Positions 1-64,000 of a stretch of 64,000 bases of DNA are shown in pieces; positions within the stretch are counted from its first letter, which is position 1; the number at the start of each line of letters is the position of its first letter. The position numbers were made by a program, and so were the translations under genes. A model generated the notes under the pieces. That model was not told the origin of the DNA, searched no databases, and saw nothing but the letters and a program-made list of their open reading frames with translations. Source of the DNA: an uncultured Chloroflexia bacterium (GTDB lineage Bacteria > Chloroflexota > Dormibacteria > Aeolococcales > Aeolococcaceae); the NCBI GenBank assembly GCA_963697585.1, contig CAVOOO010000009.1, forward strand, positions 741,248-805,247, written 5' to 3'.

Positions 1-2
1 GC

Positions 3-908
3 GACCTGCCCCCGACCCTTCCCCCGGCGCTCGCCGCCCTGCCTCTCGACTGTCACCCGATGGACGTGCTGCGCACCGCGGTGAGCCTGCTGGGCGCCGG
101 GGACGACCGGGAGGACGACGGCAGCCTCGAGGCCAACCTCGCCAAGGGGCTGAGCCTGCTGGCCAAGCTGCCCACCGTCGTCGCCGCCGAGCAACGCCGG
201 CGCCGGGGCCAGCGGCCCATCCCCCCCGATCCCGGGCTCTCCTTCACCGACAACTTCTTCCACATGTGCTTCGGCGCCCTCCCGGAGGCCGAGGTGCACC
301 GCTGCTTCGAGGTCTCGCTCATCCTCTACGCCGAGCACAGCTTCAACGCCTCCACCTTCACCGCGCGGGTGATCACCTCGACGCTCTCCGACCTCTACTC
401 CGCGGTCACCGGGGCCATCGGGGCGCTCAAGGGACCCCTGCACGGCGGCGCCAACGAGGCGGTGATGGTGATGCTGGAGGAGATCGGTGACCCGGATCGG
501 GCCGAGTCCTGGCTGACCGGCGCACTCGCCGAGAAGCGCACGATCATGGGCTTCGGGCACCGCGTCTACAAGCACGGTGACTCCCGGGTGCCGACGATGC
601 AGGCGGCCCTGGAGAGGCTGGCCGAGGCGCGAGGCGGTCAGCGTCTGCTCGAGCTCCAGACCCGGCTGGCGCGGGCGATGGTCGAGACCAAGGGGATCCA
701 TCCGAATCTCGACTACCCGACGGGTCTCGCCTACCACCTGATGGGCTTCGACACCCCGACCTTCACCCCGATCTTCGTGATGAGCCGGGTCACCGGGTGG
801 ACCGCCCACATCGTCGAGCAACTGGCCCACAACTCGCTGATCCGGCCGCTGGCCCGATATGCCGGCCCGGCCGAGCGCCAGGTCCCAGCCCGGGTGCCGG
901 CCCGATGA
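3..908 (+). CDS. Citrate synthase / 2-methylcitrate synthase family (5' end outside the window)
   Basis: Motifs LYAEHSFNASTF, GPLHGGANE, IMGFGHRVY and NLDY. The frame is open back to the window edge. The YAEHSFNASTF pattern is PrpC-like. Confidence 0.9.
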   Translation, partial: DLPPTLPPALAALPLDCHPMDVLRTAVSLLGAGDDREDDGSLEANLAKGLSLLAKLPTVVAAEQRRRRGQRPIPPDPGLSFTDNFFHMCFGALPEAEVHRCFEVSLILYAEHSFNASTFTARVITSTLSDLYSAVTGAIGALKGPLHGGANEAVMVMLEEIGDPDRAESWLTGALAEKRTIMGFGHRVYKHGDSRVPTMQAALERLAEARGGQRLLELQTRLARAMVETKGIHPNLDYPTGLAYHLMGFDTPTFTPIFVMSRVTGWTAHIVEQLAHNSLIRPLARYAGPAERQVPARVPAR

Positions 909-981
909 GCGGCCGGGGCTGCGCTCGGCCAGCGGGGAGGGCCGCCGTCCGGATACCGCCGCAGACGATGGGGGGACGACG

Positions 982-2613
982 ATGGGGATGACGGATGTCC
1001 AGCTCAACTCCTGGCTGCTCTTCGAGCATGCGCCGCGTCACTTCGGCACGACCGAGGTCGTGACCGTCGGGTCCGAGGGTGTCCACCGCCACACCTACGC
1101 CGACTTCGCCCGCCGATCTCAGCAGCTGATGCATGCCCTCGACAAGCTCGGCATCGGCAGGGGTGAGCGGGTGGCGACGCTCGCCTGGAACAGCTACCGC
1201 CACCTCGAGTGCTACTTCGCCGTCCCGTGCACCGGACGCATCCTGCACACCCTCAACCTGAGGCTCTCCGCCGCGGAGCTGGGCTGGATCATCGCCGACG
1301 CGGATGACCGGGCCATCTTCGTCGACCGCGACCTGGTCCCGCTCCTGGAGCGGGTCCCCGAGGCCGACCTTCGCGGTGTCGAGCGCATCGTGGTGCTCTC
1401 CGACCAGGTTCCGGAGTCGTCGCTGCCCGAGATGCTTCCCTACGAAGGACTGCTCGCGGACCAACCGGAGGGCTATCCGCCTCCCAACATCGACGAGCAC
1501 AGCCCGCTCGGACTCTGCTACACGTCGGGGACGACCGGCCGACCCAAGGGGGCCGTCTACACCCACCGCTCGACCGTGCTCCACTCACTGGCGGCCAGCT
1601 CGGCGGCGGGCCTCCGCATCGGCCCTGAGGACTGCATCCTGCCGCAGGTGCCGATGTTCCACGTCAACGCCTGGGGCATGCCCTATGCCGGGGTCGCCAC
1701 CGGAGCCAAGCAGGCGTTCCTCGCCGGCCCGCTCGACGCGCGCCTCCTGGTGGACCTCCTCTTCGATGAGCAGGTGACCATCACCGCCGGGGTGCCCACC
1801 GTGTGGCTGGCGGTGGCCGACGAGCTGGCCCGGCGCGGCCGCCGGCCGCCCGCACTTCGCTTCATCGTCGTCGGCGGCGCCCAGCCGCCCCGCTCGCTCA
1901 TCGAGCGCTACCGCCGCGACTTCGACATCCCCATCGTGCAGGCGTGGGGCATGACCGAAACCTCTCCGCTGGCCAGCGTCGCGTGGCCGAAACACGAGAT
2001 GCGCGACTGGGACGCGGAGAGGCTGACCAGCTCGGTCAGCACCCAGGCGGGCCTCCCCGTCCCCGGCATCAGCGTGAGCATCCGCGACTCGGAGGGTGCC
2101 GAGCTGCCCTTCGACGGCAGGACCATGGGCGAGTTGTGGGTGCGCGGCCCCTGGGTCATCGACGGCTACTGGAAGGGCGCCGGCAGCGAGCAATTCAGCG
2201 CCGACGGCTGGTTCCGGACCGGGGACATCGCGGTGGGCTCGCCGGACGGCTACTTCGTGATCGCGGACCGGATCAAGGACCTCATCAAGTCGGGCGGCGA
2301 GTGGATCTCCTCGGTGGACCTGGAAGCCGACATCATGGCGATGACGGAGGTCGCCGAGGCCGTGGTGGTGGCGATGCCCGACCCGCGCTGGCAGGAGCGC
2401 CCGCTCGCCTTCATCGTGCCGACCCCGGCGAGCACGGTGACCCTGGAGCAGGTGCGCCAGCACCTGGAGGGTCGGGGCTGGCAGCGCTGGCAGCTTCCCG
2501 ACCGCATCGAGATCATCGACGCCATCCCGCGCACCAGCGTCGGCAAGTTCGACAAGAAGCAGCTCCGGGCCCGGATGGGGGGCGATCCGGCTGCTCCCGA
2601 GCCGTCCGCATGA
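982..2613 (+). CDS. Long/medium-chain fatty-acid--CoA ligase
   Basis: AMP-binding motifs YTSGTTGRPKG, WGMTET, GWFRTGD, DRIKDLIKSGGEWISS and PRTSVGKFDK. ATG at 982 follows a G-rich RBS. Confidence 0.92.
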   Translation: MGMTDVQLNSWLLFEHAPRHFGTTEVVTVGSEGVHRHTYADFARRSQQLMHALDKLGIGRGERVATLAWNSYRHLECYFAVPCTGRILHTLNLRLSAAELGWIIADADDRAIFVDRDLVPLLERVPEADLRGVERIVVLSDQVPESSLPEMLPYEGLLADQPEGYPPPNIDEHSPLGLCYTSGTTGRPKGAVYTHRSTVLHSLAASSAAGLRIGPEDCILPQVPMFHVNAWGMPYAGVATGAKQAFLAGPLDARLLVDLLFDEQVTITAGVPTVWLAVADELARRGRRPPALRFIVVGGAQPPRSLIERYRRDFDIPIVQAWGMTETSPLASVAWPKHEMRDWDAERLTSSVSTQAGLPVPGISVSIRDSEGAELPFDGRTMGELWVRGPWVIDGYWKGAGSEQFSADGWFRTGDIAVGSPDGYFVIADRIKDLIKSGGEWISSVDLEADIMAMTEVAEAVVVAMPDPRWQERPLAFIVPTPASTVTLEQVRQHLEGRGWQRWQLPDRIEIIDAIPRTSVGKFDKKQLRARMGGDPAAPEPSA

Positions 2614-3512
2614 GCCTGGGCTCCGGCGCCATCGAGACGTCGACCTTCACCGTGCCGGTGGCCGGAGGCGGGCTCCTCGTCACCCGCTTCGGGTCGGGGT
2701 CGCGGACGGTGCTCGGCATTCACGGCATCACCGCCAACGCCATCTCGCTGCGCGCGGTGGCGCGCCGTCTCAGCCCCGAGTTCGGCCTGGTGGCGCCCGA
2801 CCTCCGCGGTCGGGGCGGCTCCCAGCACCTCCCCGGTCCCCACGGGTTGAGTGCCCACGCCGCCGACTGTGCCGCGGTCATCCATGCCCTGGACGCCCCG
2901 CCGATCGCGGTCCTGGGTGAGTCGATGGGTGCCTACGTGGGGGTGATCCTGGCCGCCCGGTATCCCCGGCTGGTGCGCCGGCTGGTCCTCGCCGACGGCG
3001 GGCTGCCCCTGCCCCAGCCACCCGGCTTCACGGCCGGTTCCGATCCGGCGCCGGTCGTGCAGACGCTGCTGGGCCCGGCCCTCGCCCGGCTGTCCAGGGT
3101 GTTCCCCTCCCGCGACGCATATCTCGACTTCTGGCGACGACACCCCGCCTTCACGCAGGACTGGAACGAGGACGTCGAGGCCTACCTCGACCACGACCTC
3201 GAGGCCTGCGACGGCGGCTTCCGGAGCCGGGTCAGCGAGGCCGCGGTGCGGGCGGATGCCGCCGAGCAGCTCACCGACCCGGACCTCTTCGCTCGGGCGC
3301 TGCAGAGCATCACCTGCCCGATCAACCTGGTCACGGCGCCCCGCAACCTGATCGATCAGCCGGTGCCGCTGCTGAGCCCGGCCATCGTCGCCGAGTGGCA
3401 GGCGAGGCTCCCCAACCTCTTCGCGGAGATGGTGCCGGACGTCAACCACTACTCCCTCATGATGGGCAGCCGGGGGGCACCGATCCTGGCGGCGCGCCTG
3501 GCCGCCGGATGA
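2610..3512 (+). CDS. Alpha/beta hydrolase (lipase/esterase-like)
   Basis: HGIT oxyanion motif, PDLRGRG, nucleophile elbow GESMG and C-terminal NHY. ATGA overlap with the upstream stop. Confidence 0.85.
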   Translation: MSLGSGAIETSTFTVPVAGGGLLVTRFGSGSRTVLGIHGITANAISLRAVARRLSPEFGLVAPDLRGRGGSQHLPGPHGLSAHAADCAAVIHALDAPPIAVLGESMGAYVGVILAARYPRLVRRLVLADGGLPLPQPPGFTAGSDPAPVVQTLLGPALARLSRVFPSRDAYLDFWRRHPAFTQDWNEDVEAYLDHDLEACDGGFRSRVSEAAVRADAAEQLTDPDLFARALQSITCPINLVTAPRNLIDQPVPLLSPAIVAEWQARLPNLFAEMVPDVNHYSLMMGSRGAPILAARLAAG

Positions 3513-3522
3513 GAGCCGAGCC

Positions 3523-5478
3523 ATGACCGACGTCAGCAGTGGCGAGTCCCGTGACGTGGCAGAGGCGGCCCGCGAGAAGGAGTGGAGACTGCCCAGCTTC
3601 GGCAGGGAGCTCTTCCTGGGCAGCTTCCGCCTCGACCTCATCTCCCCGCAGCCACCCCTCGATCCCCGGATGGTGGCGAAGGGCGAGGCCTTCCTGGCCA
3701 GGATGCGTGCGTTCCTGGAGACCAGCGTCGATCCCGCCCGGATCGAGCGCGAGGCGCGGATCCCCGCGGAGGTGATCGACGGCCTCAAGGAGCTCGGCGC
3801 CCTCGGCATGAAGGTTCCCGAGAGGTACGGGGGGCTGGGGCTCTCCCCGGTCTACTACCACCGCGCCCTCGGCCTCTGCGGCAGCTGGCACCCCGCCCTC
3901 TCGGCGATGCTCTCGGCGCACCAGTCGGTGGGGGTGTCGGAGCCACTGCTGCTCTTCGGCACCGAGGTGCAGCGGAGCACCTGGCTCCCGCGCGTCGCCC
4001 GCGATCAGATCTCCGCATTCCTGCTCACCGAACCGGATGTCGGTTCCGACCCCGCCCGCCTGCGCACGACCGCCGTGCCCACCGGCGATGGCCGCGGTTA
4101 CCGGATCGACGGCGTCAAGCTGTGGGCGACCAACGGCACCATCGCCGACGTGGCGGTGGTGCTGGCCAAGGTGCCCAGGGGCGAGGGGCACCGAGGCGGG
4201 ATCACCGCCTTCATCGTCCCCTACCACGATCCCGGGGTGACCGTCGAGCACGCCAACCGGTTCATGGGCCTGCGGGGGATGGACAACTCGCTGACGCGGT
4301 TGACCAACGTCTTCGTCCCCAGCGAGAACGTCATCGGCGGCGAGGGCCGCGGGCTCCGCATCGCCCTGAGCACCCTCAACGCCGGCCGGCTCTCGCTTCC
4401 CGGAATCCAGGTCGGCACCGCCAAGTGGGCCACCAAGATCGCCCGCGAGTTCGCCGGCCAGCGGGTGCAGTGGGGCAAGCCGGTGGGCCAGCACGACGAG
4501 GTGGCCCAGATGGTCGCCTTCATCGCGGCCAGCGCCTTCGGCCTCGAGGCCATGGTCGACCTGAGCGGCAGGCTCGCCGGCGAGGAGCGCAACGACATCC
4601 GCATCGAGGCCGCGCTGACCAAGCTCTACGCGTCGGAGCTCTGCTGGCAGGTCGTCGACGCCCTGGTTCAGGTCTGCGGCGGCCGTGGCTACGAGACCGC
4701 CGACTCGCAGGGCGAGCGAGGTGAGAGGCCGCTCACGGTCGAGCAGGCGCTCCGCGACTCGCGGGTCTTCCGCATCTTCGAGGGGACGTCCCAGGTGATG
4801 CACCTGGCGGTGGCCCGAGAGGCCGTGGACCAGCACCTGCAGGTCGCCGGCGAGCTCATCGCCCCCGACTCGGCCCCGGGCGAGAAGGCGAGGGCCGCCG
4901 CTCGCGCCACCCGCTTCTACGGAAGCTGGCTGCCCCGGCTGGAGTTCGGAAGGGGTCAGCTCCCGGGAGCCTACGCCGAGCACGGCCGTCTCGCCCCCCA
5001 CCTCCGGTTCGTCGAGCGCAGCTCGCGGAGGCTGGCCCGATCCACCTTCTACGGCATGGCCCGCTGGCAGGGCCGGCTGGAGCAGAGAGGAGCCTTTCTC
5101 GGTCGCATCGTCGACATCGGCGCCGAGCTGTTCGCCATCTCGGCCGCCGTGGTCCATGCCGAGACCCTCGCCGCCGAGGCTCCCGACCGTGCCGAGGCGG
5201 TCCTGGAGGTCGCCGATCTCTTCTGCCGCCAGGCCGGCCACCGCACCGCCCGGCTCTTCGACGCGCTCTGGTCGAATGACGACACCGCCAACCACACCAT
5301 CGCCCTGCGGGTGCTCGAAGGCCGCCACCTCTGGTTGGAGGAGGGGGTCATGGATCCCAGCGAGACCGCTCCCTCCGCGAAGCGGCTCGACCCCGACGCT
5401 CAGGCCGGAGATGGCGGGGTCGCGTCGCCACCGGGTCGCCGCCTCCCCACGACCCCGGCGTCGGGAGCGGCCTCCTAG
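3523..5478 (+). CDS. Acyl-CoA dehydrogenase (long, ACAD9/FadE10-like)
   Basis: Motifs FLLTEPDVGSD, GVKLWATNG, R-x-QWGKP, GGRGY and RIFEGT. Confidence 0.92.
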   Translation: MTDVSSGESRDVAEAAREKEWRLPSFGRELFLGSFRLDLISPQPPLDPRMVAKGEAFLARMRAFLETSVDPARIEREARIPAEVIDGLKELGALGMKVPERYGGLGLSPVYYHRALGLCGSWHPALSAMLSAHQSVGVSEPLLLFGTEVQRSTWLPRVARDQISAFLLTEPDVGSDPARLRTTAVPTGDGRGYRIDGVKLWATNGTIADVAVVLAKVPRGEGHRGGITAFIVPYHDPGVTVEHANRFMGLRGMDNSLTRLTNVFVPSENVIGGEGRGLRIALSTLNAGRLSLPGIQVGTAKWATKIAREFAGQRVQWGKPVGQHDEVAQMVAFIAASAFGLEAMVDLSGRLAGEERNDIRIEAALTKLYASELCWQVVDALVQVCGGRGYETADSQGERGERPLTVEQALRDSRVFRIFEGTSQVMHLAVAREAVDQHLQVAGELIAPDSAPGEKARAAARATRFYGSWLPRLEFGRGQLPGAYAEHGRLAPHLRFVERSSRRLARSTFYGMARWQGRLEQRGAFLGRIVDIGAELFAISAAVVHAETLAAEAPDRAEAVLEVADLFCRQAGHRTARLFDALWSNDDTANHTIALRVLEGRHLWLEEGVMDPSETAPSAKRLDPDAQAGDGGVASPPGRRLPTTPASGAAS

Positions 5479-5502
5479 CCAGGTCACCGGCGGCTGAGGG
5501 GC

Positions 5503-6666
5503 TCAGCTCAGCCGCTCCACCACCATCGCCATCCCCATCCCGCCACCCACGCACATGGTCTCCAGGCCGATGGTGCCGTCCCGCTCGCGGAGCCCGTTGA
5601 GCAGGGTGCAGAGGATGCGGGCCCCGGTCATGCCGAAGGGGTGACCGAGGGCGATGGCGCCTCCGTGGGGGTTGAGCCGGTCGTCGAAGGGATCGATCCC
5701 GAGCTCCCGCGCCGACGGGATCACCTGGGCCGCGAAGGCCTCGTTGATCTCGATGAGATCGACATCGGAGATGGTCATCCCGAGCCGCCGCAGGGCCTGC
5801 CGGGAGGCGGCGACGGGCCCCATGCCCATGTACTCGGGCTCGAGGGCGCACAGCCCGGTCGCCCTGATGCGGGCCACAGGGGTGATCCGCAGCTCCCTCG
5901 CCCGCCTGTCGCTCATCACCACCACGGCGGCGGCGCCGTCGTTGAGCGGGCACGAGTTGCCCGCGGTGACCCGGCCGCCCTCGCGGAAGGCGGGCTCCAG
6001 CGCCGCCAGCTTCTCCAGGGAGGTGTCCCGGCGGGGGCCGTCGTCCCGGGTCATCAAGGCGCCGTCGCCAAGCGGCACGGGCACGATCTCGCGGGCGAAG
6101 AAGCCGCTCTCCTCGGCGGCGACCGCCCGTTCCTGGGAGCGCAGGCCGAAGCGGTCCATCTCCTCCCGGGAGATCCCCTCGCGCTCGGCCACGTTCTCGG
6201 CGGTCTGGCCCATGGCGATGTAGTAGTCGGGGTGGCCCTCGGCGTTGCCCGGCTGGAGCCGCGGGTTCTGGGCCGCGGGGGGGTCGCTGCTGCCGTTGCC
6301 GTAGCGGCTGATCATCTCGACCCCCACCGAGAGGAAGACGTCGCCCTCACCGCAGCGGATGGCGTGGGCGGCCATGCGGGTGGTCTGCAGCGACGACGAG
6401 CAGTACCGGGTGACGGTGGTTCCGGGCACGTTCAGGCCAGCCAGGATGGACACCGCCCGTCCCAGGTTGAATCCCTGCTCCCCTCCAGGCAGCCCGCAGC
6501 CGCAGATGAGGTCGTCGACGGTGTGCGGGTCGAGCTGGGGGACCTCCTCCAGCACCCTGCCGGCCACGAAGGCGGCGAGGTCGTCGCCGCGCCAGTTGAC
6601 CAGCGACCCCTTGAAGGCTCGCCCGATGGGGGTGCGACCGAGGGCGACGACGACGGGCTCGGGCAT
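5503..6666 (-). CDS. Acetyl-CoA C-acyltransferase (thiolase)
   Basis: Motifs RTPIG, RYCSSS (catalytic Cys), NEAFA, GHPFG and C-terminal CVGGGMG. The start was trimmed to MPEPVVV. Confidence 0.93.
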   Translation of the reverse strand: MPEPVVVALGRTPIGRAFKGSLVNWRGDDLAAFVAGRVLEEVPQLDPHTVDDLICGCGLPGGEQGFNLGRAVSILAGLNVPGTTVTRYCSSSLQTTRMAAHAIRCGEGDVFLSVGVEMISRYGNGSSDPPAAQNPRLQPGNAEGHPDYYIAMGQTAENVAEREGISREEMDRFGLRSQERAVAAEESGFFAREIVPVPLGDGALMTRDDGPRRDTSLEKLAALEPAFREGGRVTAGNSCPLNDGAAAVVVMSDRRARELRITPVARIRATGLCALEPEYMGMGPVAASRQALRRLGMTISDVDLIEINEAFAAQVIPSARELGIDPFDDRLNPHGGAIALGHPFGMTGARILCTLLNGLRERDGTIGLETMCVGGGMGMAMVVERLS

Positions 6667-6807
6667 GGCGTGAACCTCCGACCTTGACGAACCGCACCGC
6701 GCGTCTGGCCGCCGTGCAACCTCCCTTATAGACGGCCGGCGCGACCGGCGTCCAGGCGGGCCGGCAGGCCCGCCGGAACCGGCCCGCGGCCTGCGACCAT
6801 ACGCGCC

Positions 6808-7833
6808 ATGCTGATGTTCCTCGACGACTACTCGGAGGGCGGCCATCCGGCCCTGCTCGAGGCCCTGGTCGCGCACAACGGCGGCCAGGAGCTCGGCTAC
6901 GGAGAGGATCGGCACTCGCAGCTCGCGGCCGAGCGGATCGCCGCCCAGGTCGGGCGGGATTGCGAGGTCCACCTGCTGGTGGGCGGCACCCAGACCAACC
7001 TCACCTGCCTCGGCGCCTTCCTCCGCTCCCACGAGGGTGTGATCGCCGCCGAGAGCGCGCACATCAACGTTCACGAGACGGGGGCCATCGAGGCCACCGG
7101 CCACCGCATCCTGCAGGTCCCCTCGCCCACCGGCAAGCTCGACCCCGGGCTCGTCGACGAGGTGCTGGCCCGGCATGGGGATGAGCACAGCGTGCGACCG
7201 GCGGGGATCTTCCTCGCCCAGGCCACCGAGGCGGGGGGCGTCTACACCGCCGCCGAGCTGGAGGCCCTCTGCGCCCATGCCCACGCCCGCGGGCTCTGGG
7301 TGTACCTCGACGGCGCCCGTCTGGCCCAGGCGCTGGCGGCGCTCGGAGCCCGGCTGGACCTGGTCGCGGCCTGCGGCGTCGACGCCTTCTTCGTCGGGGG
7401 CACCAAGAACGGGGCGCTCTGCGGCGAGGCCGTGGTCCTGATCGACCACGGGCTGCGGCGCGACTTCCGGTACCACATGAAGCAGCGCGGTGCGCTGCTC
7501 GCCAAGGGGCGGCTGCTGGGCATCCAGTTTGCCCGCCTCTTCGACTCCGACGACCTCTGGTACCGGCTGGGTGCTCGGGCCAACGCCGCCGCCGCGCGGT
7601 TGGCCGGAGGGCTGACCACGTGCGGGGTGCCACCGAGCGCCGCCGAGGCCAACCAGGTCTTCGTCGAGCTTCCCGGCGACGCCGTGGAACGGCTGGCCGC
7701 GGCGGTTCGCTTCCATCGCTGGTCACGCAGCGAGAGCGGGACCCTGATCCGGCTGGTCTGCTCCTGGGCCACCGATGACGCGACGGTCGACCGGCTGGTC
7801 GACGAGGTGCGCCGGGTGCTCGGGTCGGGGTGA
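6808..7833 (+). CDS. ltaE: Low-specificity L-threonine aldolase (PLP-dependent)
   Basis: Motifs DYSEG, GGTQTN, HINVHETGAIE, LDGARL and GGTKNG (PLP lysine). Confidence 0.88.
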   Translation: MLMFLDDYSEGGHPALLEALVAHNGGQELGYGEDRHSQLAAERIAAQVGRDCEVHLLVGGTQTNLTCLGAFLRSHEGVIAAESAHINVHETGAIEATGHRILQVPSPTGKLDPGLVDEVLARHGDEHSVRPAGIFLAQATEAGGVYTAAELEALCAHAHARGLWVYLDGARLAQALAALGARLDLVAACGVDAFFVGGTKNGALCGEAVVLIDHGLRRDFRYHMKQRGALLAKGRLLGIQFARLFDSDDLWYRLGARANAAAARLAGGLTTCGVPPSAAEANQVFVELPGDAVERLAAAVRFHRWSRSESGTLIRLVCSWATDDATVDRLVDEVRRVLGSG

Positions 7834-7893
7834 GCGGGCCTGCGTGGATGCGACGCGGCGCCGCACCCACGCAGGCTCTCCCGGCATTCGTCC

Positions 7894-10206
7894 CTACAGG
7901 CCCTGGACGACCTGCGGCGTGTCGCTGAAGACGGCGGTGGAGCCGTCGCCCAGCTCGTCGCTCTCGTTGTCACCCCAGCACTCCACCTCCGCCGGCACGT
8001 AGATCACCGCGCAGGTGGCGGGCGCGTCGTCCGACGAGATGGCGATCGCCGGCCCGGCCAGCTCGAAGACGGTGATCGGCGTGTCCGACGAGCCCGTCCC
8101 CCCGTTGCCGAGCTCGCCGACACTGCCGTCGCCCCAGCACTCGACCGACCCGGTGTCGAGCAGGGCACAGGCGCTGGCGAGTCCGGCCACGACCTGGCTC
8201 GCCGGGCCCTGGAGCTCCACCTTGACCGGCGAGGTGTTGGGGGTGGTGTCGGTGGTCCCGTCGCCCAGCTCTCCGTCGGCGTCGTAGCCCCAGCAGTAGA
8301 CGTCGCCGGTGGTCAGCAGGGCGCAGGTGAAGCCGGCGGGATGAACGGATGCGTCGAAGGTGCCCCCGGTCGCGATCTGCACGGCCGGCGCGGGCAGCCC
8401 CTGGACCTGCTGGGGGGTGGCGTTGTTGGTCGTGGTGCCGTCGCCGAGCTCACCGTACATGTCACTGCCCCAGCAGTAGGCGGCGCCGGAGGTGCTGATG
8501 GCGCAGGTGTGCTCCAGTCCCTCCGCCGAGATCTGGGTCACGCCGAGACCGACGTGCTTCGGCACATCGCTGTTGCTGGTGCTCGAGTCCCCGAGGGCTC
8601 CGTACTGGTTCTCGCCCCAGCAGAACGGGTCATCACCGGTCTTGATGCTGCAGGTCACCCCGTCGCCCTCGGTGACCGAGAGCACCCCGCTGCCCATCTG
8701 CTTGACCGGCTGCGGCGTCGGATGCTGGTCGGTGTCCCCGACCCCGTCCTCGCCGTTCAGGTTGTAGCCCCAGCACTGCAGCGAACCGGTGGTGGCCAGG
8801 GCACAGACGTCATTGGTGCCGGCGGCGACCTGCGCCGTCCGGCCGCCCAGGTCCAGGACCGGGACGGCCGCCGTCTGGGGGTCGAAGTTGGTCCCGTCAT
8901 CGGTCCCCCAGCAGCTCACCTCCAGGGACTGCTCCAGCGCGCAGCCGCCGGCCCAGCCCTCGGATACGGCCTGGGGACCCGAGTACAGCCCCATGACGAG
9001 GGTCGGGAGGTCGCGGTTGCCCTGGGTCCCGTCGCCGACCTGGCCCGTGTTGTTGCGACCCCAGCACTCCACCGGGCCGATGTTGAGCACGGCGCACGTG
9101 TGCCAGCTTCCCGCCGAGATCTGCTCGGGGCCACCCAGGCCACTGGCCGGATTGGTGGCCAGCCCGAAGACGACCGTCGGTGTCTTGACCGAGGTGCTCA
9201 GCGATCCAATTCCCACCTGGCCGTAACCGTCGGCTCCCCAGCACTCCGCCTGCACCGACGCGACGACGACCATCGCGCAGGTCTGCTCGAAGCCTGCGGA
9301 GACCTGCTCCACGCCGCTGCTGAGACCGGCGACGGGGACCGGCGTGGTGCGGTTGGTGTCGGTGCCGTCACCGAGCTGGAAGTCGTTGTTGAGGCCCCAG
9401 CAGTACAAACCCTGTGCCGGGGTGGTGATGGCGCAGGTGCTGTCCTCGCCGGCGGCGATGGCGCCCACGCCGCTCAGACCCATCACCTGCACCGGCTTAT
9501 GGCTGCTCACGGTGGTGCCGTCGCCGAGCTGGCCGTCCGCGTTGTCGCCCCAGCACCAGACCGCGCCGGTGCTCAGCAGGGCGCATGCATGCTCGTCGCC
9601 GGCGGCAATCTGCAGCACGCTGCCGCGGGCGAGGGAGACGGCGACGGGCACGGCGCTGTCGGTGGTGGTCCCATTGCCGAGCTCGCCGTCGCTGTTGTGG
9701 CCCCAGCAATAGGCCTGCTCCCCCGTGGTGAGGCCGCAGGCGAAGACGTCCCCCTTCACCGAGAGCTGCTTGAAGGTGAGCCCGCCGGCCACCTGAACCG
9801 GCTTGTCCACCCGCGACGCGGTGGTCGCGTTGCCCAGCTGACCGTAGTTGTCTCGGCCCCAGCACCAGGCGGCCGCCGCGGTGGCGATGGCACAGGTGAC
9901 CTCGTCGCCCGCCGTGATGGCGGTCGCAGGCGGGAGGCCGGCGACCGCCATGGGCTGGACGGACGCGGTGAAGGTGCCGTCGCCGAGCTGACCGTATTGA
10001 TTCTCGCCCCAGCACTGGACCGCGCCCACCGAGTCCAGGAAGCAGGTGCTCAATCCACCGGCGGTCACATAGGGCGTGATCGCGGCGGCCGCGGGCGGAG
10101 ACCCCACCGCACCCAGGGTGAGGAGGGATCCGAGCAGGGCGAGGATGCCGGCGGGCGCGCCCATCCACCTTGCTCTCGATCGGTGCGAACAGCGCAGAAC
10201 GTTCAC
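7894..10206 (-). CDS. Secreted RCC1/BLIP-II-like repeat protein (14 CWG repeats)
   Basis: Signal peptide ending PAAAA, then 14 repeats of roughly C-x7-9-CWG-x-N-x2-GQLG-x-G. The GTG at 10206 has GGAGG upstream. Confidence 0.88.
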   Translation of the reverse strand: MNVLRCSHRSRARWMGAPAGILALLGSLLTLGAVGSPPAAAAITPYVTAGGLSTCFLDSVGAVQCWGENQYGQLGDGTFTASVQPMAVAGLPPATAITAGDEVTCAIATAAAAWCWGRDNYGQLGNATTASRVDKPVQVAGGLTFKQLSVKGDVFACGLTTGEQAYCWGHNSDGELGNGTTTDSAVPVAVSLARGSVLQIAAGDEHACALLSTGAVWCWGDNADGQLGDGTTVSSHKPVQVMGLSGVGAIAAGEDSTCAITTPAQGLYCWGLNNDFQLGDGTDTNRTTPVPVAGLSSGVEQVSAGFEQTCAMVVVASVQAECWGADGYGQVGIGSLSTSVKTPTVVFGLATNPASGLGGPEQISAGSWHTCAVLNIGPVECWGRNNTGQVGDGTQGNRDLPTLVMGLYSGPQAVSEGWAGGCALEQSLEVSCWGTDDGTNFDPQTAAVPVLDLGGRTAQVAAGTNDVCALATTGSLQCWGYNLNGEDGVGDTDQHPTPQPVKQMGSGVLSVTEGDGVTCSIKTGDDPFCWGENQYGALGDSSTSNSDVPKHVGLGVTQISAEGLEHTCAISTSGAAYCWGSDMYGELGDGTTTNNATPQQVQGLPAPAVQIATGGTFDASVHPAGFTCALLTTGDVYCWGYDADGELGDGTTDTTPNTSPVKVELQGPASQVVAGLASACALLDTGSVECWGDGSVGELGNGGTGSSDTPITVFELAGPAIAISSDDAPATCAVIYVPAEVECWGDNESDELGDGSTAVFSDTPQVVQGL

Positions 10207-10279
10207 GAGCCTTCTCCTCCCGCAGGGCGCGCCTGGGCCTGATCCATGGCCCGGCATCCTGAGCGGTGGGATTTGACTG

Positions 10280-10300
10280 CCCTTAAAGCCGGCTTAAGGG
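10280..10300. promoter_or_regulatory. CTTAA-N6-CTTAA direct repeat / near-palindrome in the divergent RCC1-GAF intergenic region
   Basis: CCCTTAAAGCCGGCTTAAGGG is an AT-rich island with 11-bp periodicity, typical of OmpR-family boxes. Confidence 0.5.
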
Positions 10301-10367
10301 GTCGCGTCCGCCCCTCATCAGGGGGTGCGGGCCGACGGCGGCGACGTGGCAGGATGGAGCACGCCGC

Positions 10368-10799
10368 ATGACCAACACCGCCTGGGAATCCCTGCACGAC
10401 CTCCCCCGGGGCAGCAACGGCCTGGAGCGCGCCGCCCGAGCCCTCCGCGAGGCCTCCCCCCGCCACACCTCGGTCTACCTGTACGGCCTGGAGGGCGACA
10501 CCCTGGTCCTCCGGGCTCTGAGTGGACGGCCGACCGAGCACACCCGGATCCAGGTCGGCGAGGGGGTCTGCGGGCGCGCCGTCGCCAGCGGGGCGAGCCA
10601 GGTGGTCGCCGACGTCGCCGGTGATCCCGATTACGTCTCCTGCAGCCTGGAGACGCGCTCCGAGTGCGTCGTCCTGGTCCGGCGCGGGGGCCGGGTGGTG
10701 GGCCAGATCGACATCGACAGCGATCTCCCCGACGCCTTCACCCCGGAGGACGTCGACAGCCTCGAGAGAGCGGCGGAGCTGCTCGGCCCCCTCCTCTGA
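10368..10799 (+). CDS. GAF-domain protein, free methionine-R-sulfoxide reductase (MsrC/fRMsr)-like
   Basis: Motifs GEGVCG, YVSC, SECVV and DIDS, characteristic of fRMsr-type GAF domains. Confidence 0.75.
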   Translation: MTNTAWESLHDLPRGSNGLERAARALREASPRHTSVYLYGLEGDTLVLRALSGRPTEHTRIQVGEGVCGRAVASGASQVVADVAGDPDYVSCSLETRSECVVLVRRGGRVVGQIDIDSDLPDAFTPEDVDSLERAAELLGPLL

Positions 10800-10877
10800 A
10801 CCGGGCCCACGTGGGCCCGGCGGCCGCCCCCGGGCGGGTCGAACCGGCCGGGACCATGCTCACGCCGCTCCCGACCT

Positions 10878-11483
10878 TCACAACCAGCCCAGCCGCTCGG
10901 CGACCCGCACCGCCTCGATGCGGTTGCGTGCCCCCGTCTTCTGGATCGCCGACGAGAGGTAATTCCGAACCGTGCCCTCGGAGAGGAAGTGCCGGGTGGC
11001 GATGGTGGCGATGCTCGAGCCGTCAACGGCGGCGGCGAGGACCTCCCGCTCGCGCGGAGAGAGGGGGTTGGGACCGGCGCTCAGCGCCGCTGCGGCGAGC
11101 TGGGGGTCGAGCACGCGCTCACCCGCCACCGTCCGCCGGATCGACGCGGCGAGAGCCTCGACGGGCCCGTCCTTCACCAGGAAGCCCGCGGCTCCAGCCT
11201 CCATGGCACGGCGCAGGTAACCCGGACGGGCGAACGTGGTCAGGATGATGATCACGCACCCCGGCAGGCTCGCGTGCAGCTCAGCCGCCGCGGCCAGCCC
11301 ATCGCGCCCGGGCATCTCGATGTCGAGAAGGGCCACGTCGGGCCGGCTCGCCAGGGCCAGGGTGAGGACCTGGTCCCCCGACCCCGTCTGGGCCACGACC
11401 TCCATGTCAGGCTCCATGCCGAGCAGGGTCGCCAGGGCACCCCGGACCATCCCCTGGTCCTCGGCGATGAGGATGCGGATCAC
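10878..11483 (-). CDS. NarL/DesR-family response regulator
   Basis: IRILIAEDQ, LLDIEMPG, TTFARPGY, and LuxR HTH LSPRERE...LSEGTVRNYLS. GTGA overlap with the kinase stop. Confidence 0.93.
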   Translation of the reverse strand: MIRILIAEDQGMVRGALATLLGMEPDMEVVAQTGSGDQVLTLALASRPDVALLDIEMPGRDGLAAAAELHASLPGCVIIILTTFARPGYLRRAMEAGAAGFLVKDGPVEALAASIRRTVAGERVLDPQLAAAALSAGPNPLSPREREVLAAAVDGSSIATIATRHFLSEGTVRNYLSSAIQKTGARNRIEAVRVAERLGWL

Positions 11484-12964
11484 CCGGCCGGCACCTCGAC
11501 GCGGAGGCGGAAGCCCCCTCCCGGTGCGGCGCCGGTCACGAGGGTGCCCCCGGCGGCGGTCATCCGCTCTCGGAGGCCGCTCAGCCCGCTTCCGCCCGGG
11601 CCGGCGGCCGCCGATTCCGCACCACCAGGCGGACCGGCTCCGTTGTCGGTGAACTCCAGGCGGATCCTCCCCGCCTCCGATGCGATCGAGATGCGGCAAC
11701 TGTCGGCCCGGCTGTGGCGGAGCAGATTGGTCACCCCCTCGCGCACCGCCCAGGCGAGGAGACCATCGGCCGGCGGTCCGGGCGAGTGCCAATCGCCGGG
11801 CAGCTCGACGCGAACACCGGCGGCGGTCAGGATCTCGTCGGCATTGCGCAACTCCTCGGCCAGTGACCGCTGCCGGTACCCGGTCACCATCTCCCGCACC
11901 GCGGAGAGCGATTCGTGGGCAACCGCCTCGAGCTCCTGCAGGGAGGTCCGGGCCGCGGCCGGGTCGCGCTCGATGAGACGGCGCGCCACCTGGCTCTTGA
12001 GGGCGATCACCGACAGGCTGTGTCCCAGCACGTCGTGGAGGTCACGGGAGAAGCGGAGGCGCTCCTCGGCCACCGCGAGATGGGCTATCTCCTCGCGCGC
12101 GCGGCGGCGCTCGATCATCAGCCAGACGACGGCCCGGTAGAAGATCACGGTGGCGCCGAGCGCGACGGTCATGAGGGCGTCGAACAGGACCTGCGCGAGG
12201 CTGTATCCGACCGCCAGAGCACTGACCGTCAGGGCGGCCAGGAGCACCACCCCGGCGGTGGCCGCCCGGGGGCGCAGGCTCCAGCCGGTGACGACACCCG
12301 CATAGATCAGGAGGCCTCCGAAGTCGGCGCCGAACCCGAAGGCGAGCCCGATCGTGACGGCGACGAAACCCGCAGCGGGCAGCAACCGGATGGGGCGCTC
12401 AGGCTCGCTGCGGAATCCGGTGGCGAGCCACATGCTGATCAGGTAGAGGGCGGCGAAAACGGTCAGCAGCGCCCATGCGAGCGCGGTCCTGGCGGCACTC
12501 CAGCGCCCCGAGAGGATGTCGCTGATCGGATAGGCGACGAACACGAGCCAGATGCCGGGCCAGAAGAGGCGATAGAGGACGCGCACCCCCGGGCTGTCGA
12601 CTCGCGAAAGCCGGTCGAGCAGACCGGAGGGCCGGGCCGCGCCGAACGAGCCCTCCGAGACCGGATGATCGGCGGCGTCGCGCCCCGACGGACGGCGAAT
12701 CGGGTGGAGGTGCGCCTGCGCAGGACCACCGGCGAGCGGGTCCGCCATCGACGGCATGCTATCAGGGCGCCGATGGCCCGGCCCCGAGGGTGCGCCGGCC
12801 GGTGAGCCCACCACCGGCGACGTCGACATCGTCCACTCGGGGCGGGCGGGCTGCGCCGCCGTGGTGCCGCCGTGCAACGCGCAGGCGGCCCAGACCAGAG
12901 CGCCCCCACGCAGCGTGTATGCGACAGCCTCGTTGGAGCAACCGGCGGTCCGGCAGACGATCAT
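11480..12964 (-). CDS. DesK-like membrane sensor histidine kinase (HisKA_3); alternative start at 12748
   Basis: Several TM helices, ERLRFSRDLHDVLGHSLS, REGVTNLLRHS, DNG and GSGLSGLRER. Two plausible starts: 12964 (RBS GGAGGTGA) and 12748 (TAGCAT-N7-ATG). Confidence 0.9.
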   Translation of the reverse strand: MIVCRTAGCSNEAVAYTLRGGALVWAACALHGGTTAAQPARPEWTMSTSPVVGSPAGAPSGPGHRRPDSMPSMADPLAGGPAQAHLHPIRRPSGRDAADHPVSEGSFGAARPSGLLDRLSRVDSPGVRVLYRLFWPGIWLVFVAYPISDILSGRWSAARTALAWALLTVFAALYLISMWLATGFRSEPERPIRLLPAAGFVAVTIGLAFGFGADFGGLLIYAGVVTGWSLRPRAATAGVVLLAALTVSALAVGYSLAQVLFDALMTVALGATVIFYRAVVWLMIERRRAREEIAHLAVAEERLRFSRDLHDVLGHSLSVIALKSQVARRLIERDPAAARTSLQELEAVAHESLSAVREMVTGYRQRSLAEELRNADEILTAAGVRVELPGDWHSPGPPADGLLAWAVREGVTNLLRHSRADSCRISIASEAGRIRLEFTDNGAGPPGGAESAAAGPGGSGLSGLRERMTAAGGTLVTGAAPGGGFRLRVEVPAG

Positions 12965-13007
12965 GCGCTCACCTCCGGGAACCCGCCCCGGCGGTGCCGG
13001 CGGTGAC

Positions 13008-13142
13008 CTACCCCCCCGAGTTCCTGGTGCGTCCGTAGGCGCCTCGCAGGCTGGCCCAGCCCCTCCATATCAGGCCGATCCCGGCCAGGAGGACGCCGAG
13101 CCCGATCGGTGAACCCCATCCGAGCAGCGTGGTCCAGTCCAT
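13008..13142 (-). CDS. Unannotated 44-aa membrane microprotein MDWTTLLGWGSPIGLGVLLAGIGLIWRGWASLRGAYGRTRNSGG
   Basis: Read by hand (below the ORF-track size cutoff). ATG with GAGGTG upstream, a single Gly-rich hydrophobic helix and a basic tail. Confidence 0.7.
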   Translation of the reverse strand: MDWTTLLGWGSPIGLGVLLAGIGLIWRGWASLRGAYGRTRNSGG

Positions 13143-13304
13143 CTCAACCCACCTCGCAGTGCACGCTCTCGCCGGTTGGAGACGTCACCCGATCAGCCCG
13201 GGCCGAACGGTTCCGCCGCCGCCCCACCGGCGCTCGATTGACCATTCCAGGACCCTATGGCGCCGCGGCGCCGAGCGGTTAGTGGGGCAGATCCAGAAGT
13301 CGCG

Positions 13305-13318
13305 GTGACATTTGTCAT
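13305..13318. promoter_or_regulatory. TGACA-N2-TGTCA palindrome, candidate DesR/NarL-type binding site
   Basis: GTGACATTTGTCAT lies about 50 bp upstream of a minus-strand TAGGGT (13252-13257) that precedes the microprotein-kinase-regulator unit. Confidence 0.6.
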
Positions 13319-13467
13319 GCCGGCGTTGACGCTGGCGGGCCGGCGACGCGCGGTCAGTCCGGCGCTGACGCGGTCAGGCCGGCGTTGACACGGGCAGGCC
13401 GGCGTTGACGTGGTCCGCTCGCGCGCGGCGCGCAGCGCGACACCGGCGGGAGCGCAAGATCGAACCG

Positions 13468-14655
13468 GTGAGCGCCGAGGATGCCGACGTCGTGGTGGTC
13501 GGGGCCGGCCCCAGTGGAGCGGCCACGGCGCTGCTGCTGGCGCGCGCGGGTCACCGGGCGGTCGTCCTGGACCGGGCCCATTTCCCCCGCGACAAGGCGT
13601 GCGGTGAGGGGCTGATGCCGAGCGGCGTCGCCGTGCTGCGCCGCCTGGGCCTGCTCGACGCCGTGCTGGCGGCCGGTGCGCCCAGGCTCCACTCCGTCAC
13701 CTATCGGGTCGCCGGCAACCCCTCGACCGCGACCGCGGCCTTCCCGACCCCACCCGGAGGCGGGCCCGCCTGGGGGCTCGGCGTGCGGCGGCTGCACTCC
13801 GATGCCGTCGCAGCGGCCGCACTCCGGATCGAACCGCGGGTGAGCTTCGCCGAGGGGGTGCGCGCGACCGGCCTCCGCCGAGACGGGCGCGGCGTGATCA
13901 CCGGCGTGCTCACCGAGGATTCCGCCATCAGTGCTCGGGCCGTGGTCGCCGCCGACGGGCTGCACTCAGCGATGCGCGCGGCCGCCGGCTGGACCTCACC
14001 GGCAACCGCGCCCGGCCGCTACGGTCTGGCCGGGCACTGGCGCGTCGACACCCGCGCCACCCCGGGCATCACCGTGACCTTCGCACGCGGTCACGAGTGG
14101 TACCAGGCACCGGTCGGTCCCGACGAGCTGCTGGTTTCGGTGCTCGGCGACCGCGCCACCGTCGGCGCCATCGCCCGCGACTATGCGGGGGCGGCGCGCG
14201 CGGCGCTGCCGGCCCTCGCGGAGGCGGAGCCGGCCGGGGAGCCGCTCGCCGCCGGGCTCTTCCGCCAGCGGCCCCGCCGGGTGGCCGGCGATGGCCTCTT
14301 CCTGGTCGGAGACGCCGCCGGCTACGACGACCCCACCACCGGCGAGGGGATCGCCATCGGCCTGCTGGCGGCGGAGCGCCTGGCGCTCCACCTCGACTCC
14401 ACGCTCGGCGGGCGGATCTCGCCGGCTGCGGCCGCGACCGCCTACGCGCTGGACGACGGCCGGCTGCGGCGGGATCGACGCCGGCTCACCGGTCTGGCGC
14501 TGCTGATGGCGCGACACCCGGGGGTGAGCCGGCGGGCCATCGCCCGGGCGGCGGCGCGCCCCACGGCCCTCCAGGCCCTGCTCGGGGTGAACTGCGGCTA
14601 CTGGGGCTTCGGGCGGCTCTCACCCCGCGATTGGCTCTCCCTGGCCGGCATCTGA
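13468..14655 (+). CDS. FAD-dependent monooxygenase/oxidoreductase (SrsC/AgqC-like)
   Basis: Motifs VVGAGPSG, FPRDKACGEG, AADG and LVGDAAGYDDPTTGEG. Adjacent to a type III PKS. Confidence 0.85.
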   Translation: MSAEDADVVVVGAGPSGAATALLLARAGHRAVVLDRAHFPRDKACGEGLMPSGVAVLRRLGLLDAVLAAGAPRLHSVTYRVAGNPSTATAAFPTPPGGGPAWGLGVRRLHSDAVAAAALRIEPRVSFAEGVRATGLRRDGRGVITGVLTEDSAISARAVVAADGLHSAMRAAAGWTSPATAPGRYGLAGHWRVDTRATPGITVTFARGHEWYQAPVGPDELLVSVLGDRATVGAIARDYAGAARAALPALAEAEPAGEPLAAGLFRQRPRRVAGDGLFLVGDAAGYDDPTTGEGIAIGLLAAERLALHLDSTLGGRISPAAAATAYALDDGRLRRDRRRLTGLALLMARHPGVSRRAIARAAARPTALQALLGVNCGYWGFGRLSPRDWLSLAGI

Positions 14656-14682
14656 ACCGGACGGGCGCGCCGTCACGCGCCC

Positions 14683-15303
14683 TCAGTCCGCTGCGCCCCT
14701 GCCGCGGGCCACGTCATCCGCGGTCCCGCCGCGCCCCACCCACCGGTCCCGGCTGGGGAGCAGTCGGGGGATCCCGGCGAATGCCTCCCGGTAGCCCGGC
14801 ACCCCCTCCAGCAGCGCCTCCTCGGCGCGGATCCGCGGAACCAGGACGGCGGCGTTGGCCATGCTGAGCAGCACCGCCTCGGGGTAGGCGCCGACGGCCA
14901 CCGGAAGGGCCGCGAACTCGAGGATGACGGCCAGGTAGTTGGGATGCCGGACCCAGCGGTAGGGACCGCCGGTGACCACCTCCATCCTCTCCGGAACCAC
15001 GGCCTTCACGTTCCAGGCCGGGCCCAGGCAGGTGATCACCCAGAGGCGGAGCCCGACCGCCGCCGCCAGGCCGGTCAGCGCGGCCAGCTCGAGCGGGAGT
15101 GGCGGGCGCCGCCGCCGTGGCGCCACGCAGACGCCGAAGAGCGCGACGTTGACGGAGACCATGAGCGGGAAGCTCCGCGGCGCGGCCTGGCGTCCCCCGC
15201 CCCCCCGACGCAGGTTGCGCGCCGACCAGACCAGCTCGGCGAGCCGCATCGCCCCGAGCCCGACCACCAGCGCCGAGCGGCCGCGCCGGCTCAGCACTGC
15301 CAC
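14683..15303 (-). CDS. Isoprenylcysteine-carboxyl-methyltransferase family O-methyltransferase (SrsB/BpsB-like)
   Basis: Motifs GPYRWVRHPNY and RIRAEE, with hydrophobic helices. Overlaps the PKS stop codon. Confidence 0.88.
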   Translation of the reverse strand: MAVLSRRGRSALVVGLGAMRLAELVWSARNLRRGGGGRQAAPRSFPLMVSVNVALFGVCVAPRRRRPPLPLELAALTGLAAAVGLRLWVITCLGPAWNVKAVVPERMEVVTGGPYRWVRHPNYLAVILEFAALPVAVGAYPEAVLLSMANAAVLVPRIRAEEALLEGVPGYREAFAGIPRLLPSRDRWVGRGGTADDVARGRGAAD

Positions 15304-16403
15304 GCCAGCTCCAGGAGCTCGATCGAGAGCCCCGGGCCGAAACCGATGGCGAGACCGCGACCGCGCTGGGACGGTGGTGCACCGGCGAGCTCGCCGAGCA
15401 CCGAGAGGAGGGCCGCCGACGAGGTGTTGCCGGTGCTCCGCAGGGTGGCCCATGAGGCCGCGGTCTGATCCCTGCTCAACCCCAGGCAACGCTCCACCGC
15501 CTCGAGGATGCGGGGACCGCCGGGGTGCACGGCGACGGCCTCGAGCCGGGAGGGCGGTCGCTCACCAAGGAACTCGCGGACCAGCCCGGGCAGGGCGCCG
15601 GCGAGCAGGCGCGGGAGCCGCTGCGAGAGCACCACCTGCAGGCCGGAGTCGGCGAGCTGATAGCCCAGTGCACCGGTCGTCTCCGGCACCAGGGCGCTGC
15701 GGCCCCGTCCCATCCGCAGGCCCCGCTCCCCCGCCGTGACCACCACGGCGGCGGCGCCGTCGCCGAAGACGAGGGCGCTCAGGAGGTTGTCCACCGACTG
15801 GTCGTCAGGCCGGAAGGTGAGCGAGGGCACCTCCACCGCCACCACCAGTGCGGCCTGGTCGGGCTCGCCCCGCACCCAATCGCAGGCGCGGGCGAGACCG
15901 GCCGCACCGCCGCCGCAGCCGAAGACCGTGAAGGGCATGCGCACGACCTCGGCGCGAAGCCCGAGACGAGGGATCAGCATCACGTCGACCCCGGGGAGGA
16001 CGAACCCGGTGCACGAGGCCAGCACCAGCAGCCCGACCTCCCGGGGAGCGACACCGGCGGCGGTCAGGGCACGGGTCGCCGCCTCCTCGGCCAGCGCCGG
16101 CGCGACCCGCCGGTAGAGGGCGGTCTGGGCCGACGGGGTCAGCGGGACGGCGAGCTCGGACGGGGGCCTGACCAGGCGACGTCCGACGCAGGCGGATTGG
16201 TCGAGGAGAGGCCCGAGGTGACGCGAGAGCCCGGGCCACACCGCGGCCACCACCGATGCGACCTCCTCGGGCCCCGCGGGATGCGCCGGAGACGCGCTCC
16301 CGAACCCGGCGAGCCGGACCGGCGAGGACGCGGCATCCGGCAACGCGGGCCGTGGGGCGGCGACCCCGGGGTGGGCCCGAAGAGGCCTCAGCCCGGCACC
16401 CAC
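15291..16403 (-). CDS. Type III polyketide synthase (chalcone-synthase family)
   Basis: Catalytic triad contexts FGCGGG (Cys), VHPGGPRI (His) and GNTSSA (Asn), plus FGDGAAA and GFGPG. Confidence 0.93.
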   Translation of the reverse strand: MGAGLRPLRAHPGVAAPRPALPDAASSPVRLAGFGSASPAHPAGPEEVASVVAAVWPGLSRHLGPLLDQSACVGRRLVRPPSELAVPLTPSAQTALYRRVAPALAEEAATRALTAAGVAPREVGLLVLASCTGFVLPGVDVMLIPRLGLRAEVVRMPFTVFGCGGGAAGLARACDWVRGEPDQAALVVAVEVPSLTFRPDDQSVDNLLSALVFGDGAAAVVVTAGERGLRMGRGRSALVPETTGALGYQLADSGLQVVLSQRLPRLLAGALPGLVREFLGERPPSRLEAVAVHPGGPRILEAVERCLGLSRDQTAASWATLRSTGNTSSAALLSVLGELAGAPPSQRGRGLAIGFGPGLSIELLELAWQC

Positions 16404-16571
16404 CGCACCTCCACCTCGGCGCGCCGGCCACGCTCCGACGATTCACCTGCCCGGCTCGCCGGATCGAGCGGTCGCGCGCACACGCTGCCAAGTGTGTGCC
16501 ACGGGGCGCGATCGCCGGTCAACTCGATCCCGCGACAAGCCCTCGCGCGATACTCCCTCACGGGTGAGGCG

Positions 16572-17447
16572 TTGATCCGAGAACGCAGCGACGCGCGGGC
16601 GGAGCGGACCGCATCGAGGCCGACGGGGTCGGCCCGATGGCGGGCCGTCTTCTCCCTGCTCCATCCCGGACCCTCGCTGCTGGTCACCGCGTGCTTCGTC
16701 GCGGCCGCGGCCGCGGCCCGTCACCGGCTCCCCGACCCGCTCACCGGCCTGCGCCTGGTTGCGGTGATGCTGCCCCTGCAGTTCGCCATCGGTGCGTTCA
16801 ACGATCTCCGCGACCAGGAGGACGATCGCGCCGGCAAGCCGGGGAAGCCGCTCGCCAGGGGGGCGGTCAGCCCGGCACTCGCGGCGGCCGCGTCGGTCGC
16901 CGGCTTCGGGATCGCGCTGGTGATGGCGGCCACCTTCCCCCTGCCCACCCTCCCCCTTGCGGGGGTCTGCGCGGCCGCGGGCATCGCCTACGACCTCGGT
17001 CTCAAGCGGGGAGCACTCTCGTGGCTCCCCTTCTGGGTCGGGTTCGCCTGCCTGCCCCTGACCGCCGGAGCCGCCGTCGGAGAGCTGAGCGCGCGGGTGG
17101 TGCTGGCGGCGCCTCCGCTCGCCCTCGGCCTGGCCCTCAGCGTCCAGCTCGCCAACGCCCTGCCCGACATCGAGGCCGACCGGCGGAGCGGCTCGGCGGG
17201 GCTGGCGGTGCGGCTCGACGCGGTGTGGGCCCGCCGCCTCAGCCTGGGGCTGGGGGCGCTGGCGGGCCTGGCCGCCGTGGCCGCGGCGCCGGCGCTGGCA
17301 CAGCCGGTCGCGGTCGTGGCCGCCGGGGCGGTGCCCCTGGTCGGGGCCGTGCTCCTGCTCGCGGTGCACCCGCTGCCGCGCCCCTTCCCGCTGCTGGCAC
17401 CGGCGGTGGGGGTGCTCGCCGCGGTGTGGCTTCTCGCCCTGCCCTGA
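16572..17447 (+). CDS. UbiA-family prenyltransferase
   Basis: Asp-rich motifs NDLRDQEDD and NALPDIEAD, KPL in the loop, YD-x-x-LK and many TM helices. The start is approximate. Confidence 0.85.
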   Translation: MIRERSDARAERTASRPTGSARWRAVFSLLHPGPSLLVTACFVAAAAAARHRLPDPLTGLRLVAVMLPLQFAIGAFNDLRDQEDDRAGKPGKPLARGAVSPALAAAASVAGFGIALVMAATFPLPTLPLAGVCAAAGIAYDLGLKRGALSWLPFWVGFACLPLTAGAAVGELSARVVLAAPPLALGLALSVQLANALPDIEADRRSGSAGLAVRLDAVWARRLSLGLGALAGLAAVAAAPALAQPVAVVAAGAVPLVGAVLLLAVHPLPRPFPLLAPAVGVLAAVWLLALP

Positions 17448-17589
17448 CCCGGGCGCCCGCCTGACGGCGACGCCTCAGCCGGATGAGGTGGCCCACGGAG
17501 GCCATGGCGTCGCGGCGACGTTCGGTGATCTCGCGAAGGCGCCCGGGAAGCCCGGCGGGACGGCGTCACGCCGCCGCCCCGCCGGCGCC

Positions 17590-17907
17590 TCACATGACGT
17601 CGAAGGTCTCGGCGACCTCGATGGAGGCACCACCCTGCAGCACCGGGCAGCCCTGGGCGAGGGCGACCGCGGCGTCGAGGCTCGCCGCCTCGACCAGGCT
17701 GTAGCCGCTCACCGGGTTGGCTCCGCCGCCCGCCGAGACCGAGCCGTCGGGGGCGACCGTGCGGGCCTGGGAGACCGGGTTGCCAGGGTCGGTGATCGCG
17801 CCACCGGCGCTGGCGAACCAGGCTCCCCAGGCGGCCATCACCTTGGCCTGCTCCTCCTGGGACTCGGGCATGCCACCACCGTGATACGCAAGCAGGAACT
17901 TCGCCAC
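17590..17907 (-). CDS. YciI-like protein
   Basis: KFLLAYHGG...WGAWF...GYSLVEAASLDAAVALAQGCP...IEV, a YCII-related pattern. The GTG start has GGAGG upstream. Confidence 0.75.
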   Translation of the reverse strand: MAKFLLAYHGGGMPESQEEQAKVMAAWGAWFASAGGAITDPGNPVSQARTVAPDGSVSAGGGANPVSGYSLVEAASLDAAVALAQGCPVLQGGASIEVAETFDVM

Positions 17908-18178
17908 GGACGCGCCCTCCTTCTCTCCGCCGCGGCCGGTCGGCGCCATGGCTCTCGTGTGAGCGCCGTCTCCGCGGTCGGGACCCAAGCGCACGGTGTC
18001 ATGTTGGCCAGCGCCGGTCAAGACCCGCCGGATCATGAACGCGGCGTCCCCGCGTCCGGTGGCCGTCACCTCTCCTCGGCACCCTCACACGGGGTTCACA
18101 GCCGTCCCCGAAGGTGGCCCCCAGACCCGACACCGGGCGGGACGCCCGACGCCGATCCACCACCTAGGATTCGCGAGC

Positions 18179-18868
18179 ATGACCACGGTCCTGATCGTCG
18201 ACGACCAGCCGGACATCGTCCGGCTGGTCCGCGACTACCTGGAGCGCGCCGGCTTCGGAGTCCTCACCGCGGCGGACGGGGAGCAGGCGCTGCAGATCGC
18301 CCGGAGCAGCCACCCCGACCTGGTGATCCTGGATCTCACCCTGCCCCGGCTCGACGGCCTGGATGTGGCCCGCGCCCTCCGCCGGGACGGCGACGTCCCG
18401 ATCATCATGCTCACCGCCCGCACCGAGGAATCCGACCGGGTGGCGGGCCTGGAGCTCGGCGCCGACGACTATGTGACCAAGCCGTTCAGCGCCCGGGAGA
18501 TGGTGGCCCGGGTCCGGGCGGTGCTGCGCCGCACCAGCGGCGCCCGCTCCGAGGAGGAGGTGGTCCGAGTGGGCGAGAGCCTCACGCTCGACGTCCCCCG
18601 GATGGAGACGTCCGTCGAGGGCCGAACCGTCGCGCTCACCGCCACCGAGTTCCAGCTCCTGCTCCACATGGCCCGCCAGCCGGGCCGGGTGTTCACCCGC
18701 GCGCAGCTGCTCGACGCCGTGCACGGAGTCGCCATCGAGTCGTACGAGCGCGCCATCGACGCCCACATCAAGAACATCCGGCGCAAGATCGAGCGCGACC
18801 CCCGGGCGCCCCGGCTGCTGCAGACGGTGTTCGGGGTCGGCTACCGGCTCTCGGACGTGGCCCGATGA
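18179..18868 (+). CDS. OmpR-family response regulator
   Basis: VLIVDD, LDLTLP, GADDYVTKPF, and winged-helix LTATEF...TVFGVGY. Confidence 0.93.
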   Translation: MTTVLIVDDQPDIVRLVRDYLERAGFGVLTAADGEQALQIARSSHPDLVILDLTLPRLDGLDVARALRRDGDVPIIMLTARTEESDRVAGLELGADDYVTKPFSAREMVARVRAVLRRTSGARSEEEVVRVGESLTLDVPRMETSVEGRTVALTATEFQLLLHMARQPGRVFTRAQLLDAVHGVAIESYERAIDAHIKNIRRKIERDPRAPRLLQTVFGVGYRLSDVAR

Positions 18869-19986
18869 GCCACCAGCCGCCGGCCGCCGGCCGGGGGCGC
18901 GGGCGGAGCGGCCGGAACCGGCCCCCGTGGTGGCCGGAGGGGACGCCCTTCCCTCCGGAGTTCAACCGCGGGTCGGGTGAGGCATCCCGGATGGCCCGGC
19001 GGGCGGGCTGCTGCGCCGGCTGCGCCCTGCTGGTCTCGCTCGCCGCGCTCTCCGCCCTCGTCTGGCTGCTCCTCAACGCGTTCGGCCTGGTCAACTCGTC
19101 GGGAGTTGCGCGCGGGGTCACGGTCGCGGCGCTCGGCCTCTGCCTGGTCGCCGTCGTGGCCATCGCCATCACCCTGCGCAGGGTGGCCCCGCCGGTCGGG
19201 GGGCTGGTCCGGGCCGCCCGCCGCGTCGAGGCCGGCGACTACTCCGCCCGGGTCACCATCCGCGGGCCGAGGGAGGTGCGATCGCTGGCCAGGGCCTTCA
19301 ACGCGATGAGCGCCCGCCTGGAGGCCGAGGAGAGTCGCCGCCAGTCGGTGCTCGCCGACATCGCCCACGAGCTGCGCACCCCGCTCACCATCATCCGCAG
19401 CCAGGCGGAGGCGATCGCGGACGGTGTGAACCCCGCCGATGAGGCCCACATCGCACCGATCGTGGCGGCCACCCGAACCCTGGAGGCCCTGGCCGACGAC
19501 CTGCGCACCCTCACCCTCGCCGAGGCCGGCGCGCTCCATCCGGAGCGCGAGCCGGTCGACGTCGCACTGCTGGTGAACGAGACCGTCGAGGCCTTCCGCA
19601 CCGAGGCGGCCACCGCGGAGGTGAGCCTCCAGGGCCGGCTCGCCGCCGACCTGCCGGCGGTCAACGCCGACCCCGCCCAGCTCCGCCGCGTGCTCGGCAA
19701 CCTCATCGCCAACGCTCTCGCCCACACCCGTCCGGGGGGCATGGTGCGGGTGGAGGCCGGCGGCGCGCCAGGAGGGGTGACGCTCACGGTGCGCGACGAC
19801 GGCACCGGCATCCCCGCCGACCTGCTCCCGCGGGTCTTCGACCGCTTCGCCAAGGGTCCGGGCTCCACCGGGTCCGGCCTGGGACTCGCGATCGTCCGGG
19901 ACCTCGTCGAGGCCCACGGGGGGACGGTCGCGGCCGAGAGCACCGAGGGCCTCGGAACCGCGATCCGGATCACCCTGCCCGCGTGA
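18865..19986 (+). CDS. HAMP-domain sensor histidine kinase (BaeS-like)
   Basis: Two TM helices, HAMP, AHELRTPL, NLIANA, DDGTG and GSGLGL. ATGA overlap with the regulator. Confidence 0.92.
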   Translation: MSHQPPAAGRGRGRSGRNRPPWWPEGTPFPPEFNRGSGEASRMARRAGCCAGCALLVSLAALSALVWLLLNAFGLVNSSGVARGVTVAALGLCLVAVVAIAITLRRVAPPVGGLVRAARRVEAGDYSARVTIRGPREVRSLARAFNAMSARLEAEESRRQSVLADIAHELRTPLTIIRSQAEAIADGVNPADEAHIAPIVAATRTLEALADDLRTLTLAEAGALHPEREPVDVALLVNETVEAFRTEAATAEVSLQGRLAADLPAVNADPAQLRRVLGNLIANALAHTRPGGMVRVEAGGAPGGVTLTVRDDGTGIPADLLPRVFDRFAKGPGSTGSGLGLAIVRDLVEAHGGTVAAESTEGLGTAIRITLPA

Positions 19987-20950
19987 TCGCGGCGAGGACC
20001 TCGTCCTCACGCATCGCGCCGGGCCGGGCACGCTCGTGCGCCATCCGCCGGGCGATGCTCTGGAGCAGGGCGTTGGCCGGGGTGGGGATCCCGTGCAGCC
20101 GTCCCAGCAGCACGATCTCGCCGTTGAGGTAGTCGGCCTCGATGGTGCCGGCACCGCGGGTGAGGCTCTGCCAGGAGGATCCGCCCCCGCGCATGCGCCC
20201 GTCGACAGGGCGGATCGAGAGCCGGTCACCGCGACGCGCCGCGTCCTCCTCCAGGGACGCCCACTCGATGCCGGCGGCGCGGAGCACCGCCTCACCCTCC
20301 TCGCGCACCCGGCCCACCAGCTCGCCGCTCGCGCTCCGCGGGCCGCAGATCGCCTCGACCGCGTTGCCCAGGTTGACCAGCAGCTTGGCGTGCTTCCAGC
20401 GCATGACGTCGGGCACGGCGCGCGAGTCGAAGGTGGCGGCTCGCAGCGCGAACGCCACCTCCTCGACGGTGCTGTCGCTGCCCGACGGGTAGCGACCCAC
20501 ATCGAGGATCCCCGGACAGGGTGACAACTCGGCCTCCACCACCCCGGGCGCGAGGTGGGTCGCGGGACAGATCACGCACATCCCCAGCGTGGTCGCGAAG
20601 CAGCGGAGCGCGGCCCGCTCGTTGGCGACGCCGTTCTGGGCGCAGACCACGACCACGGACGGCGGGGCGACGGTGGCGAGCTCCTCCAGGGCGGCCCGGG
20701 TGTCCTGCGACTTCATGGCGAGCATGACCACGTCGTCGTCGCGCCAGCGGATCTCACGCGGCATGGCGACCACCGGCAGCTGCACGGTCAGGGCACCCTC
20801 TGGGGTGCGCACGCTCAGCCCGTGGTCGCGGATGGCGGCGAGATGCGCGCCGCGCGCGATCCCGACCACCTCGCACTCCGCACGGTGCAGGAACCCGGCG
20901 ATCACTCCGCCGATGGCGCCGGCACCGAAGACCACAAACCGCCGTGGCAC
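19970..20950 (-). CDS. Ketopantoate reductase (ApbA/PanE) family
   Basis: Motifs VFGAGAIG, MKSQ, QNGV, WKHAKL, SSWQS and EADYLNGEIV. Confidence 0.85.
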   Translation of the reverse strand: MPRRFVVFGAGAIGGVIAGFLHRAECEVVGIARGAHLAAIRDHGLSVRTPEGALTVQLPVVAMPREIRWRDDDVVMLAMKSQDTRAALEELATVAPPSVVVVCAQNGVANERAALRCFATTLGMCVICPATHLAPGVVEAELSPCPGILDVGRYPSGSDSTVEEVAFALRAATFDSRAVPDVMRWKHAKLLVNLGNAVEAICGPRSASGELVGRVREEGEAVLRAAGIEWASLEEDAARRGDRLSIRPVDGRMRGGGSSWQSLTRGAGTIEADYLNGEIVLLGRLHGIPTPANALLQSIARRMAHERARPGAMREDEVLAAITRAG

Positions 20951-21159
20951 GCATCGGAGGATACCAACGGTCGCATGCGCCGGGCCGGGCCCACCGCCCT
21001 GATACGCGACACCACGTCGCACCAACCACTCGCGCCGATGGCGTCGGGTCTCGAGGTGAGGTCCCGACATTCCGCAGTCTTGTCATCGGGACGCGTGTCC
21101 CCTAATGTCAGGTTCTCTGGGACAAGAGTCCCGCATCGACACAGGGGGGGTCGCGTCCC

Positions 21160-21774
21160 ATGTCGCACCGCATCACGCTTCCATCGCTGCTGGCCGGGCT
21201 GATCGCGGTCGCCGCGCTCGCCGCCTGCGGCAGCACCACCGCGCCGTCGTCGAGCTCGTCCGCGCCCGGCGGGGCCACCGCCACACCCGCGTCGGGGGCG
21301 ACGGCCACCCCCGCACCGACCGTGGCGTCGATCGACGCCTCCGCCTGCCCGTCAGCGTCCTCCATCGGGAGCGCGCTCGGCGTGACCCTCCCAACTCCCA
21401 CCGTCATCAATCCGGGGGCCTCGGCGTCCGCCCTGCCCTCCGGCGCCGTCGGCATCGCGTGCGAGTATCTCGGCCTGACCGCCTCTCCCCCGGTGGTGGT
21501 CATCGTCGCCCTTGGCGCCGGTGTGCCCACCAGCTGGTTCACCACCCAGGAGCAGGAGCAGATCGCCTCCGAGCAGAAGGACGGACTCGACATCAGCTTC
21601 ACCCCCCTCTCCGGCCTCGGCGACGAGGCGGCCACGTACACGTACACGGCCAGCGGCGCGACCGTGGAGGGCGTGCTGGCCATCCAGAGTGGGAACTTCG
21701 CCGGCGTCTTCACCGACGGCACCACGGCATCGCTGAGCCAGGTCGAGAGCCTGGTGAGGTCGCTGCTCGGCTGA
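21160..21774 (+). CDS. Putative lipoprotein with Ser/Thr/Pro linker
   Basis: Lipobox LAAC, a low-complexity tether and a two-Cys globular domain containing a GLGDEA motif. Confidence 0.75.
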   Translation: MSHRITLPSLLAGLIAVAALAACGSTTAPSSSSSAPGGATATPASGATATPAPTVASIDASACPSASSIGSALGVTLPTPTVINPGASASALPSGAVGIACEYLGLTASPPVVVIVALGAGVPTSWFTTQEQEQIASEQKDGLDISFTPLSGLGDEAATYTYTASGATVEGVLAIQSGNFAGVFTDGTTASLSQVESLVRSLLG

Positions 21775-21872
21775 CCTCCGGTCCCGCTCGGTGAGCGCGC
21801 GCCCCCGCCGCGGGCGGCGCGCCTCACCGGGAGCGCCGCGGATCGCGAGGCCCGCGGTCCCCGGGGCGATGC

Positions 21873-23429
21873 TCACCGGCCGGGGCGCGCCCTCGACGGC
21901 AGGGCGGCCAGGACCAGCAGCAGCCCGACCGCGGTGACCGCCATGGCGGTCAGCATCGCCGCCCGGTTGCCGAGCATGAAGCTGTTGCGCGCCACCGCGG
22001 TCAGCCCGGCACCGAGCGGGCCCCCGACGACCCGGGCGACCGCCAGCGCCCCGCCCAGCGAGCCGAGGATCTGCTGGGCGATCGCCGCCGGCACCGCCCG
22101 CCCGGCGAGGATCGGCGTCATCGCCGACTGGTAGCGGGTCGAGAGGACGCTGCCGATCACCGCCACCCCGAGCGCCCCGCCCACCTGGATGGCCGTGCTG
22201 TTGGCGGCGGAGCCGACTCCCGCGTCGCCCTGGGAGAGGGCGCCGAGCACCGAGTCGGTGGCGGCCGGGAAGAGCAGGCCGGCCCCCATGCCGATCAGCA
22301 GCATCCCGGGGAGGGCGGCGAGATAGGTGACCGCGGTGGTCGCCACCGCAGCCTCCTGGGCGAGCCCGCCGACCAGCAGCAGCAGCCCGGCGGCGGCGGT
22401 GAACTTGGTGCCCGCCACCCGGACCACCCGCTCCGACACCAGGGCGCCGGCCGCGACCAGCCCGGCGATCGGCAGGATGCGCACCCCGGCGCCGAGCGGC
22501 GAGTAGCCGAGGAAGAACTGCAGGAACTGGGTCTGGAGGAAGAGGCCACCGGTCAGCGCGAACAGCCCCAGCGCGAGCGCCGCCATGGCGACGCTGAAGC
22601 GCCGGAAGCGGAAGTACCCGAGCGGCAGCATGGGGTGGTCGACCCGCCGCTCCCAGACCACGAACCCGCCGAGGAGCAGGACGCCGCCCAGCAGCGCGCC
22701 CACCACGGGGGCCGACGACCAGCCGTGCACCGGCCCCTCGATGATCGCCCAGAGGATCAGGCCGAGCCCGCTGATCGAGAGCAGTGCGCCGGCCGGATCG
22801 GCGCGCCGGGGCTGCGCGCTCCGCGAGTCGGGGACGAGCAGCGCAGTCCCCACCAGACCCGCCGCCACCACGGGGACGTTGACCAGGAAGACCGAGCCCC
22901 ACCAGAAGTGGGCGAGCAGCAGCCCCCCGGCCACCGGGCCGATGGCGATCCCCAGGCCGATGGTGCCGGCCCAGATGCCGATGGCCCGAGCCCGCTCGCC
23001 GGGGTCGCGGAAGATGTCGTTGACGATCGAGAGGCCGGAGGGGATGGTCATCGCCGCGCCCGCCCCCATCAGCCCTCGCCAGGCGATCAGCGGTCCGACG
23101 CTGCCCGAGAACGCGGCGCCCAGGGACCCACTGCCGAAGACGGCGAGGCCGGCCAGGAAGAGCCTCTTGCGCCCGTACCGGTCGGCCACGCTCCCGGCCA
23201 CCAGGAGCAGGCCGCCGAACACCATGGAGTAGGCGTCGACGATCCACTGGAGCTGATCGGTGGTGGCCTGCAGCTTCTCGACCAGGGTCGGCAGCGCCAC
23301 GTTCAGGATGGTGTTGTCCAGGTTCACCATCAGGACCGCGACACAGAGGACGGTGAGCGAGGCCCAGCGCGCCCGCCCGACCCTCTGACCCGGGAGCCCG
23401 GAGCTGACCCCGGAGCGCTCTTCCTGCAT
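21873..23429 (-). CDS. DHA2 (EmrB/QacA-type) MFS efflux transporter
   Basis: Motifs LDNTILNVALP, ADRYGRKR, GPVAGG and WGSVFLVNVP, with about 14 TM helices. Confidence 0.92.
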   Translation of the reverse strand: MQEERSGVSSGLPGQRVGRARWASLTVLCVAVLMVNLDNTILNVALPTLVEKLQATTDQLQWIVDAYSMVFGGLLLVAGSVADRYGRKRLFLAGLAVFGSGSLGAAFSGSVGPLIAWRGLMGAGAAMTIPSGLSIVNDIFRDPGERARAIGIWAGTIGLGIAIGPVAGGLLLAHFWWGSVFLVNVPVVAAGLVGTALLVPDSRSAQPRRADPAGALLSISGLGLILWAIIEGPVHGWSSAPVVGALLGGVLLLGGFVVWERRVDHPMLPLGYFRFRRFSVAMAALALGLFALTGGLFLQTQFLQFFLGYSPLGAGVRILPIAGLVAAGALVSERVVRVAGTKFTAAAGLLLLVGGLAQEAAVATTAVTYLAALPGMLLIGMGAGLLFPAATDSVLGALSQGDAGVGSAANSTAIQVGGALGVAVIGSVLSTRYQSAMTPILAGRAVPAAIAQQILGSLGGALAVARVVGGPLGAGLTAVARNSFMLGNRAAMLTAMAVTAVGLLLVLAALPSRARPGR

Positions 23430-23434
23430 GGCGG

Positions 23435-23450
23435 TTGAATGAATGTTCAA
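23435..23450. promoter_or_regulatory. Candidate TetR operator TTGAA-N6-TTCAA
   Basis: TTGAATGAATGTTCAA in the AT-rich divergent MFS/TetR intergenic region. Confidence 0.6.
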
Positions 23451-23515
23451 TATAAGATACGACCATATCATCTAAAGCGCGTCAGGGCAAGCGCCTTATA
23501 CGTTAGAATTGATTT

Positions 23516-24175
23516 GTGAGCGCGCACTCCCCCACCGTGCAGGAGTCCGATCTGAGCGCGCGGGCGAAGATCCGCGAAGCGGCCATGGGGCTCTTCGCCG
23601 CCTCCGGGTTCGGGGTCTCGCTGCGCACCGTCGCCCAGGCCGCCGGGGTCTCCCCGGGGCTGGTGGTCCACCACTTCGGGTCGAAGGACGGGCTCCGCGC
23701 CGCCGTCGACGAGTCCGTGCTGAGGCTCTTCCTCGAGCGGTTCGAGACGCTGCCCCAGACCCTGCCGGCCGACCTGCTCGCCCGCGCCATGTCGGTCGCG
23801 ATCTCCGACGTGATCGGCGGCAGCCCGGAGATCCGCGGCTACCTGCGCCGCTGCCTGCTCGACGAGACCCCGGCCGGCACCACGATCCTGGACGAGCTGG
23901 TCGTCTCGGTCGAGAGGGGGCTCGGCCTGCTCGAGCAGGCCGGGGGGCTGCGGCCCGATTCCGACCCCGAGTGGCGCCCCTACCAGGTGCTGTCGGTGAT
24001 CCTCGGGCCCCTGCTCATGGAACCGGTGATGCAGCGCCACCTGGGAGAGCCGGTCTACTCCCCGGACGCGGTGCGGCGACGGACGGCCGCCAACCTGGAC
24101 TTCGTCGCCCGCGGGATCTTCTCCCCCGCCGTGGCCCCCGGGCCCGCCACCGGGGAGGATTCCGCAACCGGCTGA
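23516..24175 (+). CDS. TetR-family transcriptional regulator
   Basis: IREAAMGLFA...SLRTVAQAAGVSPGLVVHHFGSKDGL HTH. Divergent from the MFS gene. Confidence 0.92.
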   Translation: MSAHSPTVQESDLSARAKIREAAMGLFAASGFGVSLRTVAQAAGVSPGLVVHHFGSKDGLRAAVDESVLRLFLERFETLPQTLPADLLARAMSVAISDVIGGSPEIRGYLRRCLLDETPAGTTILDELVVSVERGLGLLEQAGGLRPDSDPEWRPYQVLSVILGPLLMEPVMQRHLGEPVYSPDAVRRRTAANLDFVARGIFSPAVAPGPATGEDSATG

Positions 24176-24234
24176 GCGCGGCTACCCTACTCGCAGGGCG
24201 AGCCCGACAGCGGCGCGACATGGGAGGGAACCAC

Positions 24235-25623
24235 GTGCCTTTGCACCATCACGAGCCCGGCGAGTCCACCCTGGAGCTCAACCCGCTCTACGCGAGCGGG
24301 GCGGCCCGCACCGGCGTGCCCAAGCTCCGGATCCCCCGCCAGTCGATGGACCCCGAGGTCGCGTACCAGGTCGTCCACGACGAGATGATGCTGGACGGCA
24401 ACGCGCGCCTCAACCTCGCCACCTTCGTCACGACCTGGATGGAGCCGCAGGCCGGACGGCTGATGGCCGAGGCGGCGGACAAGAACGTCATCGACAAGGA
24501 CGAGTATCCGCAGACCGCCGAGATCGAGCGCCGCTGCGTGCACATCCTGGCGAACCTCTGGCATGCGCAGCCTCATCAGACCGCGGTCGGCTGCTCGACC
24601 ACCGGGTCGAGCGAGGCGGCGATGCTCGCCGGGATGGCGCTCAAGTGGCGCTGGCGGGCGGCCCGGCGTGCCGCCGGCGCCTCCACCGAGCGGCCGAACA
24701 TGGTGATGGGCATCAACGTCCAGGTCTGCTGGGAGAAATTCTGCCGCTACTGGGATGTGGAGCCGCGCTACGTGCCGATGGAGGGCGAGCGGCGGCACCT
24801 CACGGGCGAGGAGGCGGTCAGGCTCTGCGACGAGAACACCATCGGCGTCGTGGCGGTGCTCGGTTCGACCCAGGACGGCAGCTACGAGCCGGTCGCCGAG
24901 ATCGCCGCGGCGCTCGACCGGCTGCACCAGGGCGGAGGGCCGGACGTCCCGGTCCACGTCGACGCCGCCTCCGGCGGCTTCGTCGCGCCCTTCGTGCAGC
25001 CCGATCTGGAGTGGGACTTCCGCATCCCCCGGGTGGCCTCGATCAACAGCTCCGGGCACAAGTACGGCCTGGTGTATCCGGGGGTGGGCTGGGTCATCTG
25101 GCGCGACCGCGAGGCGCTGCCTGACGACCTGGTCTTCCGGGTCAACTACCTGGGCGGCAGCATGCCCACCTTCGCGCTCAACTTCTCCCGTCCGGGCGCC
25201 CAGGTCATCGCCCAGTACTACAACCTCATCCGGCTGGGATTCGAGGGGTATCGCCGGGTCCAGCAGGCCTGCCTCGACACCGCCCAGCACCTCTCCGCCG
25301 CGGTCGCCCGGATGGGACCCTTCCTGCTGCTCACCGACGGCAGTGAGCTGCCGGTGTTCGCCTTCACGCTCAAGCCGGAGATCGGCCGCTACTCCGTCTT
25401 CGACGTCTCCGACGGGCTGCGCAAGCGCGGCTGGCAGGTGCCGGCCTACAGCTTCCCGGAGAACCTCCAGGACACCGCGGTGCTGCGGGTGGTGGTGCGC
25501 AACGGGATGTCGCGCGACCTCGCCGACCTGCTGGTCGGCGACCTCCGCCGCGAGATCGCCCAGCTCGAGAAGCTCAGCTCACCGCTGCCCCAACATCCGG
25601 AACGGGCGCGCTTCCACCACTGA
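24235..25623 (+). CDS. gadB: Glutamate decarboxylase
   Basis: Motifs NLATFVTTWME, DKDEYPQT, HVDAASGGF and SGHKYGL (PLP Lys). The GTG start has GGAGG upstream. Confidence 0.95.
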   Translation: MPLHHHEPGESTLELNPLYASGAARTGVPKLRIPRQSMDPEVAYQVVHDEMMLDGNARLNLATFVTTWMEPQAGRLMAEAADKNVIDKDEYPQTAEIERRCVHILANLWHAQPHQTAVGCSTTGSSEAAMLAGMALKWRWRAARRAAGASTERPNMVMGINVQVCWEKFCRYWDVEPRYVPMEGERRHLTGEEAVRLCDENTIGVVAVLGSTQDGSYEPVAEIAAALDRLHQGGGPDVPVHVDAASGGFVAPFVQPDLEWDFRIPRVASINSSGHKYGLVYPGVGWVIWRDREALPDDLVFRVNYLGGSMPTFALNFSRPGAQVIAQYYNLIRLGFEGYRRVQQACLDTAQHLSAAVARMGPFLLLTDGSELPVFAFTLKPEIGRYSVFDVSDGLRKRGWQVPAYSFPENLQDTAVLRVVVRNGMSRDLADLLVGDLRREIAQLEKLSSPLPQHPERARFHH

Positions 25624-25692
25624 CGCAGCGATCACGCCCGCCGCGCCGGCCGGCCGAGGACATCCGCTCGTCCCGGCCCCGCGCGGGCCGGC

Positions 25693-26199
25693 TCAGGCCG
25701 CCGCCGCGGGCAGGCCCAGGTCGGCGCGCACCACATTGCCCTGCGCGGCCGCGTTCAGCCCGTCCGAGAGCGCCTTGGTGTCCCATGCGCTCTCGCCGGA
25801 GGCCGTCAGCGACGAGAGGGCGTTGAGGTCGGCGATGACGGTGTTGTCATCGGCCACCAGGGTGGCGATGTCGCCGGCCGCCTGACCGGTCGCGCCCAGT
25901 CCCTGGACGGCGCTGTCGAAGGTGGTCAGCACCGCCGCGTACGCCGACGCCTGCGACTTGAGCTGGAGGACGTCGCCGTTGGCGGCGACGAGGTCGCTGT
26001 GCCAGGTCGTGTAGGCCGCGTCGACCGCCGCGGCGGCGGAGAGGTAGGCCTGGGCAACCTGTGCCGTGGACTCGGCGGTCGGGGTCGGGGTCGGGGTCGC
26101 CGCCGACGAGGTCGGCGTCGCGGTCGACGGGGTCGTGGAGCCTCCACAGCCGGCCGCCAGCAGGGCAAGCCCCGTCACCAGGATCCATCTCGCCTTCAT
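25693..26199 (-). CDS. Putative lipoprotein (helical, Thr/Pro linker)
   Basis: Lipobox AAGC, a TPTP tether, an Ala-rich helical domain and an RBS GGAGG. Confidence 0.75.
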   Translation of the reverse strand: MKARWILVTGLALLAAGCGGSTTPSTATPTSSAATPTPTPTAESTAQVAQAYLSAAAAVDAAYTTWHSDLVAANGDVLQLKSQASAYAAVLTTFDSAVQGLGATGQAAGDIATLVADDNTVIADLNALSSLTASGESAWDTKALSDGLNAAAQGNVVRADLGLPAAAA

Positions 26200-26376
26200 C
26201 TCGCCCCTCCACGACTCAACGGCGACGCCGCACCGGGCTTGATGGGGCCGCTCGAGCGCTGTCCCGTCCGGTCAGATGCCCATCGTCCCTTCTCTGGCGC
26301 GGATGGTACCGCCTCGCATGCGCCAACCGCCGCCCCCTCGGAGCGTGCCCTGGGGACGCCGGGTCGAGCCGACCGC

Positions 26377-26619
26377 TCAGGCGCTCAGCGTCCGCAACGG
26401 CGGGGAGGCGAGCGCCGCGGATCGGAGCAGCGGCCGCGGCATCGGAGCATCCATCCCGGCCCGCGCGCAGTACTCGAGGATGACCTCGGCGTGGCGGCGG
26501 CAGACGGCGCGACGCCGGCCGTGGTTGGGCGAGCCGGACGGGTACTCGAGCTCGAGGTCGGCGCGCCGCGAGCAGGTGCTGGTTCCTCTCCAGTCGCACA
26601 GTGCGGGCAGGCGATCCAC
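26377..26619 (-). CDS. Small hypothetical protein with C-x7-C-x23-C-x2-H motif
   Basis: The GTG has GAGGAG 6 nt upstream. Potential zinc ligands. Confidence 0.55.
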   Translation of the reverse strand: MDRLPALCDWRGTSTCSRRADLELEYPSGSPNHGRRRAVCRRHAEVILEYCARAGMDAPMPRPLLRSAALASPPLRTLSA

Positions 26620-26789
26620 GGTGAGCTCCTCGTCCGGCGGCCGTTCCAGGGCGGCTCCTCTGCAAGTTCATCCCAGATGACGGCGCGGTTCTAGGGTCGA
26701 AGAGCACTGCCTTTCAGCGACTTTGGTCCCGAGCACCGCACACCGGGCCCGCGTTACCTCCCGCTCAACCCTGGTAGTGTCCGAGGCTC

Positions 26790-27656
26790 GTGGGCATCAC
26801 CCTGCCGATCGCTCTCTTCTTCGGCGTCCTCCAGGGAGCCAGCGAGCTGTTCCCGGTGTCGTCGCTCGGCCACGCGGTGGTGGTGCCGCCCCTGCTCGGC
26901 ATCGGAGTGCGGGAGAGCGACTCCGATTTCCTCCCCTTCCTGGTGCTGCTCCACATCGGGACCGCCACCGCACTGATCGTCCTCTACTGGAAGCAGTGGG
27001 TCCGGATCGTCGTGGGTTTCGTCCGCAGCGTGATCACCGGGAGGGTCAGCGGAGGCGACGAGCGCCTCGCCTGGCTGCTCGTGGTCGGAACCATACCGGC
27101 GGGCATCGTGGGCTTCATCTTCCAGACCCCGCTGCAGGCCAACTTCGGCAACCCGCGGCTCGCCGCGGGACTGCTGATCGTCAACGGGGGCATCCTGCTC
27201 GGCGCCGAGATGCTCCGGCGTCGCGCGGAGCGGCGCGCGGGGATCGAGCGGCGCGACCCCAAGCTCGAGGCGGGACGCTTCCGCACCATCGAGGAGATGG
27301 GCTTCGGCCGGGCCGCCCTGGTCGGCGCCTGCCAGGTGCTCGCCCTCTTCCCCGGGATCTCGCGCTCGGGGTCGACCATGGCCGGGGGGCTGATCGGCGG
27401 CCTGCGCCACGAGGAGGCGGTTCGCTTCTCTTTCCTCCTCGCCACCCCGATCATCCTCGCCGCCGGTCTGCTGGAGGTACCGTCCCTGGCCGGCTCGGCC
27501 AACCTCGGGCCGATGCTGATCGGGGGGGTCGCCGCCGGGCTCACCGCCTACGCCAGCGCCCGATTCCTGGTCCGCTACTTCCGGGTCGGCCGGCTCGACC
27601 CGTACGCCTACTACTGCGCGGCGCTGGGGGTGGTGGGGCTGGTCTTCCTCCGCTAG
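26790..27656 (+). CDS. uppP: Undecaprenyl-diphosphate phosphatase
   Basis: Motifs QGASELFPVSSLGH, PGISRSGST and FSFLLATP. Confidence 0.93.
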   Translation: MGITLPIALFFGVLQGASELFPVSSLGHAVVVPPLLGIGVRESDSDFLPFLVLLHIGTATALIVLYWKQWVRIVVGFVRSVITGRVSGGDERLAWLLVVGTIPAGIVGFIFQTPLQANFGNPRLAAGLLIVNGGILLGAEMLRRRAERRAGIERRDPKLEAGRFRTIEEMGFGRAALVGACQVLALFPGISRSGSTMAGGLIGGLRHEEAVRFSFLLATPIILAAGLLEVPSLAGSANLGPMLIGGVAAGLTAYASARFLVRYFRVGRLDPYAYYCAALGVVGLVFLR

Positions 27657-27693
27657 TGGCCGGCGCCTTCCGGACCCGCCCGAAGGGGGGAAG

Positions 27694-28968
27694 ATGGGCG
27701 CCGTGAAGCCCTCGCCGCGGTGGACCGATCGGCTCTCGGCGCTGGCCGCGGGGCTCCGGGCCAGCCTGGAGGGCACCCTCCTTCAGGCCGCGAAGACGGC
27801 GGTCGCCTCGGGCATCTCCTGGCTCGTGGCCGCCGACCTCCTCGGCAACCAGATCCCCGTCTTCGCGCCGCTCGCCGCGGTGCTCACCGTGCAGGTGACC
27901 GTCTGGCAATCGGTGTCGCGCGGCCTCCAGCGGGTCGCCGGGGTGATGGTGGGGGTGGTGGTCGCGGGCGCCTTCGCCCAGGTCGCGGGAATCCACGCCT
28001 GGTCGATCGCGCTGGTCATCTTCGTCTCGCTGGTGGTGGGGAGGGCGCTCCGCCTGGGCACCCAGGGGTCGATCCAGGTGCCGATCAGCGCCCTGCTGGT
28101 GCTGGTGCTCGGCGCGACCCTGGGCGGCTACGGCTTCGACCGGGTCCTCGACACCGCCATCGGCGCGGCCTGCGGCATCCTCATCAACCTGATCGTCTTC
28201 CCGCGGACCCACCTCAACGAGGCCGAGGCCCGAGTCCGTGGCGTCGCCAGCGGGCTGGCGGCGCTGGTGGAACGGGTCGCCGGTCATGTCCATCCGGGGG
28301 AGCCGGCCCCGGCCGCCCCGGACCCCGACGACCTTCTCGACGCGGCCCGGCAGCTCGGACCCGAGGTCACCGCTGCCGGGCGGGTGGTGAGCCGGGCGGA
28401 GGAGGCCTGCCGGTGGAACCCCGCCGGCCAGCGCGGCCGGGCCACCGCGGAGCAGCTCCACGCCGCCATGCCCGTGCTCGAGATGGTGGAGCGCCAGGTG
28501 CGCGGCATGGCCCGCGCGGTGAGCGAGGCCGGCCCGGGCTGGAGTCTCTCCCCGCATCCCTCGGAGGCGCTGGCCCGCCTGCTCGTCGAGGTCGCGGCGG
28601 AGCTCCGAGCCTGGGACCCGGTGGACCATCCGGTGCCTCCGGAGGAGCCTCAGCGCGCCGGACCCGCGGAGGCGGCCGCGATCCCCGCCGGGGCGCCGGG
28701 CCCGGCCGGTGCCGCCTCGGGGCCGGGCGGAGACCGGGCCGCCGGCGAGGCCCCGGGCCGCGACGAACGGGGCGGCCAGATCGAGGACGGCCTCTACGAC
28801 GCGGTGCTCGGCTCGCTCCGCGGTTCCGGGCTCACCCCCCACGCCGCCGCCCTGGTGACCGCGATCGCGGTGGACGCGCGCCGGATCCGCGAGGAGCTGA
28901 GCTGGCGCCCCTCGCTCGAGATCCGGGCGCCCGGCTGGCGATCGCTCTTCGACCAGGGAGCGGTCTGA
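27694..28968 (+). CDS. FUSC / aromatic-acid-exporter family membrane protein
   Basis: AAKTAVA...FAPLAAVL...QRVAG...RVLDTAIG N-terminal TM domain followed by a helical cytoplasmic region. Confidence 0.78.
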   Translation: MGAVKPSPRWTDRLSALAAGLRASLEGTLLQAAKTAVASGISWLVAADLLGNQIPVFAPLAAVLTVQVTVWQSVSRGLQRVAGVMVGVVVAGAFAQVAGIHAWSIALVIFVSLVVGRALRLGTQGSIQVPISALLVLVLGATLGGYGFDRVLDTAIGAACGILINLIVFPRTHLNEAEARVRGVASGLAALVERVAGHVHPGEPAPAAPDPDDLLDAARQLGPEVTAAGRVVSRAEEACRWNPAGQRGRATAEQLHAAMPVLEMVERQVRGMARAVSEAGPGWSLSPHPSEALARLLVEVAAELRAWDPVDHPVPPEEPQRAGPAEAAAIPAGAPGPAGAASGPGGDRAAGEAPGRDERGGQIEDGLYDAVLGSLRGSGLTPHAAALVTAIAVDARRIREELSWRPSLEIRAPGWRSLFDQGAV

Positions 28969-29010
28969 GGATCGGCCTGCCTCCCGCCCGAGGTCGGGGG
29001 AATCTGGGGC

Positions 29011-29039
29011 TTGCATTCAGCTCTATCACGATATATCGT
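29011..29039 (+). promoter_or_regulatory. sigma70-like promoter TTGCAT-N17-TATCGT with overlapping ACGATATATCGT palindrome (29028-29039)
   Basis: A perfect 12-bp palindrome covers the -10 hexamer upstream of the PadR gene; likely an autoregulatory operator. Confidence 0.65.
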
Positions 29040-29078
29040 TAGCATATCGTCGACAGAACACCCAGAGGTACCCCAGCC

Positions 29079-29804
29079 ATGGACGACAACCCCACCGCAG
29101 ATTGGTTCGCACACGTCGAAGGAGACCCCTGGGCGCACAGCCTGCGGCGATTCGCCGCTCGCGCCCGGCGCGGGGCCGGTTTCGACCCGACCCACGAGGA
29201 GCCCGGCAGTCCCTTCGGCGGCAACCCCTTCAGCTGGACTCCGGGGCAGCCTCACCGCCGGCCGCCCTTCGGCGGGCCGCGGTTCGGCCGCTTCGGGCCC
29301 TTCGGCCCCTTCGGTCCCGGCTCCGGCCGCGGCCCGCGGATGCGCCGGGGCGATGTCCGTGCCGCCATCCTGGCCCTGCTTCGCGAGCAGCAGCGCAACG
29401 GTTACCAGATCATCCAGGAGATCGAGCGCCGCAGCAGCGGCCTCTGGAAGCCGAGCGCTGGATCGGTCTACCCCGCCCTCCAGCAGCTCGAGGACGAGGG
29501 TCTGATCGAGGCCGTCGAGGATGCCGGCCGGCGTGAGTTCCGGCTCACCGACGCCGGACGCGCCTACGCCGACGCGCACCCCGACGAGCTGGCGGCGCCC
29601 TGGGCATCGGTCGCCGGGTCGATCGACGAGGACTCGCGCTCGCTCTTCGAGATCATGGCCGCGGTCGGCGCCGCCACCATCCAGGTCGGCCAGGCCGGCA
29701 GCGAGGCGCAGGTGGCCAGGGCCCGGCAGCTCCTGGCCGACACCCGCAAGGCCCTCTACCGGATCCTCGCCGAGGAGGACCCCGACACGGCCCCGAAGGC
29801 CTGA
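29079..29804 (+). CDS. PadR-family transcriptional regulator with Gly/Pro/Phe-rich N-terminus
   Basis: RRGDVRAAILALL...GYQIIQEI...PSAGSVYPALQQLEDEGL, and C-terminal LYRILAE. Confidence 0.9.
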   Translation: MDDNPTADWFAHVEGDPWAHSLRRFAARARRGAGFDPTHEEPGSPFGGNPFSWTPGQPHRRPPFGGPRFGRFGPFGPFGPGSGRGPRMRRGDVRAAILALLREQQRNGYQIIQEIERRSSGLWKPSAGSVYPALQQLEDEGLIEAVEDAGRREFRLTDAGRAYADAHPDELAAPWASVAGSIDEDSRSLFEIMAAVGAATIQVGQAGSEAQVARARQLLADTRKALYRILAEEDPDTAPKA

Positions 29805-30122
29805 GCCCGGGTCAGCCGGCGGCGATCGGAGGCCACGCCCCGAATCCGGCATGGGCGCCCGCGATGAGGGCGCCCGCCGGCCGACCCAGGCCCCGCTGCC
29901 GGTGGGCGAGGCCGAGGGTCACCGCCGTCAACGAGATACCACGCGGCCACCAACCCCGCCTCCCGGAAGGCCGGGATGCCATCCCGCGCTCGCCGGGGCC
30001 GACACACAGGGAAGAGGGGGTTCGGCGTCCTGTACGCTGCAGATTCGTCACGGGCAGGGTGCAGCGGCACTAGCCGAGGTTCGGACACCTGCATCTCGCC
30101 CCACCGATCACCGGGGGTCAGG

Positions 30123-30548
30123 ATGAGGGACGTGACAAAGGCGTTGAAGGCGTTTGCGGTGATCGTCGCCGGCGTCGCCGCGCTCGCAGCCAGTGAGGCC
30201 CTCGCCGCCGGGCTCGGCTCCGGCAGCCAGAGCCTGGGAAGCGGGCAGCAGACGGTCTCCGCCTGCACCTCCGACACCCTTCGGGTGAGCTACACCACCG
30301 CCTATTCGGCGGCGCCGGCCGGCGGCTACGCGGTGACCGGGGTGACCGTCACCGACACCGCCCCCACGCCGAGCCTGGCCGCGTGCGCCGGTGAGACCTA
30401 CCGCGTGACCCTGCTCTCCGCGTCCGGGGCCTCCCTCGCCGAGGCCAGCGGGGTGGTTCCGAGCGGTCTGGCCAGCTTCTCCCCCACCGGGTTCGCAACG
30501 CCGGTGGACGCCGCCGCGGTGACCGGGGTGGCGCTGGTCCTCGGGTAG
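30123..30548 (+). CDS. Secreted fibre/pilin-like subunit A (SipW-associated, two Cys)
   Basis: Signal peptide ending ALA|AGL. Paralog of the two downstream genes (SLG-x-G, C, YRVTL, SLAEA, VTGVA-x-VLG). Confidence 0.75.
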   Translation: MRDVTKALKAFAVIVAGVAALAASEALAAGLGSGSQSLGSGQQTVSACTSDTLRVSYTTAYSAAPAGGYAVTGVTVTDTAPTPSLAACAGETYRVTLLSASGASLAEASGVVPSGLASFSPTGFATPVDAAAVTGVALVLG

Positions 30549-30888
30549 CCCAGGCTCCCGGACCTCACCCTCTCGGGCAGCTCGGGCTCCCGAGAGCCCT
30601 GCACCGCCGCTCCACCAGCTCCGGACTGGTCAGTCACCTCGTTCGAGGCGAAGCGCGCCATCACATCGCAGGCGCCAATGTCGGAGCTCTGTGTCACGAG
30701 GGCGCGACCCGCGTTACCTGAATGGTGGCGCGGTGACGTCAGGGCAGCGAGGTGCTGACGCGTTGCGAGCACCAAATGGTGCAGATGCACTATGGCCTCG
30801 TGGGAAGCCTTGCCCCGGGGCGGGCACCAACCCCCATCAACACCCACCAGAAACTCTCGGCAGGAACAGCGGAGCGAGGAAGAAGCAG

Positions 30889-31305
30889 ATGAAGAGAATT
30901 CTCGGAGCCATCGCCGCCGGCGTGGTTGCCTTCAGCGGCATCTATGCCCTGGCGGCCAGCCTGAGCGTCAGCAGCAACAGCCTGGGCGCGGGCACCTCGG
31001 TGGTCGCCTCCTGCACCGCCGACACCCTGACCGCCACCTACGGAACCCTCAGCTACTCCTCGACGCTGCCGGGCTACACGGTCACCACCGTGGTGATCAA
31101 GGACAACGCGACCTCGCCGAGCTGGACCACCTGCAACACCCTCGCCTACCGGGTCACCCTCGAGACCACGGGCAACGCGTCCCTCGCCGAGGCGACCGGC
31201 ACGGTGAGCGGTGTCACCAACACCACGGGCTCCTCGTTCACCGCCACCTTCACGGCGCAGAGCGCCGCCCTGATCACGGGCGTCGCCGTCGTCATCGGCG
31301 GCTGA
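30889..31305 (+). CDS. Secreted fibre/pilin-like subunit B
   Basis: Begins MKRILGAIAAGVVAFSGIYALA|ASLSVSSNSLGAG; two Cys, Thr-rich beta-strands, RBS GAGGA. Confidence 0.8.
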   Translation: MKRILGAIAAGVVAFSGIYALAASLSVSSNSLGAGTSVVASCTADTLTATYGTLSYSSTLPGYTVTTVVIKDNATSPSWTTCNTLAYRVTLETTGNASLAEATGTVSGVTNTTGSSFTATFTAQSAALITGVAVVIGG

Positions 31306-31384
31306 TAGCCCCAACTCGAGCCATCCGGCGCTGAACGCGTCGCAACCCACCTGAATTCACGATAGACACGGAGCGAAGTCCAAC

Positions 31385-31774
31385 ATGAAGCGAATCCTCG
31401 GAGCCGTAGCCGCGGGCGTGGTCGCCTTCAGCGGCATCTACGCCCTGGCGGCGAGCCTCAGCGTCACCAGCAACAGCCTGGGCGCCGGGACCGTGGCCGT
31501 GGCCGCGTGCCAGTCCACCGCCATCAACGCCGCCTACGCGCCGCTCGCGTACACGGCCGGGACCGGCTACACCACGACGACGGTCACCGTGACCGGGCTG
31601 GCCAGCACCTGCAACAACGTCCCGTACCGGATCACCCTGTACCAGACCGGCGGCGCCTCCCTGGCGGAGGCCACCGGCACCACGCCGGCCACCGGAACGA
31701 CCTTCACCACCTCCGCCTTCACCGCCGTGAGCGCCGCCGCCGTGACCGGCGTGGCGGTCGTGCTGGGCGGCTGA
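31385..31774 (+). CDS. Secreted fibre/pilin-like subunit C
   Basis: The first about 36 aa are nearly identical to subunit B, with the same Cys pair and C-terminal TGVAVVLGG. Confidence 0.8.
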   Translation: MKRILGAVAAGVVAFSGIYALAASLSVTSNSLGAGTVAVAACQSTAINAAYAPLAYTAGTGYTTTTVTVTGLASTCNNVPYRITLYQTGGASLAEATGTTPATGTTFTTSAFTAVSAAAVTGVAVVLGG

Positions 31775-31795
31775 TAACCTCGCTTCGCTCCGCCA

Positions 31796-31829
31796 GCGGG
31801 TCCTGCGGCGCCTCAGCCGCAGGGCCCGC
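31796..31829 (+). other. 14-bp GC-rich stem-loop between subunits C and D
   Basis: GCGGGTCCTGCGGC-gcctca-GCCGCAGGGCCCGC with one G-U pair and no strong U-tract. Confidence 0.6.
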
Positions 31830-31855
31830 CGGCCATTTCTCGGAGTGATGTGGAG

Positions 31856-32248
31856 ATGAGCAGGTCCCGCGCGATAGTCCGATTCCTCGCCACCGCCGCC
31901 GTGCTGGTGGTGGGAACGGCCGTGGTCGCACGGGCGGCGGGCCTGACCACCTCGGGGGACCGCATCGGGGCGGCTCAGGTCGCCACGCCGCGCTGCACCT
32001 CGGCCGCCGTCACCGTCGTGGAGACGGTGACCACCACCTACGTCACCGGGGTCACGGTGAGCGGCATCCCCTCCTCCTGCGGCAACGCGACCATCGCCAT
32101 GACCATGGCCGAGGGGACGACGGTCTACTACACACCAGCCACCCAGACGGTTCCCGCCGCCGGCGGTCAGGTGGTGTTCGCCATCCCCTCGGGCGACGTC
32201 CCGGTCACCGCAGCCGCGGAGGCCGATGTGGTGATGACCGGGCCATGA
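31856..32248 (+). CDS. Divergent secreted fibre/pilin-like subunit D
   Basis: Signal ending ARA|AGL, then IGAA...C...VTGVTVSG...C. Same two-Cys pattern as subunits A-C. Confidence 0.72.
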   Translation: MSRSRAIVRFLATAAVLVVGTAVVARAAGLTTSGDRIGAAQVATPRCTSAAVTVVETVTTTYVTGVTVSGIPSSCGNATIAMTMAEGTTVYYTPATQTVPAAGGQVVFAIPSGDVPVTAAAEADVVMTGP

Positions 32249-32955
32249 AGCTCCGCTACGCCGTGCTCGCGCTCGGGGCTCTGCTCTGCGTCCCGACGGC
32301 GTCCGCGGCGAGCCTGGGCCTGGCCGCGCAGAACCTGACCCCGGTCCGGACCTGCATCCTGAGCGGCTATCCCACCACCACCACCAACGAGATCGACGCC
32401 CAGGTCGAGCAGGGCAACGCGGGCACGAACTACGGGACCGCCGCCACCATGGAGGTCCAGTCCAGCTACAACGCCAACATGCGCGTCTACATCGAGTTCC
32501 TGGTGAGCGGCTGCTACCCGGCGATCCCGACCGGCGCCACCGTGCGGGCCGCCACCCTCCGCCTCTACGCGACCGCGGTGCCCACGGGCGCCTGCCGGAC
32601 CGAGGACATCTTCCCGGTGACGGCAGCCTGGACCGAGGCGGGGATCACCTGGACCAACCAGCCGTTCGGAACCACGCTCAACAACCCGGCCACCGGGTAC
32701 ACCGCGCAGATGCAGGTGGGCACGACCTGCACCACCAACAAGGCGGCCGGTTACGTCAGCGGTTGGACGGTCACCACCGACGTCCAGAAGTTCGTCGCCC
32801 AAACCGCCACCGACGAAGGGTGGATGATCCGCGACAGCGCCGAGCTCACCGCGGCCGGCACCGCCTACCACGCCACCTACCAGGCCAAGAACGGGGAGAC
32901 CGCCAACGCCACCGAGGACCCGCAGCTGGTGATCACCTACGTCGACGTGCCGTGA
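32245..32955 (+). CDS. Secreted DNRLRE/CBM96-like domain protein with AASL N-terminal strand (candidate tip adhesin)
   Basis: ASA|ASLGL, then DAQV...NYG...RVYIEF...IP-x-GATV-x-x-ATLRLY...WTE-x-x-ITWTNQP...PQLVITY. ATGA overlap. Confidence 0.78.
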   Translation: MKLRYAVLALGALLCVPTASAASLGLAAQNLTPVRTCILSGYPTTTTNEIDAQVEQGNAGTNYGTAATMEVQSSYNANMRVYIEFLVSGCYPAIPTGATVRAATLRLYATAVPTGACRTEDIFPVTAAWTEAGITWTNQPFGTTLNNPATGYTAQMQVGTTCTTNKAAGYVSGWTVTTDVQKFVAQTATDEGWMIRDSAELTAAGTAYHATYQAKNGETANATEDPQLVITYVDVP

Positions 32956-33965
32956 GCGAGGTCGGGACCCCGTCGATCTCCCGGGGCACGCTGCGGCCCT
33001 TCCGTGAGCTGGGCCTGACCTTCGCGGCGCTCGGCGAGCTGGGCGCGGTCGTCGACCCGCTGCGCCCGATGGTCTCCACCCTCCTCGACCGCCGGCCGAC
33101 GGCGCGCCCGCCGGGGGCCGCCGGTGACGGGCTCGCCGGAACGGAGGCCTCGCGCGCGCCCGCCTCCGTGCCCATTGCCACCGACCGTCTCGACTCCGCC
33201 GGCGAGCACGCCCGTCCGCTGGCCCGGCGGCTTCTCGCCAGCCTGCGCCGCCCGGGGAACATCGCCTTCTTCGGAGTGCTGATCGTGGTGCTGACCGCCT
33301 GGTGGGTCGAGCTCCGGCCGACCACCCTGCTGGGCGGCCCCGCCACCTTCATCACCGTCCGGGGCATCTCGATGCTGCCGACGCTGAAGACCGGCGACTT
33401 CGTGCTGGCCGAGGCGCAGCCCTCGTATCACCCCGGCGACCTGGTCGTGTACCGGGTCCCCAAGGGCCAGATCGGAGCCGGTGACGACCTCATCCACCGG
33501 ATCGTCGCGGGCAATGCCAGGGTGGGTTTCACGCTCAAGGGCGACAACAACCCAGCCCCGGACCCGTGGACGGTGCCGCGCAGCGACATCCTGGGGAAGG
33601 AGGCGGTGGTCCTTCCCGGGTTCGGCAGCACCCTGCTGGTCCTGCGCAGCCCCCTCTTCGCCGGGCTGGCGGCCGCCCTCATCGCCATGTGGGTGGTGCT
33701 CAGCCCGCCGGAATGGCTGAGGGGGAAGAGGCCGGCGGTGAAGGCGACCGCGCCAGCGGCGGCAACCGCGGCGGCGTCGCCGCCGGTGCCGGCGGGCGTT
33801 GCGGTCGAGCCCTCGCCGGCGACCGTCAGCTTGGAGGCACCCGCCCAGCGCGTCTCCCGCGCGAGGCCGCGTCCCCGCCTCGATCGGGCGGTCCGGCCGC
33901 CCTCGCGGGCTCCGGCGCAGCCTCGCCCGCGGCGACCGGCGCCGCCCGGCAACCGGGAGGCCTAG
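32952..33965 (+). CDS. Signal peptidase I, SipW/ER(S26B)-type
   Basis: GISMLPT (catalytic Ser), GDLVVY, LIHRI (His in place of Lys) and KGDNN, with flanking TM helices. GTGA overlap with the upstream gene. Confidence 0.88.
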   Translation: MSEVGTPSISRGTLRPFRELGLTFAALGELGAVVDPLRPMVSTLLDRRPTARPPGAAGDGLAGTEASRAPASVPIATDRLDSAGEHARPLARRLLASLRRPGNIAFFGVLIVVLTAWWVELRPTTLLGGPATFITVRGISMLPTLKTGDFVLAEAQPSYHPGDLVVYRVPKGQIGAGDDLIHRIVAGNARVGFTLKGDNNPAPDPWTVPRSDILGKEAVVLPGFGSTLLVLRSPLFAGLAAALIAMWVVLSPPEWLRGKRPAVKATAPAAATAAASPPVPAGVAVEPSPATVSLEAPAQRVSRARPRPRLDRAVRPPSRAPAQPRPRRPAPPGNREA

Positions 33966-35593
33966 ACCTTCTCGTCACCGTCCGCGGCGGGAGGCGAGAC
34001 GACCACCAGCGGGGGCTTGCGGCCCCTCAGCCGGGCCGGACCGGGCAGCGCCAGCAGGGCGAGCAACCCGGCGAGGGCCGCCACCAGGGCTCCGGTCAGA
34101 AGGCCGAGGTCCATGCCGCTGATGAACGCCGAGCGGGCCCAGCCGGCGAGCACCGCGCCGATCATGCCGCCCTCGCGCTGAGCGACCCCCAGGGCGCCGC
34201 CCACCGAGCCGAGAATGGTGTTCTGGAGCTCGGTGGGGAGGTGGTACGGGGCGATGGAGGTGAGGATCCGCCCCTGATACCGGGTGGAGAGCTGGCTGCC
34301 CAGCACGGCCACACCCAGGGCGCCCCCGACCTGGAGGAAGGCGCCGTTGGTGGCGGCGCCGATCCCGGTGTGCTCGGCGGGGAGTGAGCCCATCACCGAG
34401 GCGGTGACCGACGGGATCACCAGGGCGGCCCCGACCCCGAGCAGGACCATGCCGAGCACGATGCCGCCGTACGTGGTGGTCACGGTGGCGCCGGAGATCT
34501 GCCAGAGACCGGCGGCGATCAGCAGCAGGCCCAGGCCCACCACCAGCCTGCCGCCGAGGGCCCGGTCCAGGAGGCTGGCGAGGGGGGCGACCACGATGAT
34601 CGAGCCGGCCGCCGGGAGCACCCGGATACCGGTCTGCAGCGCCGTGTAGCCGAGGTCGAACTGCAGGTACTGGGTGAGCAGGAAGAGTGCGCCGAAGAGG
34701 CCGAGCATGACCATGCTCACCGACATCACGGCCACCGAGAACTGCCGCTGCCGGAAGAAGCTGAGCCGGAGCATCGGCTGGGCGACGTGCCGTTCCCAGA
34801 CCGTGAACCCGGCCAGCACGACCAGGCCGCCCAGGCCGGCACCGATCACCGTCGGGGAGGCCCACCCGTGCACCGGCGCGTCGATGATCGCCCAGAGCAG
34901 CAGGCCCAGGCCGCCGATCGACAGCACCGCGCCGAGCACGTCGGGCCGCTCGGCCTGCGGGTTCTTCGAGTTGGGGACGAAGGGAATGGCCAGGGCCAGC
35001 GCCAGCGCGGCGATGGGGACGTTGATGAGGAAGACCGAGCCCCAGCTGAAGTGGGCCAGCAGCAGGCCGCCGATGATCGGGCCCAGGGCGACCCCGGCCC
35101 CCGTGGTCGCCGCCCAGAGGCCGAAGGCCCGCTGGCGCTCGTGCGGATCCGTGTACATGCTGGTGATCAGCGCCAGGGTGGACGGCATGATCAGCGCCCC
35201 GCCCACCCCCATGCTCGCCCGGGCGGCGATCAGGACCGGCACCGAACCCGAGAAGGCGGCCCAGGTCGAGCAGCCGGCGAACGCCACCAGCCCGGCCAGG
35301 AAGGTCCACTTGCGGCCGAAGCGGTCGGCCACGCTGCCCGAGACCAGCAGGAGCCCGGCGAACACGAGCACGTAGGCGTCGACGATCCACTGGAGGTCGG
35401 TGGAGGTCGCGCCCAGGTCGCGGACCAGGGTGGGCAGGGCGACGTTCAGGACCGTGTTGTCCAGGGTCACGATCAGCAGCGAGAGGCAGAGGACCGCGAG
35501 CGCGAGCCAGCGGTGCGGCGGCCTGGCCGGCGACGCCTCGTCCCCCCGTCCCGGGGCGTCCACCGCCCGCGTTGCCATGCTCACGTTCGTCAT
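33962..35593 (-). CDS. DHA2 MFS efflux transporter (paralog of 21873-23429)
   Basis: Motifs LDNTVLNVALP, ADRFGRK, GPIIGG and WGSVFLINVP. The start is uncertain (35578-35596). Confidence 0.92.
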   Translation of the reverse strand: MTNVSMATRAVDAPGRGDEASPARPPHRWLALAVLCLSLLIVTLDNTVLNVALPTLVRDLGATSTDLQWIVDAYVLVFAGLLLVSGSVADRFGRKWTFLAGLVAFAGCSTWAAFSGSVPVLIAARASMGVGGALIMPSTLALITSMYTDPHERQRAFGLWAATTGAGVALGPIIGGLLLAHFSWGSVFLINVPIAALALALAIPFVPNSKNPQAERPDVLGAVLSIGGLGLLLWAIIDAPVHGWASPTVIGAGLGGLVVLAGFTVWERHVAQPMLRLSFFRQRQFSVAVMSVSMVMLGLFGALFLLTQYLQFDLGYTALQTGIRVLPAAGSIIVVAPLASLLDRALGGRLVVGLGLLLIAAGLWQISGATVTTTYGGIVLGMVLLGVGAALVIPSVTASVMGSLPAEHTGIGAATNGAFLQVGGALGVAVLGSQLSTRYQGRILTSIAPYHLPTELQNTILGSVGGALGVAQREGGMIGAVLAGWARSAFISGMDLGLLTGALVAALAGLLALLALPGPARLRGRKPPLVVVSPPAADGDEKV

Positions 35594-35600
35594 CACTCCT

Positions 35601-35695
35601 TAACGCAGGTGATTTTGCGTTAGTATACCGAGCCATCGCCACTAACGCAAGAGAAATAGCGATAAGACATGAGTAACGCAAGCCGAGTAGCGATA
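35601..35695. promoter_or_regulatory. Three TAACGCA-N8-(T/A)GCG(T/A)TA operator copies
   Basis: Copies at 35601-35622 (perfect palindrome), 35643-35664 and 35674-35695, between divergent MFS and TetR genes. Confidence 0.75.
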
Positions 35696-35707
35696 AGATC
35701 CACGGTG

Positions 35708-36307
35708 ATGGACGCCCAGGCAGTCCGCCAGCCGGTGCGGCGCACCGGCGGAAGGAGTGCGCGGGTGCGCGCCGCGGTGATCGACGCCACCCTCACCGCG
35801 CTCCTCGCGGACGGTCTGGACGACCTCTCGATCGCGAGCATCGCGCTGCGCGCCGGGGTCCATCCGACCACCATCTACCGGCGCTGGGGCAGCCGCTCCA
35901 ACCTGGCCCTCGACGCCGTGCTGAGCGCGACCGAGACCGAGATCCCAACCCCCGACACCGGCACCCTCCACGGCGACCTCCTCGCCCTGGTTCGGGGCAT
36001 CGGCACCTTCCTCCAGACCCCCCTCGGGGAGCTGGTGGTACGGATCGCGCTCCGCCGCGACCTGCCTGAATTCGAGGCCGCCCGCGGCGGCTACTGGATC
36101 CAGCGGTTTCGCAGCGGGGCGGCGCTGCTCGAGCGGGCCCGGGCCAGGGGGGAGCTGCGCGCCGGCGTCGACCCGGTGCTGGCCCTCGAGCTCCTGGTCG
36201 GGCCGATGTACGTCCGGATGCTGATCACCCGCGAGCCGCTCGACGACGCCCTGCTGGTCCGCTGCGTCGATCTCGTCCTCGACGGCATCGCCGTGGGCGC
36301 GCGCTAG
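35708..36307 (+). CDS. TetR-family regulator
   Basis: RTGGRSARVRAAV...SIASIALRAGVHPTTIYRRWGS HTH and PDTGTLHGDL. Confidence 0.92.
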   Translation: MDAQAVRQPVRRTGGRSARVRAAVIDATLTALLADGLDDLSIASIALRAGVHPTTIYRRWGSRSNLALDAVLSATETEIPTPDTGTLHGDLLALVRGIGTFLQTPLGELVVRIALRRDLPEFEAARGGYWIQRFRSGAALLERARARGELRAGVDPVLALELLVGPMYVRMLITREPLDDALLVRCVDLVLDGIAVGAR

Positions 36308-36327
36308 ACCCACCCTACAATCGGGGC

Positions 36328-36957
36328 ATGGGCCGGGTGATCCACGTCCGGGTGCGCGGTCTCGACCCCAGCCGGCGGGATGCCGCCCAGGCGCGGTTCG
36401 AGGAGCTGGTGCGCCGGCGCGAGTGGCGGGACGGCCATCCCTGGCTGGCCGACGAACGCTCGGCCGGGCTCTTCCCCCAGCTCTTCTTCGACGACCAGCG
36501 CACCGCCATGACCTGGCAGGAGCCGGCGGGAGCACCGCTCTCGGCGGCCACCTTCATCCGCGTGCTCGGCGACGAGACCGACGCGCTGGCCGTGCTCTTC
36601 GTCTTCCGCGACCTCTCCGAGCACTTCGGGCTCTCGATCGAGCTGCGCGATCCCGACAACCCGATCGCGAAGCTGCGCCGGGTCGAGATGGAGAAGGGGC
36701 GGCTGCCCGGCGGCCGTCCCCTGGAGGCGATCCTGGTGCGGCGCTCCATCTTCAAGAAGCTGCCCGACGGGCGCCGCATCGAGCTCTTCCCGCCCCGTGC
36801 GCTCGCCGCCGCGTACGGGGTCGCCCGCGACCCCGACCATCGCGGCTGGAGCTTCCTGGTCGCGGGGATGCGCGGCGAGGCCCCCGACTTCTTCGAGGCC
36901 GAGGCGGAGGCGATGCGGATGCGACGAGGGCTCGACAGCCTGGGGCCGGCGGGGTGA
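36328..36957 (+). CDS. Hypothetical protein translationally coupled to dtd
   Basis: Good GC3-biased codon usage, TACAAT-N6-ATG, and a stop overlapping the dtd GTG. Confidence 0.7.
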   Translation: MGRVIHVRVRGLDPSRRDAAQARFEELVRRREWRDGHPWLADERSAGLFPQLFFDDQRTAMTWQEPAGAPLSAATFIRVLGDETDALAVLFVFRDLSEHFGLSIELRDPDNPIAKLRRVEMEKGRLPGGRPLEAILVRRSIFKKLPDGRRIELFPPRALAAAYGVARDPDHRGWSFLVAGMRGEAPDFFEAEAEAMRMRRGLDSLGPAG

Positions 36958-37508
36958 GGGCGGTCGTCCAGCGGGTCAGCCGCGCCCGCGTCCTGGTCGA
37001 ATCCGCGGGAGAGGCCGCCCTCCCCACCTCCGGGGACGGGCGCGGCCGGGGCACCGAAGCGGCCTGGGGGATCCCGCCGGCACCGGGCACCCGGGTCACC
37101 GGCGAGATCGCGGCGGGCTTCTGCGTGCTGCTCTCGGTCGGTCCCGGGGACACCGAGGCCACCGCCGACCATCTCGCCGAGCGGGTCGCCCGGCTCCGGA
37201 TCTGCGCCGACCCGGACGGCAGGATGAATCTCGACCTCGAGCAGTCCGGGGGCGCGGTGCTGGTGGTGAGCCAGTTCACCCTCCATGCGGACAGCTCGCG
37301 CGGGCACCGGCCCAGCTTCCTGGGGGCGGCCGCGCCGGATCTGGCCCGGGGCCTCTACGAGAGCTTCGTCGGTGCCCTGGAACGCCGCGGGCTCCGGGTC
37401 GCGACTGGTGAGTTCGGGGCGCTCATGCAGGTGGAGCTGGTCAACGACGGCCCGGTGACGCTGGTGCTGACCAGCGGCGAGGAACCCTGGCGGGCCGACG
37501 CCGGCTGA
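36954..37508 (+). CDS. dtd: D-aminoacyl-tRNA deacylase
   Basis: RAVVQRVS, SQFTL, G-x-FGA-x-M-x-V-x-L-x-NDGPVT (Gly-cisPro). Carries an insertion of about 25 aa near the N-terminus. Confidence 0.92.
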   Translation: MRAVVQRVSRARVLVESAGEAALPTSGDGRGRGTEAAWGIPPAPGTRVTGEIAAGFCVLLSVGPGDTEATADHLAERVARLRICADPDGRMNLDLEQSGGAVLVVSQFTLHADSSRGHRPSFLGAAAPDLARGLYESFVGALERRGLRVATGEFGALMQVELVNDGPVTLVLTSGEEPWRADAG

Positions 37509-37526
37509 GGCGCGGGGCCGGGTGGC

Positions 37527-38354
37527 TCAGGGGCGCCGCAGCGCGCGACCGCGAACGGGCATGGCGTAGTCGCTGCGGACCGGCACCGGCTCGGGACGCC
37601 ACGACGGGATCGGCATCCGGATGGTGGGCGCGCGGCGGGCGCGGCCTCCGGCGGCGGCACCCGGCGGTGACTGTCGAGGCCGGATCACCCGGACCTTGCG
37701 GGCCCACACCACCGCCGCGAGGGTGAGCAGCGCGACCGTCGAGATCGCGGCGTGGAGCAGCATCGGCCCGATCGGGGCGGCGCTCTGCCCTCCGGCGCGG
37801 TAGGCGAGCTGGATCGGGCCGTCGAGAGGGAGCAGCACGTTGACCCAGGCGTTCTGACTCAGCGAGAGCTGCACCCCGACCACCCCGATGATCACCAGGA
37901 CCCCCTCGAGGTCGTGGGGCAGCACGGCGCCGACCGCCAGCCCGAGGGCGACCGCGACCACCGGGACCAGTGCGCAGGAGGCGAGCAGAGCCCCCTCGGA
38001 GACGGGCGCGGAGACCAGGGTCATGGCCACCGCGCCGATCCCGGCGAGGACCGCGCCCATGCCGAGCAGGAGGATGAATCGACCCACCATCAGCTCCGCG
38101 GCCCGGTAACCGGCGAGCACCAGCCGGGGCTCCACCGAGCGCGCCGCCAGCACCGAGAAGAGCGCGGCGGACGCCACCGACCATCCCATCCCGAGAGCGC
38201 CGAACTGGATCGCACTCTCGCTGCCGTTGGTCAGGGTGCTCAGGTAGAGGGCGACCGGCAGCGCCACCAGGATGATCAGCGAGAGGCGGCGCCTCAGGAG
38301 CTGGCGCGCCTGCATCTCGGCGGCGATCAGCGAACGGCGGAGGAAGCCGGGCAT
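37527..38354 (-). CDS. ABC-2 type transporter permease
   Basis: About 6 hydrophobic helices; its ATG overlaps the ABC ATPase stop. Confidence 0.75.
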   Translation of the reverse strand: MPGFLRRSLIAAEMQARQLLRRRLSLIILVALPVALYLSTLTNGSESAIQFGALGMGWSVASAALFSVLAARSVEPRLVLAGYRAAELMVGRFILLLGMGAVLAGIGAVAMTLVSAPVSEGALLASCALVPVVAVALGLAVGAVLPHDLEGVLVIIGVVGVQLSLSQNAWVNVLLPLDGPIQLAYRAGGQSAAPIGPMLLHAAISTVALLTLAAVVWARKVRVIRPRQSPPGAAAGGRARRAPTIRMPIPSWRPEPVPVRSDYAMPVRGRALRRP

Positions 38355-39025
38355 CAGCGCGCCCCCGCACCCACCGCGGCGGCGCCCGCCACCGCCAGCT
38401 CGACGACCCGGTCCACCCGGGAGAGCTCGGCCAGCATGTGGGTGACCACGACGATCGCCTTGCCGGCCGCCCGCCAGGCGTCCACGTGGTCCCAGAAGTT
38501 GACGTAGACGCCGCGGTCGAAGCCCTGGTACGGCTCGTCGAGCAGGAGCACCTCGGGGTCACCGAGCAGGGCGAGGGCCAGGTTCAGCTTCTGACGGGTC
38601 CCGCCGGAGAGCCGCTTGGTCAGCCTCCCCTCGGCGACCGGGTAGCCGAACTCCTCGAGAAGCCGCCGGCCGGTGGACACCGCGGCGGCGCGCCCGAGCC
38701 CGAGGGCGGCCCCGAAGTAGACGAGGTGCTCGTCGGCGGTCAGCAGATCCAGGAGGCCGGGCTCCTGGGGACAGAAGCCCACCCGGCCGGTGACGCGGAC
38801 CCTGCCGGCGTCCGGCACGATCAGCCCGGCGCAGATGCGCAGGAGGGTGCTCTTGCCGGCGCCGTTCTCACCCACCAGGCCCACGACCTCGCCGGATCGC
38901 GCCTCGAGGTCGACCCCATCGAGGACCAGCCGGCCGCCGAAGCTCTTGACGATGCCGGACGCCATCAGGGCCGGGGGGACCGGTAGCCAGAGCTGGGTGC
39001 CTCGCCCCTCCGCCACCACCGTCAC
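38354..39025 (-). CDS. ABC transporter ATP-binding protein
   Basis: Walker A GENGAGKS, signature LSGG, Walker B LLLDEP and H-loop VTH. Confidence 0.92.
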   Translation of the reverse strand: MTVVAEGRGTQLWLPVPPALMASGIVKSFGGRLVLDGVDLEARSGEVVGLVGENGAGKSTLLRICAGLIVPDAGRVRVTGRVGFCPQEPGLLDLLTADEHLVYFGAALGLGRAAAVSTGRRLLEEFGYPVAEGRLTKRLSGGTRQKLNLALALLGDPEVLLLDEPYQGFDRGVYVNFWDHVDAWRAAGKAIVVVTHMLAELSRVDRVVELAVAGAAAVGAGAR

Positions 39026-39268
39026 GCCGCCGACCTCCGTGGCCCGCCGATACCTCTGCCGGAGCGCTGGTCAGACCGCGGGGCAGCTCACATCAGGCTA
39101 GCAGCGGCTTCCTTTCAGCCACGTTGCGAAGCGGTTCCGGCTCGTCGACAGCATCACCCGCCGGCCCCACTCCCGCAGAACGCGTCGCCAGGGGGGACGA
39201 CGAGCCGGGGAAGCTCCGGAAGGGCGATCCCGAAGGGCCCGGTCAGGCCGATCGAGGCGGGCGGCCGG

Positions 39269-39994
39269 TCAGGCGGACCGCCGGGTCCTCAGCACGGCCA
39301 GCTGCTCCTCCTCGCCGCCGGTGCCCGCGTAGCGGAGCAGCTCGGGCGGCCTGCCCCCGGTGCCGGCGGGGCTTCGGAAACGGGCCACGCGGAGGCGGAG
39401 GGCGGCGACCTCGGAGTCCCGTACGGGCCTGAGCACCCCGCTGTCGCGCAGCTCCTGGACCCGGCGGCGGAAGGTGCGCTCGCTCCCCTCGGGGCCCCCG
39501 TGCAGAGCGATGTAGAGGCGGAGTAGGTCGTCGCCGGTGAACACCTCCCCGAGCAGGGCGACGGCGCCGGCGACATGCCGGAACTCGGAGCGAAGTCGGT
39601 CCAGGGCCGCCCGGAAGGCGGCCGTGTCGGCGGCGTCGAAGCGCATGCCGCGCCCGGCCACGCTCCACACCGCCGGGCGGGCAAGGTCCGCGTAGGGGAC
39701 GGTCGCGTAGTACCAGGCGGTCACCGCCCGGGACCGGCCGGTTCCCGGCTCATCGTCCACGCCGACCAGGTGGAGGCGGCCACGCCCCTTGCGGCCCGCC
39801 TCGAGCCGGATCCCCGCCTCCTCCACCGCCCGCGCGCCGGCCGCCTCGAAGGTCTCGCGGGCATCCAGCTCGGCCTTGGGCAGCCCCTGGCGCACGCTGA
39901 GGACGTGGAGGGCGCGGTTGGAGGCGGTGTCCGGGCTGGGATCGAATCCGAAGACAGCCACCGTCACCCCCAGGGCCGCCTGCGCCTTGGCCAT
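39269..39994 (-). CDS. NrtR-like regulator (degenerate Nudix + winged helix)
   Basis: V-x-VAVF strand, ET-x-E-x-A...EE-x-G Nudix remnant, and C-terminal FT-x-x-DL-x-x-LY...RTFRR...GGRPPEL-x-RY. Confidence 0.65.
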   Translation of the reverse strand: MAKAQAALGVTVAVFGFDPSPDTASNRALHVLSVRQGLPKAELDARETFEAAGARAVEEAGIRLEAGRKGRGRLHLVGVDDEPGTGRSRAVTAWYYATVPYADLARPAVWSVAGRGMRFDAADTAAFRAALDRLRSEFRHVAGAVALLGEVFTGDDLLRLYIALHGGPEGSERTFRRRVQELRDSGVLRPVRDSEVAALRLRVARFRSPAGTGGRPPELLRYAGTGGEEEQLAVLRTRRSA

Positions 39995-40167
39995 CGCCGA
40001 AGAACCTCCGTCGTTTCGGGCGATGATGACACGAACTTTCGGCCGCTGGGGCGTCTCGTCGCGGGTTCGTTGCGGGTGGCCGGATCGAGCCGATCGCGGA
40101 GCCCCGGCGGAGCCGCCGTGCAAGCGGCGCCCAGCCCCGGTCGCGACCCGGGAGCACGCCGGTGCGG

Positions 40168-40241
40168 TGGGCGGAGCAGGGCTCGAACCTGCGGCCTTCT
40201 CGGTGTAAGCGAGACGCGCTGACCAGCTGCGCCATCCGCCC
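40168..40241 (-). tRNA. tRNA-Val (anticodon TAC)
   Basis: Acceptor stem GGGCGGA/TCCGCCC, anticodon arm TCTCG-CTTACAC-CGAGA and T-loop GGTTCGAG. CCA is not encoded. Confidence 0.96.
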
Positions 40242-40251
40242 CGGCCCGACT

Positions 40252-40938
40252 CTAGAGGGTTCGGGCGGCCACCACCTCGCGAACCCCGCCCTGGTCGTCA
40301 CCCACCAGGACCAGATCGGTCATGCCGAGGAAGAGGCCGTGGCCGACCAGCCCGGGGATCGCGTCGAGGCGCCGCGCCAGGCCCTCGGGATCGGCGATGA
40401 CGTCGAAGTGGCCATCGCCGAGCAGGTTCCCCGAGTCGCTCACCTTGGGCGTGCCGGCGGCGTCCAGGCGGAGGCTGAAGGGCGCGCCACACGCCTCGAG
40501 CGCCGCCAGGGTGGCCTCCGCCCCGAATCGGAGGATCTCGACCGGCACCGGCCCGTGGAGCTCGGGTACCAGCTTGCCGGCATCGGCGACGACCACGAAG
40601 CGGCGGGCGGCCGCGGCCACCACCTTCTCTCGCACCTCGGCGCCCCAACCGCCCTTGACGAGCCGGAGCGCCGGGTCGACGAGATCGGCGCCGTCCACGG
40701 CGAGGTCGAGCCCGCGACCGTCGAGGTCGACGAGCTCGATGCCCAGCCCGGCGGCCAGAGTGGCGCTGGCCTCGGAGGAGGTCACCGCCTGGACCCGAAG
40801 GCCGGCCCGGACCGCCTCCCCCACCGCGACGATGAACCAGTGGGCGGTGGAGCCGGTGCCGAGCCCGATCCGCATCCCGTCGCGGACCAGCCGGGCTGCC
40901 GCCCGCCCCGCCGCCTCCTTGGCACGATCGGAGCTCAT
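40252..40938 (-). CDS. rpiA: Ribose-5-phosphate isomerase A
   Basis: Motifs GLGTGST, DGAD, KGG-x-GA-x-x-REK and PVEI. Confidence 0.93.
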   Translation of the reverse strand: MSSDRAKEAAGRAAARLVRDGMRIGLGTGSTAHWFIVAVGEAVRAGLRVQAVTSSEASATLAAGLGIELVDLDGRGLDLAVDGADLVDPALRLVKGGWGAEVREKVVAAAARRFVVVADAGKLVPELHGPVPVEILRFGAEATLAALEACGAPFSLRLDAAGTPKVSDSGNLLGDGHFDVIADPEGLARRLDAIPGLVGHGLFLGMTDLVLVGDDQGGVREVVAARTL

Positions 40939-40990
40939 GGCTCGGAGCCTAGCAGTCGCAGGGCGACGGCGGCGCCCGGCGGACCGGGCC

Positions 40991-41314
40991 TCAGGAGACC
41001 AGCCGGCCCTTCAGCCGCATCTCGTCCCGCCCCGGCAGACCGCCCAGGGGCTGGCGCATGAACCTCTCCTGGGCGGCGAAGACGGCCTCCACCATATCCG
41101 CGGGGGTCGCCTCCTGGCCCACGGCCACGCCCCGCCGGCGGAGCTGGGCGAGCACCCGGGGCGGCATCGGCTGACCCCGGAGATTCATCTCCTCGATCTC
41201 GATCAGCAGGCCGTCGAGCTCGCAGAGGATCTCTCGCCGTCGGGAGCGGTAGGTCTCGGTCTCAGGAGCCCACTGCAGCTGGTTCAGGACGCGGTTTCTG
41301 ACGAAGGTGGCCAT
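40991..41314 (-). CDS. Small helical hypothetical protein
   Basis: ATG with a GGGAG RBS, coherent codon bias and a structured leader upstream. Confidence 0.65.
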   Translation of the reverse strand: MATFVRNRVLNQLQWAPETETYRSRRREILCELDGLLIEIEEMNLRGQPMPPRVLAQLRRRGVAVGQEATPADMVEAVFAAQERFMRQPLGGLPGRDEMRLKGRLVS

Positions 41315-41610
41315 GACTGCTCCCTGGAACGCCCCCTGCCCGGTGTGGTGGGTTGTGGGGAAGGAGGATCCGAGTGGCCGGGCGTTCCAGCTTGCGATGG
41401 TATCCAAGCGAGCGGCGCTTGGCTAGTGGTTAATTGCCCTGCCGCGTGAACCCGTCAGGTTAGGCGACAACTCTCCGACCGCGCCGGCGCCCCGGCCGCC
41501 GGACCCGGGTGTGATCAGCGGAGCGATGCGGCCTCTGGTCGCGAGGCCACCCGGCGGGCGGCGCGGGACAGCCGAACCGAAGCTTGCCGGTGAGGGCCGG
41601 GATCGCCCGC

Positions 41611-42336
41611 TCAGGCGGCGGCAGCGACGGTCAGGCGCCGGAGGTCCGCATCCGCGTCGGAGAGCGAGGTCCCGAGCGCCTCCGCCAGGTCGGCGGCGAA
41701 CTCCTCGGCGACCGACTCCGGGGTGAGCCCCGCGACGCCCTCCCGAAGCATCGAGGTGGCGCCCGCGTCCGGGATCCCGCAGGGCACGATGTGATCGAAC
41801 CAGCCGAGATCGGTGGTGACGTTGAGGGCCACGCCGTGCTGGGTCACCCCGCCGGCCAGCTTCACACCGATGGCGGCCAGCTTCTCCCTCCCCACCCAGG
41901 CGCCGGTGAAACCCGGGCGGCGTGCCGCCTCGATGCCGTGGCGCCGGGCCGTGGCGATCAGCGCTCCCTCCAGGGCCCGGACGTAGGCGACGACGTCGCC
42001 GCGCTCCGGGTTCGCCGGGATGGGGAAGGCACCGGCCAGCCGGATGATCGGGTACCCGACCAGCTGGCCGGGCCCGTGAAAGGTCACCGAGCCGCCCCGA
42101 TCGACCTCGATGCACTCGGCCCCCAGGGCGCGGAGGGCCGCCGGCCCATCTCTCAGGTGGGCCGCCTGGGCGTTGCGTCCCACCGTGTAGACGGGCGGGT
42201 GCTCGAGGAGGAGGAGGCAGTCGCCGATCTCGCCGGCCGCCCGGGCCGCGGCCAGCGAACGCTGGAGCTGCCAGGCCTCGCGATAGGGGACGGTGCCCAG
42301 CCAGAGCCGGCGCAGGCCGCGGGAGCCGGACGTCAC
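41611..42336 (-). CDS. lipB: Lipoyl(octanoyl) transferase
   Basis: Motifs LLEHPPVYTVG, RGGSVTFHGPGQLVGY, KLAAIG, HGVALN and IVPCG. Confidence 0.94.
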   Translation of the reverse strand: MTSGSRGLRRLWLGTVPYREAWQLQRSLAAARAAGEIGDCLLLLEHPPVYTVGRNAQAAHLRDGPAALRALGAECIEVDRGGSVTFHGPGQLVGYPIIRLAGAFPIPANPERGDVVAYVRALEGALIATARRHGIEAARRPGFTGAWVGREKLAAIGVKLAGGVTQHGVALNVTTDLGWFDHIVPCGIPDAGATSMLREGVAGLTPESVAEEFAADLAEALGTSLSDADADLRRLTVAAAA

Positions 42337-42346
42337 CGCTCCCGCC

Positions 42347-43309
42347 TCAGACCGCCGCCGTCGCCGCCAGCACCTGGCCGGCGGCGTGGTAGCTCGATCG
42401 CACCAGCGGCCCGGACTCGACGTGGTCGAAGCCGAGGGCCAGCCCGTGCGCACGGAGGGCGGCGAACTCGTCCGGGTGCCAGAAGCGGATCAGCGGGTGG
42501 TGCTTGAGGGTGGGCCGGAGGTACTGGCCGATGGTGACGATCTCCACCCGGTGATCGCGCAGGTCGGCGAGCAGGCGGTGCACCTCGTCGACCTCCTCCC
42601 CCAGGCCGACCATCAGACCGCTCTTGGTCCTGGCCTCGGGCGCCATCTCCTTGGCGGCGCGGAGCACGGTGAGCGACCTGCGGTAGCCCGACTTCGGCCG
42701 CACCCGCGGGTAGAGGCGAGCGACCGTCTCCATGTTGTGGTTGAAGATCTCCGGCCTCTCCGCCAGCACCGTGCCGACCGCGTCAAGGTCGCCCTGGAAA
42801 TCGGGGGTGAGGACCTCGACGCTCGTGCCCGGCGACTGGCGGCGGATCTCCCGAATGGTGGCCGCGAAGATCGACGCCCCGCCATCCGCCAGGTCATCGC
42901 GGTCGACGGAGGTGACCACCGCGTGGCGCAGCCCCATCCGGGCCACCGCCTCGCCGACCCGGCGGGGCTCGTCGGTGTCGACGTCGCCGCCCCGCCGCCC
43001 GCTCTTCACCGCGCAGAAGGCGCAGGCCCGGGTGCAGGTGTCGCCCAGGATCATGAACGTGGCGGTGCCCGAGTTCCAGCACTCGCCGACGTTGGGACAG
43101 CGCGCCTCCTCGCAGACGGTGACCAGACGCTTCTCCCGCATCAGCGACGAGAGCTGGTCCACCCCCTGCCCCACCGGAGCCCGCACCGTGAGCCACGGCG
43201 GCCTCCGTTCCACCCCCTCGGGAAGGAGCCGCTGCCAGGTGGGTCGAGAGTCCAGCTGCGGAGGGAGTGGGTTCGGGGCTCCCACCGGCACGAGCGGGAT
43301 CTGCTTCAT
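42347..43309 (-). CDS. lipA: Lipoyl synthase
   Basis: CEEARCPNVGEC, radical-SAM CTRACAFC and C-terminal RSSY. Confidence 0.96.
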   Translation of the reverse strand: MKQIPLVPVGAPNPLPPQLDSRPTWQRLLPEGVERRPPWLTVRAPVGQGVDQLSSLMREKRLVTVCEEARCPNVGECWNSGTATFMILGDTCTRACAFCAVKSGRRGGDVDTDEPRRVGEAVARMGLRHAVVTSVDRDDLADGGASIFAATIREIRRQSPGTSVEVLTPDFQGDLDAVGTVLAERPEIFNHNMETVARLYPRVRPKSGYRRSLTVLRAAKEMAPEARTKSGLMVGLGEEVDEVHRLLADLRDHRVEIVTIGQYLRPTLKHHPLIRFWHPDEFAALRAHGLALGFDHVESGPLVRSSYHAAGQVLAATAAV

Positions 43310-43440
43310 GACCTCGTGCCACTCTAGCAGGCGCTCCCGGCGACGCTCGGCCCCGGTGCCGGGCGCGCCCGGCTGCTCAGCCCACCGGGCCACCGCCAGA
43401 CGCCGGCATCGCCCGGGTCAACGCTGCACAATCCTCTGTC

Positions 43441-45063
43441 ATGGCCACAGTCGAATCTCCTGTCAACGAGCCGATCCAGTCGTACGCGCCGGGCACCCCG
43501 GAGCGGCAGCGTCTCCAGCGCGCCCTCGCCGAGATCGAGACCTCGGCGCCCCTCGACCTGCCCATGCACATCGGGGGCCAGACCGTGGAGGGGACGGGCG
43601 GCAGCCTGCCGGTTCACGCCCCTCACCGGCACGACCAGGTGCTCGGGCGGGCCGGGCAGGCGACCGTCCCCGCCGTCGAGGGCGCGGTCAACGCCGCCCT
43701 CGAGGCGAGCCCCGAGTGGGCCAACGCCACCCTCGAGGAGCGGGCCTCCGTCTTCCTGCGCGCCGCCGATCTCCTCGCCGGCCCCTGGCGCGACCGGATG
43801 AACGCGGCCACCATCCTCGGCCAGAGCAAGTCCGTCTACCAGGCCGAGATCGATGCCGCCTGCGAGCTGATCGACTTCTGGAGATTCAACGTCCACTTCG
43901 CCTTCAAGCTCCGCGAGGAGCAGCCGGTGAGCTCCAGGGGGGTCTGGAATCGCACCGAGCTGCGCCCCCTCGAGGGGTACGTGGTCGCGATCACGCCCTT
44001 CAACTTCACCTCGATCTGCGGGAATCTCCCCACCGCGCCCGCCCTGATGGGGAACACCGTGGTCTGGAAGCCGTCGGTGACGTCGATGCTCGCCGCCAGC
44101 ACCATCATGGAGCTGCTCGAGGCGGCGGGCCTCCCCCCCGGGGTCATCAACATGGTCACCGGCCATGGCGGCGGGGTCCTCGACGCCGCCATCTCCCACC
44201 CGAGCCTGGCCGGGATCCATTTCACCGGCTCCACCGAGACCTTCCGGGGCCTCTGGCGGCAGGTGGCGGGAAGCCTCGGGACCTACCGGACCTACCCGCG
44301 GCTGGTCGGCGAGACCGGCGGCAAGGACTTCGTGATCGCCCACGAGAGCGCCTCCCCGGAGGCTCTGCTGGTCGGGCTGCTCCGCGGCGCCTTCGAGTAT
44401 CAGGGCCAGAAATGCTCGGCCTGCTCCCGCGCCTACATCCCGCGACGCCTCTGGGAGGAGCTGCGCGGGCCGCTGGCCCGGGAGACCGAGGCGATCCCGA
44501 TGGGCGACCCCACCGACTTCTCCAACTTCATGGGCGCCGTCATCGACGAGCGCGCCTTCCGCAAGCACGAGGCCGCCCTGCGGGACGCGGCCCGGGATCC
44601 CGAGCTCCATCTGATCGCCGGAGGCGAGTGCGACGACAGCACCGGCTGGTTCGTCCGGCCCACGATCATCGCCACCGACGATCCCCATCACGACCTGATG
44701 GAGCGGGAGCTGTTCGGTCCGATCCTCACCGTCTACCCGTACGACAGCGACTGGGAGACGGCGCTGGAGCTGGTCGACGAGACCTCGCCATACGGGCTGA
44801 CCGGGGCGATCTTCGCGACCGAGCGCCGGGCCATCAACACCGGGATGCGCGCCCTCCGCCACGCGGCCGGGAACTTCTACGTCAACGACAAGCCGACCGG
44901 CGCGGTGGTCGGCCAACAGCCCTTCGGCGGCGCCCGCCAGAGCGGCACCAACGACAAGGCCGGGTCGGCCCTCAACCTGCTGCGCTGGGCCTCGGCGCGC
45001 TCGCTCAAGGAGAACTTCGTGCCGGCCACCGACTGGCGCTACCCGCACATGGACACGGACTGA
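43441..45063 (+). CDS. pruA: L-glutamate gamma-semialdehyde (P5C) dehydrogenase
   Basis: Motifs PFNFT, FTGST, ETGGKD, EYQGQKCSA, ELFGP and QQPFGG...SGTNDKAG. Confidence 0.94.
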   Translation: MATVESPVNEPIQSYAPGTPERQRLQRALAEIETSAPLDLPMHIGGQTVEGTGGSLPVHAPHRHDQVLGRAGQATVPAVEGAVNAALEASPEWANATLEERASVFLRAADLLAGPWRDRMNAATILGQSKSVYQAEIDAACELIDFWRFNVHFAFKLREEQPVSSRGVWNRTELRPLEGYVVAITPFNFTSICGNLPTAPALMGNTVVWKPSVTSMLAASTIMELLEAAGLPPGVINMVTGHGGGVLDAAISHPSLAGIHFTGSTETFRGLWRQVAGSLGTYRTYPRLVGETGGKDFVIAHESASPEALLVGLLRGAFEYQGQKCSACSRAYIPRRLWEELRGPLARETEAIPMGDPTDFSNFMGAVIDERAFRKHEAALRDAARDPELHLIAGGECDDSTGWFVRPTIIATDDPHHDLMERELFGPILTVYPYDSDWETALELVDETSPYGLTGAIFATERRAINTGMRALRHAAGNFYVNDKPTGAVVGQQPFGGARQSGTNDKAGSALNLLRWASARSLKENFVPATDWRYPHMDTD

Positions 45064-45192
45064 CCCCGGATAGCGCGGGCGGGGGGAGGACACCCATCCG
45101 CTCCAGGACGGTTGTGGACATCGATGTCCACAACCCACTACGATGGGTGGTGCTCCCTTCCGGCACCTCCTGGAGGGTGCCTGCCGTGCCCC

Positions 45193-45741
45193 TCAGCGAC
45201 CTGCCAGGGAGCGGCGCACGTACTCGGCGAAGCTGGTGGGCGGCCGGCCCAGCAGCCAGCCCAGGACGTTGGGATTGCCCGTGATCCCATACCGTCCGTA
45301 ATGGGCGAAGAGGCGAACCATGGCGTCATGCCGCCAGTCGTCGTCCTCGGAGCGCAGATTGGCGGGGTCGCCCGCAGGGGCGCCGGGTGGGACCGGAGGG
45401 GCGCCGGGTCCGTCGGGGTGGGTGCCGCGCCCCTCGGAAGGCGTGCCGGCCATGAACGCGGCGGTCACCGGCACCTGCTGCGGGACGACGGATCGACCGG
45501 AGACCTCCTGGATGACGCCGGCGAGCCGGCGGGCATTGAGGTGGTCGCAGCCGCAGAGCTCATAGGTGGCATGGTGGTGCTGGGGATCGCCGACGACCAG
45601 CGCGGCCACCTCGGTCACGTCGTCGAGGTCCACATGCTGCAGCGGGGTATCGAGGTCGAAGGGTTGGACCATCACGCCGCTCTCCACCACCCGGCGCACG
45701 TCGATGTTCTGCGTGTAGTGGCGGCCACCAGTGCGGGCAGA
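45193..45741 (-). pseudogene. N-terminally truncated NmrA-family protein
   Basis: HYTQN...VDLDDVTEVAA...YELCG...GNPNVLGWLLGR-x-PTSF is the C-terminal half of an NmrA-like SDR. An in-frame stop at 45742-45744 lies where the Rossmann fold should be. Confidence 0.6.
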
Positions 45742-45849
45742 TCAGTGACCGCTCCCTCCGATCGAGGTGGCGATGAGGATCCCGACCAGCACCAGCAGCA
45801 CCACCATCAGGGCCAGGCCGAGATACCCGCGCCAGGTCCGGGCGTTCAC
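45742..45849 (-). CDS. Possible 35-aa single-TM microprotein
   Basis: (M)NARTWRGYLGLALMVVLLVLVGILIATSIGGSGH, with a GTGA overlap onto the stop of the upstream ORF. Confidence 0.45.
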   Translation of the reverse strand: MNARTWRGYLGLALMVVLLVLVGILIATSIGGSGH

Positions 45850-46286
45850 GAGCAGGGGACCTGGAGGGCGAGGCCGGTGGGTTGGGGTCCGTCGCTCGGC
45901 AGTAGTCCGCTGGGCAGGGTCACCACCGTGAAGCACCGGGGGGGCGGCGTGGCCGCTGGCGACACCATGGGCAGCGATGAGGTTGTCGAACCGATTGTTG
46001 GGAGGCCCATCATCACCCGCACCAGCAGAAGCGTGCACTGGAGCAGCCTCACCGCGAGCAGACCTTTCGGGCTCGCGACGAGGCGGATCGCGCGCGTCCC
46101 CGCGGTGCAGATCCTCGGCAACAGGAGCATGGCTGCGCCCGCCAGACCGAAAGCCAGAAGGTATAGCGGGATCGGCGAGCGCAGGGGGAAGAAGCTGGCG
46201 ACCACCAAACCGATCGGCACCAGAGTGACGCCCACGGCCACCGTCCCCCGCCGCGAGAACAGCTGACTTCGCACCGCCGCGGGCAC
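45846..46286 (-). CDS. Hypothetical membrane protein (possibly degraded)
   Basis: Three hydrophobic segments; codon bias is weaker than in the flanking genes. Confidence 0.4.
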   Translation of the reverse strand: MPAAVRSQLFSRRGTVAVGVTLVPIGLVVASFFPLRSPIPLYLLAFGLAGAAMLLLPRICTAGTRAIRLVASPKGLLAVRLLQCTLLLVRVMMGLPTIGSTTSSLPMVSPAATPPPRCFTVVTLPSGLLPSDGPQPTGLALQVPCS

Positions 46287-46289
46287 GGC

Positions 46290-46460
46290 TCAGCGCACAG
46301 CGGCGCTCGCGCCCAGCCCTTCCAAGTGCCTCCTGAGGTCCTGGGGTAAGGGGCTGGCCTGGAGATCGTCGTTGAGCCACCGGTCGAAGCTGAAGCCGAG
46401 GTTCATGATCGCGCGGAGGCAATCATGTCACCCCGGACGACCCCTCGTTAGAACACCGGG
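46290..46460 (-). pseudogene. Decayed duplicate of the 3' end of the E2 acyltransferase gene
   Basis: Translates as DMIA/RAIMNLGFSFDRWLNDDLQASPLPQDLRRHLEGL, versus E2 DMIAIRPIMNLGLSFDHRLNDGLQAARFLQDVRGQLEGL. Contains a 1-nt deletion and an in-frame stop. Confidence 0.8.
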
Positions 46461-46608
46461 TGGGTGCTGGAGATCTCCTGGCCGTCATCGTGGTGCAGAG
46501 CCAACGGCACGCGGCACCGTGGGCCGAGACCCGTCGACCGTCATCCCCGTGAGGCCCGGGCATGCCGACAGGATCCCCGTCCCCGGCGCTCGCCCGCGTG
46601 GGGCCGGG

Positions 46609-48153
46609 CTAGAGCAGGGTAGCGCCCTCGTCCAGCCCCTCGAGCTGACCCCTGACGTCCTGGAGGAAGCGCGCCGCCTGGAGGCCGTCGTTGAGACGGT
46701 GGTCGAAGCTCAGGCCCAGGTTCATGATCGGCCGGATGGCGATCATGTCGTCGACCACGACGGCCCGCTTGACCACCGCGTCCATGGTGAGGATCGCCGC
46801 CTGGGGCTGGTTGATGATCGCCTGGGTCATCACCGCCCCCAGGGCCCCGGTGTTGTTGAGGGTGAAGGTGCCGCCCTGGATCTCGTCCAGCTTCAGCCGG
46901 TTGGCGCGAGCGCGGTTGCCCAGGTCGGCCATCGCGTGGGCCAGGCCGGCGACGCTCAGCCGGTCGGCGTTGCGCAGCACCGGGACCACCAGGTTCTCCT
47001 CGAGGGCGACGGCGATGCCGAGGTGGATGTCGTGCTTGAGCACGAGCCCGGCATCGCTCCACTGGGCGTTGAAGGTCGGCCGCCGCTGCAGGGCCTCGAC
47101 CACCGCCCGGGCGACGAACGGCAGGTAGGTGAGCGAGATCCCGTACCGCTCCCTGAACGCCGCCTTGCTCCGCTCGCGCAGACGGACCACCCGGGCCATG
47201 TCGACCTCGACCATCAGCCAGGCGTGCGGCGAGGTCTGGCGACTGCGGACCATGTGGTCGGCGATGGCCCGCCGGATCGAGGTCATGGGCAGGAGCTGGT
47301 CGCCCTCCTCGGTGTCGGCGGACTGTGCCGGGAAGGCGGCGGACGGCGTCGGGGAGGGAGCGGGGGCGGGGATCGCGGGCGCTGCCGGGGCCGCGAAGCC
47401 CGCAGACGGGGAGGGTGGGGCGGCGAACGCCGCTGCCCCGGGGGCGAGCGCGACCGTGGCCGCCGCCGCTCCGGCGGCGCGGACGGCGGCGTCCCGCCGC
47501 TGCACGTACTCCAGCACGTCCTTCTTGGTCACCCGTCCGCCGATGCCGGAGCCGGCGACCTCGCCGACGTCGACGCCGTGCTCGCGGAGGAGCATCCGCA
47601 CCGCCGGCGTCACGTGACCGTGGCCCCCCGGCGCGGGAACGCCGGCGCCGTTGGTCCCGGGAGCGGCCGAGACGCCCGGGGAGGCCTCATGGGCGGCCGC
47701 GGGGAGCACCGCGGGCGCGGATCCGTACGAAGCCGCCCCGACGGGTTGGGAGGCGGTGACGGGCTCAGCGGCCGCGGCCGGCTGCGACACCGGGGTCGGC
47801 TGGGAGAGAGGGGCCGGCTCGGGGAAGGCGGCCCGGGACGGCGCCACCGCGGGGGCGGCGGGCTCGGTGGCTGGAGCGGCCGGTGCCATGGCCGGGGCGG
47901 CCGCGGCAGCCGCCGCGCCCTGCTCGATGGTGCAGATCGGCTGTCCGACGCTGATCACCGAGCCCTCGGGCGCGATGATCTCGCCGAAGGTGCCATCGGC
48001 GGGCGCCGGGATCTCGGCGTTGACCTTGTCGCTCGCCACCTCGGCGATCAACTCGTACCGGGCCACCGGCTCGCCGGGCTTCTTGAGCCAGCGGGCGATG
48101 GTCCCCTCGGTGACCGACTCCCCGAGCTGGGGCATGCTGACCGTCAGTGCCAC
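46609..48153 (-). CDS. 2-oxoacid dehydrogenase E2 (dihydrolipoamide acyltransferase), branched-chain type
   Basis: One lipoyl domain (SDKV), E3-binding GSGIGGRVTKKD and catalytic FDHR. Confidence 0.93.
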   Translation of the reverse strand: MALTVSMPQLGESVTEGTIARWLKKPGEPVARYELIAEVASDKVNAEIPAPADGTFGEIIAPEGSVISVGQPICTIEQGAAAAAAAPAMAPAAPATEPAAPAVAPSRAAFPEPAPLSQPTPVSQPAAAAEPVTASQPVGAASYGSAPAVLPAAAHEASPGVSAAPGTNGAGVPAPGGHGHVTPAVRMLLREHGVDVGEVAGSGIGGRVTKKDVLEYVQRRDAAVRAAGAAAATVALAPGAAAFAAPPSPSAGFAAPAAPAIPAPAPSPTPSAAFPAQSADTEEGDQLLPMTSIRRAIADHMVRSRQTSPHAWLMVEVDMARVVRLRERSKAAFRERYGISLTYLPFVARAVVEALQRRPTFNAQWSDAGLVLKHDIHLGIAVALEENLVVPVLRNADRLSVAGLAHAMADLGNRARANRLKLDEIQGGTFTLNNTGALGAVMTQAIINQPQAAILTMDAVVKRAVVVDDMIAIRPIMNLGLSFDHRLNDGLQAARFLQDVRGQLEGLDEGATLL

Positions 48154-48215
48154 GTGGGTGAGCTCCTCGCTACCGTCCTCAGTTGGATGCAGTGCTCCGG
48201 ATCGAGCGGATGGGA

Positions 48216-49199
48216 TCAGTACCTCGCCAGGCTGCGGAGCTTGGCCTCGAGCTTGTCGACGTCCACCAGGTAGGCGTCCTCCAGCGACTTGGCGAAGGGC
48301 ATCGCCGGGACCTCGGGACCGCCGATGCGCATCACCGGAGCATCAAGGTACTCGAAACACTCCTCGGCGACGATGGCGGCAACCTCGCTGCTCACCGAGA
48401 CCGCCAGGTTCGCCTCCTGGGCGATCAGCACCTTGCCGCATCTCCGGGCGCTCTCCACGATCGAGGCGCGGTCGAGCGGCCGGAGCGAGCGGAGGTCGAC
48501 CACCTCGACCGAGAAGCCGTCCGCGGAGAGCCGCTCGGCGGCATGAAGGGCGGTCTGGACCATCAGGCCGTACGTGAAGACGGCGATGTCGTCGCCGGCG
48601 CGGGCCACCCGGGCCCGGTCCAGCGGGACGGTGTACTCCTCCTCGGGGACCTCGCCCCGGATCGACCGGTACGCGCGCTTGTGCTCGAAGTAGAGGACCG
48701 GGTCGGGGTCGCGGATCGCCGCGACCAGCATCCCCTTGGCGTCGTGCGGGTTGGAGGGGACGACCACGCGGAGCCCGGGCACGTGGCAGAACATCGCCTC
48801 GAGGGACTGGGAGTGGTAGAGGGCACCATGGACACCGCCCCCGAACGGCGCCCGGATGACCATGGGAACATTCCAGTCGCCGTTGCTCCGGTAGCGCACC
48901 TTGGCGGCCTCGCTGATGATCTGGTCCACGGCCGGCAGGATGAAGTCCTGGAACTGGATCTCGGCGATCGGCCGCATCCCGTTGAGGGCGGCGCCGATGC
49001 AGACGCCCACGATGCAGGACTCGGCGAGCGGGGAGTCCATCACCCGCCACTCGCCGAACTCGCGCTGGAGTCCCTCGGTGAGCCCGAAGACGCCGCCCTT
49101 GGCGCCGACGTCCTCGCCGAAGACCATCACCCGGTCGTCGCGGCGCATCTCGTCGCGGATCCCCTCGCGGATCGCCTCGAGGTAGGTCCTCACCGCCAT
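48216..49199 (-). CDS. 2-oxoisovalerate dehydrogenase E1 beta subunit
   Basis: GEDVG-x-x-GGVF, EIQF-x-DF and GGVHGALYHSQS (Bacillus BkdA2-like). Confidence 0.92.
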   Translation of the reverse strand: MAVRTYLEAIREGIRDEMRRDDRVMVFGEDVGAKGGVFGLTEGLQREFGEWRVMDSPLAESCIVGVCIGAALNGMRPIAEIQFQDFILPAVDQIISEAAKVRYRSNGDWNVPMVIRAPFGGGVHGALYHSQSLEAMFCHVPGLRVVVPSNPHDAKGMLVAAIRDPDPVLYFEHKRAYRSIRGEVPEEEYTVPLDRARVARAGDDIAVFTYGLMVQTALHAAERLSADGFSVEVVDLRSLRPLDRASIVESARRCGKVLIAQEANLAVSVSSEVAAIVAEECFEYLDAPVMRIGGPEVPAMPFAKSLEDAYLVDVDKLEAKLRSLARY

Positions 49200-50203
49200 C
49201 AGCCGTCTCCCAGGACGTGGAGGAGGACGGTCGCGGGGTCGGCATCGGCCGCCGCCTCGGCCTCCGCGGTCGCGAGGTCGAGCTCGGCCACGAGCTCGGC
49301 CCGCATCGCCGCCTCCGCCCGCGAGGTGAGCACTCCGAGCTCGGCCAGGCGGCGCGCGTAGTTCACCAGGCAGTCGCTGCGGCGGTCGGTCTCCAGGTCC
49401 TCCTCGGACCGGTAGCGACGCTGGTCGTCGTCTGAGCTGTGCGAGGTGAGCCGCTGCACCTTGGCGTCGATCAGGGTCGGCCCCTGGCCCGCCCGGGCCC
49501 GGGCGATCGCCTCGCCGCAGCAGTGATAGCTGGCCACCGGGTCGGCACCGTCGACCACCACCCCGGGGATGCCGTAGCCGGCGGCCCGGTCCGCGACATC
49601 ATGGGTGTTCATCTGCCGGGAGGCCGGCACGCTGATCGCGAGCCCGTTGTTCTCGACCAGGAAGACGACCGGAAGGTCGTGGATGGCGGCGAAGTTGAGG
49701 GCCTCGTGGAAGTCTCCCTCGCTGGTCGCGCCCTCCCCGGTGGTCGCCACCGTGACCGCGTCCTCCCCCCGGATCTTGGAGGCCAGCGCGACGCCGGTGG
49801 CGTGGATCAGCTGGGTGGCCACCACCGACCCCGAGCTGACGATGTTGAGCCGCCGGCTGCTGTAGTGGGCGGGCATCTGGCGGCCACCGGTGTTGGGGTC
49901 GCCGGCCTTGGCGAAGGCCGCCAGCAGATGGTCGCGGGGGGTCATCCCCAGCACCAGGGAGAGGGCCAGGTCCCGGTAGTAGGGCGCGACCCAGTCGACC
50001 CCCGGGCGGAGGTGCATCCCCAGGCCCACCTGGATCGCCTCCTGGCCGATCCCCGAGACCCAGAAGGGGACCACGCCCTGGCGGTTGAGCAGCCACACCC
50101 GCTCGTCGAGCAGGCGGGCCCGCAGCATGTGCCGGTACATCGCCCGCAGGGTTCCGGCGTCGATGCCGGTCAACCCTCGGGCGTCCCTGTTGGCGACTAC
50201 CAC
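49199..50203 (-). CDS. 2-oxoisovalerate dehydrogenase E1 alpha subunit
   Basis: PYYRD, GRQMPAHY, TPP motif GEGATSEG...ENN and HSSDDD-x-x-x-YR. Confidence 0.92.
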   Translation of the reverse strand: MVVANRDARGLTGIDAGTLRAMYRHMLRARLLDERVWLLNRQGVVPFWVSGIGQEAIQVGLGMHLRPGVDWVAPYYRDLALSLVLGMTPRDHLLAAFAKAGDPNTGGRQMPAHYSSRRLNIVSSGSVVATQLIHATGVALASKIRGEDAVTVATTGEGATSEGDFHEALNFAAIHDLPVVFLVENNGLAISVPASRQMNTHDVADRAAGYGIPGVVVDGADPVASYHCCGEAIARARAGQGPTLIDAKVQRLTSHSSDDDQRRYRSEEDLETDRRSDCLVNYARRLAELGVLTSRAEAAMRAELVAELDLATAEAEAAADADPATVLLHVLGDG

Positions 50204-50367
50204 CCCTTCTCCTCCGGTGAGGCTGCGGGCCCGACGAACGCTGCTGCCGATACGCCCAGCTCGCCCTCGCCGTCAAGGGCGGGGGAAAGGTGACACATTC
50301 CGAAGCCGGATGGGCTCTCCTGGTTTCGGCCGGCTCGCGCGGGCTCCGCCGCCCCGAGCCGGACGGC

Positions 50368-51762
50368 TCACATGTGGATCGGCTCGCCCGCCGCCGCGAG
50401 CGACGCCTCCATCAGTATCTCGCTGACGGTCGGGTGAGGGGCGATCGCCCGGCCCATCTCGAACGGGGTGGCCTCGAGCAGCCCCCCGAGCGCCGCCGCG
50501 TAGATCAGCTCGGTGACCTCGGGGCCGATCATGTGGACACCGAGGACGGTGCCGTCCGCCCCGGCCACGACCTTGCAGAAGCCCCTCTCGCCCCAGATGA
50601 CCGAGCGGCCGTTGGCGGTGAGCGGGAAGACCCCCGCGCTCACCTCGTGCCCCGCGGCCCGGGCCTCCTCCTCGGAGAGCCCGATCGAGGCGATCTGGGG
50701 GGTGCAGTAGGTGGTCCGGGGAACCAGGTTGGGGTCGAGGGGATGAGGCCCCTGGCCCGCGATCACCTCGGCCGCGATGATCCCCTCGTGGCTGCCCTTG
50801 TGGGCCAGCAGGAAGCCGCCGATCACGTCCCCGATGCCGTACACCCCCTCCTGGGTGGTGCGCAGGTCGGGGCCGGCGCGGACGAAGCCCCGCTCCAGCT
50901 CCACGGCGGTGGTCTCCAGGCCGATCTCCTCGGTGTTGGGGGTGCGACCGATGGCGATCAGCAGCACCTCGGCGCGGAGCCCCTCCTCCTTCCCGTCGTG
51001 GGTGACGGACACCTCCACCCCCTGCTCGCCGCGCCGGATCGAGCCGAGGTCCAGGGTCGCCCCGGTCAGGCAGCGGATCCCCCGCGCCTCGAAGTGCTTG
51101 GCGAGCTCGACGCCGATGGCCCGGTCCTCGAGGGGGACGAGCCGGTCGAGCATCTCCACCACGGTCACCTCGGCCCCGCAGCTCCGCCAGAACGAGGCGA
51201 ACTCGACGCCGACCGCCCCGGCGCCGAGCACGAGGGCCGAGGCCGGGACGTAATCGAGGGCGAGGGCATGGTCGGAGGTCAGCACCACCCGCCCGTCCGC
51301 CTCGGCACCGGGGACCTGCTTGGGGCGCGAACCGGTGGCGATCACGATCGACCCGGCCTCGACCTCGACGTCGCCGCTCTGGCCGCCGCTCACGCGCAGC
51401 CGGCGCGGGCCCTCCAGCAGGCCGCGGCCGCGCACCACCTCGATGCGGTTCTTCTTCATCAGGTACTCGACGCCCCGGTGGAGCTGGGCGACGACCTGGT
51501 CGCGATTCCTCGCCACCTGCGGGTAGTCCAGCTCGACGCCGCTGACCCGGACCCCGAGACGGCCACCCTGGCGCGCCTGGTCGAGGACGAAGGCCGACTG
51601 CAGCAGCGCCTTGGTGGGGATGCAGCCGCGGTGCAGGCAGGTGCCCCCGAGCTTGTCCTCCTCCACCACCGCGGTGCGGAGCCCGAGCTGCGCAGCCCGG
51701 ATCGCGCCGACGTAGCCACCCATGCCCCCACCCAGGAAGGCGACGTCATAGCTGCCGGTCAT
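50368..51762 (-). CDS. lpdA: Dihydrolipoamide dehydrogenase (E3)
   Basis: GGG-x-GG, redox GGTCLHRGCIPTK, GAGAVG and HPTVSE. Confidence 0.95.
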   Translation of the reverse strand: MTGSYDVAFLGGGMGGYVGAIRAAQLGLRTAVVEEDKLGGTCLHRGCIPTKALLQSAFVLDQARQGGRLGVRVSGVELDYPQVARNRDQVVAQLHRGVEYLMKKNRIEVVRGRGLLEGPRRLRVSGGQSGDVEVEAGSIVIATGSRPKQVPGAEADGRVVLTSDHALALDYVPASALVLGAGAVGVEFASFWRSCGAEVTVVEMLDRLVPLEDRAIGVELAKHFEARGIRCLTGATLDLGSIRRGEQGVEVSVTHDGKEEGLRAEVLLIAIGRTPNTEEIGLETTAVELERGFVRAGPDLRTTQEGVYGIGDVIGGFLLAHKGSHEGIIAAEVIAGQGPHPLDPNLVPRTTYCTPQIASIGLSEEEARAAGHEVSAGVFPLTANGRSVIWGERGFCKVVAGADGTVLGVHMIGPEVTELIYAAALGGLLEATPFEMGRAIAPHPTVSEILMEASLAAAGEPIHM

Positions 51763-51802
51763 TGCCTCGGCAGTATATTCACGCCGACGTGAGCGACCAC
51801 CC

Positions 51803-52168
51803 GTGAACACCGTGGAGATCGTGCTGATCCTGGCCGGGCTGGTGATCGGGGTCGGGGTCGGCTACGACGCCGAGCGCTGGGACCGCAGCGTCAACGCCTG
51901 GAGCCTGGTCGGAGCCGTCCTCAGCGTGATCGGGCTGGCCGCCTGGCTGGTGGTCCGCCACCAGGAGGCGGAGCGCCGGCGCGCCAACGGCGAGGAGCTG
52001 CCCCCCGGATGCGTCGCTGGCTGCGCCTCCGGCGCCAGGCCCGCTCCGCCGGCTGAGCTCCGCTCGCGCGGGCGCCCGGCCGGGGTCAGCCGCCCTGCCG
52101 AGCGATCGTCAGCGCGGCCTGGAGCTGGGGATCCTGGGCAGGCGCGGCCGATTGGGCCTCCAGGGTGA
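51803..52168 (+). CDS. Small hypothetical membrane protein
   Basis: Two N-terminal TM helices (YDA-x-R...W...WLVVR) and a low-complexity tail overlapping the ctpA end. Confidence 0.5.
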   Translation: MNTVEIVLILAGLVIGVGVGYDAERWDRSVNAWSLVGAVLSVIGLAAWLVVRHQEAERRRANGEELPPGCVAGCASGARPAPPAELRSRGRPAGVSRPAERSSARPGAGDPGQARPIGPPG

Positions 52169-53549
52169 AGAGGTCGTCGGGGTCGGACAGCGGCACCACC
52201 CGGGTGGGGGTGATCCCGGTCCCATCGATGCTCTCGCCGTCGGGGCCGTACCACTTCTCGACGGTGAGGTGCAGGTCGCTGCCGTCCGGCAGGGGGAAGT
52301 CGAGCTGGACCGAGCCCTTGCCATAGGTGGTCACCCCGACCACGGTGGCCCGGTGGTAGTCGCGCAGTGCCGCGGTGACGATCTCGGAGGCGGAGGCGGT
52401 GCCCCCGTCCACCAGGACCACCAGGGGGATGGAGGGGGCGAGACCACCGGATTGGATCTGATCATGGATCACGGTCTGGGCGCTCGAGGGCTGTCCCTGG
52501 AGGTCCATCCGGCCGCGCCGGACCACCACGTCCTGCTCGCTGCCATGGCGGGTGAGGAACTGGCTGGCCAGGGTCACCGCCGCGCTGACGTAGCCACCGC
52601 CGTTGCCGCGCAGGTCCAGCACCACCGCGGTGGCACCGGCCGCGAGCCCGCTCCTGAGCTGGGCGACCGCGTCCTGGCCGGTGTCCTCGCCGAAGCTGGT
52701 GACCTGGAGGTCGAGCACGGTCCCGAACATCCGGCTGTCAACCGTGGGGATCTGGAGATTGGCCCGGGTCACGGTGAGGGCGAGCTGCGCGCCCCCGCGA
52801 TCGACGGTGAGGGTCACCCGCGTTCCCGCGCGCCCGTCGATCAGCCCCGACACCGCGTCGATCTGCTGGTTCAGCGAGCCCAGGCTCGAGACCTCGGTGC
52901 CGCCGACCGCCAGCAACACATCACCGTTGCGCAGACCGGCGCGCTCCGCCGGCTGGCCGTGCAGGACGTCCTCGACGGTGAGCTCGGTGGGGCTCTCGCC
53001 CGAGGGGCAGAGGGCCGCGCCCGCGCAGCGCTCCTCGAGCGCGATCCCGATGCTGCCACTGCGATCCTGGTTGACGGCGGCGGTGAACTGCTGGTATTCG
53101 CTCTTGGTGAAGTAGGCGCTGAAGCGGTCGTGATAGGCGCTGTCCAGCGCCTGCACCAGGGCCGCCTCGCCGGACTGGGTCCCCAGGCTCGCGGGGACGC
53201 CGCGGAGCACGTAGTCGGCCTCGATGTCCTGCCAGGCCGCCAGCAGGGAGGTCTGGTCGAGACCGCCGAAGTGCGGGTAGATGGCCGCCAGGTTGCTGCC
53301 GAAGGGGATGGCGCCGAGGTTGTCGACCAGCAGCCCACCCAGGTAGAGGCAGATCACGGCCACCACCGCGTGGCTCCAGAAGCCGGCGTGGGGGCGGGGG
53401 AGACGGTGCCGGCGCGGGGGATCGGCCGAGCGGTCGCCCGCGAGCGCGGCCCCGACCTCTCGGGGTGCATCGCCGGCCTCCCCCGGCGATGGCCCCTCCT
53501 CATCCGGAACGGGGTCCGGGCCCTCCACCGATCCCGGTGGGACGCTCAC
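52086..53549 (-). CDS. S41 C-terminal processing peptidase (CtpA-like, PDZ)
   Basis: TM anchor, PDZ (GIGI...PAERAGLR-x-GD), LDLRGNGGG, TASASE (Ser) and GKGSVQ (Lys). GTGA overlap with ftsX. Confidence 0.9.
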   Translation of the reverse strand: MSVPPGSVEGPDPVPDEEGPSPGEAGDAPREVGAALAGDRSADPPRRHRLPRPHAGFWSHAVVAVICLYLGGLLVDNLGAIPFGSNLAAIYPHFGGLDQTSLLAAWQDIEADYVLRGVPASLGTQSGEAALVQALDSAYHDRFSAYFTKSEYQQFTAAVNQDRSGSIGIALEERCAGAALCPSGESPTELTVEDVLHGQPAERAGLRNGDVLLAVGGTEVSSLGSLNQQIDAVSGLIDGRAGTRVTLTVDRGGAQLALTVTRANLQIPTVDSRMFGTVLDLQVTSFGEDTGQDAVAQLRSGLAAGATAVVLDLRGNGGGYVSAAVTLASQFLTRHGSEQDVVVRRGRMDLQGQPSSAQTVIHDQIQSGGLAPSIPLVVLVDGGTASASEIVTAALRDYHRATVVGVTTYGKGSVQLDFPLPDGSDLHLTVEKWYGPDGESIDGTGITPTRVVPLSDPDDLFTLEAQSAAPAQDPQLQAALTIARQGG

Positions 53550-54452
53550 ACGTGCAGGAACCGGCGGACCCCGAGGAAGCTCCCGAAGCCCCCCAGCGCG
53601 GCGCCGAACACCATCAGCAGCACCACCAGCGCGGTGAGGAAGGGCCCGTCGAAGCTCACCCCGAGGAACGCCTGAGTATTGGCCTGATCGAGCACGAACC
53701 GGTAGGCGAGGGCGACGATGGTCGCCCCGAAGGCAGCCGCCAGCACACCTCCGAACACCCCCTCCAGGATGAAGGGCCAGCGCACGAACCAGTCGCCGGC
53801 GCCCACCAGCTTCATGATCTCGATCTCGGTGCGCCGGATGTACACGGCGGTTCGGATCGTGTTCATGATGATGACCAGGCTGATCACCCCGAGCACGATC
53901 GAGAGGACGGCCCCGACCCACACCGTCCAGGTGATCACGGTCTTGAGCACGGGTATCACATGCGGGCTGTAGTCGGTGGCCGACCCGCTGCTGGTGTCGA
54001 CGATGGGCAGCGACTTGGCCAGCGTGTTGAGCTGGGTGAGGTCGTTGAGGTTGCGGACGTGGAGGTCGATCGACGCCGGCAGCGGGTTGCTGCCCAGGGT
54101 GTTGATCGCCGACTGGAGCTGGAGCCCGCGCTGCTGGGCGAGGATCACGGCCTGGTCCTTGGTGGTGAAGCTGACCCCATTGACCCGCGGATCGTGAGCG
54201 AAGCGCTGCTCGTAATCCGCGATGGTGCGCATCGACAGCGAGTTCCTGGAGGTAGATGTGAATCTCGTCGGCCTGCGCCTCCTGCTGGTTGAGGATGGCG
54301 TCCACGGTGTGGGTGAGCAGGATGGTGCCGCCGACCAGCAGCATGATCAGGCCCATGGTGAAGACGCCGGCCATGGAGACCGCCAGGTTGCGGGTGAAGT
54401 TCTGTCCGGCGGCGACCAGGGCGAATCTGACCGACGCCAGCAGCCCTCTCAT
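53546..54452 (-). pseudogene. ftsX: Cell division permease FtsX, split by an apparent 1-nt insertion near 54243
   Basis: The N-part (RN...TM...IHIYLQ) and C-part (NPLPASI...NTIRTAV...EIEIMKLVGA...PFILEG) are in different frames. Removing one A from CAG GAAC TCG restores YLQDSLSMRT. Confidence 0.85.
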
Positions 54453-55210
54453 ATGGTCGCCTCACCCTCGCGGAGGTAGCCGCCCTCGGCCTCGTCGCGG
54501 ACCACCCGGCCGGAATCGATGGCGATCACCCTTCGCCGGCAGAGGTCGACGATCTCGCGGTTGTGGGTCGCCATCAGGACCGTGGTGCCGCGATGGTTGA
54601 TCTGGAGCAGCAGCTGCACGATCCCCCACGAGGTGTCCGGGTCCAGGTTGCCGGTGGGCTCGTCGGCGAGGAAGATGCGCGGCCGGTGCACCAGGGCGCG
54701 GGCGATCGCCACGCGCTGCTGCTCCCCTCCGGAGAGCTCGTCGGGGAACTTGGTGAGCTTGTCCTCGAGCCCGACGATCCAGAGCGTCTCCTCCACCTTC
54801 TCCTTCATGTGGCGCTGGCCGGGCCGGGTGACCTGGAGGGCGAAGGCGACGTTCTGGGCCACCGTCAGCTTGGGCAGCAGCTTGTAGTCCTGGAAGACGA
54901 TGCCGAACTTGCGGCGCAGCTTGGGGAGCCGCCGCCGGCTCATCCGGGTGGTCTCGTGGCCGTCGATGAAGATGCGTCCGCTGGAGGCCACCTCCTCGCG
55001 GATGAGCAGGCGGACCAGGGTGGTCTTGCCCGACCCGCTGGCCCCGACCACGAAGCAGAAGTCGCCCTGGTAGATGGCGAGGTCGACGTCGCGGATCGCC
55101 TCGGTGCCGTTGGCGTAGGTCTTGCTGACCCCGTGGAAGGAGATGACCGGCCGTTGACCGGGGTCCGGCCTCTGGCCGACCTCGGGCGGCATCACCGCGG
55201 CCAGGCTCAC
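54449..55210 (-). CDS. ftsE: Cell division ATP-binding protein FtsE
   Basis: GASGSGKT, VFQDYKLL, LSGGEQQRV, ADEPTGNLD and MATH. Immediately upstream of ftsX. Confidence 0.93.
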   Translation of the reverse strand: MSLAAVMPPEVGQRPDPGQRPVISFHGVSKTYANGTEAIRDVDLAIYQGDFCFVVGASGSGKTTLVRLLIREEVASSGRIFIDGHETTRMSRRRLPKLRRKFGIVFQDYKLLPKLTVAQNVAFALQVTRPGQRHMKEKVEETLWIVGLEDKLTKFPDELSGGEQQRVAIARALVHRPRIFLADEPTGNLDPDTSWGIVQLLLQINHRGTTVLMATHNREIVDLCRRRVIAIDSGRVVRDEAEGGYLREGEATI

Positions 55211-55509
55211 CGTCCGCCGGCTCCGAGGGGGGCGACGACTCCGCGGTCCGGAGACCTGCGGCTGCGCCCGGGGGGCGCGCTCACGACGAGCATCCGTGAA
55301 AGGGTCATGGGGGTGTGACGTTCCGATCGTTCAACGGAGGTGCACCCGGGGGATCGGGAGGCCGGGAGGGCCCGGACGGGGTTCCTGGGGGACGTGGAGT
55401 GGGTCGACGACCCGATGCGGGACCGACCGAGTATAGCCGCGGGGCCGGGGCCGTGGGACGGGTCGAAGGACCTCGGGTACCCGGTGACCGAGGGTGGCGC
55501 GGCCGGACC

Positions 55510-56653
<1,144 letters not shown>

Positions 56654-56849
56654 GGCGGGGTGGAGTGTAGCCGGTGGGTGACAGCGCGACGGCGGAGGGT
56701 GGGCGAGGTGCGGCCGCCGCGCGGGCGGAGGCGTCGCGCCCGCCGCTCGACGTTCCTTCCCGCAGGCTGGCCCGCGGGCTGGCTATGCGTCGTCGGCCGT
56801 GCAGGAGCGGCCGAGGTCGGTCGCGGCCAGACCGCGCCGGGATCTGCCC

Positions 56850-57254
56850 TCAGTCGATGTCGCGGAAGCGACGGCCGTGCTTGACGGCGTTGCGCACCCC
56901 GGCGATCAGCTCCTCGGTCGGGGTGTCCTTGAGAAGGTAGCCGACCGCGCCCGAGCGGAGCGCCTCCTTGACCCGCTCCTTGCCCGAGAAGGACGTGAGC
57001 ATGAGCACCCGGGTGTCGGGGCACGACTTGAGCAGGAAGCGGGTGGCGTCCATGCCGTCCATGTTGGGCATGGAGAGGTCCATCAGGACGATGTCGGGTT
57101 CGTGTTTGAGGCTCATGGTGACCGCCTCGACCCCGTCCGCAGCCAGCCCGACGACCTGGATGTCCTCGGTCCGGTCGAAGATGTCGGCCAGGCCCTGCCG
57201 GACCACGGGATGGTCGTCGACGATGAGGAGGCGGATCTTGCCGCTGCTGCCCAT
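56850..57254 (-). CDS. Stand-alone NarL-type receiver domain (no HTH)
   Basis: LIVDDHPVVR, LMDLSMP, LTS and GYLLKD; the ORF ends right after the receiver domain. Confidence 0.88.
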   Translation of the reverse strand: MGSSGKIRLLIVDDHPVVRQGLADIFDRTEDIQVVGLAADGVEAVTMSLKHEPDIVLMDLSMPNMDGMDATRFLLKSCPDTRVLMLTSFSGKERVKEALRSGAVGYLLKDTPTEELIAGVRNAVKHGRRFRDID

Positions 57255-57397
57255 GACCTGAAACCTCTCGTGAGAGCTGCCGTCCCCTACTCCGGCAGCC
57301 GCATTGTAGGGGCCCGATCGTGCCGATCGTCCGGGCCGTCACGCGGGAGCGACCGGACCGTGCTCCGGCCTTCACCGGCGCGACCCGGTCGGTGAGA

Positions 57398-59074
57398 TCA
57401 GTGGCCTGAGGCCGCCGGCGCCCGCGGCGAGCCCGGCTTCCGGGGCCGCGACCCTGGGGCATCAGGGATGGGCGTCTCGAGGCCTTCCTCGACGGGACCC
57501 GCCCCCACCGCTCGCCCGCCGGCGTCCCGCCGCGAGGCTGGAGCTGGCGTCACCGTGGCGCCGTCAACGTCCGTCGTCTCCTCGGCGACCCGCGGCGGCA
57601 GCATCGGGACCGACATCTCCACCCGGGTGCCCTTCCCCCGGGCAGAGGTGACGGAGAGCTCGCCGCCCCCATCGCGAGCGGTCTGGGCCAGCAGCCCGAG
57701 CCCGGCGTGGCCCTTCTTGCGCTGTTCCGCCCGCTCGGCCGCCGAGAAGCCGCGGCCGTCGTCGCGGATCGACACCAGGAGTCGATCGCTCTCGATGCGG
57801 ACGGCCACCCAGACGGTGTGGCACTGGGCGTGCTTGACGACGTTCCGGAGCGCCTCCTGGATCACGCGGTAGACGAGGCGCTGCTGCCGCTGGTCGAGCT
57901 GCGCCTCGGTGCACTCCAGGACCCAGGAGATGTGGTCGCGGTCGAGGCGGCTGAGGAGCTGTCTCAGCGCGGACGAGAGGCCCTCCTCGTCGAGAAGGGG
58001 CGGAGCCAGCTCGACCATGAGCGTCCTCAACTCCCGAACTGCCTCCGCGGCGAGGTCACGGGTGTAGGTGAGAAACGTCTCGACCCCCTCTCGAGACGAG
58101 ATCGACGGGTCGCCATCTGACAGACGGCCCAGCATCGCGCTGGAGCGGAAGAGGAGCCCGGACACGTCCTGAATCACGCTGTCGTGGAGATCGGCTGCGA
58201 TCCGCTTGCGCTCCAGCTCCGAGGCGTCGCCCGCCCGTCGTAGCGCCTGGGCCTCGCGGCGGAGCAGTCCCTCCCGTTCGCGACGCTGTGCCTCCTCGGC
58301 CAGCGCGTGCTCGTGGGCGCGCCGCGCCAGGGTGACCATGGACCCCTGAACCATTGCCAGGGGTAGCAGGAGGGTAAGGATCCCGAAGGTCCCTCCCTCG
58401 TATCTGTAGAGCAGCGTCGCCCCGGCTGCGGTGATGCCAAAGAGCAGGGCGACGGACGCCGTGCGGACGAGGTTCCGGAGCCATGTTCGAAAGTCCGACG
58501 GTTCGTTGGCCAACGAGACGACGGCGCCGAGGAGAGTGAGGTTGACGATCGTCTCGGCAACTGCGCCCCCCGCACCCCCGAAGGCGAGACCGATCGCCCC
58601 CGACCCGGGCCGGACCGCGTGAGTGAACACCAACCAGGCGGCGGTGTCCGCAAGGAAGTGATTCCCGACGTTGAAGAAGGTGCGAAAGGCCCCCGGCCGC
58701 CTTCTCAGTGCCGAGCCAGCCGATTGGCCCACCGCCATGACGAGGATGGCAGGAGGACCGATGGCGAAGCTGAAGGCGAGGTGGAAGAACCCCGAGGCGG
58801 ACCAGCGGCCCTCGATCCCTCCGAAGCTGGGGATCGCGTATGCGGCCATGGCGGCGACCAGGGGGCCCGAGACCACCGCGGCGACCCAGTCGCCGCGCCA
58901 GGGCATGACCGTCAGGGCGAGCACCCCCGACAACACCCAGGTGGCCGCTACAAAGACGACCAGGGTGGGGCGCACCCGCAACTCTCGAGGCGGTGCCCAC
59001 TGTGGCAACGCCCAGAGAGCACGACCGAGCCGTGCGAGGGCGGGGCGAACGCGTGTTGCCATGCCTCCGACCAC
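57398..59074 (-). CDS. Multi-TM sensor histidine kinase (HisKA_3/HATPase)
   Basis: About 7 TM helices, ERKRIAADLHDSVIQ, QEALRNVVKHA, DDGRGF and GLGL. TAGGCT-N6-GTG start. Confidence 0.9.
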   Translation of the reverse strand: MVGGMATRVRPALARLGRALWALPQWAPPRELRVRPTLVVFVAATWVLSGVLALTVMPWRGDWVAAVVSGPLVAAMAAYAIPSFGGIEGRWSASGFFHLAFSFAIGPPAILVMAVGQSAGSALRRRPGAFRTFFNVGNHFLADTAAWLVFTHAVRPGSGAIGLAFGGAGGAVAETIVNLTLLGAVVSLANEPSDFRTWLRNLVRTASVALLFGITAAGATLLYRYEGGTFGILTLLLPLAMVQGSMVTLARRAHEHALAEEAQRREREGLLRREAQALRRAGDASELERKRIAADLHDSVIQDVSGLLFRSSAMLGRLSDGDPSISSREGVETFLTYTRDLAAEAVRELRTLMVELAPPLLDEEGLSSALRQLLSRLDRDHISWVLECTEAQLDQRQQRLVYRVIQEALRNVVKHAQCHTVWVAVRIESDRLLVSIRDDGRGFSAAERAEQRKKGHAGLGLLAQTARDGGGELSVTSARGKGTRVEMSVPMLPPRVAEETTDVDGATVTPAPASRRDAGGRAVGAGPVEEGLETPIPDAPGSRPRKPGSPRAPAASGH

Positions 59075-59202
59075 GTCGCAAGCCTACGACGGGATGCCCG
59101 AGATGGCCACGATGTGACCGCGTCGTGGTGAGGACGTGGCAGGCTGACCCAGGTACCGGGCCGGCGCAGCCCCCAGCAGCGAGCAGATCCGGACTCGGGA
59201 GT

Positions 59203-59218
59203 GTGACGAAAATGTCAC
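59203..59218. promoter_or_regulatory. GTGAC-N6-GTCAC palindrome in the divergent kinase/MFS intergenic region
   Basis: GTGACGAAAATGTCAC with an AT-rich core. Confidence 0.4.
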
Positions 59219-59519
59219 GAATCAGCTTCTGGGAGCCGCGACACCACCGGCGGGAGTTCGGGTAAGGCACAACAGCACCGTTGCCGACATGCAACCGGCC
59301 CTTCACAAGCGTGACCGGCCCGGAGCATACTTCCGCTCGAAACAGGGGCCGGATCCTCCGGCCCCGGGAATCGAGGGACGACGATGTACCACACCACCGA
59401 CTGGTAGTCGACACGTGTTCGTGGCGCTCCCTGACTAGGGGGTGCCCGCGCGAGGGTGCCGGCTCGGTCGCCGCCCGGCACCCTCGCTGCTGACCGCCCG
59501 AAGAGCGGAGAATCTGCCG

Positions 59520-60740
59520 ATGCGGCGGGGCTCGTCGGTTAGCTTCCTGGCTGGGGTCGGCGTCTCTGCCTTTGGTGACTGGCTGACCACATTCGCGCTC
59601 GCGGTGGTCCTATATCGCGAAACCGGCAGCTACGCCGCCACCGCCGGCTATTTCCTGGTTCGCGTGGCTCCGCGCCCTCTGGGCGCCTGGCTGGGCGGTC
59701 CACTCGGTGACCTCGTCAGCCCGCGTCTCGGCATCCTCTCCGCGGCGCTGACCCAGGGAGTGATCACCGCAGCCCTGGCAATCCCCCTCTCTCTCGATCG
59801 CGCCCTCTGGTCGGTTTACGTCCTGGCCGGGCTGTCCCAGTTGGTGGGCGGATCCTGGCAGCCGCTCACCGCCGCGGTCATGGCTAAGCTCGCCACCGGC
59901 CAGGATCGCCACACCCTCAACCTCGTGTACATCAGCCTGAGCGGCGGGGCGATGCTGGTCTCGCCGGCCATCGGCGTTCTGCTGCTGCCGTCGCTCGGAG
60001 CAGTGCCATTGGTCCTCGCCGACGCGGCCACCTTCGCCGTGGCCGCGATCTTCTTCGCCTTGCTTCCGGTCATGCCCGCCGGCGCCGTGCACCGCCTGAC
60101 CCTCCGCAGTGCCGCACTCGACGGATTCACCGCCGTCCTCCGCCAGCGCACGCTGCGGGTCATCGCGGCGGGCGCCTTCGCGTCGACGGTGGCGATCACC
60201 GCACTTCAGGCGGCGCTGCCGGCACTGGCCTCAGAGAGGTTTGGCAACGCGGCGGACGCCGGCATCCTCTACGCATCGGTCGGGCTTGGGAGCATCGCGG
60301 GCTCGCTGATCGTTCTCTGGCGTCCGCTCCGACGCCCCGGAGTCATCCTTCCCGGCATCGCCGCGGAGATCGCCGGGATCGGCGTCGTGGCCCTCGCCGG
60401 GGCGCCGGCCGCGGACCTCCTCGTCCTCGTCGCCAGCACGGGGATGGCAAGCCTGGCTCAGGTCGAGGGTGGGGTGGTGGTCCAGAGCCAGCCCGCGGAG
60501 GCAGTCGGCCGCATCCAGGGCGCGGTCTCGACAAGTCGCTACCTCGGGATGTCAGGCGGAGCAGCCCTGGCCCTGATCCTCGCCGTCACGCTCCGGGGCA
60601 ACTGGGAGATGCTGGTTGTGAGCCTCGCGATCGGCGGATTGATCCTGCTGGGCGCCTCAGCGCTCGGCCCGGGGACCGGATCGGAAGCGGGGATGGCGAA
60701 TGCAGCGGCCAACTCCCCGCTCGCGGAGATCCCCGACTGA
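59520..60740 (+). CDS. MFS transporter (H+-antiporter-like)
   Basis: S-x-FGDWL N-terminus, G-x-LGD motif-A-like loop and about 12 TM helices. Confidence 0.8.
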   Translation: MRRGSSVSFLAGVGVSAFGDWLTTFALAVVLYRETGSYAATAGYFLVRVAPRPLGAWLGGPLGDLVSPRLGILSAALTQGVITAALAIPLSLDRALWSVYVLAGLSQLVGGSWQPLTAAVMAKLATGQDRHTLNLVYISLSGGAMLVSPAIGVLLLPSLGAVPLVLADAATFAVAAIFFALLPVMPAGAVHRLTLRSAALDGFTAVLRQRTLRVIAAGAFASTVAITALQAALPALASERFGNAADAGILYASVGLGSIAGSLIVLWRPLRRPGVILPGIAAEIAGIGVVALAGAPAADLLVLVASTGMASLAQVEGGVVVQSQPAEAVGRIQGAVSTSRYLGMSGGAALALILAVTLRGNWEMLVVSLAIGGLILLGASALGPGTGSEAGMANAAANSPLAEIPD

Positions 60741-60915
60741 GAGGGAGCGGCGTCCAGCCCTCCGTGAGGGAGGAGCGCCTCGGGGGGCGTTGAGCCATCC
60801 AGAGGGTCTCGACCTCCCGTGCTAGCATCCCAACCGGCTGGATCAGCGCCGGTGGGCCAGGCGATCGGGAGCCTCGAGGCGAGCGAAGCGACCTGGGCGC
60901 GGGACCGGCAGGGAG

Positions 60916-62046
60916 GTGGCGCGCATGGCCACACGGGCAGTCGATCGGGTTCGCGCGAGGGTGACGGGACGCCTCGCCGCCGGGATCGTCGCCTGCCTGC
61001 TGACCGGTGCCGGGGTCAGCGGCTGCGGAGGGACGACCTCCAGGCCGACCGCACACGCCTCGACCCCGACCGCCTCGACCGCCACGGCCTCGGCAGCGCC
61101 GCGGACGGCCACCCCCACCGCCGTGGCGACCTCGACGCCGGCGGCGCGGGCGGGGAGCTGGTCGACCGCCGAGAGCGTCGACCCGGGGCTGGACCTGGTG
61201 GCGATCTCCTGCCCGTCGACCACCGAGTGCGTCGCCGTCGACGCCAACTCGGGGGGCACCGCCACCTCCGGGAACGCCGTCACATACGACGGCAGCTCCT
61301 GGTCGGCACCCACCCCCATCGATCAGCCCAACAGCCTGGTTTCGATCTCGTGCCCCACCGCCGGCTTCTGCGCCGCGGTGGACAGCGCCGGTGATGCCCT
61401 GACATACGACGGGAGCTCGTGGACCCCCTTTACCGGGGTCGACGCGGTGGGCCAGTTCGAGGCCGTCTCCTGCGTCTCGGCCTCGTTCTGCGTCGCCGTG
61501 GACAACTCCGGCAGCGCGTACACGTTCGACGGGTCGGCCTGGTCCAGCCCGGTCCAGGTGGACTCGACCGAGGGCAACCTGACCTCGGTGTCCTGCAGCT
61601 CGACCAGCTTCTGCGTGGGGGTCGGCGCCACCGGCGCCTTCACCTTCAACGGCTCGTCGTGGTCCCGCCCGACCGGCCTCGGGGCCGGCGTGACCTCGGG
61701 AACCGGGCCGCCGGAAGGGGTCTCCTGCGCCTCCCCGACCTTCTGCGTCGCGGTCGGCAGCGACGGCGGCGCCTACACGTACAACGGCAGCTCGTGGTCC
61801 ACCCGGGCGGACGTGGACGCGATCGACGGGGTCTCCGGGGGCCTCACCGCGGTCTCGTGCCCCACCACCTCCTTCTGCATGGCGGTGGACGAGGACTCGA
61901 ACCGCTCGGTGATGTTCAGCGGCAGCTCCTGGTCCGCCCCGATCCCGGCGAGCTCCGGGTACGGCTTGGAGGCGGTGTCGTGCCCCTCCACCTCGTTCTG
62001 CGTCGCCGTCGACGACAATGCGGACGTCCTGACCTGGCACAGCTGA
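60916..62046 (+). CDS. Lipoprotein with seven SC-x-S-x-x-FC-x-AV...WS repeats (predicted 7-blade beta-propeller)
   Basis: Lipobox VSGC, a Thr/Ala/Pro stalk and 7 countable two-Cys repeats of about 42 aa. Confidence 0.82.
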   Translation: MARMATRAVDRVRARVTGRLAAGIVACLLTGAGVSGCGGTTSRPTAHASTPTASTATASAAPRTATPTAVATSTPAARAGSWSTAESVDPGLDLVAISCPSTTECVAVDANSGGTATSGNAVTYDGSSWSAPTPIDQPNSLVSISCPTAGFCAAVDSAGDALTYDGSSWTPFTGVDAVGQFEAVSCVSASFCVAVDNSGSAYTFDGSAWSSPVQVDSTEGNLTSVSCSSTSFCVGVGATGAFTFNGSSWSRPTGLGAGVTSGTGPPEGVSCASPTFCVAVGSDGGAYTYNGSSWSTRADVDAIDGVSGGLTAVSCPTTSFCMAVDEDSNRSVMFSGSSWSAPIPASSGYGLEAVSCPSTSFCVAVDDNADVLTWHS

Positions 62047-62056
62047 GGAGATCGCC

Positions 62057-62413
62057 ATGGCTGTCACCGGCGTGCACCTGCTCTTCTTCTCCCCCGAGGC
62101 GGACGCCCTCCGCGAGACCCTCCGGGACGCCCTCGGCTGGTCCCACGTCGACGCCGGCGGGGGCTGGCTGATCTTCGCCACCCCGCCGGCCGAGATCGCG
62201 GTCCACCCCGGGGAGACGCCGGGCCATGAGATCTCGCTGATGTGCGACGACCTCGACGCCACCCTCTCCGAGCTGCGCGCCCGCGGCGTGCGGGTGCGGG
62301 GCGAGCCCGAGACGCGGCGATTCGGCCGGGCGGTCACGCTGATGCTGCCCGGAGAGGTGGAGGTGCTCCTGTACCAGCCGGCCCACCCGTCCCCGATCGG
62401 AGCCGGTCAGTAG
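62057..62413 (+). CDS. VOC / glyoxalase-like protein
   Basis: H...DAGGGWLIF-x-x-PPAE-x-AVHP...LMCDDL...LYQP pattern, with RBS GAGGAG. Confidence 0.82.
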   Translation: MAVTGVHLLFFSPEADALRETLRDALGWSHVDAGGGWLIFATPPAEIAVHPGETPGHEISLMCDDLDATLSELRARGVRVRGEPETRRFGRAVTLMLPGEVEVLLYQPAHPSPIGAGQ

Positions 62414-63240
62414 CGCGGGGCGGCGGCCCCCCGGGCCCGCGGCGAGTCCCCGGCGCCGGGCATGGTCCCGATGACGACGGTGGCGTCGAGTTCGTCGAGG
62501 CTGGTGACCTCGGCCGGCAGCCCGCTCGCGGCGAGGATCTCCGCGGCCCGGGGCGCCTGCGCCTCGCTGGTCTCGACCAGGAGGCAGCCGCCCGGGGCCA
62601 GCCAGCCGGGCGCCCCGGCGGCGACCCGGCGCAGCACGTCGAGCCCGTCGGCTCCTCCATCGAGCGCCCGCCGCGGCTCGTACAGCCGCGCCTCCCTGGG
62701 CAGGAGGGCGATCTCCTCGGTGGGGACGTAGGGGACGTTGGCCACCAGGACGTCGACCCGGCCGCGCAGGCCCGGGGGCAGGGGGTCGTAGAGGTCCCCG
62801 GCGTGCACCTGACCACCGATGCCGGCGAGGTTGCGCCGGGCGCACCGCACCGCGGTGGCATCGATCTCGGTGGCGTGCAATTGGACCGTTGGCGACGCCG
62901 CCACCAGCGCGGCGCCCACCGCCCCCGAACCGCAGCAGAGGTCCACCACGACCGACCCCGGGCGGGTGCGTGCGGCCGCCTGGGAGGCGAGGAACTCGGT
63001 GCGATGGCGAGGAACGAACACCCCGGGTTCGACCGCCACCCGCAACCCGCAGAACTCCGCCCAGCCGAGGACGTACTCGAGGGGCTCACCGCCTGCGCGG
63101 CGCTCCACCATCAGGGTGAGATCACCCGGCGTCGGCGCCGCCGCAATCAGCAGCGCGGCCTCGTCCTCGGCGAAGACGCAGCCGGCGGCGCGGAGGCGGA
63201 CGACGACCTCAGGGGGCGCGAGCGGTACCGGGTCAGGCAT
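62407..63240 (-). CDS. PrmC/HemK-related putative protein N5-glutamine methyltransferase
   Basis: LRAAGCVFAEDEA, GEPLEYVLG, VFVPR-x-RTE, DLCCGSG, NVPY and ALDGG-x-DGL. Confidence 0.85.
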   Translation of the reverse strand: MPDPVPLAPPEVVVRLRAAGCVFAEDEAALLIAAAPTPGDLTLMVERRAGGEPLEYVLGWAEFCGLRVAVEPGVFVPRHRTEFLASQAAARTRPGSVVVDLCCGSGAVGAALVAASPTVQLHATEIDATAVRCARRNLAGIGGQVHAGDLYDPLPPGLRGRVDVLVANVPYVPTEEIALLPREARLYEPRRALDGGADGLDVLRRVAAGAPGWLAPGGCLLVETSEAQAPRAAEILAASGLPAEVTSLDELDATVVIGTMPGAGDSPRARGAAAPRY

Positions 63241-63266
63241 CCCCTCCTCCCCCATCGAGCTCGGTG

Positions 63267-64000
63267 TCAGCCGGCGGCTTCCCTTCGGGTTGGGCCGGCC
63301 CAGGCCAGGTGCAGGCCGCACTCCTTGACCGAGTCATCCTCCCACCACCAGCGTCCGGCGCGCTCACCCTCGCCCGGCCGGGTCGCCCGGGTGCAGGGCG
63401 CGCAGCCGATCGACGTGTAGCCGCGCGCGTAGAGCGGGTGACGGGGGAGCTCATGGGCGCGGAGATGGTCCCAGACCTCGTCGTGGCTCCACGCCGCCAG
63501 GGGGGCGAGCTTGGCGATCCCGCCATGGGCGGAGTCGCGCTCCACCACCGGTGTGGCGGTGCGGCTGCTGCTCTGCTCGCGGCGCAGCCCGGTGACCCAG
63601 GCGTCGTACCCGCGCAGCGCGGCGCTGAGCGGGCGGGTCTTGCGGACCTCGCAGCAGAGGTGACGGAGCTCGGGGGAGCGCCGGAAGAGATTGACACCGT
63701 GGTCGGCGGCCATCGACTCCACGGCCTCCGGTTCGGGGGTGATGACCCGAACCCGCACCGGGAACCGTCGCCGGACCGTGTCGATGAGGGCGTGGGTCTC
63801 CTCGGGGAGGCGGCCGGTGTCGAGGGTCACGACCTCGACACCCGGGAGCAGCCGGCTGGCGATGTCGATGAGCACGATCGACTCGGCCTGGAAGCTCGCG
63901 ACCAGGGCCACCCGCCGGTAGCGGCCGAAGGCCCACGCCAGGATCGCCTCGGCGCTCTCCCCCTCGAGCTCACGGGCGGCCGCCATCAGGTCGTCGGGCA
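63267..64000 (-). CDS. cysH: Adenylyl/phosphoadenylyl-sulfate reductase (4Fe-4S type); the start probably lies at or just beyond the window edge
   Basis: LDTG, CCEVRK, TGLRR, GYTSIGCAPC and ECGLH. Confidence 0.92.
   Translation of the reverse strand, partial: PDDLMAAARELEGESAEAILAWAFGRYRRVALVASFQAESIVLIDIASRLLPGVEVVTLDTGRLPEETHALIDTVRRRFPVRVRVITPEPEAVESMAADHGVNLFRRSPELRHLCCEVRKTRPLSAALRGYDAWVTGLRREQSSSRTATPVVERDSAHGGIAKLAPLAAWSHDEVWDHLRAHELPRHPLYARGYTSIGCAPCTRATRPGEGERAGRWWWEDDSVKECGLHLAWAGPTRREAAG

Follow-up and report, generated by a model that had tools for sequence, protein, structure and literature searches.

A six-gene operon in an uncultured peat-soil bacterium encoding small secreted paralogs, a DNRLRE protein and an archaeal/ER-type signal peptidase: a candidate donor-strand fibre system

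What might a run of small secreted proteins encoded together with a signal peptidase be building? The question is posed by the window, a 64,000-nucleotide stretch of DNA from an uncultured peat-soil bacterium, in which a six-gene operon at 30123-33965 on the forward strand encodes four paralogs, A-D, and two further proteins, E and F. A sequence-only reading had described four small secreted paralogs, a DNRLRE-like protein and a Ser/His peptidase, and had proposed that they make a new kind of fibre; all of the features that it listed are indeed present in the sequence.

The operon and its transcripts

The module runs in the order major subunit(s), hairpin, minor subunit, DNRLRE protein, peptidase. 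In the window the major class comprises two variants, A (30123-30548, +; 141 aa; signal ending EALA↓AGLGSGSQSLGSG, the arrow marking the predicted cleavage site) and B (30889-31305, +; 138 aa; YALA↓ASLSVSSNSLGAG), and the conserved major subunit C (31385-31774, +; 129 aa), which by tree is orthologous to the only major subunit of Limnocylindria-type loci, while A falls in a clade of duplicates from Dormibacteria-labelled and close loci. The minor-class subunit D (31850-32248, +; 132 aa; GTG start; ARA↓AGLTTSGDRIGAA) carries a TPRC motif and lies in a separate minor clade (18 rows, 100/100 support) that spans two phyla; as judged from these sequences, the split between major and minor subunits is old. 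E (32245-32955, +; 236 aa; TASA↓ASLGLAAQNLTPVRTC) is a secreted DNRLRE/CBM96 protein and F (32952-33965, +; 337 aa; GTG start) an archaeal/ER-type signal peptidase I. The D stop overlaps the E start, and the 4-nt overlaps said to join the last three genes are borne out by the D/E and E/F coordinates. Overlaps of the same length lead from the minor to the DNRLRE gene in 45 of 52 loci and from the DNRLRE to the peptidase gene in 37 of 50, and at one locus (L017) the minor-DNRLRE pair has been duplicated as one unit.

A survey of gene neighbourhoods ties the family tightly to the peptidase, which follows the subunits in all 43 assessable loci of a 45-locus collection and is present in 6 of the 8 assessable loci of a second phylum (actinomycete) and in all 11 around a 39%-identical branch. 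The DNRLRE gene is found in 40/43, 4/8 and 10/11 loci of these collections respectively, and two of the eight actinomycete loci are lone subunit genes with no peptidase. Among the remaining flank genes, none is found in more than 8 of the 45 loci; the neighbours seen here -- BacA, FUSC/ArAE, PadR, MFS and TetR -- are shared with close relatives only. On comparison of the loci, A-F form one conserved operon. The PadR-family gene just upstream of A (29079-29804, +; PF03551, 72.4 bits) may regulate it, its membership of the operon being doubtful.

Between the major and minor subunit genes lies an intercistronic RNA hairpin (31785-31848, +) recognised by its folding energy, with an inner stem of 14 bp at 31796-31829 and a predicted dG of -49.2 kcal/mol (z -6.2); none of 200 shuffles folds as well. 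At the same place 19 of 43 loci have a stem of at least 12 bp, as against 16 of 2534 control windows, and their sequences differ between lineages; among nine close sequences, 2 of 25 pairs show compensatory changes. RNA contigs cover B to E in two runs, X14 and X19, at depths of 213 and 34 (X14) and 49 and 16 (X19), this evidence being at contig level and from a single field study. Over B they extend from 30808 to 31620 (X14) and from 30863 to 31620 (X19). Most flank bins in these runs have depths of 0-7, and a contig at 29062-29495 (X14, depth 119) covers part of the PadR-family gene. A DNA run of the same study has a depth of 12-23 across 16 kb and 12-16 over the operon.

Neither a sortase, an usher, an ATPase nor a type IV pilin gene adjoins the operon. 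A chaperone-usher pilus was rejected, periplasmic chaperone and outer-membrane usher genes being absent in and near all 45 loci, as was a sortase-assembled pilus, since no LPXTG was read in A-E and the genome's only sortase lies on another contig. A type IV or Flp pilin was likewise rejected: the A-E leaders consist of basic residues, a hydrophobic stretch and A-x-A, with a polar mature N-terminus, and the class III signal of such pilins, in which a short basic leader is removed ahead of a hydrophobic helix, is absent from all five.

The secreted proteins, their shared N-terminal segment and the peptidase

The translations agree with the earlier description of A-D: each has exactly two cysteines, A-C end in TGVA-x-V-x-G, and D diverges. 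In C the pair is Cys42 and Cys76, the C-terminal strand is VTGVAVVLGG, and the mature length is about 107 aa with only one basic residue (an Arg, with no Lys) and one acidic residue; the mature subunits in general have very few charged residues and much Thr, Ala, Gly and Val, and their Cys pair is conserved. A profile built from 63 outside homologs, with no window protein among them, scores A at 110.4, B at 126.9, C at 130.5 and D at 37.2 bits; since the best of 1000 shuffles of D reaches 5.5 bits, the kinship of A-D is not due to chance. The family is large and unnamed (1782 clusters at 50% identity, E<=1e-3), and sequence searches of Pfam, NCBIfam and the PDB gave no match for any of A-D. 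In the Atlas, C is modelled as a folded domain (pTM 0.62), and the structural neighbours of this model are all unnamed.

Protein E scores 74.9 bits on the DNRLRE model NF033679 (cut-off 34) and 66.1 bits on CBM96 PF24517 (cut-off 26), with a weak match in the PDB to 8wab. It is proposed as a nucleator, tip or matrix-binding end piece.

All five proteins A-E have Sec-type leaders, and in each the hydrophobic stretch is followed, much as the sequence-only reading had it, by A-A-(S/G)-L, six residues, and then L or I. Over the three substrate classes the common segment reads (A/G)-x-A↓A-S-L-x-(L/V)-x-S-x-x-L; the (-3,-1) rule puts cleavage at (A/G)-x-A↓A, so the mature proteins would begin with A-S-L-x-(L/V)-x-S-x-x-L. 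Among 358 rows of major subunits the conserved positions are -1 A (99%), +1 A (94%), +2 S (80%), +3 L (95%), +10 L (91%) and +11 G (92%), and the 31 rows of minor subunits show an equal pattern. The segment is also present on 41 of 44 DNRLRE orthologs of E, in E itself outside the Pfam domain (the match to which begins at residue 44), and at one actinomycete locus on a Thr/Ser/Pro-rich protein that takes the place of the DNRLRE protein. A profile of the segment, searched over every six-frame ORF of the genome, placed B, C, A, D and E at the top in that order, and no other ORF did better than an E-value of 0.7.

This signal is distinct from the SipW-cognate class, as had been claimed: A-E fail to match TIGR04088 (cut-off 19 bits) at E<=1, while a TasA-like protein of the same genome (L060:1456-2154), the positive control, passes at 19.5 bits. 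TIGR04089 and TIGR04090 are further NCBIfam classes of this kind. The concept is alike in these classes, a special signal on proteins encoded beside an archaeal-type signal peptidase; the difference is that none of A-E reaches E<=1 with any NCBIfam signal model.

F scores 66.2 bits on TIGR02228, archaeal-type signal peptidase I (cut-off 51.85), and has Ser140 in GISMLPT, His182 in IHRIV and GDNN at 197-200, boxes that are Ser/His rather than Ser/Lys catalytic motifs; the score and the Ser140/His182 motifs uphold the earlier assignment to the archaeal/ER type. Two of the genome's paralogs share these boxes. The catalytic domain of F lies between two hydrophobic spans, a 100-aa N-terminal extension common to Dormibacteria-labelled and close relatives is conserved in 9 loci, and the nearest solved chains are SEC11A/C. 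That F is SipW proper was rejected on its 21.3 bits with the SipW equivalog NF046067 (cut-off 190); two TasA-linked paralogs, at 60.5 and 92.4 bits, also fall below 190. The genome encodes one LepB-type signal peptidase (129 bits) and four TIGR02228 enzymes including F; two of the other three adjoin a PF12389-positive TasA-like gene, and TasA-type leaders lie a few kb from the third. By its genetic linkage F is an extra peptidase, locked to its substrates A-E, while the A-x-A↓A site would also suit the housekeeping LepB-type enzyme, so that nothing in the sequence implies that processing depends on F.

A possible fibre and the alternatives

We infer that the subunits polymerise, and give about an even chance to a chaperone-free donor-strand fibre that works like the TasA/TapA/SipW and archaeal AbpX/Tafi loci. 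This reading is favoured by the tight linkage, the presence of the segment on unrelated folds and, in this genome, only within the operon, and the specialised peptidase; by the pilus-like genetics, namely the major/minor split, the hairpin, the overlaps and the duplicated pair of L017; and by the charge-poor mature C, the RNA contigs and the matching loci in the literature. Against it, searches of Pfam, NCBIfam and PDB sequences give no link to a known fibre, the operon encodes no membrane or wall anchor, and the hydrophobic residues at +3, +5 and +10 alternate imperfectly, unlike a textbook donor strand.

In such a fibre, F would cleave the leaders of A-E, and the freed N-terminal segment would act as a donor beta-strand entering the next subunit, by the mechanism of TasA and the archaeal filaments. 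The small one-Cys-pair subunits, C with its variants A and B, would build a thin fibre, for which the hairpin after the major gene could keep major-subunit mRNA in excess, while translational coupling of D and E to each other and to F would keep D and E in small, matched amounts. E, with its donor segment ahead of an already complete lectin-like domain, could, in the manner of TapA, serve as primer or cap at one end and link the fibre to acidic polysaccharide, and D may be an adaptor. More speculatively, because cleavage by F would release the donor strand, the fibre might grow from a membrane-tethered base.

A fairly unlikely alternative is that nothing polymerises: A-E would be monomers, secreted or at the surface (a coat or a set of adhesins, for instance, working with a polysaccharide-binding protein), and the segment a mere recognition or sorting tag for F. 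The lack of homology of A-E to known fibres and of anchor or assembly machinery in the locus would suit such a set, as would the lone subunit genes that occur without a peptidase, and a motif adjoining the cleavage site has the look of a peptidase recognition element. Signal peptidases are not known to contact their substrates as far out as +10 to +12, however, and the conservation of the segment extends 10-12 residues beyond the cleavage site. The major/minor split and the hairpin are also features of filament operons, as is the coupled expression, at a low level, of the minor and accessory genes, and the layout of the locus equals that of donor-strand filament loci already described.

It is distinctly unlikely that the subunits, with the same mechanism, belong to the TasA superfamily as extremely reduced and divergent members whose jelly-roll has been trimmed, and not to a separate family. 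A hydrophobic-small-A-G-T element does lie at a similar distance past the cleavage site in both (family consensus LGAGT, seen in B and C, against F(A/T)AGT in TasA-like proteins of related genomes). AbpX, Tafi and TasA loci also match this one in architecture and TIGR02228 peptidase, and according to the AbpX preprint it is often HHpred or fold comparison alone that links members of the superfamily. HMM searches, however, found no TasA/camelysin match among the subunits: PF12389 misses A-D and 64 diverse family members, yet picks out two other loci of the same genome, and the hhalign alignments with nine TasA-like proteins covered the hydrophobic region of the signal and nothing past it. Named subunits of that superfamily other than AbpX are roughly 150-230 aa long. 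[quoted passage not shown] A surface-active or amyloid-like coat resembling chaplins or hydrophobins, in which small, uncharged two-Cys proteins self-assemble into a layer, would fit the charge-poor composition, the conserved Cys pair and the several paralogs, but is very improbable, with no sequence similarity to any named family, a folded domain modelled for C, and neither the segment on lectin-like E nor the peptidase linkage explained.

Relation to known filaments and significance

The novelty ascribed to the operon by the sequence-only reading was overrated, because loci with a major subunit, minor subunit, tip protein and TIGR02228 peptidase have been described already, and this is the standard layout for donor-strand filaments of the TasA superfamily in the AbpX preprint and the Tafi account. 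The combination by which such a locus is recognised, signal peptidase I with a minor subunit and a tip or accessory protein, is present here. As in AbpX/Tafi loci, where the tip protein varies and a regulator is often close by, the candidate donor-strand system would include all four components. It differs in that neither a DUF5305 accessory gene nor a gene for a membrane anchor is present, the leader is of the Sec type instead of Tat, an acidic, calcium-type donor strand is missing, and the subunits show no detectable relation in sequence; F, by reading, has two hydrophobic spans, where ten helices are reported for the AbpX-linked enzymes.

The Bacillus subtilis tapA-sipW-tasA operon is alike in that a dedicated archaeal/ER-type peptidase is encoded with its substrates, the accessory-gene (tapA) stop overlaps the peptidase (sipW) start, and TapA donates its own N-terminus. 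In both systems structurally different substrates bear one N-terminal segment, among them an accessory protein whose domain is complete without it. Here, however, the subunits match neither PF12389 nor TIGR04088, the short mature subunit has a Cys pair, the N-terminal strand is ASLxL and not A-F-x-D, F stays far below the SipW cut-off, the accessory protein is CBM96/DNRLRE and not TapA-like, and the gene order is different.

Chaperone-usher pili (Fim, Pap, Csu), which belong to diderms, can be likened to the operon in their small beta-sandwich subunits with one disulfide, the N-terminal extension common to major and minor subunits, the lectin at one end, and the stem-loop downstream of the major subunit gene, which increases the share of that subunit. 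In the present loci, by contrast, there is no chaperone or usher gene, and lectin-like E bears the donor segment itself. The host genome has a sortase, and a sortase goes with a single-membrane envelope. That the operon is a self-contained surface or matrix fibre system of a cell without an outer membrane has about an even chance; its subunits are much smaller than those of the TasA type, with one Cys pair and a different N-terminal strand. A bolder proposal is tentative and on the whole unlikely: a separate structural class with miniature (~107 aa), disulfide-stapled subunits whose fold has no relation to the jelly roll of TasA. Signal-peptide removal by a co-evolved ER-type peptidase would trigger polymerisation, the fibre would grow from a membrane-tethered base with a CBM96 lectin at the far end, and the system would be widespread among uncultured Chloroflexota of peat and soil (Dormibacteria, Limnocylindria) and in Actinomycetota.

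Dormibacteria and Limnocylindria are abundant soil lineages that are not known to have been cultured, and we know of no described cell-surface structure for them; in the operon they acquire a surface or matrix structure concrete enough to test. The four TIGR02228 peptidases in one genome make it a natural system for how such enzymes tell their clients apart. If the subunits polymerise, a very small building block would be added to the donor-strand filaments of single-membrane cells, and a dedicated archaeal-type peptidase with a shared N-terminal strand would be a general design that different subunit families can fill.

The six genes and the subunit family

Six genes on the + strand at 30123-33965 make up the operon: A (30123-30548, 141 aa), B (30889-31305, 138 aa), C (31385-31774, 129 aa), D (31850-32248, 132 aa), E (32245-32955, 236 aa) and F (32952-33965, 337 aa), with a 4-nt overlap at D/E and again at E/F. 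Proteins A-D can be aligned with one another and have two Cys apiece; A-C share the C-terminal ending TGVA-x-V-x-G, and of the four D diverges most. Against a profile of 63 outside homologs, from which the window's proteins were excluded, A, B, C and D score 110.4, 126.9, 130.5 and 37.2 bits, and the maximum in 1000 shuffles of D is 5.5 bits; these values show all four to be true paralogs. E scores 74.9 bits on the DNRLRE domain NF033679 and 66.1 bits on CBM96 (PF24517), while F matches the archaeal-type signal peptidase I model TIGR02228 (66.2 bits vs a cut-off of 51.85). The sequence-only reading had described four small paralogs with one Cys pair each, the C-terminal motif on A-C and a divergent D, then a DNRLRE-like protein and a Ser/His signal peptidase, with 4-nt overlaps joining the last three genes. 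The alignment and outside profile bear out the first part and the model matches the second, the overlaps are seen at both junctions, and every detail of that observation stands.

Upstream of the operon lie genes for BacA, a FUSC/ArAE exporter and a PadR regulator, and downstream an MFS transporter and then a TetR regulator; no pilus machinery was found among the adjoining genes, and no anchor gene is encoded with the operon. Beyond the TetR gene, a 209-aa ORF (36328-36957, + strand) is without a Pfam family. Mature C contains one acidic and one basic residue, the latter an Arg, and zero Lys, which makes Lys-based isopeptide cross-links unlikely in it.

A-D have zero matches in Pfam and NCBIfam, and when 64 diverse family members were scanned against these databases no model matched more than two of them. 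Family profiles of 30 and 64 members found nothing relevant among PDB sequences, and the subunit's neighbors in the protein atlas were unnamed clusters only, the named ones giving no usable match. Searching 1.84 billion cluster representatives with a family profile gave 1782 clusters at E<=1e-3, of which 675 reach E<=1e-10. Of the 150 matches listed, most have a length of 125-145 aa; relatives are annotated at source as "hypothetical protein" or left blank, and the named relatives come from bins of Dormibacteria, Limnocylindria, other Chloroflexota and Actinomycetota. A-D belong to a large family without any name in the family databases. No paper describing the family or its motif was found in the literature searched.

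In hhalign, the family alignment and a thin profile of nine TasA-like proteins shared 17 aligned columns, in the signal hydrophobic region only, at 55% probability. Mean-field coupling analysis (364 rows, Neff 241) gave top pairs that were short-range or gap artefacts, and nothing of use for residues 23-37, where conservation is too high. A search for longer fused forms of the subunit came back empty (weak evidence), and three representatives that looked like fusions were rejected as frameshift artefacts. Two family representatives, P0230 (323 aa) and P0265 (295 aa), have a subunit-like start followed by a long acidic, Cys-containing extension, and may be natural enlarged variants.

The shared N-terminal segment and the operon's peptidase

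The same segment follows the hydrophobic leader in all three substrate classes. Among 358 distinct rows of major subunits the residue frequencies (in %) are A50/G49 at -3, A99 at -1, A94 at +1, S80 at +2, L95 at +3, V43/L40 at +5, S69 at +7, L91 at +10 and G92 at +11. The minor subunits (31 rows) have the major-class pattern with an extra T-P-R-C motif, and 41 of 44 DNRLRE proteins read (G/A)-x-A-A-S-L-x-L-x-S-Q-x-L-T, then Cys. From the small residues at -3 and -1, cleavage of C is predicted at A22|A23, the same site that the sequence-only reading had chosen. In E the segment precedes the Pfam domain, whose match begins at residue 44. At locus L107 (5288-5902, - strand), from an actinomycete whose genome includes a 4.1-Mb contig, the DNRLRE protein is replaced by a Thr/Ser/Pro-rich one of 204 aa, which has the same N-terminal segment as the subunits. 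Lying outside the Pfam domain of E and occurring on this other protein, the segment is a portable module rather than part of a single fold.

When a profile of the first 42 residues was run against all six-frame ORFs of the genome, B, C, A, D and E took the top ranks, in that order, and no other ORF did better than E 0.7. None of A-E reaches E<=1 against TIGR04088, the SipW-cognate signal model, while a TasA-like protein of the same genome with a FASFTD leader passes it (19.5 bits, cut-off 19), in agreement with the earlier claim that the substrate signal is unlike the SipW-cognate type.

F has the motifs GISMLPT (Ser140), IHRIV (His182) and GDNN, a Ser/His arrangement typical of SipW and of enzymes of the Sec11 type; its closest solved relatives are eukaryotic SEC11A/C. 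The 3.2-Mb genome encodes one LepB-type peptidase (TIGR02227, 129 bits) and four of archaeal type, that of the operon included. The three others (loci L060-L065) lie outside the window at C9:699447-700722, C8:243927-244908 and C8:75976-81391 of G000, the window's own genome. Two of them adjoin a PF12389-positive TasA-like gene, with leaders ending in FASFTD and FSLFSA, and a pair of proteins with LAAWNAYTE leaders lies 4-5 kb from the third. On the Bacillus SipW model F scores 21 bits and the two TasA-linked paralogs 60 and 92 bits. A peptidase tree has a branch that divides the 22 operon-linked enzymes from the others, with weak support (70/58) and long outgroup branches. F also has a 100-aa N-terminal extension, conserved in nine loci that are Dormibacteria-labelled or closely related, which starts at the DNRLRE stop codon. 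F is an extra and probably specialised signal peptidase; the A-x-A|A site would also suit the LepB-type enzyme.

Conservation, proposed expression logic and apparent transcription

The order major subunit(s), divergent minor subunit, DNRLRE protein, peptidase was found in 45 loci from species-representative genomes. Two of these end too early for judging; the peptidase is present in all 43 assessable loci and the DNRLRE gene in 40. In an actinomycete sample of 10 further loci, eight were assessable, with the peptidase in six and DNRLRE in four; two are lone subunit genes. Among 17 metagenome loci around a 39%-identical member, gathered with a single protein as query, 11 were assessable, all with a peptidase (two upstream and divergent, one 3 kb downstream) and 10 with DNRLRE. 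The peptidase is tightly linked to the subunit family, and among the remaining flanking genes none turns up in more than eight of the 45 loci. The operon is real and conserved.

In the subunit tree the minor subunits form a clade of their own (18 rows, support 100/100), distinct from the major class; both phyla are represented on each side. Within the major class, A, B and C are duplicates that occur in loci labelled Dormibacteria and in close relatives of these (15 rows, 99/99). At L017 (2206-4702) two tandem copies of the unit formed by the minor-subunit and DNRLRE genes precede the peptidase. Two Dormibacteria loci, L015 and L034, are without the DNRLRE gene; there about 180 nt separate the minor subunit from the N-terminal extension of the peptidase, which comes next. 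The distribution of the trait is patchy: the family occurs in 5 of 121 genomes sampled from the window's phylum, 0 of 4 sharing the window genome's family, and 10 of 301 in the phylum of one actinomycete carrier. The window's own genome (87.8% complete) holds four copies in total, all in this operon.

Between C and D, at 31785-31848, is a very stable, GC-rich hairpin with a 14-bp stem (dG -49.2 kcal/mol, z -6.2); the stretch after gene A folds no better than shuffles (z -0.47). At the equivalent position, perfect stems of at least 12 bp occur in 19/43 loci vs 16/2534 control windows, and of at least 9 bp in 25/43 vs 153/2534. The hairpin recurs at this major/minor position in distant lineages, with sequences unrelated between them. 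Nine hairpins chosen for long stems have z from -2.6 to -5.3, and compensatory changes were seen in 2 of 25 hairpin pairs (nine close sequences). A scan for a sigma-70 promoter plus terminator gave 0 sites, and Rfam three matches only, each far below the gathering score. The DNRLRE start overlaps the minor-subunit stop by 4 nt in 45/52 loci, and an overlap of the DNRLRE stop with the peptidase start is seen in 37/50. Hairpin and overlaps together would leave the major-subunit message in excess, with the minor subunit, E and F matched at low amounts. Stem-loops set subunit ratios in the pap and fim operons. PMC4423207 describes the same for the cellulosome.

The stretch is present in 19 sequencing runs at half or more of its sampled words. 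With partial matches included there are 20 rows, which come from 16 studies and carry the labels peat, bog, wetland and soil. In two RNA libraries of a single study, contigs cover 30808-31620 at depth 213 (X14) and 30863-31620 at 49 (X19), then 31697-32936 at 34 (X14) and 31697-32376 at 16 (X19); such depths cannot rank genes. Flank bins outside the operon, PadR and MFS genes are mostly at 0-7, with one at 11. A DNA run of the same study reads 12-23 over 16 kb and 12-16 over the operon. The unevenness of the RNA depth argues for transcription rather than carried-over DNA. A further RNA run, X20, had a small share, at about 1.6 or less in every bin, and was not counted as evidence. On this one study's RNA, the operon is apparently transcribed. 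Contig ends with sequencing-adapter letters were seen at 29062 (X14), 17 nt before the PadR start codon, and at 30863 (X19), 26 nt before that of B; these are possible transcript 5' ends. If the one at 30863 is genuine, B-F would be driven by a separate promoter located in the 340 bp that divide A from B.

Possible relationship to donor-strand fibers

According to section 9 of the AbpX preprint and to the Tafi paper, loci for donor-strand filaments of the TasA superfamily combine major and minor subunits with a variable tip and a peptidase of the TIGR02228 type. The layout of the window's operon matches this. Our confidence that it encodes a donor-strand fiber system is evenly balanced, and we consider it unlikely that A-E are a non-polymerising, peptidase-dependent secreted set. 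If they do form a donor-strand fiber, the subunits may be reduced relatives of TasA or have a fold class of their own.

According to PMC10151520, TapA donates its N-terminus to TasA, and the tapA stop and sipW start overlap; by analogy, E would act like TapA, as a primer or as an end piece. Binding of alginate is described for the founding member of CBM96 (PMC9971899), so E may bind an acidic polysaccharide. In the AbpX preprint's account, the conserved residues right after the cleavage site in AbpX and its homologs belong to the donor strand itself; by analogy, the A-S-L-x-L segment can be read as a donor strand, and not as a processing signal only. It would be one of different chemistry: AbpX and its homologs have aromatic and acidic residues after the cleavage site, whereas the A-S-L-x-L segment is without both. 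By likeness to these systems, the operon appears to be a case in which an unnamed protein family fills the known design of a dedicated signal peptidase and a donor-strand fiber.
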